Shown: piece by piece, positions 1 through 64,000 of the stretch
Numbering within the stretch: position 1 is the stretch's first letter
Layout: the number at the start of each line of letters is the position of its first letter
Assembly: GCF_004010195.1 (NCBI RefSeq)
Contig: NC_057720.1
Span: 91,523,319 to 91,587,318, forward strand
Direction: 5' to 3'
Length of the DNA stretch: 64,000 nucleotides
Origin: Chiloscyllium plagiosum
Taxonomy: Eukaryota
The notes under the pieces: model-generated
Databases searched by the model: none
Seen by the model: only the letters and a program-made list of their open reading frames with translations
What the model was told of the DNA's origin: nothing
Made by a program: the position numbers and the translations under genes

Positions 1-299
1 CAGGTTGATGGGTGACCGTATAGAGGTTTATAAAATCATGAGGGGCATAGATAGGGTAAATAGAGAAGATCTTTTCTCCAGAGTGGGGGAGTCCAGAACT
101 GGAGGGCAGAGGTTGAAGGTGACAGGGGAAAGATTTAAAAGGGACCTAAGGGACAACGTTTTCATTCAGAGGGTGTTAAATGTATGAAATGAGCTGCCAG
201 AAGAAGTGGTGAAGGCTGGTACGATTACAACATTTAAAATGTATGGGTATGTAAATAGGAAGAGTTTAGAGGAATATGGGCATCAATCCAGCCCTTAAC

Positions 300-2140
300 A
301 TTTCAGGCTCTTCCAAAGACATTTACAGACAGTTTTGTTTGACAAACAGTCACATATGCAATGTCAGGAACGTGGCAGCCAATTTCTATGCAGCATACCA
401 GTACTTCAAGACTGTCAGGGGGCAGAGGGGAGTGTTGTGGCCATCACTAAGGAGGAGGTACTGGGGAAGCTGAAAGGTCTGAATGTGGATAACTCACCCA
501 GACTGGATGAACTACACCAGTGTGTTCTGAAGGAGATTGTTGAGGAGATTATGGAGGCATTGGTGATGATCTTTCAGGAATCAATGGAGTCGGGGTGTGG
601 AGGTGGGGTGGGGAGGGATTTGATGGGTGCAAGGGACAGGAAAATGGCTCACACTACACCCCTGTTTAAGAAAGGAGGGAGGTAGAAGATGGGACATTGC
701 AGGCCAGTTCACCTGGACTCAGTTGTTGGTAAGGTTTTAGACTTCAATTTAAGGATGAAATTGCAGAGGACCTGGAAGTGCAATGGTAAAATAGGGCTGA
801 GTCAACACGGTTTCATCAAGGGGAATTCATGCCTGGCAAAACTGTTAGAATTCTTTGAGGAGGCAATGAACCAGTCAGCCAAAGGGAAGTCAAAGGAAGT
901 AATCTATTTGGATTTTCCAGAAGGCATTTGACATAAGATAAGCGCCCATTGTGTTAGGGGCAATGCACTGGCATGGACTGAGGACTGGCAGTTTGGCATA
1001 AAGCAGACATGAGGAAAAATGGCAGCTGGTGACCGGTAGAGTTCTGCAGGCGTCAATGTTAGGACCATAACTATTCATGTTATACATTAACAATCTGGAT
1101 GAAGGAAGTGAAGACATTGTTGCTAAGTTTGCAGATGACATGAGATAGGTGGAGGGACAGGTAGTGTTGAGGAAGTGGGAAGGCTGTATAAAGTCCTGGA
1201 TAGGCTCGGAGAGTGGGCAAAGAAGAGGCAGATAGAATACAATGTGTTATAGTGTGAGGTTATGCACTTTGGGAGGAAGAAGAGATGCAAAGACTATTTT
1301 CTAAATGAAAAAAACCTTTAGAAATCTAAAGAACAAACCTCATTCAGGTTTCTCTGAAGGTTAATAGGCAGGTCCAGTTTGTGCTTGGGAAGGCAATTTT
1401 TTTTTATATTTCAAAAATATACTTTATTCATAAAATAATTTAATGGTCTGTACAATTGATCATGCCATACATATGTAAACATGTACATACAGAGATCAAA
1501 ACTTATCATTTTTATATAGGTCTGTACATTTTTTGATCATATGCCCATATAATTAGCTGAGGCGTCAGCAGAGCCCAAATGACTGCATGGGCAAACTCCA
1601 GATCATCGACTCTGAGCCAGAGTTCTTCCAGCATGCAACATTTACTCCAGACATGATCACTGGGAACCACAGTGGGGTCCACCAGTCCTATATCATGGTG
1701 AAACAACACATCAACCGACCCTCCATCCTTATTTTATTTAACTAGTATTGAATTGCTCCTTTACAATTCTAACTTGTTTTTATACATCTGCTTATGCAAA
1801 GAGTGGATGGGGATAAGATGTTTCCAAAAACAGGAGAGACTCGGTAACCAAGGCACAGCCTCAGAATGAAGGGCCGACCCTTTGGAGCTGAGATGAGGAG
1901 GAATTTCTTCAGCCAGAGGGTGGGGAATCTGTGGAACTCATTGTTACAGAGGGCAGTGGAGGCCAAGTCACTGAGTGTATTTAAGACAGAGACAGACAGG
2001 TTCATGATTGTTAAGGGGATGGAAAGTTCCTGTGGAGTCGGCAGGAGAATGGGGGTGAGAAGCATATCTGCCAAGATCAAATGGCAGAGCAGATTCCATG
2101 GGCTGAATGGCTGATTTCTGCTCCTGTTTCTTAAAGTCTT
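300..2140 (+). mobile_element. Decayed CR1-clade RT/3' fragment, interrupted at about 1397-1790
   Basis: PLFKKGGR, QHGFIKGNSCL, YLDF, KFADD and RRNFFSQRVGNLWNSL motifs. Confidence 0.8.
1397..1595 (-). mobile_element. Poly(A)-tailed 3' end of an L1/Tx1-like element
   Basis: T run at 1397-1405 followed by TTTATT (AATAAA on the minus strand) and an AT-rich 3' UTR; absent from the paralogous arm. Confidence 0.5.
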
Positions 2141-2149
2141 CTGGAGAGT

Positions 2150-5100
2150 TTCCCCAAAACCCTGGAACACTGAACCCACTGGACTGTGAACCCTGCTGTA
2201 GCTGTTTGTCATCAGAACTTTGTGAAGAGATTAGCAAAGAGTGGAGAGAATGTGCACCTATATGGGAATTTCAGGATACTTTGCAGTTCCTGGAATACAA
2301 TGAGTGTAGGAAGTGTGGTCAGTGACAGCAGTTGGAGCTCCGGGTTTCGGAGCTTTAGCAGCAGCTGGTGTCAGTGCGGAGAGTCCGTGAGGCTGAGAGC
2401 TCCATGGAGAGCACGTTTCTCGATGTGGTCACTCTGCAGCTTCAGAGTATACAGCAAGAGAGGGAATGGGGGAGCAGCAGACAGTCCAAAAGGATCAGGC
2501 AGCTAGTGCAGGAATCCCCTGAGTGCATCCCACTCTCCAACCAGGATTCAGTTTGGAATCCTGATGAGAATGATGGTTCATCTGGGGAGTGCAGCCAGAG
2601 CCAAATCCATGGCACCACGGGTGGCTCAGCTGTTCAGGGGGGCACAAGGAAGAGCGACAATGAGAGGAGATTCGAGAGTGAGGGCAATTGATAGGTGTTT
2701 GTACAGCTGCAGATGGGAATCCAGGATGGTGTGTTGTCTCCCTGGTGCCAGGGTCAAGGATGTCACTGAGCGTCTGTAGAACACTCTGAGGGGAGAGGGG
2801 GAACAGTCAGCAGTCGTGGTCCACATCATCCCCAGTGACAGAGGGAGAAAAGGGATGTGGTCCTGCAGTCAGAATTTAGAGAGCTTGTGAAGGAATTAGG
2901 AGCAGGAACTAAAAAGTAGGAATCTCCGGATTACTCCCAGTACCCCATGCAAGTGAGAATAGGAACATGACGAGAAAAGAGAGTCCAGGAGGGAGGGATT
3001 TAGATTCTTGTGACATTGGGACTGGCCCTGGGGGAGTTGGGACCTGGACAGACCAGACAGCGTTGCTCCTGAATAGAGCTGGGATTGAGTTTCTTTGGGG
3101 AGATTTGCTAGTGCTGTTGGAGAGGGTTTAAACTAACTTGGCAGGGCTGAGGGAGCCAGGGGGGAATATCAGAGAGGGCCATCAAGGTCCAAGAATCCTC
3201 AGTGCAATCAATACGGCACCACCCAGTGGGAAGGATGTGGAGGAATACACCTGCAAGTCCAAATATTATAGAGTCATTATAATGGAGTGGGGGGGCTTTA
3301 ATTTCTGAATATTGACTGGGGTAGTAGCAATGTGAAGGACAGGAAGGGGCCAGAGTTGTGAGAGTGTGTTCAGGTGAACTTTCTCCAGATGTGTGCTTCC
3401 AGTCCAATGAGAAAGAAGGCTCTGCTAGATCTGGATCTTGGGAGTGAGGAGGCCCAAGTGGATCAAGTGTCAGTGAGAGGACATTTAGGGAAGAGTGATC
3501 ATTGTATCACAAGGTTTAGGGTGATGGAGGAAATGAACAAAGGCCATTTCAGGGTCAAACAAACTCACTGGGAAAAATGGAAGCTTCCATGGCATATGGA
3601 TGTATCAGATTTAAATAAAACAGTGGAGTCACAAGTACTGGACTTATGGGGTCAAAGGTTCATAGGAAATTGTACAGCTGCAGATGGGAATCCAGGATGG
3701 TGTGTTGTCTCCCTGGTGCCAGGGTCAAGGATGTCACTGAGCGTCTGTAGAACACTCTGAGGGGAGAGGGGGAACAGTCAGCAGTCGTGGTCCACATCAT
3801 CCCCAGTGACAGAGGGAGAAAAGGGATGTGGTCCTGCAGTCAGAATTTAGAGAGCTTGTGAAGGAATTCGGAGCAGGAACTAAAAAGTAGGAATCTCCGG
3901 ATTACTCCCAGTACCCCATGCAAGTGAGAATAGGAACATGACGAGAAAAGAGAGTCCAGGAGGGAGGGATTTAGATTCTTGTGACATTGGGACTGGCCCT
4001 GGGGGAGATGGGACCTGGACAGACCAGACAGCGTTGCTCCTGAATAGAGCTGGGATTGAGTTCCTTTGGGGAGATTTGCTAGTGCTGTTGGTGAGGGTTT
4101 AAACTAACTTGGCAGGGCTGAGGGAGCCCGGGGGAATATCAGAGAGGGCCATCAAGGTCCAAGAATCCTCAGTGCAATCAATACGGCACCACCCAGTGGG
4201 AAGGATGTGGAGGAATACACCTGCAAGTCCAAATATTATAGAGTCATTATAATGGAGTGGGGGGGCTTTAATTTCTGAATATTGACTGGGGTAGTAGCAA
4301 TGTGAAGGACAGGAAGGGGCCAGAGTTGTGAGAGTGTGTTCAGGTGAACTTTCTCCAGATGTGTGCTTCCAGTCCAATGAGAAAGAAGGCTCTGCTAGAT
4401 CTGGATCTTGGGAGTGAGGAGGCCCAAGTGGATCAAGTGTCAGTGAGAGGACATTTAGGGAATAGTGATCATTGTATCACAAGGTTTAGGGTGATGGAGG
4501 AAATGAACAAAGGCCATTTCAGGGTCAAACAAACTCACTGGGAAAAATGGAAGCTTCCATGGCATATGGATGTATCAGATTTAAATAAAACAGTGGAGTC
4601 ACAAGTACTGGACTTATGGGGTCAAAGGTTCATAGGAAAGTCTGAGGTGAGCAGTAGAGGATGCAGACCAGGGATAGTCAAGGTATATTTGAGACAGGGC
4701 AAACAATTCCTGAACTCTTTTGAGGACAAAAGTGGGAGAATAATTGTAAATAAGAAAAGGGCAAAAGATAACTAGAGAGTGAATAGGGCCCCATGAAGAT
4801 GAACTAGATACCTCTGGGTGGATCCACAGAAAATGGTCAAGATCCTAAATGAATATTCTGGGTCAGTATTTATCATGGAGAAAGACATGGACGTTTGGGA
4901 ACTCGGGAAGTAAATAGTAATGTCTTGACAAGAGACCACATTACAGAAGAGGATTGCTTCAAATGCATAAAGGTAGATACATCTCCGTGACCTGATCAGA
5001 TATATCCCAGAATATTGTGGGAAGCTAGGGAAGAGATTGCTGGACTCCTTGCTGAAATATGTTTATCATCGACAGTCACAGGTAAGGTGCTGGAGAACTG

Positions 5101-5295
5101 GAGAGGTTGGCTAATGTTAGCCATTATTTAAGAAAGGCTGGAAGGAAAAGCCAGGGAACTATAGACCAGTGAGCCTGTTGTCAGTGGTGGGTAAATTGTT
5201 GGAGTGGATTCTAAGGGACAGGATTTACATGCATTTGGATAGTCAATGTGGTTTTGTGCATGGGAATTGTGTCTTACTAACTTGATTGATGATTT
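2150..5295 (+). mobile_element. Decayed CR1-clade LINE: ORF1 (zinc-finger/coiled-coil plus SGNH esterase-like) and ORF2 EN/RT remnants
   Basis: CRKC and MVCCLPGARVKDVTERL (CR1 ORF1 esterase motif), LLDLDLGS...HLGNSDH (APE C-terminus), then RT N-terminal remnants; many stops and frameshifts. Confidence 0.8.
2700..4639 (+). repeat. Near-identical tandem duplication of about 970 bp (2700-3669 and about 3671-4639)
   Basis: GTACAGCTGCAGATGGGAATCC starts at 2701 and 3672; CATAGGAAA ends at 3669 and 4639; the ORF track shows duplicated ORFs. Confidence 0.92.
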
Positions 5296-7875
5296 TGAGA
5301 TTCCCGTGTTGGACTGGGGTGTACAAAGTTAAAAATCACACAACACCAGGTTATAGTCCAACAGGTTTAATTGGAAGCACACTAGCTTTCGGAGTGACAC
5401 TCCTTCATCAGGTGGTTGTGGAGGGCTCGATCGTAACACAGAAGTTATAGCAAAAATTTGCAGAGACTCTGCAATTCCAGGTGCTTATTGAATTCAAACT
5501 CCACTATCTGTCATGCCAGGACCTGAACCCTTTCTCCCCAAAATATTACTTGGATTTTTGGATGAAAAACTACAAGGGCATTATAACCACTCAGCGGGTA
5601 CAGCAGGAGACAGATGGGAGTAGATTAGTTTGGCAGAACATTCAGCATAGATTGGTTACACTGACGGGCCTGATTCCATGCTATATGACTCTATATTTGA
5701 CGCTATGGAATAAATAGCTGGTTTGGATTAACTGCAGCACCTGATGGGATATGTAATCCTACTGGAGTCTCCGGACGTTGTTTTGCTCAGTGATTCCTTC
5801 CTACACACGGAGCTGGTGACCGGCTTGTCCCCAGTGTTACTGATTAAATGAGTTTCCATTTCTGTGGTTAATTGAATCTCTTCCTGCAGTTCCCACATTG
5901 CCCTGCTTTCTCTGCGGTATCGGTGTCCTTTTTCCAACTCAGGGTGAACGATCCTTTCAAATTGTGGCCACACAAATACAAATCCTGTTTTCCATGTTGT
6001 GAATGTGTTTTCATTCTTTCTCATTCACCCACAGGGTGTAATTATCACTGGTCAGGATAACATTTATTCTTCACCCCTTGTTCGTTGCTGACTGTCTACG
6101 CCACACACCCGGGTGCGATCCCAGCCTCGGGTCTCTATCTGTGGGCAGTCTGCACATTCGCTATGTGTTTGCGTTTTTATTTCTCCCTCATCACCAATGA
6201 TGTGCAGTTACAGGGCTCAACAATGGGAAATGCAGGTTTCTGGGATAGGGAATACCGTAGGTCCTGGTGGGATGCGTTTTGGATTGGACCATCTGGAATG
6301 GAAGGGCTGACTACCCTGCTTCCCCAAACGATGTAGATTCTTGAATTAAGCTCATGTTTTTCTGGCCCTGGAGTCTCTCGTAGGCAGGACTGGGTGAAGA
6401 TTCTGCATAAGGGACATCAATGAATGGGATTGCAGGAAATTAATGTTATTATCTATGTTCCTGAGGCCGGCTTGCATTCGGAATGTTATTCATCGAACTT
6501 AAACATCACCGTTTCCGTGTCCCAGCCCCCAAGGATAACCAGTTCTAAATATTACCCCAACACCACCTTCTCCAGGTATCAGGTTTGACTGTGTGGAAGA
6601 AACTGATTCTGAGCTGATGCAAACAAAATCAGCTTCCATCGCCAGTGTCGGAAACACAGATCCAAACAACAAAAGCATATGTTAAACCCACCACTGCAAA
6701 GCTAACGGCTCAACACGCTTCAATTGTGCCACTTAGCTGTCTCAGCAAGATGCACTATAAATAGCTATGATAGTACAAACGGGGGCAACTATTCCCTTGA
6801 TCAGGAGCACACTCAACCGAGGAATTTCTTGCTTCTATATCATCATAGAAGGACCGCACTGTCACCTATTGCATCACTGGAGCCAGAGAGTAATATCGCG
6901 CACTCATCCCATCCCCATTTCCGGTTGGATCTGGGAGGCTGTGCCGCACTTTCTCTGAATCGAGGCTGTGAACTGAGATTATGTGTGGTTTTCTGCAACA
7001 TTGGTTATGGCCTTTAGGAAGCTGGTGAAGTCGCCGATGTAAAGCTAAAATGCTACTGAAACATACATTTCAACAATATCCTGTACTGTCCCCCGAGTCT
7101 TTGATATTTTGGCGAAATCTATCAATCTCAGTTTTCAACATTCTCATTCAAGGATCTTCACAGCCTCTGAAGACATCGGATTTAAAGATTCAACTCATTC
7201 GCAGTTCCCACATGACTGCCACTCTTCGCTGAGTACTGATATTTTACATTTGCTGTTTTTCCGATCATTTCCTCTGCTAGTACACTTATTGCTGCTTGCA
7301 AGTATCCTGTTCTGTTGTTGCTGTGATCGTGGTCATCTGTATTTTGCATTGTGACCACAGCAACCTCGGTTCGAAACCATACACGACACTAAGTGTTCTC
7401 TCCGTTGTCCTTTTTGTGACACATGGTAAGAAACAGTTGTTTTACCTTCAAATTCCACTCTTTCACATCTCTGCGTTTCATATATCAGGATTCAAACACA
7501 CCCGTTGTCGGAGATTTCTCTCCTTCCCACGATCATTAATCGTCCTTTAGGTCCCTCCTCCCATTTCTCTGAGGCAATGCACAATCCATCACTCTTCTTC
7601 ACATTGATACTGTACTGTCTGTCCTGCGGTCACTGTTGCTGGGTGAACGTGCCGCAATCCCACCATTGGGATCTCCAAACAAGTCGATCCATTTGATCCA
7701 GTAACAGTGTGGACTCTCCCTCTTTATGGGCATTTAAGAGGGCATTGGATAGGTATATGGAGGATAGTGGGTTAGTGTAGTTTAGGTGGGCTTGGATCGG
7801 CGCAACATCGAGGGCCCAAGGGCCTGTACTGCGCTGTATTCTTCTATGTTCTATGTTCTATGAAGAAAGTCACAG

Positions 7876-8045
7876 ATCACACAACAGCAAGTTATAGTTC
7901 AGCACTAGCTTTTGGAGCGCCGCTGACAGCCACCTGATGAAGGAGGGGCGCTCCGAAAGCCAGTGCTTCCAAATAAACCCCCTGTTGGACTATAACCTGT
8001 GTGATTTTTAACTTTGCCTACCCCAGTCAAACACCGGCACCTCGA
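7876..8045 (+). mobile_element. Penelope-like repeat with a short inverted 5' part and hammerhead-like core
   Basis: CTGATGAAGGAGGGGCGCTCCGAAA at 7934-7958 followed by AATAAAC...GTTGGACTATAACC; paralogue at about 23245-23415; related copies at about 5300-5480 (-), 35722-35850 (-), 46383-46470 (+) and 51712-51817 (+). Confidence 0.65.
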
Positions 8046-8890
8046 AGTCTTTGGAGAAGGCTGAGAGGAGAATTGTTCCAGAATTCAAAATCAGGAGGGG
8101 CCTGGACAGAGTAAATAGGGAGAAAGTGATCGCACTTCTGAAAGGATTGAGACCGAGAGACCACAAATTGAAAGTAATTGGGAAATAACAAAAGTGAGAT
8201 GAGGAAAAACGTTTTAGACCAGCGAGTGGTTAAGGTGTGGAATGCACTGCCTGAGAGTGTGGTGGAGGCAGCTTCAATTGAAACATTCCGAAGGGAATGA
8301 GACTGTTATTTGAAAAGGAACAATGTGCAGGGTGACAGGGAGAAGGCAGGAGAATGACACTCAGTGAATTGCTCATTCAGAGAGCCAGTCCAGACAGGAT
8401 GGGCAGAATGGCCTCCTTGTGCGTTGTAACAACTCTGTGATTGTGTGATTGAGCAGAGTTAAGGCTGGGGGAGGTGGGAGCTCGGTGTCTCACTGTGCTG
8501 CCGCTGCTGCTGCTGCTGAGGTCAGTGAGATCAGAGACTGGGACAGGGAGCCAGAGCTCACATCAAACTCTGCCCATGTCCGTCACACTGAGACTGGCAG
8601 GAGGCTACTCACTGATTTCACTCCATGCTGCAGGAATGGGACCACAGGCTGCAAATGGACAGAGCTCCTCCACACGGTGAGTAAAACTGACTGACTTATA
8701 TCTAGCTTTTTAAAGGGGGCAATAGAACTGAAGAAATACAGCTGGACATCCTGTTAGACACAGTGTCCACAATCAACCATTTCATTCACTGCAGCTCCCC
8801 ACTAACACCTTCAACAATTCAGTATTTGTGTTTTAGAAATTGTCTTTAGAAATTGAAAGGGTTAATAACGGAGGATTGAGGTTTACTTAC

Positions 8891-9225
8891 TCAGTTTGAG
8901 CTTGGTTCCTTTACCGAACGTAAACGTTTAGGGTAGCTGTTACATTGCTGACAGTAATAGTCAGCGACATCCTCATTCTGAACGTTGCTGATTTTCAGGG
9001 TGGAACTGGTCCCTGATCCACTGCCGGTGAATCGCTCGGAGACTCCTGTGAATCGAGTTGCTGCATTGAAGATCAGGAGAGAAGGTTCCTGACCTTCTCG
9101 CTGCTGGTACCAAACAAGGACATTGCTAATGCTTTGACTGGCCACACAGATGATGGTTGCGGTCTGGCCCAGTCCCACTGACAGCACCGGGGGAGACTGG
9201 ATGATGATGATGTCCCCACTGATAC
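8891..9225 (-). pseudogene. IGKV: Pre-joined V-J exon of a kappa-type light chain, out of frame at the junction
   Basis: Encodes GISG-DIIIIQSPPVLSVGLGQTATIICVASQSISNVLVWYQQREGQEPSLLIF...FTGSGSGTSSTLKISNVQNEDVADYYCQQCNSYP (both Cys, WYQQ and DYYC present). J (ACG TTC GGT AAA GGA ACC AAG CTC AAA CTG A|gtaagt = TFGKGTKLKL) follows with no RSS in between. The 8 nt between CCT and ACG put J out of frame, and the V frame stops at TGA 8893-8891. Confidence 0.92.
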
Positions 9226-9411
9226 CTGAGGGGTCAGAGAGAAACACAGTGAAGTCAGAACTGTCACAGAAAGAGCCTGTCAAATGAGAGATTGTTGGAG
9301 ACACTGAGCACTCCTCTGGTTTCAACATTTTCCCTTCAATCACAAGTCAGTGGAATTGGAGTGAAATGGAGAGCAGCTAAAGATTCAAGGTGGAAGGAGA
9401 GAGATTTGTAC

Positions 9412-9460
9412 CTGTGATGCAGAATGCCAGGGGCAAGATCAGCTGGATGTGTGAAATCAT
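9412..9460 (-). CDS. IGKV: Ig kappa-type (shark type III/NS4-like) light-chain leader exon L1, MISHIQLILPLAFCIT(G)
   Basis: ATG at 9460-9458; 49-nt exon (16 codons + 1) encoding a hydrophobic signal peptide; GT donor at 9411-9410; AG acceptor at 9227-9226 gives the usual phase-1 L1/L2 split (G|GT ATC AGT GGG GAC ATC). Confidence 0.93.
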
Positions 9461-9520
9461 GGTGTGTGCTCCTGTCCCTGTGCCTGGTTCCTGATAAACT
9501 CTCCCTTCACTGGGCTCTGC

Positions 9521-9617
9521 TTTATAAAGCTGCAGCCTGTGAGAGTCTGACTGGATGTTCCTCAGTATGTAAATGGCATCAGGCAGAGAGAGCCACATCA
9601 ACCCTTCACACTTCCTC
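9521..9617 (-). promoter_or_regulatory. V-gene promoter: TATA-like box, variant octamer and PU box
   Basis: TTTATAAA at 9521-9528, about 60 bp upstream of the ATG; ATTTACAT (minus strand, 9574-9567), one mismatch from the Ig octamer ATTTGCAT at the expected spacing; GAGGAAGTG (minus strand, 9617-9609); a (CT)n tract follows. Confidence 0.75.
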
Positions 9618-10711
9618 ATTTCCCTCTCTCTCTCTCTCTCTCTCTCTGTCTTAGAGAGTCATTGATGTGAACAGCAGTGAATGAGGCCATTTGGCCCATT
9701 GTGTCTGTGCTAATCAACAAAGTTCTGATGACACTAATACCATCTCATGGCCCATTACCCTGGAGGCTACAGCAACGCAAGGGAATATCTAAACACTGCT
9801 CCATTGTCACGAGAGTTTGTGAGTCAACCAGCCTTTCAGGCAGAGAGTTCCAGACTCTCACCACCCTCTGGGTGAAAACATTTCTCCTCAACTCACCCCT
9901 CACTCTCTAACTCGACTGGGCCTGGACTCACTCAAGTTTAGAAGGATGAGAGGGGATCTGATTGCAACATATAAAATTCTCACACGGCTGTGCAGGGAGG
10001 AGGTTTCCCCTGGTTGGGGAGTCTGGAACCAGGGGAAACAATCTCATGGGGATATGGAGTAGACAATTTGGGACTGAGATGAAGAAACATTTCCTCCCTG
10101 AGAGGGTGGTCAATCTGTTGAATTCTGTACCACAGAAGGCTGTGGAGGACAGGGAACTGAATATATTCAAAAAAGGAGAGAGATAATTGTTTTGCATTTT
10201 AACAGCATGAAGGGAATGGAGAGAAAGGAGGAATATGACTTTGAGAGAGAGAGAGGATCAGCCATGATCAGACTGAATGACAGAGCAGACTCAAAGGGCC
10301 AAATGGCCTATTATTGCTCTGGTTACTGTGTGCTCATGCCTTCGATCTCTGTCTCTCATTATTGAGTGCTTTACTCATGTAAAAAGTGCCTTCCTACTCA
10401 CCCTATCACTGCCCCGAATAATCTTATAGCCCTCTGTCAGGTCCCCTCTCAGCCTTCACTGCTCTAAGGAAAACAACACCAACCTTTCCAACCTTTCCAT
10501 CGCAGGCAGCACCCTGGTAAATCTTACCTGTACCATCTCGAGTACACTCACATCCTTCCAGAATGTGGTGACCAGGAACTGTCCATCTCTCCAGGAGAAA
10601 GTGAGGACTGCAGATGCTGGAGATCAGAGCTGAAAAATGTGTTGCTGGAAAAGCGCTGCAGGTCAGGCAGCATCCAAGGAGCAGGAGAATCGACGTTTCG
10701 GGCATAAGCCC

Positions 10712-11410
10712 GTCTCTCACTTTGTCTCACATCTGCCATTTCTTTCTCTCTCTCTTTCGCCCATTGTTAATCTCTCTCATATTCTTTCTCTCTCTCTCTC
10801 ACTCACACACTGCCTCACAGCCATTCTCTCCAACTCACTCACACTTCATCACTCCATCTCATAATTTCTACTTCTCCATCTCTCACTGTCTCAGTCTCTC
10901 GCTCCCTCTCTCGCTTCAATTGAAAGCCTCCAATTGTTAGCTGCGCCTCTGTATTCCTCCCTCTTTCTCTCTCCTTCCCTCTCTGCCTCCCAATTAACAG
11001 TCTCTCTCCCTCCCTCTCTGTCATTCTGTCTTTAGCCAGACTCCTCTCTCTCACACACACACTCAACCCTACCCTCTCTCTCTTGATTCCCTTCATGTTT
11101 GGTCTCACACCCACCCTGTCTCTTTCTCTCTCTCCTTGTCTCTTTCTCTCTCTCCACCCCTCTTAGTCACACTGTCTGATGTCTTGTTTCTCTGTCTCTA
11201 TCCCTCAACTTCACCATTTCTACCTCCATCTGGGTCCCCTCACATATCTCACACTGTCTCAGATGCTCCTCCCTCTGTCCTTCTGTTGCTCAATCTCTCT
11301 CACTCACTCACTCTCTCACTCTCTCACTCACTCACTCACTCATTCATACTCTCTCACACTCACACACTCTATCTCTCTCTCTCTGTCTCGCTTCTCTCTC
11401 TTTCTCACAG
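10712..11410. repeat. Pyrimidine-rich (CT/CA, CTCA) low-complexity tract
   Basis: Degenerate (CT)n and (CTCA)n microsatellites. Confidence 0.9.
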
Positions 11411-11939
11411 TGTCCCGGATGATGACAGTTGAATGCAGGATAAATCTCCCTCTGCTCTGTCCCACTGATGGATGTTCACCCTTGACCCAGAAGCATGTCT
11501 TTTCCTGGAGTAAGGCCCCATTTCCCACACTGACCAAACATTTAGCTTGTCTCAGGCAGATGGACAGATTCTTGTCAAATGAAGGACAGTTCTGTGTTGT
11601 TGCCCTATTCTCCCTGGAGGCTGGTTTGGACACAAACCTCATTCCATGAAGGTCCAGCAGAGAGAGGAGATCCTTAGGCCATCAGTGTGAGCTGGAGGGA
11701 CAGGACAAACTCTGACCCATCCTGTCCATCCACATCATGTTCCAATCCCTTCCTCTCTCCTTCCCCTCCCATGATCAGGCTCTGGGTCAGGGTGTTTCAC
11801 TGGAATGAGGGCTGGACCATTAGACAATTACAACAGAAAATAACTGAACCCCACATCCACCATGGTGTCCGTGACTCACTGGACTCTCCAACAGTGCCCA
11901 GTAAACGTGGAATTCAGTTCACGGAGCTGACTGGTGGAG

Positions 11940-13295
11940 AGACATGGGCCTTCTTCCCACTGAACCTCCCAATAGAGACTCGTAAACATTGGCATCCTTC
12001 CTGCTGTACTCTTCATAGGAGACCAGTAAACATGGACCTCCTTCTGAATGGATTCTCCAAGAGAGACCAGTAAACATGGACCTCCTTCTGACTGGATCCT
12101 CCAAGAGAGACCAGTAAACATTGGCCTCCTTCCGATGGAGACAAATAGATGACTGAGTTTTTGAAGAAGTGATCAGAAAGATAGATAAAGGTAGAGCAGT
12201 ATATTCCGTCTACACGGACTTTTGCAAGGCCTTAGACAAGGTTCCCCTATGTAGACTGCTGAGTAAGACTGTATCACATAAGATCCAGGGAGAGCTAGCC
12301 AATTGGATATAAAATTGGTCTGATGATAGGAGGCAGAGGCTGGTGAGACAGGGTTGTTCTTCAGACTGGAGGCCAGTGACCAGCCATCTGCCACAAGAAT
12401 CGATTCTGGATCCACTGTTGTTCATCATTTAATTGGTAAGAAATACACAATTAATGGTGGAGCTATGGGGAGTGTTGTTGAACAGAGAGACAGATACACA
12501 GATACATAGATCCTTGGAAGTGGTGTCACAGATAGACAGGATGGTGAAGAAGGTATTCGGCATGCTCACCTTCACTGGTCAAAGCAGGGAGTACAGGAGT
12601 TGGGACATCACGTACAAGGCATTGGTCAGGTCAGATTAGGATACTGTGTACGCTTCTGCTCACCCTGCAATAGGAAGGAAGTTTTTACACTGGTTTGGAT
12701 AAAAATATAGATTAACAGGGATGTTGCCAAGATTGGAGGGTTTGAATTATAAGGCGAGGATGGATAGGCCGAGATGCTTTGCCAGGGAATGCAGGAGATT
12801 GAGGGGTGACCTCATAGAGTTTTACAGAATCATGAATGTCATGGATAACGTGAATTGCCAAAGTCTTTTCCCAATTGTAGTAGAGCCCAGTACTAGAAGG
12901 AATAGGTTGAAGTTGAGTGGGGAAAGAATTAGAAGGGACCTGAGAGGCAACCTTTTCACACAGAGGTTGATGCGTATGTGTAATGAGCTGCCAGAGGAAG
13001 TGGTAGCGGCGAGTACAATTACTACATTTCAAGGACATTTTTACAGGAACATGGATAGGAAGGATTTAGAGGGGATTGGGCCAAACACAGGCAAATGGGA
13101 TTAGTTCAATTTTGGAAACTTGATCAGCATGGATGAGTTGAGCTGAAGGGCCTGATGCCACATTGTAAACCTTTATGACTCTATGATGATGAATGCATGA
13201 GCCACCTTCTCATAGGACCAATAAAGATGGACCTCCTTCCCACTGAGTGCTCCAGAAGAGACCAGTAAACATGGGCCTCCTTCCCACTGGACTGT
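11940..13295 (+). repeat. Minisatellite of about 44 bp (core GAGACCAGTAAACATGGACCTCCTTC) split by a LINE insertion
   Basis: About 4-5 copies at 11940-12135 and 2 copies at 13213-13295. Confidence 0.75.
12140..13190 (+). mobile_element. 5'-truncated CR1-clade LINE
   Basis: RT remnants, RRLRGDLIEFY and RGNLFTQR motifs, 3' tail ...ctctatgatgat. Confidence 0.8.
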
Positions 13296-15307
13296 TCAGT
13301 ACCTGAGCTGCAAACCCCACAGCCTCTCCATCATGTAGGCCTTTGATTTCAATCTCAACAGCATTGTCTGTCTCTGCACTTCCTCAGCCCCTTAACACAG
13401 AAACCCAAATTCCTGCTCGTCCCACCTCCTAACTCGATGATTCCAATGTCCTCTCTCAGCTTCCTGAATCCACACTCCATAAACCTCAACATGTCTGATT
13501 ATGGAGTGGTCCCTTCCCTGTCCTGTGCATATGTCATTCCAAAATAACCCCCGACCTCACTGCCAGCCAATTGCCTCCATGGCCTCCCTCCTCCCTCACT
13601 CTGTGTCCTGCTGCAGACTCACATTCCCTCCCTCCCCCTTCCATCTTCTATCTCTGGTCTCCTGCCCATTGCTGCTTCCTTCATCCCACCATTAACAGCA
13701 GAGCCTTCAGACCCCGAGAGCATGCTCTCTGACCCCCTGCCCCTCTCAATGGTTGTGCTATTGAATATGCTGTTCACTTCCATTGCTTTAGGATCGCTGT
13801 TCACTTGCCATTGTTTTGCTGATTTATTCTAGTAAATCTAGTCTGGCCCATTCCCTGAGTTGGTTCAAGAGTGTTTTCCTTGAGAAAACACTTTTCTGTA
13901 AACTGGGTTGTCTGCTTCTCCCAGTCTTTGTGTAAAGGTGAGACTAAGTGTGTGTAAGCTCTTATACAGCACAGACAGAGGTCACTGGGCCGAATGTGAC
14001 TGTTAGTCAAATTAGTCCAATGAGTCCCATTTACCCAGCCCTTCCTGTATAACCCTGCAATTGTTTCCTTTTCAGCTCTTTCTCCAAATGCCCTTTTGAA
14101 AATTGCTGTTGAATCCACTTCCACTCACCTTGCAGTCATCATGAACTCGCTGGATAAAAATGTTCCATCTTCTCTCTTGTCCTTCAGACCTTTTCTGAAA
14201 TGTGTGCCCTCTGGTTACTGACCCTCCTGCCTGGAGAAACAATTAGTCCTGTATTTACTGCATCCAAACTCTCTAATTGTGAACCCCTCACTGAGTTAGA
14301 CCTATTTCCAGCACAGGGGGAGAACATTCAGCCTGTCAGGTAAATGCTGTCATTTCATGGAGCAATCCAGTCAGTCCCACCCTCTCCCCTGCCCGACCCC
14401 CAGAGCCTTGCAGGTTTATTTCCATCAAGAGCCCATCCAATCTGCCATTGCAATAACTGAGTGTCTTCACCTGCCTCACCTGAATGGGCGCTAATTTCCA
14501 AGTCATTACCAATTGCTGCAAAAAAAAAATCCAAGGTGTTCTCAATGTGAAGATTTTGTCTCCATACGGACTGTGCGGTGGTCACCCTTACTGATACTGT
14601 CATGGACAGATACACCAGCAGCAGGCAGATTGGTGAGGGTGATAGTAAGTATGTCTTTCCCTCTTGTTGGTTCCCTCACCACCTGCCCCAGGACCAGTCT
14701 AGCAGCTGAATCAGGTGGAACTTGACCAGCTTGCTCAGTAGTAATGCTTTTGAGAGGCTGTTGATGGTGGACTTTGAAGTCCCTTACTCAGGGTATATCC
14801 TGCATGCTTCCCACCCTCAGTGCTCCCTCCAAGTATTGTTCAACACGGAGGAGGACTGACTGCTTAGTTGAGGTTGGAGGGGAAGACGGTGCTATGTGGT
14901 AATCAGCAGGAGGTTTCCTTCCCCATGTTTGACCTGCTGTCACGAGGCTTCATGGGTTCCATAGTTAATGGTGAGGATTCCCAGGGCAACTGCCTTCCGA
15001 CTGTACACAACACTGTGTTGCCTCCCCTGCTTGGTCTATCCTGTCAGTTAAAAACTGAATGAGGGAACAAATCTGTGCAGGTTTCACAGCTTGGAGACAG
15101 AGCTGCTGCTGGATTCTGTTTCTGATCTCCAAGTGCAGGCGTGTGTGTCTGTGAGAGAGTGACTGACACTTTTTCCATCACTATGCTGTTTCTGCAAAAA
15201 ATAAATCCCAGAACCAGCCTCCTGTGCTGTCAGATTCCAGGGAGTGCAGATGGTTCACAGTTTTCTCCCGTCTCACTAACAAACTTCCAGCTGCTCTGAG
15301 CTCCTTC

Positions 15308-15319
15308 TTTCACTTCCTC
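15308..15319 (-). promoter_or_regulatory. Candidate Ets-IRF composite element (PU.1/IRF4-8)
   Basis: GAGGAAGTGAAA on the minus strand matches GGAAnnGAAA; E-boxes CAGATG (15247-15252) and CAGCTG (15288-15293) lie nearby in sequence that does not look TE-derived. Confidence 0.4.
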
Positions 15320-16109
15320 TCTTGGTGAAGTTTCAACCTTGCGATCTGACAGTCTTTGCAGTTATTGTTTACACTGGGGCTTTCTGCTGTGGTCAGAATC
15401 TCTAATAATAAGTATCCAATCAGTGACAATCACAGCAGCTAAGAGGAGTCAGTTCTGAGGAGCCAGACTCACTGTGAAACACATTGGGAAGATCAAAGCC
15501 ATCCTCTTCATCTCCCAGTACAAACACTATCCTTCTCCCTGAGCACTGTCTGCTGCTCAAACAGACTCTTTACAACCTTAGACTCATCTTTGAGGCTGAT
15601 CTGAGCTCCACATCTCCATAATAGCCATTAAACATTTCAGCCATGTCTGTGGGACTCCAAACATGACCACTCCAATGTTGTGGCTGACACTCATCACAAC
15701 CACAGCCCTCCCTAACTTTCAGCTCATCCCAATTTCTGTTGCCCATATCCAAGCTTGCACCAAGTCCCATTCCCCCAACCCACTGCACCCCGTGCCTACA
15801 TTGGCTTCTGGTCCAGCAACACCGCGAGTTTCAAATTCTTATCTTTGTTCTCAAATCCCTCCCTGGCCTCCACCCTTCCTATCTCTTTCATCGCCTCCAA
15901 GTCACCTCACTCAGTGTGATCAACCATCTTGGATAATTGGCTCTCGATTCCTTCACCCAAGCCATTGAGAAATATCATGAAATGCTGAGGTCCCTGCACA
16001 AATCCTTGTGGACACCACTATGCATATCTTGCTCATTGGAGAACACACACAGAGAGCACACACCTCTCTGTCTGCTACATCCAAACTAATACCTGACCAA
16101 AGACAAATA

Positions 16110-17150
16110 TTTTTCTTGAATTGGCTTGATGGTAGGAAGCAGAGGGTAATAATGAAAGGATGCTTTTCAGACTGGAGACCTGTGACTTGTTGTTATCGAT
16201 ATCAATAACTTGGATGAGAATCTGCAAGACATGATTAGTAACTTTACAGATGACATTACAATGGGCGGTATTGTGGAAGTTATCAGCTATTGCAACAGGA
16301 CCTTGATCAGCTGGGGAAGTGGGAAGAGAAATGACAAATTAAATTTAATGTAGATAAGTGTGAGGTCTTGCATTTTAGAAAGTTAAAGCAAGATAGGAGT
16401 TTCATGGTGAATGGTAGGGCCTTAAGGACTGTAATGGAACAGAGGGACCTTGGAGTTCACTGAAAGTTGAGACACAGTGAGACAGGGCAGTGAGGAAAGC
16501 TTTTGGCATACTGGCCTTCATCAGTCAGGGCACTGGGTACAGAAGTTGGGAAGTTATGTTACAGTTGTACAGAATATTGGTGAGGCCGCACTTAGAGCAT
16601 TGTGCTCAGTTTTGGTCACCTTGTTATAGGAAGGAGATTATTAAACTGGAAAGAGTACAGGAGAAATTTACAAGGATGTTGTCTATACTCAATGATCTGA
16701 GTTATAGGGAGACGTTTGTCAAGCTGGGAATATTTTCTTCGAGTGTAGGAGATTGAGGGGGGGATCTTACAGAAACGTATAAAATCATGAGAGACATGGA
16801 TAGGGTGAATGCACTCAGTCTTTTTGTCAGGGTTGGGGAATCGAGCACAAGAGGGTATCAGTTTTAGGTTAGAGGGGAAAGAATAAAAGGGAACATGAGG
16901 GGCAATTTGTTTACACAGAGGATGGTACCCATATGGAATGAGCTGCCAGTGGAAGTAATTGAGGTGGGTACATTAACAACATTTAAAAGGCCACTGGACA
17001 AATACATAGACAGGAAAACTTTTGAAGGATATGGGCCAAGTGCAGGGAAATAGGGTTAATGTGGATGGACATTTTGGTCAGCACGGTCCAGTTTGGGCCA
17101 AAGGTCCTGTCTCTGTGCTGTAGGACTCGATGAATCTATGACTCTATAAT
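16110..17150 (+). mobile_element. 5'-truncated CR1-clade LINE
   Basis: WLDGRKQRV and LVRPHLEHCAQFWSP motifs, tail ...ctatgactctat. Confidence 0.8.
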
Positions 17151-17189
17151 TCCATATGTTTCCATGTTTATGAACAGTTTCTCAAACAT

Positions 17190-18450
17190 AGAAACAAAGG
17201 AACTAGGAGCAGGAGGAGGTCATTCAGCCCTTCGAGTTGGCTCTGCCATTCAATATGACCATGGCTGATCATCCAACTTCGTCTCTGTTCCCACTTTCTC
17301 CCCAGAACCTTTAATCCCTTTAGTCCTAAGAACTATACCTATCCTCTTCTTGGTCTCAACTGCTTTCTGTGACAGAACATTCCACTAGCTTCCCACTCTC
17401 TGGCAAAAGAAATGTCTCCTCCTCTCAGTCTGAAATGGCCTTTCCCTTTTCTTTAAACTGTAATTCCTGGTTCTGGATTCCCCAGTCATTAGGAACATCC
17501 TTCCTGTGTTTTTCTGATCTTGTCCTGTTAGGATTTTACAGCTTTCAATGTGATTCCTCTCAATCTTCTGACCTCCAGTGAATATAGTCCTAACCAATCC
17601 AGTTTCTCATCAGATCTCAGTGCTGTCATCCAGGAATCAGTCTGGTAAACCTTCATTGCCCTCCCTCCACAGCCAAAACATCATTTCTCAGATAATGAGT
17701 CCAAAACTGCACGCAATAAAATCATAAAATCACACAGTACAGAAGAGGCCCTTCAATCCATAATCTGTGTACCAGCCAAACTACACTAAACCTATACCAG
17801 TCCCACGTTCCAATATGAGGCCCATAGCTTGAATGCAATGACATTTCAACTGGTCAACCAAGTACTTTTTAAAGTTTGTGAGATTTCCCACCTCAACTAC
17901 CCTCCCAGGCTGTGTATTCCAGACCACCCCATCCTCCCTCTGGGTTTAAAACATTTTCATCAAATCATTTTGAAACCTCCTTTCTTTCACATTGAATGTG
18001 AGCCAACTTGTTATTGACCCTCCCACGAAGGAGAACAGCAGCTTTCTATCTACCCTGTCCATTCCCCTCATAATCTTATACACCTCTATCAGGTCCCCCC
18101 TCCACCTTCACTGCTCTGAAGAAAACAACCTGAGCTGATCCAATTTCTCTTCATCACCGAAAGGTTCCATCCCACGCAACATCCTGGTGATTCCCCTCTG
18201 CACCCCGTCCAGTGCAATCACATCCTTCCTACAGTGTGGTGACCTGAACTGCACACAGTACTCCAGCTGTGGTCTAACCAATGTTCTGCTTAACTGCAGC
18301 ATATCCCCCTGCTTTTATAACCAATACCTGAAATGACAAAGGCAAGTGTCCCACATGCCTCCATAACTGCTCTGTTAATCTGTCTTCCCACATTCAGGGA
18401 TCAGTGGACAAGCACCCCAAGATCACTCTGTCCCTTCGAGTTTCCTCACT
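17190..18450 (-). mobile_element. Two CR1-clade 3' fragments
   Basis: RRHFFCQRV and LVRPQLEYCVQFRSP on the minus strand. Confidence 0.7.
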
Positions 18451-18454
18451 TCAA

Positions 18455-21400
18455 AGAACAAAGAACAAAGAAAACTACAGCACAGACTCAGACCCTTCGG
18501 CCCTCCAAGCCTGCGCCGATCCAGATCCTCTACCTAAACTGGCCATCAATTTTCCAAGGATCTGTATCCCTTTACTCCTTGCCCATTCATGTATCTGTCT
18601 GGATACATCTTTAGTGGTGCGATCGTGCCTGCCTCTACCACCTCCACTGGCAACATGTTCCAGGCACCAACTACCCTCTGCATAAAGAACTTTTCACGCA
18701 TTTCTCCCTTAAACTTTTTAAAGAACTTTTCACGCATTTCTCCCTTAAACTTTTCCCCTCTCACCTTGAACTCATGACCCCTAATAATTGAGTCCCCTCT
18801 CTGGGAAAAAGCTTCTTGCTATCCACTGTCTGTCTCTCTCTCTCTCTCATGATTTTGTAGATCTCAAGCAGATCCCCCCTCAATCTTTGACTTTCTCATG
18901 AAAATAATCCTAATCTACTCAATCTCTCTTCATAGCTCGTGCCCTCCATACAAGGAAATCCTGGTCAATCTCCTCTACACCCTCTCCAAAGCATCTATAT
19001 TCTTCTGGTAACATGGCGACCAGAACTGTACACAGTATTCCAAATGTGGCCAAACCAAAGTCCGATACAATTCTAACATGACCTGCCAACTCTTGTACTC
19101 AGTACCCTACCCGATGAAGGAAAGCATGCCATACACCTTCTTGACCACTCTATCGACTTGTGTTGCCACATTCAGGTTACAATGAACCTGAACACCCAGA
19201 TCTCTCTGTACATCAATTTTCCCCAGGGCTTTCCATTCACTGTATAGTTCACTCTAGAATTGGATCTTCCAAAATTCATCAACTCGCATTTGCACGGATT
19301 GAACTCCATCTGTCCCATTCTCTGCCCAACTCTCCAATCTATCTATTTTCTGCTGTATTCTCTGATGGTCCCCTTCACTATCTGAAACTCCACTAATCTT
19401 AGTGTCATCTGCAAACTTGCCAATCAGACCACCTATACCTTCCTCCAGATAATTTATGTACATCACAAACAACATGGATCCCTGTGGAACACCACTGGTC
19501 ACAGTTCTCCATTTTGAGAAACTCCCTTCCACTACTACTCTCTGTCTCCTGTTGCCCAGCCTATTCTCTATCCATCTGGCTAGTACACTCTGGACCCCAT
19601 GCGACGTTCATTTCTCCATCAGGCTATCATGGGGAACTTTGTGAAACAGCTTACTGAAGTCCATGTATATGACAATGACAGCCCTTCCCTCATCAATCAA
19701 CTTTGTCATTTCTTCAAAGAATTCTATTAAGTTGGTAAGACATGAAATTCCTTGCACAAAATCATGCTGCCTATCACTGATAAGCCCATTTTCTTCCAAA
19801 TGTAAATAGATCCAATCCCTCAGTATCTTCTCCAGCATCTTCCCTACCACTGATGTCAGGCTCCCCTGTTCATAATTACCTGGATTATCCTGGCTCCCTT
19901 TCTTAAACAAGGGGACAACATTAGCAATTCTCCAGTCGCCTGGGATCTCCCCCATGTTCAAGGCAGCTACAAAGATATCTGTTAAGGCCCCAGCTGTTTT
20001 CTCTCTCGCTTCCCTCAGTAATCTGGGATAGATCCCATCCAGACCTGTGGGCTTGTCCACCTTAATGCCTTTTCGAATACCCAACACTTCCTCCCTCCTT
20101 ATGCCGACTTGACCTAGAGTAATCAAACATCTATCCCTAACCTCAACATCCATCTTTTCCCTCTCCTTGGTGAATACCGACACAAAGTAATCATTAAGAA
20201 TCTCACCCATTTTCTCTGACTCCATGCCTAACTTTCCTCCTTTATCCTTGAGTGGGCCAACCCTTTCTCTAGTCACCTTCTTGCTCCTTATATATGAATA
20301 AAAGGTTTTGGGATTTTCCTTAACCCTGTTTGCTAATGAGCTTTCATGACCCCTTTTAGCCCTTTTAATTCCTCTTTTCAGATTGGTCCTATTTCCCAAT
20401 ATTCTGCCAAAGCCTCATCTGTTTTCAGCCACCTAGACCTTATGTATGCAACTTTTTTCCTCTTAGCTAGTATCACAATTTCACCTGTCATCCAGGATTC
20501 CCTAATCTTACCATTTTCATCCCTCATTTTCACAGGGACATGTCTGTCCTGCACTTTAATCAACCTCTCTTTAAAACCCTCCCACATTTCAAATGTGGAT
20601 TTACCTTCAAACTTCTGCTCCCAATGTACATTCCCATCATCTGCTGAATTTTGCTATAGTTGGTCTTCCCCCAATTTAGCACTCTTCCTTTAGGACCACT
20701 CTCTTCTTTGTCCATGAGCATTCTAAAACTTATGGAATTGTGATCACTATTCCCAAAGCAATCCCCGACTGAGGTTTCAACCACCTGTCCGGGCTCATTG
20801 CCCAGCACCAAGTCCAATATGACCCCTTCCTGAGATGGACTATTTACATACTGCTCTATAAAACCTGCCTGGATGCTCTGTACAAGTTCTGCTCCAACTA
20901 AACCTCTAACTCTCAGTGAATCCCAGTCAATCACCACCACATTGTTGCTCCTACATCTTTTCATAATCTGTTTCCATATTTGCACCTCAATCCCACGCTC
21001 ACTGTTGGGAGGCCTATTGTACAGCCCCAACATTGTTACCACATCCTTCCTATTTCTGCGCTCTGCCCATATTGCCTCACTGCTTGAGTCCTCCATAGTG
21101 CCCTCCTTCAGCACAGCTGTGATATCCTCTCTGACCTGTAATGTAACTCTTCCACCCCATTTTACCCCTGTCTCTATCCAACCTGAAGCATCTGTATCCT
21201 GGAATAATTAGTTGCTGAGCTTGCCCTTCCCTCAACCAACTCTTAGAAATAGCAATAACATCATACTCCCAGGTACTAATCCAAGCCCTGAATTCCTGAC
21301 TTACCTATTACATTTCTCACATTAACACAAATGCACCTCAGGCTACCTGTCACTTTGCATTCTTCAACTGCCCCCTGCCTATTCTTCCCCTTAGTCACGG

Positions 21401-21775
21401 TGACTTCATTATCTAGTTCCTTACAGGCTTTAGTTACTGCCTCCTTAGTGTCCACAAACCTCCTCATTTTGCTCCCATCCCCCTGCCATATTTGTTTCAA
21501 CCCTCTCCAAGAGCATGAGAAATAGCACCTCCTAGGACATTGGCTCCAGTCCTGCCCAGTGTAGACCGTCCGATTTGTAATAGTCCCACTTCCCCAGAAC
21601 CAGTTCCAATGTCCCAAAAATCTGAAACTCTCCCCATTGCACCATCTCTCAAGCCATTCATTCATTCTGTCTATTCTTTCATTTCTACGCTGACTAGCAC
21701 GTGGCACTGGTAGCAATCCTGAGATTACTACCTCTGAGGCCCTACTTTTTAACTTGACTCCGAACTCCCTAAATT
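18455..21775 (-). mobile_element. Long decayed CR1-clade LINE (ORF1 esterase end, APE endonuclease, RT, 3' tail) running into the gap
   Basis: ORFs 21276-21716, 20560-21114 (GLYNRPPNS, LDLVLGNEPGQV, SDHN), 19608-20399 and 19254-19532 (GVPQGS, KFADD). Confidence 0.88.
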
Positions 21776-22803
21776 NNNNNNNNNNNNNNNNNNNNNNNNN
21801 NNNNNNNNNNNNNNNNNNNNNNNNNNNNNNNNNNNNNNNNNNNNNNNNNNNNNNNNNNNNNNNNNNNNNNNNNNNNNNNNNNNNNNNNNNNNNNNNNNNN
21901 NNNNNNNNNNNNNNNNNNNNNNNNNNNNNNNNNNNNNNNNNNNNNNNNNNNNNNNNNNNNNNNNNNNNNNNNNNNNNNNNNNNNNNNNNNNNNNNNNNNN
22001 NNNNNNNNNNNNNNNNNNNNNNNNNNNNNNNNNNNNNNNNNNNNNNNNNNNNNNNNNNNNNNNNNNNNNNNNNNNNNNNNNNNNNNNNNNNNNNNNNNNN
22101 NNNNNNNNNNNNNNNNNNNNNNNNNNNNNNNNNNNNNNNNNNNNNNNNNNNNNNNNNNNNNNNNNNNNNNNNNNNNNNNNNNNNNNNNNNNNNNNNNNNN
22201 NNNNNNNNNNNNNNNNNNNNNNNNNNNNNNNNNNNNNNNNNNNNNNNNNNNNNNNNNNNNNNNNNNNNNNNNNNNCTGGCTCCCTGTCCCAGTCNNNNNN
22301 NNNNNNNNNNNNNNNNNNNNNNNNNNNNNNNNNNNNNNNNNNNNNNNNNNNNNNNNNNNNNNNNNNNNNNNNNNNNNNNNNNNNNNNNNNNNNNNNNNNN
22401 NNNNNNNNNNNNNNNNNNNNNNNNNNNNNNNNNNNNNNNNNNNNNNNNNNNNNNNNNNNNNNNNNNNNNNNNNNNNNNNNNNNNNNNNNNNNNNNNNNNN
22501 NNNNNNNNNNNNNNNNNNNNNNNNNNNNNNNNNNNNNNNNNNNNNNNNNNNNNNNNNNNNNNNNNNNNNNNNNNNNNNNNNNNNNNNNNNNNNNNNNNNN
22601 NNNNNNNNNNNNNNNNNNNNNNNNNNNNNNNNNNNNNNNNNNNNNNNNNNNNNNNNNNNNNNNNNNNNNNNNNNNNNNNNNNNNNNNNNNNNNNNNNNNN
22701 NNNNNNNNNNNNNNNNNNNNNNNNNNNNNNNNNNNNNNNNNNNNNNNNNNNNNNNNNNNNNNNNNNNNNNNNNNNNNNNNNNNNNNNNNNNNNNNNNNNN
22801 NNN
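21776..22803. other. Assembly gap with a 19-bp island (other gaps at 59214-59292 and 60849-61348)
   Basis: N runs of 500 and 509 nt flank CTGGCTCCCTGTCCCAGTC. Confidence 0.99.
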
Positions 22804-25800
22804 NCCCACCTCCCCCAGCTTTAACTCTGCTCAATCACACAATCACAGAATTGTTACAGTGCACAAGGAGGCCATTCTGTCCATCCTGTCTGGACCAGCT
22901 CTCTAAATGAGCAATTCACTGAGTGTCATTCTCCTGCCTTCTCCCTGTCACCCTGTACATTGTTCCTTTTCAAATAACAGTCTCATTCCCTTCGGAATGT
23001 TTCAATTGAAGCTGCCTCCACCACACTCTCAGGCAGTGCATTCCACACCTTAACCACTCGCTGGCTGAAAATGTTTTTCCTCATTTCACTTTTGTTACTT
23101 TTCCAATTACTTTCAATCTGTGGTCTCTCGGTTTCAATCCTTTCAGAAGTGCGATCACTTTCTCCCTATTTACACTGTCCAGGCCCATCCTGATTTTGAA
23201 TTCCTCGAACAATTCTCCTCTCAGCCTTCTCCAAAGACTTGGAGTTGCCGGTGTTGGACTGGGGTAGACAAAGTTAAAAATCACACAACACAGGTTATAG
23301 TCCAACAGGGGGTTTATTTGGAAGCACTGGCTTTCGGAGCGCCCCTCCTTCATCAGGTGGTTGTCAGCGGTGCTCCAAAAGCTAGTGCTGAACTATAACT
23401 TGCTGTTGTGTGATCTGTGACTTTCTTCAAAGAAGACAGTCCCAAATTCTCCAATCTATCTTCATAACTGATGTTCCTCATCTCTGGAACGATCCTTTGG
23501 ATATTTTTGCCATCTCTACAAAATATTCATGTCCTTCCTACATTATCCATGCCCTTCATGATTTTATAAACCTCTATAAATTTACTCCTCAGCTTCCTAT
23601 GCTTCAGGGTAAAAAGTCTCAGCTTTTCCAGCCTCTCAAAGTCATGGAGTCATACAGCGTGGAAACAGACCCTTCAGTCTAGCTTGTCCATGCTAACCAG
23701 ATATCCTAAACTGACCTCATCCCATTTGCTAGCATTTAGCCCACATCTCTCTAAATCCTTCTTATTCATGTCCTCGTCCAAACATCTTTTAAATGCTGTA
23801 ATTGTATCCACCTCCAACATTTCTCTGGCACCTCAATCCACACTCGCACCACCCTCTGTGTGACAAGTTACCCCTCAGGGCCCTTTTGAGTCTTTTGTCT
23901 CTCATCTTGAACCTCTGCCTCCTATTCCCAAGGAAAAGACCTTGGATATACACCTTGTCCATGCTCCTCGTTATTTTATAAACATTTATAAGGCCATCCC
24001 TCAGCCTCCGATCCTGATGGGAAAATAGTCCCAGTCTATTCAGCCTCTGCCGATAGTTTAAACCATCCAATTCCTAGCAATATCCTTGTAAATCTTTTCG
24101 GCAGCTTTTTGAGTTTATCAGCATCCTTCCTATCACAGAAGGATCAGAATTGTTCACATGGTTCCCAAAGTGGCCTCACCAATCTCCTATACAGCTGCAC
24201 CATGATGTCCCAACTCCTGTACTCGATGCAGTGACCAATAAAGGCAAGTGTACCCAACACCTTCTTCATCGCTCTGTCTCCCTGTGACCCCACTGACAAG
24301 GAATAATGCACCTGCACCTGCCCCTGCCCCTGCCCCTGCCCCTGCCCCTGCCTCTGCCCCCCAAGGTCTCTTTTTTTCAGCAACACTCCACAGGGCCCTA
24401 CCATTAACTATATAAGTCCTGCCCTGGTTTGCCTTTCCAAATGCAACATCTCACATTTATCTAAACTGAACTCCATTTGCCACACCTCTGCCCATTGCCC
24501 CATGTGATCAAGGTCCCACTGGACCCTGAGATCATCTTCTTCACTATCCACTGGATCACCAATTTTGGTGTCATTTACAAACTTCCTATAATTCCTATAT
24601 TCACATCCAAGTCATTTATTTAAATGACGAAAAGCAGTGAACCCAGCACAGATCCTTGCGGCACACAGCTATTCACAGATCTCCAGTCTGAAAAGCAACC
24701 CTTTACCACCACTCTCTGTCTCTTATCTTGAAGGAATCTTTTACCCAAATATCTAGCTCTCCCTGGATCCCATGTGGTCTAACCTTACTAACCAGTCGAT
24801 CATGTGGAACCTTGTCAACACTTTGCTGGAAGTCCATATAGACAGTGTCTACTGTTCTGCCTTCGTCAATCTTCTCTGTCACCTCTTCAAACAACCTCAA
24901 TCAAGTTAGGTCAAACACTTTGCTGAAGTCCATATAGACAGTGTCTACTGTTCTGCCTTCGTCAATCTTCTCTGTCACCTCTTCAAACAACCTCAATCAA
25001 GTTAGTAAGACACAATTCCCATGCACAAAACCACATTGACTATCCAAATGCATGTAAATCCTGTCCCTCAGAATCCACTCCAACAACTTAGCCAGCACTG
25101 ACCTCAGGCTCACTGATCTATAGTTCCCTGGCTTTTCCTTCCAGCCTTTAGAACATAGAACATAGAACATAGAACATAGAAATAATGGCTAACATTAGCC
25201 AACCTCTCCAGTTCTCCAGCACCTTACCTGTGACTGTCGATGATAAACTCAGCAAGGAGTCCAGCAATCTCTTCCCTAGCTTCCCACAATATTCTGAGAT
25301 ATACCTGATCAGGTCACGGAGATGTATCTACCTTTATGCATTTGAAGCAATCCTCTTCTGTAATGTGGTCTCTTGTCAAGATATTACTATTTACTTCCCG
25401 AGTTCCCAAACTTCCATGTCTTTCTCCATGATAAATACTGACCCAGAATATTCATTTAGGATCCTAACCATTTCCTGTGGATCCACCCAGAGGTACCTTG
25501 TTCATCTTCATGGTGCCCTATTCTCTCTCTAGTTATTTTTTGCCCATTTCTTATTTACAATAATTCTACCACTTTTGGCCTCAAAAGAGTTCAGGAATTG
25601 TTTGCCCTGTCTCAAATATACCTTGACTATTCCTGGTCTACATCCTCTACTGTTCACCTCAGACTTTCCTACGAACCTTTGACCCCATAGGTCCAGTACC
25701 TGTGACTCCACTGTTTTATTTAAATCCAATATATCCATATCCCATGGAAGCTGCCATTTTCCCCAGTGAGTTTGTTTGACCCTGAAATGGCCTTTGTTCA

Positions 25801-28800
25801 TTTCCTCCATCACCCTAAATCTTGTGATACAATGATCACTATTCCCTAAATGTCCTCTGACTGACACTTGATCCACTTGGGCCTCCTCACTCCCAAAATC
25901 CAGATCTAGCAGAGCCTCCTTTCTCATTGGACTGTAAACACACAGCTGGAGAAAGTTCACCTGAACACACTCTCACAACTCTGGCCCCTTCCTGCCCTTC
26001 ACATTGCTACTACCCCAGTCAATATTCAGAAATTAAAGCCCCCCACTCCATTATAATGACTATAATATTTAGGCTTGCAGGTGTATTCCTCCACATCCTT
26101 CCCACTGGGTGGTGATTTATTGACTGCACTGAGGATTCTGTGGACCTTGATGTCCCTCTCTGATATTTCCCCCTGGATCCCACAGCCCTGCCAAGTTAGT
26201 TTAAACCCTCTCCAACAGCACGAGTAAATTTCCCCAAAGGAACTCAGTTCCAGCTCTATTTAGGAGCAACACTGTTTGGTCTGTCCAGGTCCCAATGTCA
26301 CAAGGATCTAAAGCCCTCCCTCCTGGACTCTTATTCCACGTCCTGTTCCTCTTCTCACTTGCATGGGGTACTGGGAGTAATCCAGAGATTCCTACTTTTG
26401 TGCTCCTGCTGCTAATTCCCTCCTGAGCTCCCTAAATTCTGACTGCAGGACCATATCCCTTTCCTCCCTCTGTCACTGAGGACTAATGTGAACCACAACT
26501 GTTCCCCCTCTGCCCTCAGGGTGCTCTGCAGCTGCTCAGTGACATCCTTGATCCTGGCACCAGGGAGACAACACACCATCCTGGATTCCCATCTGCAGCA
26601 GCAGAAACACCTATTGATTGCCCTCACTCTCGAATCTCCTCTCACTATCGCTCTTCCAGTCTTCCTTGTTCCCCCCCCTTGTTTTGACTGTTTTTTCCAA
26701 AGCTCCAAAACAATGCAACAGCATATAAAACAGTAATTGTTGATCCTGCAATTCGAGGAAATCACCTCCAGCAGCTAAAATACCTCAAAAAAGGAGCAGC
26801 TGTTACAGCCAGAAATTTTTCCCGTCCTCCTTGGATTACCCAGAATCTTTCTTAACGTCTAGAAATGTGCTCTCCACAGAGCTCTCAGCCTCACGGACAG
26901 TCCACACTGATACCAGCTGCTGCTTAAGCTCCGAGACCCGGAGCTCCAACTGCTGTCACTGACCACACTTCCTACACGCATGGTATTCCAGGAGCTGGGA
27001 AGTATCCTGAAATTCCCATATGGGTGCACATTCTCTCCACTCTTTGCTAATCTTTCACAAAGTTCTGATGACAAACAGCTGCAGCAGGGCTCACAGTCCA
27101 GTGGGTTCAGTGTTCCAGGGTTTTGGGGAAACTCTCCAGAAGGCTTTAAGAAATAGGAGCAGAAATCAGCCATTCAACCCATTGAATCTGCTCTGCTATT
27201 TGATCTTGGCAGATATGCTTCTCATCCCCATTCTCCTGCCTACTCCACAGGAACGTTTGATCACAAACTATCTTAACTATCACAAACCTATCTATCTCTG
27301 TCTTAAATACACTCAGTGACTTGTCTCCACTGCCCTCTGTAGCAATGAGTTCCACAGATTCCCCACCCTCTGGCTGAAGAAATTCTTCCTCATCTCAGCT
27401 CCAAAGGGTCGGCCCTTCATTCTGAGGCTGTGCCTTGGTTACCGAGCCTCTCCTATATTTGGAAACATCTTCTCTGGATCCACTCTATCCAGGCCTATCA
27501 GTATTCTGTAAATTTCAATATGATCCCTCCTCATCCTTCTAAACTCCATCGAGTACAGACCCAGAGTCCTCAACCATGCCTCATATGACAAGCCCTTCAA
27601 CCCCAGGATCATTCTTGTAAACCCCTTCAATGCCAACACATTGTTTCTTAAAATATGTGTCCCAAATCTGTTCACAATATTCCAAATGCAGTCTGACCAG
27701 AGCCGTACGCAGCTTCAGCAGTACATCTCCTCTTGCATTCTGGCTCTATTGAAATGAATGCTATCATTTCATTTGCCTTCCCAAGCACAAACTGGACCTG
27801 CCTGTTAACCTGAAAAGAAAGCTGAATGAGGTTTGTGGTTTAGATTTCCAAAGGTTTTCCTCATTTAGAAAACAGTCTTTGCAACTCTTCTTCCTACCAA
27901 AGTGCATAACCACACACTGTAACACATTGTATTCTATCTGCCACTTCTTTGCCCACTCTCTGAGCCTATCCAGGACCTTTTACAGCCTTCCCACTTCCTC
28001 AACACGACCTGTCCCTCCACCTATCTCATGCCATCTGCAAACTTAGCAACAATGTCTTCACTTGCTTCATCCAGGTTGTTAATGTATAATGTGAATAGTT
28101 ATGGTCCCAACATTGACACTTACAGGACTCTATCGGTCACCAGCTGCAATTGTTCCTCACTCACTGCTTTATGCCAAACTGCCAGTCCTCAGTCCATGCC
28201 AGTACCTCACCCCTAACACAATGGGCACTTATCTTATGTCAAATGCCTTCTGGAAAATCCAAATAGATTACTTCCTCGGACTCTCCTTTGTCTGATTGCC
28301 TCATTGCCTCCTCAAAGAATTCTAACAGATTTGCCAGGCATGATGTCTCCTTGATGAAACCGTGTTGACTCCGCCTTATTTTACCATTGCACTTCCAGGT
28401 CCTCTGCAATTTCATCCTTAGATTGAAGTCTAAAACCTTACCAACAACTTAGTCCAGGCTAACTGGCCTACAATGTCTCACCTTCTCCCTCCCTCCTATC
28501 TTAAACAGGGGTGTTGTGTGAGCCATTTTCCTGTCCCTTGCCCCCACCAAATCCCTCCCCACCCCAGCTCCACACCCTGACTCCACTGATTCCTGAAGAT
28601 CATCACCAATGCCCCCACAACCTCCTCAGCGATCTCCTTCAGAACACACTGGTGTAGTTCATCCAGTCTGGGTGAGTTATCCACATTCAGATCTTTCAGC
28701 TTCCCCAGTACCTCCTCCTTAGTGATGGCCACAACACTCCCCTCTGCCCCCTGACTAAAATTGGGTCCTTGAAGACAGAAACAGGGGAATATATTACGGG

Positions 28801-30562
28801 GAACAAAGAAATGGCAGAAGAATTGAATTGTTACTTCAGATCTGTGTTCACTGGGGAAGACACAAGCAAACTCCCTGAGGTAACTGTAGCTAAAGGACCT
28901 GCACTGAAGGGAATTTATATTTGCCAGGAATTGGTGTTGGAGAGACTGTTAGGTCTGAAGGTTGATAAGTCCCCGGGGCCTAATGGTCTACATCCCAGGG
29001 TACTGAAGGAGGTGGCTCGGGAAATCGTGGATGCGTTGGTGATTATTTTCCAGAGTTCGATAGATTTGGGATCAGTTCCTGCGGATTGGAGGGTGGCTAA
29101 TGTTGTACCACTTTTTAAGAAAGGTGGGAGAGACAAAGCAGGAAATTATATACCAGTTAATCTGATGTCAGTGGTGGGAAAGATGCTGGAGTCTATTATA
29201 AAGGATGAAATTATGACACATCTGGATAGTAGTAACAGGATAGGTCAGAGTCAGCATGGATTTATGAAGGGGAAATCATGCTTGACTAATCTTCTGGAAT
29301 TTTTTGAGGATGTAACTCTGAAGATGGACGAGGGAGATCCAGTAGATGTAGTGTACCTGGACTTTCAGAAAGCTTTTGATAAAGTCCCACATAGGAGGTT
29401 AGTGAGCAAAATTAGGGTGTATGGTATTGGGGGCAAAGCACTAACTTGGACTGAAGGTTGGTTGGCTGGTAGGAAACAAAGAGTAGTGATAAACGGCTCC
29501 ATTTCAGAATGGCAGGCAGTGACCAGTGGGGTACCGCAGGGATCAATGCTGGGACCGCAGCTTTTTACAATATATGTTAACGATATAGAAGATGGTATTA
29601 GTAATAGCATTAGCAAATGTGCTGATGATACTAAGCTGGGTGGCAGGGTGAAATGTGAGGAGGATGTTAGGAGATTACAGGGTGACCTGGAGGTTAGGTG
29701 AGTGTTCAGATGCATAGCAGATGCATTAACCATACATTTATCCACTTTGGTGGCAAGAACAGGAAGGCAGATTACTACCTAAGTGGAATCAATTTAGGTA
29801 ATGGGGCAGTACAAAGAGATCTGGGAGTTCTTGTACACCAGTCAATGAAGGTAAGCATGCAGGTACAGCAGGTAGTGAAGAAGGCTAATAGTATGCTGGC
29901 CTTCATAACAAGACGGATTGAGTATAGAAGCAAAGAGGTTCTTCTGCAGCTATACAGGGCTCTGGTGAGACCGCACCTGGAATATTATGCACAGTTTTGG
30001 TCTCCAAATTTGAGGAAAGACATTCTGGCTATTGAGGGAGTGCAGTGTAGGTTCACAAGGTCAATTCCTGGAATAGCGGGACTACCTTACGCTGAAAGAC
30101 TGGAGCGACTGGTTTTGTATACCCTTGAGTTTAGAAGACTAAGAAGGGATCTGATTGAGACATATAAGATTATTAAAGGATTGGACACTCTGGAGGCAGG
30201 AAACATGTTTCCGCTGATGGGTGAGTGCCGAGCCAGAGGACACACCTTAAAAATACAGGGTAGACCATTTAGGACAGAGATGAGGAGAAACTTCTTCACT
30301 CAGAGAGTGGTGGCTGTGTGGAATGCTCTGCCCCAGAGGGCAGTGGAGGCCCAGTCTCTGGATTCATTTAAGAAAGAGTTGGATAGAGGTCTCAAGGATA
30401 GTGGAATCATTGGTTATGGAGATAAGGCAGGAACAGGATACTGATTAAGGATGATCAGCCATGATCATATTGAATGGTGGTGCAGGCTCGAAGGGCAGAA
30501 TGGCCTACTCCTGCACCTATTGTCTATTGTCTATTGCCAGTCTTGAAGTACTGGTATGCTGC
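22276..30562. repeat. Arm 2 of the inverted segmental duplication (J-C intron of plus-strand cluster B)
   Basis: Same mosaic of TE fragments and junctions as 390-8554 in reverse complement; the 19-bp island at 22276-22294 is the exact reverse complement of 8536-8554. Confidence 0.9.
28756..30536 (+). mobile_element. Young 5'-truncated CR1-clade LINE with long RT ORFs
   Basis: ORFs 28769-29701 (310 aa) and 29698-30444 with canonical RT motifs; (TCTATTG)n tail ending at 30536; splits a sequence that is contiguous in arm 1 near position 415. Confidence 0.92.
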
Positions 30563-33500
30563 TGGTGTTTTACAAGGTGCAGACTGATGCAAAGTATCTA
30601 TTCAATTCCTCGACTATTTCTTCATTTCCTATTATTCTTTTTCTAGCCTGATTTCCCAGTGATCCAATGTCTATTTTTGCCTTCCTCTTCCTTTTTATAT
30701 ATCTGATAAAACTCTTGCAATCTTCTTTTATATTATTGGCTCGCTTACCCCCACATTTCACCTTCTCCACCCTTAGTGCTTTTAATGTTATCCTCTCCAT
30801 GTTTTTAAAGACTTCCTAATCCTCTGGCTTCCCACTATTCTCCACCACATTGGATTCTTTTTCTTTTGCTTTTATGCTGTCCTTGACCTCCCTCATCAGC
30901 CATGGTTGCCTTGTCCTCACCTTATTATGTTCCTTCTTTTTTGGGATGAATTCCTACTCTGCTTCCTGAATTACCCCCAGAAACTCTGCTGTTTGCTGCC
31001 CCACCATCTTACCTGCTCGGCTCCCCTTCCAATCAACTCTGGTCAACTCCTTCCTCATGTCTTTGTCGTTAACTTTACTCAATTGAAATACTGTTCCATC
31101 TGACTGCAGCTTCTCCCTCTCAAACTACAGGGGGAATTCTATCATATTATAGTCACGTATCCACAGGATATCTTCACCTTCAGCTCACTAATCAGAACAA
31201 TATTTATCGTTGAGCCAACATCATTATTGTTCTTTGATCTCATTGCTTCTAGTGGGATCTTGCTGTGTAGAAACTGGCTGCCACGTTACTGACACTGCAA
31301 CAGTGACTGCTTGTCAAACAAAACTGTCTGTAAATGTCTTTGGGAGAGCCTGAAATGTTAAGGGCTGGATTGAAATATAATTAGAGTCAGAGAGATGGAC
31401 AGCACAGAAACTCCCCTACCTACCTGCAACTTCATCTTCAAGGAACTATTCTTCATTTTTTGGATGAACTGAGAATCTTTCAGTTGTGAAAGATGCCATT
31501 CCATGGCACTATTGGATGAGGAGCAGGCAGTTCCCCCTGGTGTCCATGGTCAATATTTATCCCCCAGTCAAAATCACTAAAAATGTATTTCTCTGCTAAT
31601 TATCACATGGTGTTTGGGATCTCGCTGTGCACAGTCTGCTGGAAAGATCCATTGGGTCATTCTGAGTTGGGAACAGGAGCTACACAAATGCAAGTCTTTC
31701 TTTAAGGCTGGAGTCTCCTGATCCAGACGCTCACCCATCGTCTGCGCAAGCTCACCTTCCAGGGGTCATGGGGTCATTAGGAGCAGTGACCCTGCCTGAC
31801 CCTGGAATACGGAGACTCATTGCAGCCTCACCCTTGACCCTCAGAACAGTGGTGTGCAGCAAGGTTTGAAATATAATCTAGAACCTTCTGCACAGACACC
31901 CAATGTGACTCTTTCCTGAAGTGTATGGATCCGAGTCTGCTCCAATGTTCTCGGATAAAGTTCTCCTGACCTGTGGGTGATCGGAGGTTTGTTAAAGAGT
32001 TTTCGAGCTTCATCCCACTTTTCAGCTCTTGCTCCATAGCTCTGGAGGTTTCACTGTTTCAAGCGAATATCCAAGTGTTTTTTCAATATGATGAGTGTTT
32101 CTGCCTCTCCCACCCTTTCAGACAGTGAGTCCCACATCCCACCAGCCTCTGGGTGAAAACAAATACCCTCAACTCCCCTCTAACCCTGCCCCCAACTGAC
32201 TTCAATCTCTCCCCATGGTTATTGCTCTTTGTGCTGGTGGAAATCAGTCCTTCCTGCACACTCTATCCAGGCCCCTCATTATTTACACACCACGATCAAA
32301 TCTCCCCTCAGCCTCCTGTGTTCCAAAGAAAACAGTCCCAGCCAATTCAATCATTCCTCAAAGCTAAAATTCCCCATTCCAGACAAAATTCTCCTCTGTC
32401 CTGGTCTCTCGTGGGATCACATCCTTCTTGTAATGTGGTGACCAGAACCGTACACAGTTCTCTCACTGTGCTCTAACTGGGGTTTTATACAATTCCAGAA
32501 TAAACAAACTTCATGCTTTCACTGTCAACCAAAAATGAGATAAAGGAGGCGATGGTCTAATGGTGTTATTGCTGAGCTGTTAATCCAGAGATCCAGATAA
32601 TGGTCTGGGGACCAGGGTTAGAATCCAGCAGATGGTGGCATTCAAATTCAATTAAAAAAAAATCTGGAATTAAGAGTCTAATGATGTCCATGGAACCATC
32701 GTTGATTGTCAGGAAAAAGCCATTGATTCCCTAATGTCCTTTAGGGAAGGAAACTGCCATCCTTCCCATGTGACTCCAGACCCACAGCAATGTGGTTGAC
32801 TCTAAACTGTCCTCTGAGCGATTAGGGATGGGCAATAAATGCTGCCGATCCAGCAATGACCTCATTCCATCAAGGGAAAAAGAAAAACAGTTTATCCCAT
32901 GTGTCTTCTTAACCACCTTACTGACCCGCATTCATTAATCACCATGGCCACATCTTCCACCTCCACACACATCTGACTTCCAGCTTCAAATTGATGAGAG
33001 ACATTCCTTCATTATCTGAAAAACAGATAGAGACATCAAAAATTGCAGCAGAAGTAGGCCATTCGGCCCTTCCTGCCTGCTCCACCATTCAATATGATCA
33101 TGGCTGATCATCCAGCACAGTCCCCTGTTTCTACTTTCTCCCCACATTCTTTGATCCCTTTAATCCTAAGAACTGTATCTAATTCCTTCTTAAAGATATA
33201 CTGCCTCTAATTCCCTCATGCTAGAAAAATGGTTGACAATTATTGGGTTGTTGTATTTTGACCAGTATGGGCCTTTAGGGTCCCTCTGATTCTATGACTC
33301 TATTATTATATTTTATGAAGAACTGAATACCAAGGACTGACCCCTGTGGTGCCTTAAGTTGTAACTACCTGTCATTCAGAAAAAAAACTCATTCTTTCTG
33401 TCCTGTCTGCCAATTAGTTCCCAAAGCATGTCAGTACATGACCCCCAGTCCTTTTGTTCATTCGGTCAAGATCTGGGAGTCTGACCCTTACTCTTTGTGG

Positions 33501-33999
33501 GAACATATTCTGAACGATCTTTGTCTCGTCCTTGGAGGGCTCCCACTGCCTTGACACTGATTTCTGATCATGTCACTGCTTCCGGTCCACTTTTACCAAA
33601 GCACCACACAGTTTAGTAAAATGAAAACTTTTACACTTACTGCACAGTTCTCCATTTCCATCCATACTCTCAATCTCACTCAGTTCTGATCACTGTCACG
33701 AAAATGCTCCCCCATTGATAGCCCTTCCAGCTGCCCACATTCATTCCATAAATAATGGTCCAAAACAGTCCCTTCTCTCTCTGCTGCTTCACCATCACCT
33801 TCTCAGGGGCAATTAGGGATGGGTAATAAATGTTGGCCCTGCCACATCTCAAGAAGCAATGTGAACAATGTCTGTTCTTTTGCTGGGTTTATTCTGTACT
33901 GACCAAACATGTTCCAAAAGATTGTATTGACAGTGAATATTGTGAGGGTTGAATTCCCTTCAAATGGCAGGGATTAAAATTGTTTCTCTTGTCTTTCAG

Positions 34000-34327
34000 G
34001 CCGTGAGAACTCTCAGCCAAGCTGATCCTGCTGCCTCCCTCCCCGGAGCAGGTCAATGCCAAGGGCACTGCCACCCTGGTGTGCCTTGCCAATCACTTCT
34101 ATCCTGATGAGCTGGAGGTGTAGTGGAAGAAGGACGGTGCAGTCATTTCGGACGGGGTTCAGACCAGCAACTACCTGCGAGCTTCGGACAGCACCTACAG
34201 TGTCAGCAGCCTGCTGACCCTCTCTGGGTCTGACTGGGAATCCAACGCTCGTTTCTCCTGTGCCCTCACCCACGTGACTCTCCCCTCTCCCCTCAGCAAG
34301 AGCATCAGGAGATCAGAATGTGTGTAG
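34000..34327 (+). pseudogene. IGKC: Kappa-type light-chain constant exon, pseudogene
   Basis: Acceptor ttcag|G at 33999/34000; high similarity to the intact copy at 55083-54755; 1-bp deletion (CAGCCCAAG>CAGCCAAG, about 34017) and CAG>TAG at 34121-34123; ends in ...RSECV TAG at 34325-34327; AATAAA at 34576-34581. Confidence 0.93.
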
Positions 34328-34575
34328 TGTTGGAGACAGTCCACAAAGGAGACACAACTTTAAATAGAACAGGGCTGAGCTGGCAGGACAAAGGTCATTG
34401 TCAGCACTGAATTTCAACTCTCTTCCTTCTCAGGATTGCTCAGAGAACCTTCTGAGGTTTGCATGTTAAAGCAGGTCAATGTGACAGTGTCAAGAGAGCT
34501 TTATGCTATGTCAAACCTCATGCTGTTCTTGTCCTGGGAGTGTTTGATGAGGGTCAGTGTTGACTTGTAATGTCA

Positions 34576-34581
34576 AATAAA
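34576..34581 (+). terminator. Polyadenylation signal of the plus-strand C pseudo-exon
   Basis: AATAAA about 250 nt after the stop; the homologous position in the minus-strand copy reads AGTAAA (54504-54499). Confidence 0.7.
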
Positions 34582-35321
34582 ATCTCTTGATGTTGCTGAA
34601 GACTGTCAGCTGTACAAAACAATGTAACCTCAGAATTCTCTGCTTCAGTAAACCAGATCTTCTTCCTGCTTAGCTGTCAGTTCCAGTTTAAGGTTTTGTC
34701 ACTGTTTAAAGGGACAGGGTTATCGTGTTATTGAGCAAATCTCCACAAGTGTTTTCCTCAAACTCCATTGTGGCCGTGAATTTGAGCAGCTTCCTCTGTC
34801 TGGGCTGTTAAATGCAGTTTTTTTCTGTCATTGTGAATCTGGAAAAGGGAATAAAGATGAAGATTCAGTCGCTGTCTCTGTGCGCTTTGGAAATAGACCA
34901 CCTCCCCACCCCTCAGATGATTGCTGCATTTCAGCAGGTCATTGTCAAGGTTAGCTGGTTGGCCTGTCAATCAATTACAAACATCATTCATTAATCATTT
35001 TCAAATTATCCCTTTGATCAGGAATTTATGCAGGTTACAAGATTCCAAAAAGAACAGAAACTGAAAGCTGTTAGGACTCAATAAGTACAATCTGACGCAT
35101 TCCCTCTTCACTCTGTTGGTCCAGGCCCAGCTGATGGGATCGCACTGTGCAATCTCTGCTGCATGTTGGGTAGCCGCTGAAACAATCTTGGATATTCGCA
35201 GACATTGCTGGCTGTGTCTCTCTGAGTGTGTGTTTAACTTAATGCTGCCTGTAGGTGTCTCTTTGAGTGTGGGTATGTTACTCAGAGAGACACCTGCAGG
35301 CAGCATGGAGTATGAGCATTT

Positions 35322-35636
35322 TACTCAGTGCGGCCTGTCTCTCAGTGTGAGTGTGTTACTTCGTGCAACCTGTAGGTGTCTCTCTCAGTGTGAGTGTGTT
35401 ACTCTGTGCTGCCTGTAGGTGTCTCTGAGGTCTATGTGTCTCCGAGCGATGGATTAAGAATGGGCCTTGTGCTGGGGATACTCAGTGCGGCCTGTCTCTC
35501 AGTGTGAGTGTGTTACTTCGTACAACCTGTAGGTGTCTCTGTCAGTGCGAGTGTGTTACTCTGTGCTGCCTGTAGGTGTCTCTCTGAGGTATGTGTCTCC
35601 GAGCGATGGATTAAGAATGGGCCTTGTGCTGGGGAT
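35322..35636 (+). repeat. Tandem duplication of about 157 bp within a degenerate TG/CT repeat region
   Basis: TACTCAGTGCGGCCTGTCT...GTGCTGGGGA occurs at 35322-35478 and 35479-35636. Confidence 0.85.
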
Positions 35637-36404
35637 TGAAGATGAGGCTTTAATTTTCTCAAATCATGAATGAAAAACAGTTCAGCTGATTCAGTCTGAG
35701 AGGCAGTTCATTCAGATGGCCAAAGTTAAAAATCACACAATACCAGGTTTGAGTCAAACAGGTTTATTTGGAAGTAGAAGTACTCGGTGCACTGTTCCTT
35801 CATCAGGTAGCTGCAGGGGCAGTATGACAGGACACAGAATTTATAGTAAATTCAGATGGCAGCTGAGAGTGTATTCTCGGAAAGGGAGGGATTTCAGAGA
35901 CAGTGGGCACTATGCTCCCTAATGTGTTGCCCAATTACAAGGGGATTTTCTGGATACAGGTTCAGAGCAGTTGTGGCTGCCTGCCCAGCCAATGCTGGCT
36001 AACCATAGTTGTATTTCAGATGTCAATTAGCCTGAAATTAGGAGCAGCAATATTACCTTACAGGGAGGGGAGCTGTTTGAGGGAGGGAGGTTAAATTCTT
36101 GCAGCCCCAAGAGAGGTTGCAGTGGATTAATGACAGGTATGACCACCATGAAGGTGCCAAGTTCTCTCCTCCTGTCCCAGCTGTGATGCCCCTCAGGTTA
36201 AAAACGTGACTGTGCTCCTTTCGGATGGTGACCATGTTCCTGGTTGAGGTAGGGAGGGAAGGTCAGCCTCTCCCAAAGGCAGCACAAGCTGGATTGAAGG
36301 GGAAACAAGAGTAAGCATGGGGAGATTGAGGGTGGCAGAAGGAGGGGGTTGGTTGGCAGGTTGTTATTCAGAGTCAGGTCCCAGAGAAGCAGTCCTTCTG
36401 ACAC

Positions 36405-39400
36405 TCCCCTTTTTATCTTTTTTCTTTTTTTTCACTTTTTTTTATATAACCCCCACACTACCGCCTAACTGCGGTAGTGCTTATTTTTTCCCCAGCACCC
36501 ATGGGTGTGTGTGTGTGCAGGTGTGAGACACAGTGAGAGACACAAAGTGCACGAATCTTTGTTCAATTTCCACCACCAGGAAGATAGGAAAACACCCGGG
36601 TGGCCAGTGACAAGCACTGCCCTTCACATCAAAGGGCAGTGCTGTGTGATCAAACAGTGAAGGGGAGGGTAGGGACTAAATGAAAATAATCTTGGAGGGG
36701 GAAATAATACACTCCACTCCCTACGGCGCCCACCTCTCCCTGAACAACTCCAGGGTGTTGGAGGACACCGCGTGCTCCTTTTCCAAGGACACCCGGGGCC
36801 CTAACGTAGACACTCCGTTTTTTTCTTTTTTTTTCTTTTTTCTTTTGTTTATTTTTTTTCTCTTTTTATTTTTAACCCCCACACTATCACCTAAATGCGG
36901 TCGTGCTTATTTTTTCCCCCAGCACCCATGGTGTGTGTGTGCAGGTGTGAGACACAGTGAAAGACACAAGGTGCATGAATTTTTATTCAATTTCCACCAC
37001 CAGGAAGATAGGAAAACACCCGGGTGGGCACTGACAAACACTGCCCTTCACATCAAAGGGCAGTGCTGTGTGATCAAACAGTGAAGGGGAGGGTAGGGAC
37101 TAAATGAAAATAGTCTTGGAGGGGGAAATAATGCACTCCACTCCCTGCGGCGCCCACCTCTCCCTGAACAACTCCAGGATGTTGGTGGACACCGCGTGCT
37201 CCTTCTCCAAGGACACCCGGGCTCTAACGTAGACAGCCCCCTTTTTTTTTTGGCCAGGCCCAGGAGCAAACCCACAAGGAGGTCGACACTCCTGTTTGTT
37301 TTTTTTCCTTTTTTTATTCTTTTTTTTTGCAGGTGTGAGACACAGTGAAAGACACAAAGTGCACGAATCTTTATTGAAATTCCACCACCAGGAAGATACG
37401 TAAACACCCGAGTGGCCAGTGACAAACACTGCCCTTCGCATCAAAGGGCAATGCTGTGTGATCAAAACAGTGAAGGGGAGGGTGGGGACTAAATCAAAAT
37501 AGAGTTGGAGGGAGAAATAATGCACTCCACTCCCTGCGGCGCCCACCTCTCCCTGAACAACTCCAGGGTGTTGGTGGACACTGCGTGCTCCTTCTCCAAG
37601 GACACCCGAGATCTAACTTAGACACCCCCCTTTTTTCTCTTTTTTTTACCTGTTTTTTTTTCTTATTAACCCCCACACTACCACCTAAGTGTGGTAGTGC
37701 TTATTTTTATCCCCAGCACCCATGGTGTGTGCGCGCAGGTGTGGGACACAGTGAGAGACACAAAGTGCATGAATCTTTGTTCAATTTCCACCACCAGGAA
37801 GATAGGAAAACACCCGGGTGGCCAGTGACAAGCACTGCCCTTCACATCAAAGGGCAGTGCTGTGTGATCAAACAGTGAAGGGGAGGGTAGGGACTAAATG
37901 AAAATAGTCTTGGAGGGGGAAATAATACACTCCACTCCCTACGGCGCCCACCTCTCCCTGAACAACTCCAGGGTGTTGGTGGACACCGCGTGCTCCTTTT
38001 CCAAGGACACCCGGGGCCCTAACGTAGACACTCTCTTTTTTTCTTTTTTTTCTTTTTTCTTTTGTTTATTTTTTTTTTCTCTTTTTATTTTTAACCCCCA
38101 CACTACCACCTAAATGCGGTCGTGCTTATTTTTTCCCCCAGCACCCATGGTGTGTGTGTGCAGGTGTGAGACACAGTGAAAGACACAAGGTGCATGAATT
38201 TTTATTTAATTTCCACCACCAGGAAGATAGGAAAACACCCGGGTGGCCAGTGACAAACACTGGCCTTCACATTAAAGGGCAGTGCTGTGTGATCAAAACA
38301 GTGAAGGGGAGATAGGGACTAAATCAAAATAGAGTTGGAGGGAGAAATGATGCACTCCACTCCCTGCGGCGCCCACCTCTCCCTGAACAACTCCAGGGTG
38401 TTGGTGGACACCGCGTGCTCCTTCTCCAAGGACACCCGGGATCTAACGTAGACACCCCCCTTTTTTCTCTATTTTTTTTCCTGTTCTTTTTTTTCTTATT
38501 AACCCCCACACTACCACCTAAGTGCGGTAGTGCTTATTTTTTTCCCCAGCACCCATGGTGTGAGCGCGCAGGTGTGAGACACAGTGAAAGACACAAAGTG
38601 CACCAATCTTTATTCAATTTCCACCACCAGGAAGATTGGAAAACACCCGGGTGGCCAGTGACAAACACTGCCCTTCACATTAAAGGGCAGTGCTGTGTGA
38701 TCAAAACAGTGAAGGGGAGGGTAGGGACTAAATCAAAATAGAATTGGAGGGAGAAATGATGCACTCCACTCCCTGCGGCGCCCACCTCTCCCTGAACAAC
38801 TCCAGGGTGTTGGTGGACACCGCGTGCTTCTTCTCCAAGGACACCCGGGCTCTAACGTACGCTCCCCTTTTTTTTTCTTCTTTTTTTTTAGTGCTGTGTG
38901 ATCAAAACAGTGAAAGGGAGGGTAGGGACTAAATCAAAATAGAGTTGGAGGGAGAAATACTGTCCAGGTTTTTTTTACTTTTTTTCTTTTTCTTTTTTTT
39001 CCCCAGCACCCATGGTGTGTGTGTGCAGGTGTGAGACACAGTGAAAGACACAAAGTGCACGAATCTTTATTCAAATTCCACCACCAGGAAGACAGGAAAA
39101 CACCCAGGTGGCCAGTGACAAACACTGACCTTCACATCAAGGGGCAGTGCTGTGTGATCAAAACAGTGAAGGGGAGGGTGAGGACTAAATCAAAATAGAA
39201 TTGGAGGGAGAAATAATGCACTCCACTCCCTGCGGCACCCAACTCTCCCTGAACAACTCCAGGGTGTTGGTCGACACCGCGTGCTCCTTCTCCAAGGACA
39301 CCCGGGCTCTAACGTAGACACCCCCCTTTTTTCTTTTATTTTACGTGTGAGACACAGTGAGAGAATCTCCTGTTTTTTTTTCTGGACCTGTTAATGGCCA

Positions 39401-39791
39401 GTTTGGGTCCCTTTTTTTTCCCCCCCAGCACCCATGGTGTGTGTGTGCAGGTGTGAGACACAGTGAAAGACACAAAGTGCACGAATCTTTATTCAAATTC
39501 CACCACCAGGAAGATAGGCAAACACCCAGGTGACCAGTGACAAACAGTGCCCTTCACATCAAAGGGCAGTGCTGTGTGATCAAAACAGTGAAGGGGAGGG
39601 TAGGGACTAAATCAAAATAGAATTGGAGGGAGAAATAATGCACTCCACTCCCTGCGGCGCCCACCTCTCCCTGAACAACTCCAGGGTGTTGGTCGACACC
39701 GCGTGCTCCTTCTCCAAGGACACCCGGGCTCTAACGTAGACACCCCCCTTTTTTCTTTTTTTTTCTTTTTTTTTTCTAGTTATTTTTTTTT
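36405..39791 (-). mobile_element. Tandem concatemer of 8 short 3'-end copies plus 4 small fragments of a Tx1/L1-clade non-LTR retroelement, each with its own poly(A)
   Basis: Units of about 300-365 bp separated by T tracts on the plus strand. The minus strand encodes a Tx1-like ORF2 C-terminus (YVRARVSLEKEHAVSTNTLELFRERWAPQGVECIISPSNSILI*) followed by AATAAA in several units. TTCTGACAC flanks the array at 36396-36404 and 39790-39798. Confidence 0.8.
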
Positions 39792-41679
39792 CTGACACAG
39801 TCAGGGACACCGCGTGGTGCTGACGGTCATGCTGCTGGTGGTAAAGGTCGCATTTCATCTGGAACTGCACTCCCTCCCTAAACACTCCCCTCTTGTCCCC
39901 ACATACCTCACTACAGCTCCTGGAGATGCCAGCTAGCACCCTGTGCCCTCGCTCAGTCTCCATTGACCGTGCCTCCATTAGCCTTGACCCTCCTCCCAAG
40001 CACTTATTTGGGCCTTCACTTAAGGTTGAGCCATTTCCTCTGACCCTTGATGATGAGTTTGCCGTCTTGGAACTGTCTAACCTAGTCACCATTAACCTGT
40101 ACTGCCCTCTCAGCATGGAGCGTAGATTGATACAGCACAGAAAAGGCCCTTTAGCCCATTGAGTCTGCACAGACATAACTACCACTAAAGGCACTCTAAT
40201 CCCAATTTCCTGCATTTATCCCAAATCCTTGAATGTTATGATATTTAAATGTTGTAAGGTTTCCAGTCTCCACTACCTTCCCTGATAGGGGGTTGTGTGT
40301 TTATAATAGCTCTTGTGGTTGAAGAATCAAGGGATATGGGGTAGGGAGGGATTACAGTATAGTGCTCCATTACCAGCCACAATCATATTGAATGGCATAG
40401 CAGGCTGGAGGGGCCAAATGGCCTACTCCTGCTCCTATCCTCGATGTTTCTATGTAGCGTAAAATAGATTGCCAGGTGGAGGGCACTCTGTCAGATGGGT
40501 AAGTATCCATTCACAGACTCCCCCCACACTACTCCCCTTCCATTTTAATTGAGTCCACTCCCCCTCTTCCTATGTATTTGTTATCTGACCAGTGACCACA
40601 CCTCCCCTTCACCACCCCGGCAGGGAGCTGTGCTAATAACCCATCGTTTGTTTTAATTTACTAACTGGGTGATGTGGATGGGGTTTTCGAAAACAGGAAG
40701 AGCTGAATTCTTATCGCCCCTTGTGCTGATTTAGTTGTGTGCCTCCCTCAATATGAGCGACACAGCTGCCTCACAGAGCCAGGGACCTATGTTCGAGAAT
40801 CATACAGCACAGAAATAGGCCCTTTGGCCCACCAGGTCAATGCTGACCAACAAACACTAAACTAGACTAATCCCATTCATCCGTAGTTGTCTGGAGACTC
40901 CTATGCCCTGGCATTATAAGTGCTCATCCAAATGTTTTTTAAAGTTTGTGAGATTTTCAGCCTGCACCACCCGCTCAGGCAGCATGTTCCATATACCTAC
41001 CACACGCTGGGTCAAAAAATACTTCCACCTTAATCTTTTGACCGCTGTTCTTAAACAGGTCTGGGTGAGGAGCGGAAGCTGCAGAACAGTGTGAGAGGTC
41101 AGGAGCGGAGAGAGGGAGAACAGTTTGAGGGTGAGGAATGGAGGCTGGAGCAGGAAGACACTTGTGTTCTGGAAAGCAGCACATATAGGGAAGAGATCCA
41201 AGAGCTGATAGGAATAGTCTCCATGCTTCCTAACAGTAGCTTTATGGTGGGAAAGAGAATAAATCAGGAGATAATGAGGGCTTGGAACAAAGGCTGCTCA
41301 TTAATTACAAATGATTAATTACAATTAATCCTCATGTTGATTATTTAGAGTCAGATTTTTCTTTTTAATTCTTTCACGGGATGAAGGCGTCCCTGATGAG
41401 GACAGCATTTATTGCCCACCCCTAATTGCCTCAGAGGGCAGTTAACAGTCAACCACATTGCTGTAGGATTCCCATGTAGGCCAGACCAGGGAAGGATGAC
41501 AGTTCCCTTCCCTAAAGGACATTAATGAAATGGATGTGTTTTCCTGACAATCGACATGGATTTATGGTTATCGTTAGGCTCTTAATTGCAGATTTTTAAA
41601 ATTGATTACAAATTCCCCCATCTGCCATAGTGGGATTTGAACCTGCGTCCCCAGAACCATATCTGGGTCTCTGTGCATT

Positions 41680-42250
41680 AATTACAGAAGGTTAGTATGT
41701 AGGTACAGCAAGTAATCAGGAAAGCTCATAGAACGTTATGGTCTGTTGTGAGGGGAGACTGTTCAGAGGATGTTCCCCAGACTGATCCCAGGGATGAAAG
41801 GGCTGTCCTACGATGGAGCAGGTAAAGAGCTTGGGCTTGTACTCGCTGGAGTTCAAAAGAATGAGGAGGGATCTAATTGAGGGAGAGAAAATGGGAAAGG
41901 GGATTGATAAGGTGGATGTTGAATACATGCTCCCCCTTGCAGGACAGTCTGGAACAAGAGGTCATCGATATAGAGTGAGAGGAGGTCGGTTCAGAACTGA
42001 GCTGAGGAGAAACTACATCTCCCAGAGGATTGTGAATCTGTGAAACTCAATGCCCCAGAGTGCAGTGGAGGTAGAATCAATCAACAGGTTCAAGAAAGAT
42101 GTGTTTCTGATGGAAAGTGAGATAAAGAGCGATGGGGAGCAGGCAGGAGAGTGGAGTTGAGACCAGGATAAGATCAGCCATGGTCATGTTAAATAGCGGA
42201 GCGGGCTCGAAGGGCTGAATTGCCTCCCCCCGCTCCTAATTCCTATGTTG
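41680..42250 (+). mobile_element. CR1-clade 3' fragment
   Basis: LGLYSLEFKRMRRDLIE...RRNYISQRIVNL and a typical 3' tail. Confidence 0.75.
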
Positions 42251-44057
42251 AACACAAGTCAAGGCTGACACTGTAAAACTGAGGGAGCTGTTGTCTTTCA
42301 GGTCAGATACAAAACAAGGGTTCTGCCACAATATATCGAACTGTACTATCTCTCCCAGTGACAAGTGCTGGAATTTGAATTCAAATCACAAAGCAAGCCT
42401 CATTAATGGTGACCACGATAATGATCCCTGATTGCTGTCCAGCCTCAGCCTTCCCCAGTCTGGACTTCATGTGACTCCAGCCCCACAGCAACCTGGTTAA
42501 CTCTTAGGTGCCTTCTGAGGGGCTACAGCAAGGCCAGCAGCTCAAGGGCAATTAGTCTTAGGTAACAAATGTTGATCTATGCTAGTGACACCCATCTCCC
42601 AGAAAACAGAATTCAAGAGAGATTGGTGTCAGCCAAAATTGTCAGATCAGACTCCCAATGAGATGGGGAGATGGTTAAAGATGAATTCAGCTCAGTAAGG
42701 AACAGGTCCCCACTTGTTAACATATTGTCACTGACAAAATAAGTGAGAGAAAACAGCAAACTAAAGGTGAGAACACTCGAATGTGGGAATATCAGTGAAA
42801 ATTCAGGCAACTGAAGGAAAATATGAAGAACTGCAAAGGAGGACAAAAAGGAAGCAAGAGTTACAGAAAGTGATGGAGAGAGAGACCTGCAAGGGGTCAC
42901 AAGAATAACACAAATGTTTTACATGAAAATTAGAAAATCAAGGGGGCTCCAGTGCAATGTGAGCCCTTTAAAATCAAACTGGGAATTCCATGAATGAGAC
43001 TAAGGGAATGGCCGATATGTCCAATAATTAGTTGTGTCAGTCCTCACAGTCAAGGAATGGGATAATGCAGCTTACATTCCAGGGAGGTCCTGCCACAATT
43101 GAAGACTGGAATTCGCAAAACTTGATACATGCCAGAAAACAGCATTGGAAAGCGAGCAGCTCTAAAGGCTGACAGATCTCCAGGACCTCAGGGGTTTAAA
43201 GGAAGGGGTGGGGGGGGGATGAAGTTTCAGAAGCTTTTCCCATCAGGTTCCAAAACAGCAACCATTTCTTTAGTTTGGAAAATGTCTTGCTGTAACTCCA
43301 CGGGTTCAAGAAAGATGAGAGAGGGAACCGAGGAAATTACATTCTGGTCAAGCTCACATCTGTTTTAGGGGTTTCATTGGAATCTATAATTAACAGCCAA
43401 GAGAATGAACATGTGGACAATTGGAAATAGCCCCCATAGATTTGTGATGGGTAGGTTCTGACTAACGAGTCAAATGCATAAACTAAAATAGTCGAAAGGG
43501 CAGAAAGTCTTATCAACTTTCAGAAGCACTCAATAATTTCCCACAAAACAGTCTGCTGACCAAAGTTAAAACCCATGGGATTGAAGATGAATGTTTGACT
43601 TGGTTCAGAGGCTGGTTTAGTGACAGACGACAGAGAAAGAAAGTGACGAGTGGTGTTCCACAAGGATTCTGTGTTGAGGTCTTAACTACGTACTGTATGT
43701 AATAATGAGAATCATAGTTCCACATTGACACAAAGACTGATGGAATAGTAAGCAGTGCAGATGGTCTTTTTGTTTAAAACTCACTCCGAGGACATGGGTG
43801 TTGCTGAATTGGTCAGTATTTATTATACATTTTTGTTGTCCTTGAGAATCATAGGAGCATTATACAGAGTGGAAGCAGGCCATTCAGCCCATAAAGTCCA
43901 CACCAACCCACTGAAGAGCATCCCATCTGGACTGACCCCATCCCTGTAATGCTGCATTTCCCTTGGCTAACCCACCCAACCTGCACATCCCTCGACACTA
44001 CATGTAATTTAGCATGGCTAATCCACCTAGCCGACATATCTATGATTTGGAGATGCC

Positions 44058-44273
44058 GGTGTTGGACTGGGGTGTACAAAGTTAAAAATCACACAATACC
44101 AGGTTATAGTCCAACAGGTTTAATTGGGAGCACACTAGCTTTCGGAGCAACGCTCCTTCATCAGGTGATTGTGTCAGGTGACAATCACCTGATGAAGGAG
44201 TGTCGCTCCGAAAGCTAGTGTACTTCCAATTAAACCTGTTGGACTATAACCTGGTATTGTGTGATTTTTAACT
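44058..44273. mobile_element. Penelope-like terminal repeat in inverted (foldback) arrangement with two hammerhead-like cores
   Basis: Arms about 44080-44172 and 44181-44273 are near-perfect reverse complements; CTGATGA-A-GGAG..CTCC-GAAA at 44189-44213 (+) and 44164-44140 (-). Confidence 0.7.
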
Positions 44274-44943
44274 ACATATCTATGGACTGTGTGGAGAAAA
44301 CTCACTCAGACATGGGGAAAATGTGCAAACACCACACAGAGAGTCGTCCCAGGGTAGAATTGAACACGGTCCTTGATGCTGTGAGTTAGCAGCATGAACC
44401 ACTGAGCCACAATGCTACCCTTTGTAAGATGGTAGTGAGCTGCCTTCTTGAACCGCTGAAATCCATGTGCTGTAGATAAACCCAGAATGCTCTTAGGGAG
44501 GGGTTTGTCCCTGTGACAGTGAAGGAACAGTAACATATTTTCAAATCAGGATGCGATGTAGATTAGAGTGGAATGTGCAGGTGGTGGTGTTCTGTGTATC
44601 TGCTGCCCTTGTCCTTCAAGTGGAAATAGTCATGAGTTTGGAAGGTGCTGTCTCAGGAGACTTGGTGAATTTCTGCAGTGCATCTTGTAGATGGTGCACA
44701 CGGCTAGTACTGAGCATCAGCGGTGGAGGGAGTGGATGTTTGTAGACCTGGTGCCAATCAAGCAGGCTGCTTTGTATTGGATGATATCAAGCTTCTTGAC
44801 TGTTTTTGGAGCTGCACCCATCCAGGCAAGTGGGGAGTAACCCACCACAGTCCTATCCAAATCTTGACTGATCTTTTCTTAATTCATTTCTAGGATTGGG
44901 TATCACTTGGTACGCCAGCATTTATTGCCCAGAATCAAATGGT

Positions 44944-45217
44944 GTGGCATTGTGGCTCACACTGCTACCCCACAGCACAGGGACCGGAGTTTGATTCCAC
45001 ACTCCGGCAACTGACTGTGTGGAGTTTGCACATTCTCCCTGTGCCTGCCTGGGTTCCCTCCAGGTGATCTGGTTTCCTCCCACAGTCCAAACATGTGCGG
45101 GTTAGGTGGAATGGCCATGGGAAATGCAAGGTTATAGGGGAGTGAGTTTGGGTGGGATGCTCTTTGGAGAGGCGGTACGGGCTGAATGGCCTGTTTCCAC
45201 ATTGTAGGGATTCTATG
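44944..45217 (+). mobile_element. HE1-like SINE, diverged
   Basis: Head, central domain and tail similar to 48933-49245. Further diverged copies lie at about 6085-6340 (+), 43850-44410 (-, interrupted), 45560-45843 (-) and 56425-56677 (+). Confidence 0.7.
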
Positions 45218-46914
45218 AATTTCTTCACTCAGAGGGTTTTGAATCTTTGGGATACTCATCCCCAGAGGATTATCGATACTTAGGCATTTGAATAAATTCA
45301 AGATGGAGATCATCCACATGTGGGGAAGCAATGGCCGAGTGGATCATCACGAGATTCTTAATCCAGAGAGCCCAGTAATGTTCTAGGGGACCGGGGTTCA
45401 TATCCTGGCAATGCATGGAGTGGAATTTAAATTTAAAAAACTCTGGAGTTACGAGTCTAATGACGACCATTGTTGGGGGAGAACCCTGTCGGGCCCACTA
45501 ATGTCCATCAGATTGCTGTCCTTGCCCATACTGACTCACATATGACTCCAGACCCACAGCAACATAGAATCATAAAATCCCTACTGTGTGGAAGAAGGCC
45601 ATTCAGCCCATCAAGTACAAGCAGCATCTCACCAGAACTAGCCCCCTCTCCTAACCCTACACTTCCATGGCCAATCCACCTAACCTGCACACCTTTAGAC
45701 TGAGAGAGGAAACTAGGGTGTCTGGAGGAAACCGGCACAGTCACAGGGGGAACATGCATACTCCACACAGACAGTCACCTGAGGGTGGAAGCGAAGCCAG
45801 GTCCCTGGCACTGTAAGGCAGTGGTGCCAGCCACTGTGCCACCCATTTCTCATCTCTGATCGAAATATCTAACCCCTTATTTCCAGACTGTGACTCTGCT
45901 TTAGAATTCTCAGGTAGGGGCACATCTTTCCAAAATCTAGCCTGTCAGGGCCCTGGAGAATTTAGCGAAATCTCAACCCAAACTTCTAACTTCCAGGGAA
46001 TCTCGACCCAGTCCCCTCTCTCGATCATTAGGCAATCCACTCAACCCGTCACATGAACTGTTGCTGGGTTTGATCATCTCAGTAAGAGTTTCAAGGAGGG
46101 AAGGAGAAAGAAAGTCCCTTTTGCTTTGAATTGATGCTAAAAACTGAAAAAGCAGGAAAATATTGTCACTAAGTATTGTTCACATACTCTTTCTTTTCAT
46201 TAAAGTGCTGGATGAGGTTTCTTATGAATTTCAGGAGGTCACTGGTGGTGTCCTTATATTCTTTATTCTTGCCTTGCCTCTTGTTCACGTCATTTAGGAA
46301 AACAGAGTCAACCGAGAAGGAAATGAACAGCAGAGTTTGTTTTCCTCTTGATTAAATTCACCTTGCTTGCTCCTCTGAGCATCTGAAGAAAGGGCAAGGC
46401 TCTGAAAGATTATGTTTTCTCATAAACCTGTTGGACTATAACCTGGTGTCGTATGATTTTTGACCTTGTCCTCTGATCACATTCAGGTTATTCCCACGAG
46501 CACTGCATGTTCTTGCTTCTCCAGACCAGGAGGTGGCTATCTTGACAATGGATTTCACAATGGTCTCCATCAGAGAGGACCCACAAATCAGGGACAGTGA
46601 TCAGAGATTACAGGCTCCTCAGTCCCAGATCCGAGCACAATGGGCCCCCTGGGGTCCCGGATACTGGACATTGCGTCCCAGGCTCTGTACATAATGCAAA
46701 TGGTGAGACTGATCCTTCTGATTGTTCCCAATCTCACCAGGTCTCTCCAGTCACTGAGATTATTTAGATGCAGCCTTTGCCAATTAAAGACCCTGACTGA
46801 TGGGAAACAGACTGAAATGGGTCAATAATACAGTATTGGGGAGTTACAGACACATATTGTCAAATGGAAATCTGATGTAATGGCTCTGACAAAGACCGGG
46901 TGGGACTGGGGATT

Positions 46915-48832
46915 CATAGAATATAGAACATGGAACATTACAGCACAGTACAGGCCCTTCGGCCCTCGATATTGCACTGACCTGTCGTACCAATCTGAAG
47001 CCCATCTAATCTACACTATTCAATGTATGTCCATTTGCTTGTCCAATGACGATTTAAATGCACTTAAAGTTGGTGAATCTACCACCGTTGCAGGCAAAGT
47101 ATTTCATACCCTTACTACTCTCTGAGTAAAGAAACTACCCCTGACATCTGTCCTATATCTATCACCCCTCAATTTAAAGCTATACCCCCTCGTGCTCGCC
47201 GTCACCATACTTGGACAAAGGCTCTCCCTATCCAACCTATCTAACCCTCTGATTATCTTATATGTGTCTATTAAGTCACCTCTCAATCTTCTTCTCTCCA
47301 ACGAAAACAGCCTCAAGTCCCTCAGCCTTTCCTCGTAAGATCTCCCTTCCATATCAGGCAACATCCTAGTAAATCTCCCCTGCACCCTTTCCAAAGCTTC
47401 CACATCCTTCTTATAATGCGGTGACCAGAACTATACACAATACTCCAAGTGCAGCCGCACCAGAGTTTTGTACAGCTGTAGCATAACCTCATGGTTCCAG
47501 ACCTCAATCCCTCTATTAATAAAAGCTAAAATACTGTATGTGTTCTTAACAACCCTGTCGAACACCTTGCTGAAATATACATATACAACACATCAACCGG
47601 TTTACTCTCATCTACCTGTTTGGTCACCTTCTTAAAGAACTCAGTAAGGTTTGTGAGGCCCGACCTACTCTTCACAAAACCATGCTGACTATCCCTAATC
47701 AAATTATTTTTTTCTAGATGATTATAAATCCTATCTCTTACAACCTTTTCCAACACTTTACCAACAATTGAAGTAAGGCTCACTGGTCTATAATTACCAG
47801 GGTTGTCTCTATTCCCTACTTGAACAGGGGAACCACATTTGCTATCCTCCAATCTTCTGGCACTATTCCTGTAGACAATGACATTTAAAAATCAACTAAT
47901 CCAGCAGGGGGATGGGAACCAAAATTGTAGTTCGAGCATAGAAACGATTGAGAGTAGAGAAATCAAGTTTCAGGGACGCAAGATGGCACCGGCAAGCAAG
48001 AAGTTGTTTTGAAGTGTGTCCACATCAACGCCAGGAGCATCCGGAATAAGGTGGATGAACTTGCAGCATGGGTTGGTACCTGAAACTTTGATGTTGTGGC
48101 CATTTCGGAGACATGGATAGAGCAGGGACAGGAATGGTTATTGCAGGTTGCGGGATTTATATGTTTCAGTAAGAACAGAGAAGATGGTAAAAGAGGGGGA
48201 GGTGTGGCATTGTTAGTCAAGGACAGTATTACGTTTGCAGAAAAGATGTTTGGGGACTCGTCAACTGAGGTACCAGGGGCTGAGGTTAGAAACAGGAAAG
48301 GAGAGGACACCCTGTTGGGATCTTTCTATAGGTCTCCGAGTAGTTCCAGAGATATAGAGGAAAGGATAGCAAAAATGATTCTCGATAGGAGTGAGACAGA
48401 CAGGGTAGCTGTCATGGGGGACTTCAACTTTCCAAATATTGACCGGGAACATTATAGTGCGAGTACTATAGATGGATCAGTTTTTGTCCAGTGTCTGCAG
48501 GAGGGCTTCCTGACACAGTATGTAGACAGGCCAACAAGGGGCAAAGCCACATTAGATTTGGTACTGGGTAATAAGCCTGGCCAGGTGTTAGACTTGGAAG
48601 TGTGTGAGCACTCTGGTGATAGCGATCACAATTCTGTTATGTTTACTTTAGTAATAGAAAGGGATAGGTGTATACCACTGGGCAAGAGTTACAGCTGGGA
48701 GAAAGGCAATTACGATGCGATTAGGCAAGGTTTAGGAAGCATAGGATGGGGAAGGAAACTGCAGGGGATGGGCACAATAAAAATGTGGAGCTTATTCAAG
48801 GAAAAGCTCCTGAGTGTCCTAGATAAGTATAT
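46915..48832. mobile_element. CR1-clade LINE with its 3' half on the minus strand (46915-47895) and its EN half on the plus strand (47897-48832)
   Basis: Minus-strand RT ORFs 47104-47403 and 47526-47852; plus-strand APE ORF 48096-48896 (AISETW, MGDFNFP, LDLVLGN, SDHN). Confidence 0.8.
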
Positions 48833-48932
48833 CCAGATTCCTGAAATAAGATGTTCAGTCAGAAAGAGGGAAAACTGTGGGAAGTGGTGGGATTGATCTG
48901 GAGCCAGACAGTACTGACCAACCTTAAGCACT

Positions 48933-49245
48933 GAGATTAGATTACATTACAGTGTGGAAACAGGCCCTTCGGCCCAACAAGTCCACACCGACCCGCCGAA
49001 GCGCAACCCACCCATATCCCTACATTTACCCCTTACCTAACACTACGGGCAATTTAGCATGGCCAATTCACCTGACCTGCACATCTTTGTGACTGTGGGA
49101 GGAAACCGGAGCACCCAGAGGAAACCCACGCAGACACGGGGAGAACGTGCAAACACCACACAGTCAGTCGCTTGAGGCGGGAATTGAACCCGGACCTCTG
49201 GCGCTGTAAGGCAGCAGTGCTAACCACTGTGCCACCGTGCCACCC
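48933..49245 (-). mobile_element. Young HE1-like tRNA-derived SINE
   Basis: Minus strand reads GGCACGGTGGCACAGTGGTTAGCACTGCTG (A box) ... GGTTCAATTCC (B box), central GTGTGGTGTTTGCACGTTCTCCCCGTG domain and a (TAATC)n tail. Confidence 0.85.
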
Positions 49246-49939
49246 ACAATATGATGGAGATGAAGGGTGAGCTGTTTCGGGCTTTGACTCACTGTTATCA
49301 GAGTAAAACAGGGATTATCCATTTCACAAGTGAGCAAATGGAACTAACAAACCAGGTGGATGTGAAACACCCACCCCGTCCCTGGGAGAAGGGGGGGACA
49401 AGAACAGGGACATTCTCAGACAGAAAGGATGCTAAAAATGGTATCACCCCGAGGGTGAAGGGTGGGGTGGGGATAGTGACAGCGAAACCCCCAGAGAATG
49501 GGGAAAGTAACACTGACACATTTAAAACTGTATTATAACAAGTGAGAACTTAAACAGACACCCACTCCGTCATATGGTGTTCAGGATGCACTGTTCTCAT
49601 CAAAACACATTTGCAAACCTCTTCATAACATGTAAGGAGAGAGAAACATTGAAAACTGTATTATCATGAGTGAGGGTTCATATAAATCTCGGACCTTGAT
49701 GTTAAATGTTCCCAGCTGTAAACAACACTGGTGTATTGACGTCATTAGCTTACAAAACAGTATTAAACCCTCGGCCAAACATTTTCCTGCAGACAGTGTA
49801 GTTAAAATATCAAGAGGCTTTCCCCATTGTTGGTTTGATCAGTGACGTAGCAAGGAAGCAGCATGAACTCCAACAAAAGAATGAGAACAGGCTCTTCATA
49901 CGGAGCTGGTCCCCGAGAATCCAATTCAACAGCAGGGAC

Positions 49940-51155
49940 CAAAGAACAAGGAACAATACAGCACAGGAACAGGCCCTTCGGCCCTCCAAGCCTGTGCTGA
50001 CACATTTTGCCCTTCCACACTGAAACTGTTTTCGCCGACAGGATTCATATCCCTCTGTTCTCTTCCTAATCATGCATTAGTGCAGGTATTCCTTGAATAC
50101 TTCTATTGTGTCTGCTTCCACCCCCTCCTCTGGCAGTGTGTTCCAGGTACTCAACTTCCTTTGTGTGAAATACTAGCCTCACACATCTCTTTTAGATTCC
50201 CCCACCCCACCCCGCACCTTGAACCTCTCTTCCCCAATAATTGACCCCTCCATCCTGGGGAAGAAAAGCCTCATATTTTCCACTCTCCATTCACAACTTT
50301 ATAAAATTCTATCAGGTCACGCCTCATTTTCCCGCATTCCAGTGAAAACAAACCCAGTCTATCCAACCTTTCTTCAGAACTACAATCGCCACATGTCCTG
50401 GTAAACATTTTCTGCACCGTCTTCATAACATCCACATCCTTCTGGTAGTGTGGTGGCCAGAACTTTATACAATATTCCAAGTGTGCAGCATAAGTTGTCT
50501 ATCCTTCTACTCAATGCACCTTCCAATGAAGGAGAAAGTGAGGTCTGCAGATGCTGGAGATCAAAGTTGAAACTTCATTGCTGGAACAGCACAGCAGGTC
50601 AGGAATTCCAGAACTTTATACAATATTCCAAGTGTGCAGCATAAGTTGTCTACCCTTCTACTCAATGCACCTTCCAATGAAGGCAAGCAGGCCATAAGCT
50701 TTTTTTACTGCCTTACCTCCCTATGCTGACACCTTCAGTGATCTGTGAACATACACACCCAGATCTCTCTGCACATCAATACTCCAAAGGATTCTGCCAA
50801 TCCCTGTATAATTCCCACCTGTACATCACCTTTCAAAATGCATCACCTCACATTTGTCTGGATTAAACTACATTTGCCATTTTTCTGTCCATGCATCAAC
50901 TGATCTATATCCTGCTGTATCCTCTGACAATGCTTCTCATTATCCACAAATCTACCAATCATTGTATCAACCGTAAACTTACTAAGCAGTCCAGCTACAT
51001 TTTCCTCCAAATCATTTATGGAGACCATGAACAGCAGAGTTCCCACCACTGATCTCTGTGGAACATCAATTGTTACAGCCCACCATTGTGAAAACTGTTC
51101 TTCCATCACTGCCCTCTGTCTCCTCTGACACAGCCAGTTCTGTCTCCAATATTGG
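49940..51155 (-). mobile_element. CR1-clade 3' fragment carrying a short nested insertion
   Basis: ORFs 50843-51175 (degenerate VPQ.S) and 50271-50480 (EYCIKFWPP). Confidence 0.75.
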
Positions 51156-54100
51156 GAACATTTTAGACAAGACACCTTGTTTCTAGCTCGTTACTGCAAC
51201 TTGATCCAGTTCATTCAGAAAGAGAAAAAGGACAATGTGCAGATTGTTGAACAGGCCCCTACACCTGGGCCTGAGGCAGGAGCCCAAGCTCCAACACACT
51301 GGCCTCACTTCACACCAACCTTCACACAGTGCAGGGTCATGAACTCCGGCCATCAATTCCTCTGGGACCAGGACGGAGTGAGGGAACAGGGACAACTGTA
51401 GAAGAGTCAATAAGGAGTAAAGCAAGATGAAGAGAGTGTGCTGGAAAGTGTTTAATGGAGGAAGTATACTTTGTGATCCCCAATACTGACATAGTCTACA
51501 TGTATCACAGAGTGAACAAAACAGCACACCGTGAAGACAATCAAAAGTCACACCAAAGTACTTCCTTTTTGATATATCATATTATGCAGGGCATTATCAT
51601 TGTGGTGTGATAAGTATCCTGGTTCAAAAGCTGTAATGTCTCTCTCTCTCTCTCTTCGTTTCAACAGATGGAGCCGGTTAGATCCTCGCAGAGCCCCAGT
51701 TTATTTGTACCGATGGTGGACTGGGGTACACCTGATGAAGGAGCAGCGCTTCGAAAGCTTGTGATTTCAAATGAACCTGTTGGGCTAGAACCTGGTGTTG
51801 TGTGACTTCTGACTTTGTATTGTTCGGGCACAGTGAAACAGCTGCCTTCCAGTAACTATAAGTACTTGAATTACCACGAAGGATTACAGGTAATGACTCC
51901 TTCCGTTAACCGCAAACAAGCCCGCAGTCACTCCAGTGGATTCCAGTGGGAATTACCGATCAGTTGCTTCCCAGATATTTCATGGTTCACCACCACACTC
52001 TCCAGGACAATTAGGGAAGGGCAACGCCCGCCCCATCCCAGGAGAAATGAAAAAAAGGCATATAATTCAAATGATCAAACTGCTGAGACTTGAATTCATC
52101 TCTTTGAAATACTGGAGCCTCAGCCAGAAACAGAGCCATGACATGGGTGAAGCTGGTTTGTCAGACTGCAAGGTGGAGTGTCCTTCAGATTGACACTGCG
52201 AACAGCAAAAAATGAATCACACTCAAAGATCTAACAAACGGCTATCAAAGCGTGACCCCAAACTGCACAGAACAGCACTTGCGGCTTCGCGTCCCCATCT
52301 CCATCCTTGCTGTTGCTCTTCCCTAACTGTCCTGGAAAGGGTGGTGGTGAGCCATGAGTGTCTTGAAGAGGATCTGACAGAGGGACAAGGTCATGTCCTC
52401 GGCCTGAGCACAACTGCCTGCACTGCTGTGCTTTTCCAGCGCCACACTTTTCGACTCCGAGTAAACTATCCCTCAGGAGAATGAGCTGTGGCACAAGAGG
52501 AAACGTGGGAGTGTTGGAAAGGCACCGGCAGCCTGGTCAGCCTGCAGAGGGGCAGAAACAGATTTGATGAATGAGCTGATATCCTTCTGAGCTGAGATGC
52601 AGACTCTGGCTTTCAGAGCTACACAGTTTACATTGTTACTGACCGTGGCTCCATGGGCAAAGCTCCTGCCTCATCGTCAAAATGGTCATCGGGTTGAAAG
52701 CCACCTCACAAATGAGAGCACAGAATCCAGACTGAGACTGCGGTGCACTGCTGAAAGTTGCAGTCTCTGGCACCATCAGATGCTGCCAGTCTTGCTGTGT
52801 TCTCCCGGCCTCCTGCTGGTCATCCTTGGATTCCAGCATTTGCAGTTTGTCTCTAGTCTCTTCAGGGGCCAGGATGAGTGTGAGGAGATTGGGCTTTGAT
52901 GGAACTACCCACAGACTGAAGTCAAAAAAAGAAAAGCAAGAAAGGCAAGTGGATCGAATGCGAGAGAGCAAATTGTGAGCAAAAAGTAAATGTTATCAGT
53001 TTAACCACTGCAAAGGAGAGAGTGATGATATTGAATTGCTTCTGATGTCATCCTCTGTGCCCTAACATTTCACAGTGCCAGCTCCACATTCTTCCATTGG
53101 CTTTGTCATTGAGAGGAACAGTTCCCTTCCCACAGCAATTTTTAAAATGTCCTGTCCCAGGGAATCACTGAGGCAAAGAATATTTCACCTTTACTGGGAA
53201 AATTGGAGAAATGTTGGATGTCAAGGAGCTGTTTCTCAGCCTTCAGGGTCTGACAGAAGGATGTGTGTAGTCTGTGGATTCTGGAGACAGATCACTGAGA
53301 TATTCCTCACTCCCATCAACACCTGACTTTATTCTGACATCAGTTTCTATTCATCATGATAAAGTACCCTCACCAGTTTCAGACGGGATGTTTCATACTC
53401 AGCCCCCATTTCCTCACATTGGAATCAAAAACCAAACTCAGGATTGTCCTGTGAACAAAGATTTCAGCCCCATGGGTTCCCACAGATACTAGAGCCATGG
53501 AGTGAGATTGCCGGAGCCACATGTGGACTGAGGAACACAACAGTTAGGACAATGAGCTGCTCTGGAATCCACCCTGAGCCCTGGATGATCCTCACTGAGA
53601 TGGCCCAGGGGCTACAGAATATGACAGCAGAAAGTGGAACCAGTTTATCATTGACTGCCCTCCCCAGCCGTGACTCCCAGACTCCCCAGATTTAACATTC
53701 TCAATCTGACTCCAGGGACACACGGGGCAATTCTATCTCATTTGAAGAGTAAAGAAAACCCAAGTCTAATTTATGGAATATTTATATCCCAAACCCTGTG
53801 GAATTGTTATTCTGAGTAACAAGATCCTGCTGGTCATATTCATAAATACAGGGTTCCCAGTGGTTCTGGCTCTCAAACAGTTGAGTTGAATTTCTACGCC
53901 TGGGATCTTGCTGTGCCTAAGGAATGGGTGAGCAAATTTCCATCAGATTATTGTGTTCCCCATTGTCCCCTCCTACCTTCCTTTTTTCCTCCATTTATTG
54001 GGAAAGATTTCCTTGAAGCACTGCATTCCTGCTTAAAGTAACCCTTCTGGACACAATGGTAGCATTGCTCTCCTGCTCCTGGGACCTCATTGCCCCTCAA

Positions 54101-54754
54101 TTCTCCCCCTCATTCTCCAGCCTTGAGGGTGGAGGTTAACACTTCACACACCCTTTCCCTGAGGCTTCAGCTCTGGCCATTCCCAAAGCACACAGAGACA
54201 GAGACCGAATATTATTCATTTTAATTTCCTTTTCCAGATTGACATTGACAGAAAACAGTCAGCAATTAACAGCCCAGACAGAGGAAGCTGCACAAATTCA
54301 CAGCCACAATGTAGCTTGAGGAAAACACTTGTGGAGATTTTCTCAAAAAAAAAAGAGAATCCTGTCCCTTTAAACAGTGACAAAACCTTAAATTGGAACT
54401 GGCAGCTGAGCAGGAAGGAGATCTGGTTTACTGAAACAGAGACTTCTGAGGTTCACAATGTTTAGTACAGCTGACAGTTTTCAGCATCTTCGAGAGGTTT
54501 TACTTGACATCACAAGTCATCACTGCGCCAATCAAACACTCCCAGAACAGGGACAGCATGTGGTTTGATACAGAGTAAAGCCTCTTTTTAATGATCCCAA
54601 TGACCTGTCTTAACCCTTGGACATCAGATGTGTCTCTGAGCCAGTCCTGAGAAGGAAGAGAGTTGAAATTCAGTGCTGACAATAATCTTTGCCCTGCCAG
54701 CTCAGCCCTGTTCTATTTAAAGTTGTGTCTCCTCTGTGGACTGTCTCCAACACT

Positions 54755-55083
54755 CTACACACATTCTGATCTCCTGATGCTCTTGCTGAGGGGAGAGGAG
54801 AGGGTCACGTGGGTGAGGGCACAGGAGAAGCGAGTGTTGGACTCCCAGTCAGACCCAGAGAGGGTCAGCAGGCTGCTGACACTGTAGGTGCTGTCCGAAG
54901 CTCGCAGGTAGTTGCTGGTCTGAACCCCGTCCGAAATGACTGCACCGTCCTTCTTCCACTGCACCTCCAGCTCATCGGGATAGAAGTGATTGGCAAGGCA
55001 CATCAGTGTGGCAGTGCCCTTGGCATTGACCTGCTCCGGAGAGGGGGGCAGCAGGGTCAGCTTGGGCTGAGAGTTTTGACCAT
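54755..55083 (-). CDS. IGKC: Kappa-type (NS4-like) light-chain constant exon, intact reading frame
   Basis: Polypyrimidine tract plus AG at 55085-55084, phase-1 start. Encodes (x)GQNSQPKLTLLPPSPEQVNAKGTATLMCLANHFYPDELEVQWKKDG...DSTYSVSSLLTLSGSDWESNTRFSCALTHVTLSSPLSKSIRRSECV*, a C1-set domain with the penultimate inter-chain Cys. Confidence 0.95.
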
Positions 55084-56839
55084 CTGAAAAGCAAGAGAAA
55101 CAATTTTGATCCCTGCCATTTGAAGGGATGTTAACTCTCTGATCATGAACTGGTAAAACAATCCATTTGAAGATTTGTGGCCAACACCAAACAAACCCCA
55201 TAAAAGGACAGGGATTTTAAAAATTGCATCTTGGGATGTGGGCGTCACTGGCAGGGCCAGTATTTATTGCTCATCCCTAATTGCCTCTGAGAAGGTGATG
55301 GTGAAAGAGAAGGGACAGTTTTGGACCATTGTTTAGGAAATGAATGTGAACAGCTGGAAGGGCTCTCAATGGGGGAGCATTTCAGTGACAGTGATCAGAA
55401 CTCAGTGAGATTGAGAGGAGGGATGGAAATGGAGAACCATGGAGCAAGTATAAAAATTTTCTTTTGGGAATGAACCATTTTACTGAACTGGGCAGTGACT
55501 TGGTAAAACTTGGCTGAAAGACAAAATGCAGGGGTGAAATTAACCAGGACCTGAGGAAAGCAAAGAGCTGACAGGATGAGATGTGTCCAAAGGAAGTGAA
55601 GGAAATCCCAGTGATGTTTATAATCACAGAAAGAACAAGAAGAGAATGAAGGAATGTGTGAGGCCCATTCGATAGCAGGAAGGGAACTTGTGAGCGGTGG
55701 TGCAAGATGGAGCGATGGTTCTTCATGAAATCTTTCGGTCGGTTTTCACAAAAGAGAGGGACAAAGCAGAAACTGTAGTTCAGGAGGAAGACTGTGCAAT
55801 ATTGGAATGGCATCTTTCAGATCTGAAAGATTCCCAGTTCATCCAAGGAAAAGAAAGATTCATGCTGTCCCCAAGTCATTTGCAGACAGTGTGGGACTTG
55901 ATTGAAATGAGGTCACTGAAGGAATGCAGGAAATGTGGAAGAGAGATTGTACACAGCAAGATCCCGCAAGCAACAATGAACCAAGGAACATTTTGAGTGA
56001 CGTTTGTTCAGGGATAAATATCAGCCTGAATATGATTCAAAGAGAAAATAACTGGAACAGTTGGATGGAAAATGAGAAAATGAAAGTTAAAGGAGAAGGG
56101 AGGATTACTGGGTAGTGATGGGATTTGATGTTACCAGGAAATAAAAGGAAAGGACAGAATATTATGAATGTCATATTGTACTGAGGGAACTTAAAAGTGC
56201 AGGGAAGCTCAATTACAGACCAAACTTAAAGGCTTTGTATCTTAATGCTTGACCCATTTGGAAAAAGGTAAACAAAGCTGTACCACACAAACCAAGGTAA
56301 ATCAAGTTTCTGAGGAATTTAAACAAAACAAAGAAGGTAGGGGCTCAGAATAAATTACTAAAGTATCCAGACCAATTGATAGGATCAAGAGTATGGAAAG
56401 GATCAGGAATCGAACTTGAGGCACCACAGGGTGGAATGGTAGATCAATGGTTAGCACTGCTGTCTCACAGCTTCGGAGACACAGACTCAATTCCAACGAC
56501 TGTCTGTGTGGGATTTACACATTCTCCCCGTGTCCACTTGGGTTTCCTCCCATTGTCACAAAGATGTGTAGGTTAGGAGGATTATCCATGGGAATTGTAG
56601 GGTGGGTGGGATACTATTTGGACGGTCAGTCTGGGCTGAATGGCCTGCTTCCACACTGTAGGGATTCTGTGATTTCTAAAGGAGATAACTATGAGAAGGA
56701 GGCAGTCAGTGCATGACTGAGGGTGTTGTACTTCAATTCATCGAGTATATGAAACAAGGTAAATGAGCCTGTAGCGCAGGGACGTGGCTGCAAGGGGATC
56801 AGGGCTGGGAACTAAATATCCAAGGATGCACATCCTATT

Positions 56840-58570
56840 GAAAGGAAATGCAGGGGGATAGAGGGTCAAGTGTGAAGGAGGAACTAAAGGTAATCCTTGT
56901 TAGTCAGGAAATGGTCTTGGGGAGACTGATGGTATCAAAACTTAATATGTCCCCAGGGCCTGATACTCTGCATCCCAGAGTCCTTAAGAAAGTGGGTGGA
57001 AAAATAGTGGACACATTGGTGATCATTTTCCAACATTCTGTCGACTCTGACAGAGTTCCAATGGACTGGACAGTATCCAATGTAACCCCCCTTTTTAATA
57101 AAAGGAAGGAGAGTGAAAATGAGGAATTATACAGGAGGAAAACGCTGGAGTCAGTTATTAAAGATACAATAACTAAGCATTTGGAAAGCAGTGACAGGAT
57201 CGGTCCAAGTCAGCATGGATTTACGAAAGGGAAATCAGGCCTGACACATCTTCTGGAAGGTTTTGAGGATGTGATCAGTTGAGAGTGGACACGGTTGAAT
57301 CAGTGGACAACAAAAACAAAAATTAATGAAAGTTTTCGGCCGATCTGGCAATATCTGTGGAGAGCAATCAAAGTTAACGTTTCGGATTGACTGACCCTCC
57401 CTCAGAACTCAGTGGGTGTTGTGTATCTGGACTTTCAAAAGGCTTTTGACAAAGTCCTATACGATAGGTTAGTGAGCAAAAGTAAACCTTATGGTATTGG
57501 AGGTAATGTATTGACATGGAGAGAGAACTCGTTGCCAAATAGAAAGCAGAGAGTTGGAATAAATGGGTCCTTCTCAGAGTGGCAGGCAGTGATGAATGGG
57601 GTACCGCAGGGTTCAGTGCTGGGACCCCAGCTGTTCACAATATACATAAATGATATGGACAAAGGAATTGAATGCAATCCCTTCAAATTTGCAGATGACA
57701 CGAAGCTGGGTGACAGTGTGTGCTGTGAGGAGGATGCTAAGAGGCTGCAGGGTTACTTGGACAGGCTGGCTAAGTGAACAAATGCTTGGCAAATGCAATA
57801 TAATGTGGGTAAATGTGAGATTATCCACTTTGCTGGTAAACGGGAAGTCAGATTATTAGTGAATGGTGAAAGTTTAGGAAAAGGTGAGGTGCAATGAGGG
57901 CTGGGTGTCATGGTGGAACAGTCACTGAAAGGGGGCATGCAGGTGCAGCAGGCAGTGAGGAAAGCTAATGGCATGGTGGCCTTCACAGTGAGAGGATTTG
58001 TGTATTGGAGTAAGGATGTCTTGCAGAATTATACAGGGCCTTGGTGAGGCCTCACCTTGAGTATTGTGTGCAGTTTTGGTCTCCTAGTCTGATGAAGGAC
58101 ATTCTTGCTATTGAGGGAGTCGAGCGAAGGTTCACCAGACTGATTCCTGGGACAGCAGGACTGACGTATGAGGAAAGACTGGATCGAATGGGTTTGTATT
58201 CTCTGGGATTTAGAAGAATGAGGGGAATCTCTTGGAAACATGTAAAATCCGGATGGGATTTGACAGTGTCAATGCTGGAAGAATGTTCTCGATATTAAAA
58301 AGTCCAGAATTAGGGGTCACAGTCTAAGATTAAGTTATTCAGATGTTGTGAACCAGTGGAATTCTCTACCACAGAAAACCGGTGGGGCCAGTTTGTTTGT
58401 TATATACAAGGGGGACTGGGCCCTTGAGGCTGAAGGGATTTATGGGTATAGGGGGAGAGTGGTAATGGGATACTAAGATTGCATAATCAGCCATGATCAT
58501 ATTGAATTGCGGTGCAGGCTCAAAGGGTTGAATGGCCTATTCCTGCAGCAATTTTCTATGTTTCTACGTT
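56840..58570 (+). mobile_element. CR1-clade RT/3' fragment with a Penelope-like insert of about 100 bp (57307-57408)
   Basis: YLDFQKAFDKV, GVPQGSVLGP, KFADD and VRPHLEYCVQFWSP motifs; TCAGTGG flanks the insert at 57300-57306 and 57409-57415. Confidence 0.82.
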
Positions 58571-59299
58571 TGTAATGATCGGTAGATGGGGGTGCGGGGG
58601 AGTGGGTTTACTCTGTCATTGAGAAATGAAATTAAATTGACAGCAAAAAGAAATATAGAGTTGGACTGCATAGAGTCTGTGTGAGTCAACTTAAGAAAGC
58701 ACAAAGAAACAAAGACCCTGATGGGAGTTATGTACAAGCCTCCTCGCAGTAATCGGGATGTGGGTCAGAAAATAAATCAGGAGACAGAAAAGGCAAGTGA
58801 GAAAGGCATTATTACAATAGTCATGGGGACTGCAATATGCAGGTGGACTGGGAAAGTCAGGTTGGCAATGGATCTCAAGGTAAGGAATTCATGGAATGTC
58901 TGCGAGAGGCTTTATTTGGAACAGCTTGTGGTAGAGCCACGAGGAAACAGGTAATTCTGGATTCAGTGATGTGTAATGAGGCAGCCCTGATTGGGGAGCT
59001 GAAGGTGAGTGAACCCTGAGGGGGCAGTGACCATAATGTGATCGAATTCACCCTGCAGTTCGAGAGGGAGAAGCTGGAATTCCATGTTTTAAGAGGAGTT
59101 AATGGGCATGATCTGTTTGAATTTCCAGCAGGCCTTTGACAGGTTGCTACACAGGAGGCTGCTAAATAACATAAGAGCCCATGGGGTTTGGGGCCCGGTA
59201 CTGGCATGGATAGNNNNNNNNNNNNNNNNNNNNNNNNNNNNNNNNNNNNNNNNNNNNNNNNNNNNNNNNNNNNNNNNNNNNNNNNNNNNNNNAAATTTG

Positions 59300-60848
59300 G
59301 AATTCTGAAACATAAAGGGACTTAGGAGTCCTCTTTCAGATTTCACTTAAGGTTAATATGTAGGTTCAGTTGGCAATTAGGAAGACAAATGCAATGTTAG
59401 CTATCATTTCAACAGCAGGTGTGTACTGCTGAAGCTGTATGAGACTCTGGTCAGACTGCATTTGGAATATTGTGAACAGTTTTGGGACCTGTATCTAAGG
59501 AGGGATGTGCTTGCATTGGGGGGGATCCAGAGGAGGTTTATGAGAATGACCCTGGGGGTGACAGCCTGGTCTGTTGAGGAGAGATTGAGGACTGTGGATG
59601 TGTACTTGATAGAGTTCTTAAGGACCTGGGCAGGGGGGGGCGCGCGTGGGATCTCATTAACACTTACAGAATACTGAGAGGCCCGGATAGAGTGGGCAGG
59701 GAGAAGATGTTTCCACTCGTAAGAGAAACTCGGACCAGTGGTTACAGCTGCAGAGTTAAGGGATAACCCATTAGGACTGAGATGAGGAGGAATTTCTTCT
59801 GCCAGAGGGTGGTTAACCTGTGGACCTCATTGCTGTGGAGGTGAAGTCATTGAGTGTATTTCAGACGGACATTGATAGGTTCCTGATTGGAAAGGCCATC
59901 AAACATAATGAAAAAATGGTTGTGAGAAACACATCAGCCATAACCAAATGGCACAGCAGACTTGATGGGGCGAATGGCCTAATTCTGTTTTGATATCATA
60001 AAGTCTTATGGTCTTTTGAAGAGACTCTGCCAAACCCCAGATTACTGAAAGGCCTGGATTGTGAGCCCTGCTGAAGCTGTTTGTCATCAGAATTTTGCCA
60101 AGAGATAACCAAAGAGTGGAGAGAGTGTGGATCCTATTCCATTTGGGAACTTCAGAATGCTTCCCAGCTCCTGGAATACCATGAGAGCAGGAATTGTGGT
60201 CAGTGACAGCGGTTGGAGCACTGGGTTTCAGAGCTTGAGCAGCAGCTGGTGTCAGTGCGGAGCGTCCGTGAGGCTGAGAGCTCCGTGGAGAACACGTTTC
60301 TAGATGTGGTCACTCTGCAGCTTCAGAATATACAGGGAGAGAGGGAATGGGGGAGCAGCAGACAGTCCAAAAGGATCAGGCAGCTAGTACAGGAATCCCC
60401 TGAGAGTGTCCCACTATCCAACCAGGATTTAGTTCAGAATCCTGATGAGGATGATGGTTCATCTGGGGAGTGCAGCCAGAGCCAAGCCCCTGGCAGCACG
60501 GAAGGGCTCGGCTGTCCAGGGGGGCACAAGGAAGACTGGAAGAGCGATAGTGAGAAGAGATTCGAGAGTGAGGACAATCGATAGGTGTTTCTGCATCTGC
60601 AGATGGGAATCCAGGATGGTGTGTTGTCTCCCTGGTGCCAGGGTCAAGGATGTCACTCTGCAGCCGCAGAGCACCCTGAGGGGAGAGGGGGAACAGTCAG
60701 CAGTCGTGGTCCACATCAGTCCCAGTGACAGAGGGAGGAAAGGGATGTGGTCCTGCAGTCAGAATGTTGACAGGGAATTTGTAATAGAAATCTCTGGATT
60801 ACTCCAAGTGTCCCACACAAGTGAGAATAGGAATAGGAGGATAAGACA
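59300..60848 (+). repeat. Third paralogue of the CR1-3'/CR1-ORF1 junction found in the J-C introns (cluster C intron)
   Basis: About 60010-60848 matches about 2140-2970 in the same orientation and about 26340-27145 in reverse; a CR1 3' end directly abuts the same ORF1 copy in all three. Confidence 0.75.
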
Positions 60849-61348
60849 NNNNNNNNNNNNNNNNNNNNNNNNNNNNNNNNNNNNNNNNNNNNNNNNNNNN
60901 NNNNNNNNNNNNNNNNNNNNNNNNNNNNNNNNNNNNNNNNNNNNNNNNNNNNNNNNNNNNNNNNNNNNNNNNNNNNNNNNNNNNNNNNNNNNNNNNNNNN
61001 NNNNNNNNNNNNNNNNNNNNNNNNNNNNNNNNNNNNNNNNNNNNNNNNNNNNNNNNNNNNNNNNNNNNNNNNNNNNNNNNNNNNNNNNNNNNNNNNNNNN
61101 NNNNNNNNNNNNNNNNNNNNNNNNNNNNNNNNNNNNNNNNNNNNNNNNNNNNNNNNNNNNNNNNNNNNNNNNNNNNNNNNNNNNNNNNNNNNNNNNNNNN
61201 NNNNNNNNNNNNNNNNNNNNNNNNNNNNNNNNNNNNNNNNNNNNNNNNNNNNNNNNNNNNNNNNNNNNNNNNNNNNNNNNNNNNNNNNNNNNNNNNNNNN
61301 NNNNNNNNNNNNNNNNNNNNNNNNNNNNNNNNNNNNNNNNNNNNNNNN

Positions 61349-63600
61349 TGGCCTAATCAGGGCTCTGTAAAGTAGCAACAAACTTTCTTGTTCCTATCTT
61401 CTGCACCCTGGCTGTTGAAGTCACGCATCCTGTTTGTCTTCTTCCCCACCCTGTCTACCTGTGCTGACACCTTCAGGAGTCTATGGATTTGTACACCCAG
61501 GTCTCTTTGTTACTCAGCACTCCCGATGGACCTCCCACTCATTGTGTGTATCCTTCCCTTATTAGACTCACAAAGTGCATTGCCTCGCACTTATCAGGAT
61601 TAAATTCCATCTACCATTGCTCTGTTCCGTTTACCAGCTGATCATTATCAGTCTGAAGCCTGAAACCTTCCTCCTCACTGTTATCAACATCTGCAAATTT
61701 ACAAATTATACTGTGTACAATCACATCCAATTGTTAATGTATACAGCAAACAGCTAGGGTCCTAGTGTTGTTTCCTACGGTGCAACACTGGTCTGAGGCT
61801 TCAAATCCTCCACCATCCCTCTTTGCCTCTTATTTGGAAGCTGGTTTTGGATCCTAACCTGCTTTGGATTCAAATGGGCTCTTAGCCTTTGGGCCAGCCT
61901 TCCATATGGGACTGTGTCAAAGGCCTCACTGAGGTCCATATAAAACACATCAAATTCACAATCTCATCAATATGTCTATTCACCTTTTCAAAACACTCAA
62001 TTAAATTATTCAGACAGGATTGCCCTCTAAAACATCTATGCTGGCATCTCTGGTTTTATAAGTGTTGATTAATCCTGTTCGTCAGAATTGTTTCCAATAA
62101 TTTCCCTCCCACTGGTGTCAGATTAATTGGTCTGTAATTTCCTGGTCTATCCCTGTCACTCTTCTTGAGTAAATCACAGCACGTCAGCAATCCTCCAGTC
62201 ACCTGGCACTTCACCTGTGGCCAGTGAAGTTTGAATATCTCCTTCAGGGTTCCAGCAATCTCCTGCCTTGTCTCCCATAGCAGCCTGGGATACATTTCAT
62301 TAGGCCCTGGGGATTTATGCAACTTTATGCCTTCTACAACATCCAATACTTCCTTCTTACCAATAATAACATGAACTAGAACCTCATTATCAGAAGTAAA
62401 ATCTCCAGCTACAATGTCTTTCTCCTTTGTGAATGCAGATGAGTAAATTTCATTTAAGATCTCATCTACGTCCACACAAAGATTGTCCCTTTGGTCATGA
62501 ATAGATTTCACTATTTCCCTGGTCATCTTCTTCCCCTTAACATCCATATAAAATGTTTTGGGGTTCTGCTTGATCCTATCTCAAAGATATTTCATAGTCC
62601 CTCTTTACCCTCCTAATTTCCTTTTTAAGTACCCACCCAGTACACTATACTTCTGAAGGCTCTCCCCTGCTTTTAATTCTCTTTATGTGACATATGCTTC
62701 TTTCTTTTTTTATCAAACTCTCACTATCCTTTCACATCCCAGGCCCCCTTGGTTTGCTGTCCCTGTCCTTCACACTAAGGGGTTCACGCTGTCCCTGAAT
62801 TCTCACGATACCACTTTTAAAAGATGCCCACTTTCCAAATATAGACTGACCTGCAAGTAGCTGCTCCCAGTCTGCTAGATCCTGTCGAATGACATTGAAA
62901 TTGGCCTTCCCCAAATTAAGACACAAATTGTGCACTGTCTTTATCCCTTTCCATAATGACTTTAAAATTTACAGAGTTGTGGTCACTGTGCTCACCCATT
63001 GACACTTCAACCACTTGACCGGCATCATTCCCGAGCTCTGCCCCATCTCTACTGAGACTATCTACGAACTGGAACAAAAAGATCTCCTGGATGGATTTCA
63101 AAATTTCCGTCCTGTCTGATCCTTTCACACAAAGGCAATCCCATTTCACACAAAGGTAATCCTAGTTAATTTTCACAAAGTTGAAATTCCCTCTTAACAT
63201 AACCCTATTCCTCCAACATCTCTCTGTGATTTGCCGACGTTTCTGCTTTTCTATCTCCCTCTGACTATTGGGAGGCCTGCAGTATAATCCCAATGAAGTG
63301 ATGACACCTGTTTTATTTCTTAGTCCACCCAGATGGCCTCATTTGAAGACACTTCTAAGACATCCTCCCTCATTACTGCAGTGATGGTTTGTGAATAATG
63401 CAATGCCCCCTGTCTCCCTGCTGCATGCCCCCATCCCGCCTGAAACTTCTTTATCCTGGAATTTTAAGCTGCAAGTCCTGTTCTTCCTCCAACCGTGACT
63501 CAGTCATTGCAACAATGTCATATTCCCACATGCTCATCAACGTCATACGTTCATCTGCCTTATTGGTCAAGCTCCTTGCATTAAAATAGATACAATTTAG
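61349..63600 (-). mobile_element. Decayed CR1-clade LINE (EN and RT remnants)
   Basis: ORFs 62056-62547 (KSPGPNEMYPRLL, PGNYRPINLT) and 62916-63149 (SDHN). Confidence 0.8.
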
Positions 63601-64000
63601 CTTTCTGGTCCTCCCATGTTCCATATCCTGCCTACGTCTCCCTGGTGGTTACCTAATGCTTTTCTGTCTGTGTGGCCCTCCATGAGGGGAAACATCAGTT
63701 TATCCTGTTAAGCCCCTTAAGAATCCTATATGTTTCAACGAGATTGTCATTCATTTTTCTAATCTCCAGCAAGCAGATTTCAAACCTTTGCGCTTTGATC
63801 ACAGGACAGCCCCTCCACCCTGAGGATCATCCCAGTGAACCTTCTCTGATCTGCCTCCATGTTTTCATAAATAAGGCAACCAAAACTGTTCACAGTACTC
63901 CAGCTGTGGTCTCATCAGCACCTTGTACACTGGCAGTAAGAATTCCCTCCACTTATGCTCCAACCCCCTTGAAATAAGGGCCAACATCCCAATAGCTTTC

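Follow-up and report, generated by a model that had tools for sequence, protein, structure and literature searches.

A probably germline-joined kappa light-chain gene with putative P nucleotides at its V-J junction in the bamboo shark Chiloscyllium plagiosum

How did the V and J segments of an immunoglobulin light-chain gene come to lie fused in the assembled genome of Chiloscyllium plagiosum, and do the four letters between them record the opening of a hairpin? The gene lies in a stretch of 64,000 nucleotides, here called the window, and had been noticed for a palindrome at its V-J junction. P nucleotides are left when a hairpin made by RAG is opened off its tip, and are described as occurring only on untrimmed ends (PMC2193153). 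Papers are cited here by PMC number.

The minus strand of the window carries a complete Ig light-chain unit with a single V, a single J and a single C in the same orientation (Table 1), and its sequence places this unit among the shark Ig kappa (NS4, type III) clusters. The top PDB matches for the V include kappa light chains, and the leader intron has the same length as that of nurse shark NS4 (PMC2193156). The RSS layout typical of kappa, a 12-spacer after V and a 23-spacer before J, was seen in the nearest unrearranged relative and in other split units. A C exon inside the window, 97.5% identical (DNA) to the joined cluster's own C, was 94-97% identical to kappa-like chains from C. punctatum and Hemiscyllium ocellatum and 93% to a nurse shark light chain. 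The V-protein search gave no ortholog of the V, the matches being three unnamed C. punctatum proteins (74-79%). Promoter decay was ruled out; the octamer-like motif was also found in 18 of the 22 joined and 14 of the 18 split units where it was located, and this non-canonical octamer is the usual form across the kappa family and no lesion. The gene is not a retrocopy, as both the leader intron and the J-C intron are present.

Table 1. Features of the joined kappa cluster. Positions are those of the window unless a contig is given.
Feature	Position	Strand	Remarks
Octamer-like promoter motif ATTTACAT	9567..9574	-	One letter off the canonical octamer
TATA-like box TATAAA	9521..9526	-	Identified by sequence
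Leader exon	9412..9460	-	ATG at 9460; 49 nt; GT donor next
Leader intron	9226..9411	-	186 nt
Kappa V segment	8930..9225	-	Open frame; Pfam V-set E 2.6e-13
V 3' end	up to 8930	-	Trimmed by 3 nt relative to the sister V; by 4 if T8930 is counted as P
Putative P nucleotides AAAC	8926..8929	-	Reverse complement of the first four bases of J
Kappa J, untrimmed	8891..8925	-	G TTT ACG TTC GGT ..., FTFGKGTKLKL; out of frame with V
Premature stop TGA in V frame	8891..8893	-	Final three bases of the VJ exon
J-C intron	1..8890	-	GTAAGT donor 8890-8885; extends beyond the window start
Kappa C exon, intact	G000:C11:91521316-91521570	-	Pfam match; ~10.6 kb from J, just outside the window

Past the Cys codon, which ends at 8951, the minus strand reads CAGCAATGTAACAGCTACCCT-AAAC-GTTTACG-TTCGGTAAAGG. 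V and J are fused without an RSS, as the original prediction had it: no heptamer/nonamer pair was found between or near them, and an RSS scan of the window gave a single weak match, at 57290. The perfect ten-base palindrome that had been reported, TAAACGTTTA (TAAAC|GTTTA), is present at 8921-8930 with its axis between 8926 and 8925, and the junction also contains a direct repeat, ACGTT occurring twice. The distance from Cys to Phe is 32 nt, which confirms the loss of frame between V and J. Translated in the V frame, the joint continues to ...QQCNSYPKRLRSVKEPSSN and a stop, which is the last codon of the exon. An out-of-frame joint with a stop at the exon end allows no light chain to be made, and the gene lacks the in-frame VJ of the functional neonatal pre-joined light chains such as R4 and R18. 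A VpreB-like role was considered for the predicted V-only peptide and set aside, since the peptide is without the FGXG strand.

By itself the palindrome is weak evidence. The window contains 54 ten-base palindromes (0.00084 per base), and the chance of finding one in a 55-nt stretch is ~4-5%. It rises above chance because its axis sits exactly at the heptamer border of the J in the nearest unrearranged relative, a split cluster on contig C99929 that is ~4% diverged from the window cluster. The V of C99929 ends in CCCTCTA, followed by CACAGTG, a 12-nt spacer and ACAAAAACC. Its J is preceded by GGTTTTTGT, a 23-nt spacer and CACTGTG, and starts with GTTTACG (GTTTACGTTCGG) directly after this heptamer; 463 nt separate V and J. 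In the alignment C99929:24635 corresponds to 8925. The original prediction had put the palindrome axis at a plausible J start and had proposed that a germline J begins GTTTACG right after the heptamer, and C99929 bears out both. It had also named a germline V or J already containing AAAC as grounds for rejection, and neither end of C99929 contains AAAC.

C99929 was sister to the window cluster with support 100/99 in a tree of 40 of the 54 kappa units that we collected (14 short or gapped rows dropped; bootstrap not fully settled). The two clusters have derived sites in common on the V side (6) and on the J side (3; J-side FastTree value 0.855), and V and J of the joined gene are therefore likely to come from one cluster. 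In raw identity the J side is slightly closer to the joined unit L080 (96.1%) than to C99929 (95.5%). A J start of GTTTACG is rare, with 2 of 26 split Js in one count and 2 of 29 in another, most Js starting GCTTAC. All other J starts mismatch the J of the window and explain at most two of the P letters. J was found to start 7 nt before the Phe codon in six split loci of the 30 loci fetched; for the 26 Js, which were collected by pattern, this spacing was built into the pattern. Because the true parent is lost and C99929 is a paralog 4% away, its ends serve as a proxy only.

Compared with C99929, the joint is best fitted by a V lacking 3 nt, P nucleotides AAAC, an untrimmed J and zero N nucleotides, which leaves no base unexplained and agrees with the predicted absence of N nucleotides. 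The four letters absent from V and J are the reverse complement of the start of the sister J, a match that random letters would give once in 256. As T8930 is assignable to either V or P, the number of P nucleotides is 4 or 5; with a lost parent V that had CCCTA at its end, like the distant split V of L074, it would be 3. The best-fitting structure would thus be a V trimmed by 3-4 nt, joined through 4 (3-5) probable P nucleotides to a J that kept its full end. As in a RAG joint, RSS and spacer are gone, the J end is exact and the V end lies 3-4 nt short relative to C99929. As in P addition, AAAC mirrors GTTT on an untrimmed end, with the parental ends taken from the 4%-diverged sister. The window joint is the sole one among 26 joints in this genome that requires P.

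The claim that hairpin opening by RAG gave the P nucleotides stands as far as the hairpin is concerned, which RAG makes, but the opener is normally Artemis. For Artemis:DNA-PKcs, opening at a distance of 1-4 nt from the hairpin tip is described, with 2 nt as the main position (PMC2175297). Among joins of wild-type mouse ES cells 5 of 50 contained P, which was at most 2 nt long; it was 1-7 nt in cells without Artemis, whose joints were marked by long P together with large deletions (PMC2193825). The P addition had been called longer than usual at 4-5 nt. It is long; however, given where Artemis opens hairpins, 4 nt still counts as normal, at the upper limit, and the length varies from 3 to 5 with the parent assumed and with the assignment of T8930.

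Fused V and J segments could also stem from a somatic rearrangement in a single B cell of the sequenced tissue that entered the assembly. The junction occurs there just once and was absent from the contigs listed for the public runs, which would suit such an origin, as would two tandem substitutions on the window lineage, in leader (9419-9418) and V (9145-9144). Tandem substitutions are of a type typical of shark hypermutation (PMC5931798). The leader exon was found to have changed by 8% on the window lineage (4/49), with the same letters also present in 2-3 paralogs. The tandem changes and the more changed leader exon point away from a germline origin. Against this, changes on the window lineage were equally dense upstream of the TATA box (21/794, 2.6%) and in V (7/275, 2.5%), so the pattern expected of hypermutation is not fitted. 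If the joint were that of a B cell, the split form of the locus should dominate the assembly, and erythrocyte or other body DNA should provide it. No split version of the locus was found in the assembly, the best other matches to V and to the J flank being 96% identical with 40 candidates scored in each search (40 of 92 in a search of the own genome that gave 51 matches, and 40 of 1732 in a second DNA search). A 29-nt CDR1 signature occurred in the assembly only at the window locus and in C99929. The divergence of the latter from the window locus is 3-5% in V, in the J-C intron and in the DNA both upstream and far upstream, and 1.6% in the leader intron; identity is ~95% near the gene and falls to 83-92% further upstream. 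This divergence rules out C99929 as the unrearranged allele and makes it a paralog. The joint lies within an N-free stretch (1-21775) on a 94.7-Mb contig. It contains zero N nucleotides, whereas shark somatic joints mostly contain N or P, as described for TCR alpha (PMC5931798) and NS4 cDNA (PMC2193156). A somatic origin is therefore considered very unlikely. With no split allele in the assembly and change that is not focused on V, the joint is probably of germline origin, and the idea of a RAG event fixed in the germ line gains support from assembly and evolutionary comparison.

The junction was not seen in the public runs among the contigs listed. Of 24 runs, 19 contain 0.33-0.42 of the words sampled and five almost none of them; none reaches half. 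When runs X20, X21, X22 and X15 were aligned to 8300-9600, hardly any DNA covered the joint, and X15 looks like RNA, the leader intron being spliced out. In runs X1, X2, X3 and X5 (DNA, four organisms), searched with 8876-8975, the pieces mostly end at the J or V border and several continue into the RSS; none bridges the joint among the 25 of 61 records listed. A gap in read contigs at the joint proves nothing. Two further ideas were set aside. Relaxed selection on V was suggested by 7 nonsynonymous and 0 synonymous changes on the window lineage, where the sister had 2 and 3 (p = 0.045, Fisher), in a test that is hand-classified, post hoc and weak. For a re-inserted excision circle, the exact signal-joint pattern gave 0 matches in a search that is weak in allowing no mismatches.

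The origin of AAAC itself could also be explained in other ways. In a germline RAG joint these letters could be N nucleotides, or could stem from a small duplication or insertion after the joining, and be palindromic by chance. The ACGTT repeat at the junction would suit this reading, joined copies have mutated after joining, and ten-base palindromes are not rare. However, random letters would seldom match the J start (see above), a duplication starting from the common 25-nt joint needs two more changes and must recreate the rare J start of the sister by chance, and each of the other 25 joints needs at most one unexplained base under a lenient fit. We regard this origin of AAAC as very improbable. 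Templated insertions formed by fold-back also yield short inverted repeats. A non-RAG break, or a RAG break repaired with a polymerase-theta-type fold-back, could thus have deleted the spacer and copied the J end back. The loss of an entire J in another unit, L026, and the association of long P and large deletions with joints made without Artemis (PMC2193825) might be read in the same direction. But both ends of the window joint lie at or within 4 nt of heptamer borders, the axis of symmetry coincides exactly with the J border, which is what a RAG hairpin would give, and a 4-nt P requires nothing outside normal Artemis opening. Such a break is the explanation to which we give the least credence, and it is very improbable. 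A RAG hairpin joint that was held in the germ line and inherited as a pseudogene is very probably what the locus contains.

For this RAG hairpin joint the following course of events may be proposed. The parent would have been a split cluster like C99929, with a 12-spacer RSS after V and a 23-spacer RSS before J, ~460 nt apart. RAG-initiated V(D)J joining in a germ cell or early embryo would have cut at both heptamers and removed the intervening DNA, the coding ends being sealed as hairpins. The J hairpin was then presumably opened at a point 4 (3-5) nt from its tip, Artemis:DNA-PKcs being the most likely enzyme, and the opened flap would have been retained and filled in as AAAC. The comparison with C99929, in which V appears to have lost 3-4 nt, J none, and no N was added, fits end joining without TdT, perhaps aided by one shared T. 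The joined copy, unable to make a light chain, would then have been inherited and have drifted since.

We collected 54 V-anchored kappa units from the genome (loci L001-L030, L051-L090 and L123-L150). Of these, 26 were joined, 26 split and 2 aberrant; since the first query was a joined gene, the sample is biased and is no census. The joints were nearly N-free, with at most one unexplained base in each of the 26 under the lenient fit. By an exact-match count 11 of the 26 contained microhomologies of 1-3 shared bases, a count disturbed by later mutations. Only five joints were in frame. One wrong frame was common to 15, and these are not independent because 12 of them have a similar 25-nt joint. 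The tree needed nine changes between joined and split, at least six of them forced by well-supported branches, and several joined genes were sister to a split one, often a few percent away. The V frame was intact in 7 of 23 joined vs 15 of 20 split units in a rough test (43 of 52 rows). L081 (G000:C32379) and L084 (G000:C78265) have the same in-frame 27-nt junction with differing V sequences and represent a joined gene that was duplicated after joining.

Two units stand out. In L026 (G000:C97370:10785-11163) the V end CCCCCTA is followed by TA and then by the J-C intron, the whole J being lost; TA is possibly a 2-nt P, and the unit resembles a joint in which the deletion ran deep. In L028 (G000:C91733:4668-5022) the V stops after CAGCAGTAT, where a GA-rich repeat takes over. 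The break carries a ten-base palindrome, CAGTATACTG, and a complete split V-J lies ~2.4 kb further on.

Six germline-joined NS4 genes, R4, R7, R18, RE18, R6 and R19, were described in the nurse shark (Lee, Fitch, Flajnik, Hsu 2000; PMC2193156). At least five joining events were inferred, with trimmed ends, what may be a P of 2 nt and few traces of TdT; the joined genes were estimated at ~10% of NS4 genes, four of the six were in frame, and they were present in several animals. RAG activity in shark germ cells was there inferred and not observed. These findings are repeated in reviews (PMC5192425; PMC4279169; PMC2435157). The window joint agrees with the nurse shark genes in isotype, in the 186-nt leader intron, in the V-J spacer of ~500 nt in split genes, in joined genes being closest to split ones, in the complete loss of the RSS, in trimmed ends, in the presence of P with little sign of TdT and in several independent events. 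It differs in that the clearest nurse shark P is 2 nt on the V end, where a blunt join is also possible, whereas here the J end would bear 4 (3-5) nt, which a blunt join does not explain. In the biased sample from this genome 26 of 54 units were joined and 5 of 26 were in frame, as against ~10% and four of six. Inheritance was demonstrated in several nurse sharks, whereas the window joint is known from the assembly alone.

The inverted repeat on an untrimmed end resembles mammalian Artemis:DNA-PKcs joints, in which as many as 4 P nucleotides can result from opening between +1 and +4 (PMC2175297). The window joint is at the upper edge of this range and is carried by the genome, not by one lymphocyte. 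Other germline-joined genes described in cartilaginous fish comprise all lambda (NS3), one sigma-2 (NS5), IgM1gj and partly joined IgH (PMC5192425; PMC4279169; PMC2193153). Like these genes, the window gene would have its V(D)J pre-assembled in the inherited genome, which is attributed to RAG in germ cells; several of those genes are in frame and expressed in pups, whereas the window gene makes no chain. A longer P region in a joined NS5 gene is said to have been reported by Fleurant in 2004 or in reviews by Hsu. No paper on kappa joints of bamboo sharks was found in our literature search, most subscription papers being outside its coverage.

The window joint is already explained. It is very probably a clean example of a germline-joined kappa gene, a kind known since the nurse shark work of 2000, and leaves the accepted picture unchanged. 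What it adds concerns the hairpin step, which sets RAG joining apart from ordinary deletion: a 4-nt P at the border of the sister J would be cleaner evidence of V(D)J chemistry altering inherited shark DNA than the nurse shark's 2-nt P, for which a blunt join is the alternative. The wider kappa sample weighs more than the single joint. Since many kappa clusters are joined, mostly out of frame and nearly without N, the sample suggests that germline kappa joining is frequent here, mostly destructive and not selected for neonatal antibodies. A bolder reading, which we hold to be possible but rather doubtful, is that germline RAG, far from causing an occasional mishap, is a recurring, unselected mutagen of the kappa locus that acts with altered hairpin opening. 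About half of the clusters would have been joined in at least six events, without TdT, often at short microhomologies and with no selection for frame. If so, the 4-5-nt P of the window joint and L026, with its P-like bases and lost J, would indicate weak or altered Artemis in germ cells, and germ-cell end joining could be read from the assembly like a fossil record.

The surroundings of the gene are also rich in kappa sequences. Along G000:C11:91.52-91.68 Mb (window position -2000 to ~157000) kappa clusters alternate in orientation, with C exons spaced at ~20-35 kb. Four V-J pairs are readable there, three of them joined; the only split J has a damaged heptamer. Within the window, C exons lie at 34017-34335 (plus strand), with a TAG stop, and at 54745-55068 (minus strand), intact; no V or J was readable within the window for either. 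From 22805 on, directly behind N stretches, J-flank sequence is found again. Apparently fused VJ was also seen in kappa models of Hemiscyllium ocellatum and Chiloscyllium punctatum (P0002, P0004, P0006 and P0008), which are automatic models. The P0002 model ends in LRSVKEP, the same wrong frame as that of the window joint.

What the first reader, a model, noticed from the sequence alone, without database searches (positions are those of the whole stretch)
36801..39748. All eight large units share the same 5' start, and the motif there (GACAC + C run) matches the genomic target end
Seen: each long unit ends on the plus strand at ...CTAACGTAGACAC or a close variant (36813, about 37236, 37625, 38031, 38455, about 38860, 39321, 39743), followed by a C-rich linker and Ts. 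The left genomic flank also ends GACAC-TCCCC-T(n), and the small fragment at 37252-37289 ends GACAC-TCCTG-T(n). Random 5' truncation would not give one shared start. Inference: this is either a short non-autonomous SINE-like derivative of a Tx1 3' end with a defined 5' end, or a GACAC-specific priming/cleavage preference that lets the element extend its own array. Established: many Tx1-clade elements are target-sequence specific.
Basis: partly seen in the sequence, partly recalled or inferred. Interest (0 to 1): 0.7.

Follow-up and report, generated by a model that had tools for sequence, protein, structure and literature searches.

The report
Stacked LINE copies inherit one junction
A jumping gene of the Tx1 family has piled up at one spot in the promoter region of another repeat, and the stacked copies share a starting point likely because each new copy borrows the front end of the copy already there; it is not a new short mobile element.

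Summary
In detail: eight 5'-truncated Tx1-clade LINE tails start at the same base of ORF2, and six are preceded by exact GACAC. The SINE reading fails. The parent reads GCGGT|TACG (1646 read-through copies against 10 matches to the window junction), and founder starts at 56 sampled loci are scattered. GACAC is the end of the target-site duplication at the TATA-like word of an LTR; empty paralogues show the site, and only 1 of 54 sampled sites carries GTGTC. The shared start is locus-specific but family-wide: 23 of 32 multi-unit arrays repeat their own start. It is not whole-unit copying: rare variants shared by same-start neighbours fall from 29/154 (5' third) to 1/101 (3' third), and 8 of 158 units share a tail. 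Best reading (inferred, about 0.6): new cDNA primed at the regenerated site pairs with the resident copy and inherits its junction; later gene conversion is the main rival. This scan found the LTR targeting before on other DNA; aimed Tx1 insertion and TSD-separated arrays are in print. The variant gradient is what is added here.

The parts
36355..36399 (-). LTR remnant downstream of the insertion site (start of the R-like part)
   Evidence: Continues the empty target in paralogues; resembles by eye the LTR copies; boundaries approximate
36400..36416 (-). 3'-most copy of the target-site duplication (TATA-like A-rich word ending in GTGTC)
   Evidence: Same letters as the empty site in paralogous cluster copies
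36448..36808 (-). Unit U1, likely founder; most diverged of the eight (0.052)
   Evidence: haplotype private to this locus
36874..37231 (-). Unit U2: middle shares private variants with U1/U4, 3' part and tail shared with U5
37252..37289 (-). Short ORF2 fragment behind a non-local linker, own A tail (likely 3' transduction from another array)
37328..37620 (-). Unit U3, 3'-shortened, own A tail
37654..38026 (-). Unit U4: copy of U1 over most of its length, 3' end and tail like U6 (block duplication)
38082..38450 (-). Unit U5
38487..38859 (-). Unit U6; linker lacks GACAC; least diverged (0.016)
38890..38958 (-). Short fragment behind a non-local linker, own A tail
38994..39316 (-). Unit U7, ends at an internal A run
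39345..39406 (-). Two short fragments, each behind a non-local linker and with an A tail
39413..39738 (-). Unit U8; first 43 codons are the ORF2 C-terminus
   Evidence: 16/37 identical to Xenopus Tx1 ORF2 1256-1292, E 6e-8
39739..39791 (-). Last linker and A tail, joined to an inversion breakpoint
39792..40305 (.). Segment inverted relative to paralogues; about 610 bp (with the LTR's CCAAT/TATA side) and about 665 bp around it are missing
   Evidence: L099 for the lengths; inversion also against L098, L107, L111

Best explanation
The array is a stack of 5'-truncated Tx1-clade LINE insertions separated by copies of a target-site duplication at the TATA-like word of an LTR, and the units share one start likely because each new cDNA pairs with the copy already lying just downstream of the nick and so inherits its 5' junction. 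Shown: element identity, target, TSD, scattered starts between loci, repeated starts within loci, 5' parts shared in place while 3' parts and tails differ. Inferred: the nick at the A-rich end of the regenerated TSD, priming on poly(A) RNA from other copies (with alternative 3' ends and transduced linkers), annealing of the cDNA to the resident top strand, and fill-in giving TSD + resident 5' part + new 3' part + new tail. Unequal exchange later duplicated blocks here (U5/U2, U4/U1; inferred from shared variants and tails).
For: Parent is Tx1-like: ORF2 51% identical over 97% of an 820-aa query to Xenopus Tx1 ORF2. Empty paralogous sites carry the linker once. 30 of 60 sampled loci touch the LTR; 4 of 19 LTR hits are filled at this site. 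23 of 32 multi-unit arrays repeat a start; pairs within 4 nt: 102/361 within loci, 413/12519 between. All 7 multi-hit places keep one offset, while 23 places show 14 offsets. Rare variants shared by consecutive same-start units: 29/154, 16/126, 1/101 by third; one pair per group 24/106, 15/88, 1/53, p 0.00035; between loci 6/2832. Same element region shared 16/73 when near a unit's start and 1/112 when far from it. 8 of 158 units have a twin tail; 34 of 60 groups have differing 3' ends. A paralogous site (L111) built its own six-unit array on a different start.
Against: No excess of longer over shorter upstream units among different-start neighbours (11 against 10), though capture predicts one. 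Age polarity is weak (3'-most unit more diverged in 28 of 44 informative groups, p 0.10). Only 14 of 60 groups contribute a shared variant in the 5' third. The window itself shows block duplications, so DNA exchange does act. The exact junction recurs at 5 other loci. Sequence data cannot time the pairing: conversion after insertion gives the same gradient.
Confidence: 0.62

Rival explanations
1. Two steps: each new copy inserts with its own random start, and later gene conversion or unequal exchange between the filled allele and the older allele replaces that junction with the founder's.
For: Gives the same 5'-to-3' gradient. Block exchanges are visible in the window. No longer/shorter asymmetry. 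22 of 64 consecutive local-TSD pairs do differ in start.
Against: Must act on 42 of 64 consecutive pairs over 100-400 bp of homology, while leaving few duplicated tails (8 of 158), which sister exchange would be expected to make.
Confidence: 0.25
2. Plain tandem duplication of one truncated copy at the DNA level, then drift of the tails.
For: U1/U2/U4 haplotype occurs 3 times in the genome, all in this array; U4/U1 and U5/U2 share blocks.
Against: Predicts flat sharing and twin tails; found 1/101 sharing in the 3' third and 8 of 158 twin tails. Non-local linkers and new fragments sit between units.
Confidence: 0.06
3. The array's own transcript, from the LTR promoter, is reverse-transcribed back into the same locus.
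For: The target is a CCAAT/TATA-like region; units with one start end at different A-tailed points.
Against: Predicts shared 3' variants, not found; repeated starts also occur at non-LTR sites such as L158, L165, L171.
Confidence: 0.04
4. One reading: a SINE-like derivative with a defined 5' end, or a GACAC-specific cut that fixes the start.
For: The same junction occurs at 5 other loci, all behind the LTR-type target word.
Against: Parent lacks GTGTC there; 10 matches against a control of 12 and 1646 read-through copies; this offset is 2 of 23 places; 56 scattered founder starts; GTGTC at 1 of 54 sites.
Confidence: 0.02

Closest known systems
Xenopus Tx1L and crocodilian Tx1-8_Crp / Tx1-4_AMi, SINEU-3 with Tx1-Mar (Kojima 2015, PMC4494074; passages and section 15 read; supplements not looked at)
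   Same: Tx1-clade LINE aimed at another transposon; two crocodilian families prefer LTR retrotransposons; tandem SINEU-3 copies sandwich a TSD by sequential insertion.
   Different: The passages read do not name a TATA site or describe truncated units that share a locus-specific start with different 3' ends. The supplements, not seen, may show such junctions.
Tandem R1 arrays in Drosophila rDNA (Stage and Eickbush 2009, PMC2718515; passages and section 13 read)
   Same: New copies insert into the 14-bp TSD at the 5' end of a resident copy.
   Different: R1 clade, rDNA target; identical junctions there are ascribed to amplification of one event, not to chimeric new insertions.
Double insertion then unequal exchange (McGurk and Barbash, bioRxiv 10.1101/158386; passages read)
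   Same: TSD at tandem junctions; arrays grow from repeat insertions.
   Different: There distinct 5' truncations mark independent insertions (6 of 10 jockey dimers); here independent 3' ends come with the same truncation.
cDNA annealing to nearby homologous DNA: L1 templated insertions (Gilbert et al. 2005, not held; known only through a passage of bioRxiv 10.1101/2024.08.27.596794) and R2 'anneal' 5' junctions (PMC11371274, passages read)
   Same: The cDNA 3' end pairs with homologous DNA at the target to form the 5' junction.
   Different: Described for tumours, cultured cells or engineered templates; here it would be the usual route of array growth in a germ line, with the homology supplied by the previous insertion.

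Membership tests
Tx1 clade non-LTR retrotransposon | ORF2 with AP-type endonuclease and reverse transcriptase | tested here: met
   Long copy L071: RVT_1 E 8e-33, Exo_endo_phos E 0.001 below cut-off; L1 ORF2 best PDB match over residues 120-717
Tx1 clade non-LTR retrotransposon | Closer to Tx1 than to other named LINEs | tested here: met
   51% identity over 97% of the query to Xenopus Tx1 ORF2, the best named hit; C-terminal part 41%; window peptide 43%
Tx1 clade non-LTR retrotransposon | Placement in an RT tree, and subgroup (Keno/Tx1-Mar or other) | not tested
   No tree built; Repbase families not available
Target-specific Tx1 (over 20% of flanks of one type, PMC4494074) | One flank type in more than 20% of copies | tested here: met
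   30 of 60 loci on contig C1 have the LTR on at least one side, 17 on both, with one LTR copy as probe
SINE | Defined 5' end shared by dispersed copies | tested here: not met
   56 founder starts from 1 to 1197, 2 within 4 nt of this one
SINE | Head from tRNA, 7SL, 5S or snRNA | tested here: not met
   The unit begins inside ORF2; no Rfam scan was run
SINE | Own transcript starting at the unit's first base | tested here: inconclusive
   No start pile at that base in one single-cell poly(A) run, a library that cannot map 5' ends well
TSD-separated re-insertion array (R1 type) | Target duplication between units, single in the empty site | tested here: met
TSD-separated re-insertion array (R1 type) | Independent insertions show distinct 5' truncations | tested here: not met
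   42 of 64 consecutive local-TSD pairs share the start
Ty3/Gypsy-like LTR (the target) | TG...CA ends, primer site, RT-RNase H next to the LTR | tested here: met
   Ends and a TGGCG word after the LTR seen by eye; RT_RNaseH_2 E 1e-16 downstream of the LTR in L055; 2 of 3 peptides scanned had no hit
Ty3/Gypsy-like LTR (the target) | Domain order with integrase last; working promoter | not tested
   No full element examined; promoter activity is inferred from motifs only

The most novel reading that the evidence does not exclude
In this genome a site-seeking LINE routinely completes its 5' end by pairing with the copy already at the site, so every locus propagates its own founder junction while collecting new 3' ends from across the genome: a natural, genome-wide record of homology-directed 5' joining in retrotransposition.
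Probability: 0.55. Interest if true: 0.6.

Novelty: new variant of a known kind. Interest (0 to 1): 0.42.

Why it matters
How LINE cDNA is joined at its 5' end is still debated, and evidence for annealing comes mostly from cultured cells and engineered R2 templates. Hundreds of arrays here would give a natural test set. It also warns that identical 5' truncations in tandem LINE copies do not prove DNA duplication or a SINE, and that counting distinct truncations undercounts insertions. The targeting itself is a known habit of Tx1 elements.

Tried and rejected
SINE with fixed start: rejected. GACAC as specificity word: rejected. Truncation hot spot at this base: not supported, 2 of 23 places; no microhomology seen by eye between the TSD end and the parent at this base. 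Independent genome-wide sources for the U1/U2/U4 haplotype: rejected. Longer-versus-shorter asymmetry test: null, 11 against 10. Age polarity: inconclusive, p 0.10. LTR flanks of other loci did not match the window by BLAST; the site was found through paralogues instead. No RNA holder listed for the window stretch. RNA lay on a parent copy: run X21 gave 1813 reads, X22 none; A tails at three places, no start pile at the window's start, an adapter-type loose end 42 nt upstream in 16 reads; reads come from all copies. The array was not checked against reads of other individuals. Literature: searches for the shared-start pattern returned 0 papers; some searches gave only the relatives listed; passages of PMC5105311, PMC1920257 and PMC4640811 added nothing; Gilbert 2005 is not held. 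Repbase reports and subscription journals are outside the library, so absence from print is not shown.

Full report
Observation. The array spans about 36400-39790 (8.1 copies of a 422-nt period). Eight long units on the minus strand start at the same base. Exact GACAC precedes six; one has GACAG and one CGCTC. Four short fragments lie between them, each behind a linker unlike the local one and each with its own A tail. The window lies in an immunoglobulin light-chain-like cluster (V-set at 8891-9346, C1-set at 54755-55216) of a 3.56-Gb genome.

Element. Each unit begins with the last 43 codons of an ORF2 (16/37 identical to Xenopus Tx1), then a 3' UTR and an A-rich tail. Long copies of several kb carry an upstream frame with a CCHC-like motif seen by eye (no Pfam hit) and an ORF2 with endonuclease and RT; an 820-aa piece is 51% identical to Xenopus Tx1 ORF2. 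A 30-nt word from the 3' end has 2388 exact copies. The parent reads GCGGT|TACG where the units read GTGTC|TACG, so GTGTC is not element sequence.

Target. Flanks of many copies are a roughly 235-bp LTR with CCAAT- and TATA-like words; insertions fall at the TATA-like word. 4 of 19 LTR hits are filled there (the probe began at the site, so this may be biased upward); 546 exact empty sites match one pattern. In 60 loci taken in order along contig C1 (60 of the 72 I counted in the list), 30 touch this LTR. One LTR is followed by an RT-RNase H remnant. The window's own site is revealed by paralogous cluster copies: 13 stretches in the visible part (output cut; some may be allelic contigs) hold the linker once between the CCAAT side and the window's left flank. 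So the linker is the TSD and GACAC is its end on the side away from the A tail. Only 1 of 54 sampled first junctions has GTGTC, while 35 have a TAAA/TATA/TAAC/TAAG word. By the standard TPRT model (own knowledge) the priming nick is at the A-rich end.

Is the start fixed? No. First-unit starts at 56 loci run from 1 to 1197 of a 1235-nt reference; 2 are within 4 nt of this start at 874. The window junction has 10 genome matches (4 in the window, 5 Tx1 junctions elsewhere, 1 unrelated; control 12) against 1646 read-through copies. Among 38 matches with the TSD end within 30 nt upstream, 23 places with direct junctions show 14 offsets, 2 of them at this one; two further places with a transduced piece were set aside. 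This sample is weighted to short copies, being chosen by the 3' end.

But shared starts are the rule within loci. 23 of 32 clusters with two or more units repeat a start; 83 of 139 units are in such groups; pairs within 4 nt are 102 of 361 within loci and 413 of 12519 between loci (pairs are not independent). All 7 multi-hit places keep one offset. Paralogous copies of the window's own site built separate arrays: L111 has six units on another start, L110 two on a third, L218 a single unit with the window's start.

Not whole-unit copying. Across 90 loci (the 60 of C1 and 30 picked from earlier searches), 60 same-start groups hold 160 units. Rare substitutions (in at most 2 loci; CpG and simple repeats masked) shared by consecutive members: 29/154, 16/126 and 1/101 from the 5' to the 3' third (93 pairs). 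One pair per group: 24/106, 15/88, 1/53, Fisher p 0.00035; C1 only: 12/49, 7/48, 1/51. It holds when the first 15 nt and low-coverage positions are dropped (13/77, 10/93, 1/94); between loci 6/2832. The same element region is shared 16/73 in units that start near it and 1/112 in units that start far upstream. 8 of 158 units have a near-identical end and tail in their group, and 34 of 60 groups differ in 3' end. 49 of 75 A-tailed shortened ends lie in the 90 nt below an internal AATAAA, which fits alternative polyadenylation (inferred). In L080-L084 a canonical linker plus 8 nt of LTR and a new A tail precede the local TSD, as a 3' transduction would leave.

In the window. U1, U2 and U4 share a haplotype found nowhere else (3 genome matches). 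U2 has it in the middle but a different 3' end from U1; U4 copies U1 but ends like U6; U5 and U2 share 3' part and tail. By my reading two unequal exchanges from a U6-U3-U2-U1 ancestor explain U4 and U5, leaving six different 3' ends on one start. Upstream, 39792-40305 is inverted against paralogues and about 610 bp with the LTR's CCAAT side are lost, so the true first unit is unknown.

Mechanism. Each insertion regenerates the target. After a nick at the TSD upstream of a resident copy, the cDNA faces a homologous top strand; pairing and fill-in would give TSD, resident 5' part, new 3' part, new tail. This accounts for the shared start, the gradient and the new tails in one step (inferred). 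Against it: no excess of longer starts (11 against 10 of 64 pairs, 42 same), weak age polarity (28 against 16, p 0.10), only 14 of 60 groups informative in the 5' third. Conversion after insertion gives the same pattern and cannot be excluded. The assembly has gaps, and the array was not checked against reads.

Known and new. Tx1 families aimed at transposons, including LTR elements, and tandem copies around a TSD are in PMC4494074 (passages, section 15). Insertion into the 5' TSD is in PMC2718515 (section 13). Distinct truncations as the mark of double insertion are in bioRxiv 158386 (passages). cDNA annealing is in PMC11371274 (passages) and cited to Gilbert 2005 in bioRxiv 2024.08.27.596794 (passage; original not held). 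Earlier notes of this scan report the LTR-TATA targeting in this genome several times, and two note shared starts. I found no paper on shared starts with independent 3' ends (and those under Tried and rejected). Verdict: real; not a SINE; a known kind of targeting with a likely new wrinkle in 5' joining. Interest 0.42.

Noticed in passing
window 8891-9346 (-) and 54755-55216 (-): Immunoglobulin V-set and C1-set exons of light-chain type; the array sits in a duplicated cluster segment whose paralogues were hit independently at the same LTR site.
   Followed up: partly
window 39792-40305: 514-bp inversion with deletions on both sides; the breakpoint next to the A tail ends in GTGTCAG on the minus strand, like the target end, which hints at an endonuclease-linked rearrangement (untested).
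   Followed up: partly
L218:242-594: A paralogous cluster site holds a single unit with the same start as the window's array, with both TSDs and the intact CCAAT side; flank only about 80-87% like the window, so shared ancestry, conversion or recurrence is open.
   Followed up: partly
L021 flanks around 1501 and 1942: The Tx1 copy appears by eye to interrupt an env-like reading of an endogenous retrovirus; observed only.
   Followed up: no
L002:1459: 16 RNA reads in run X21 carry an adapter-type loose end at one base inside ORF2, 42 nt upstream of the window's start: a possible RNA 5' end or RT stop.
   Followed up: no
L015, L017, L158, L165, L171: Repeated starts also at sites where the LTR was not seen; in L015 about 45 nt of flank is duplicated with the unit.
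   Followed up: partly
window 19608-21207, 28676-30444, 47526-48896, 56842-57777: Broken LINE reverse-transcriptase and endonuclease-like frames of another type (CR1-like by eye).
   Followed up: no
window 35322-35636: 157-nt tandem duplication built of 43-nt subunits, also present in paralogues.
   Followed up: no
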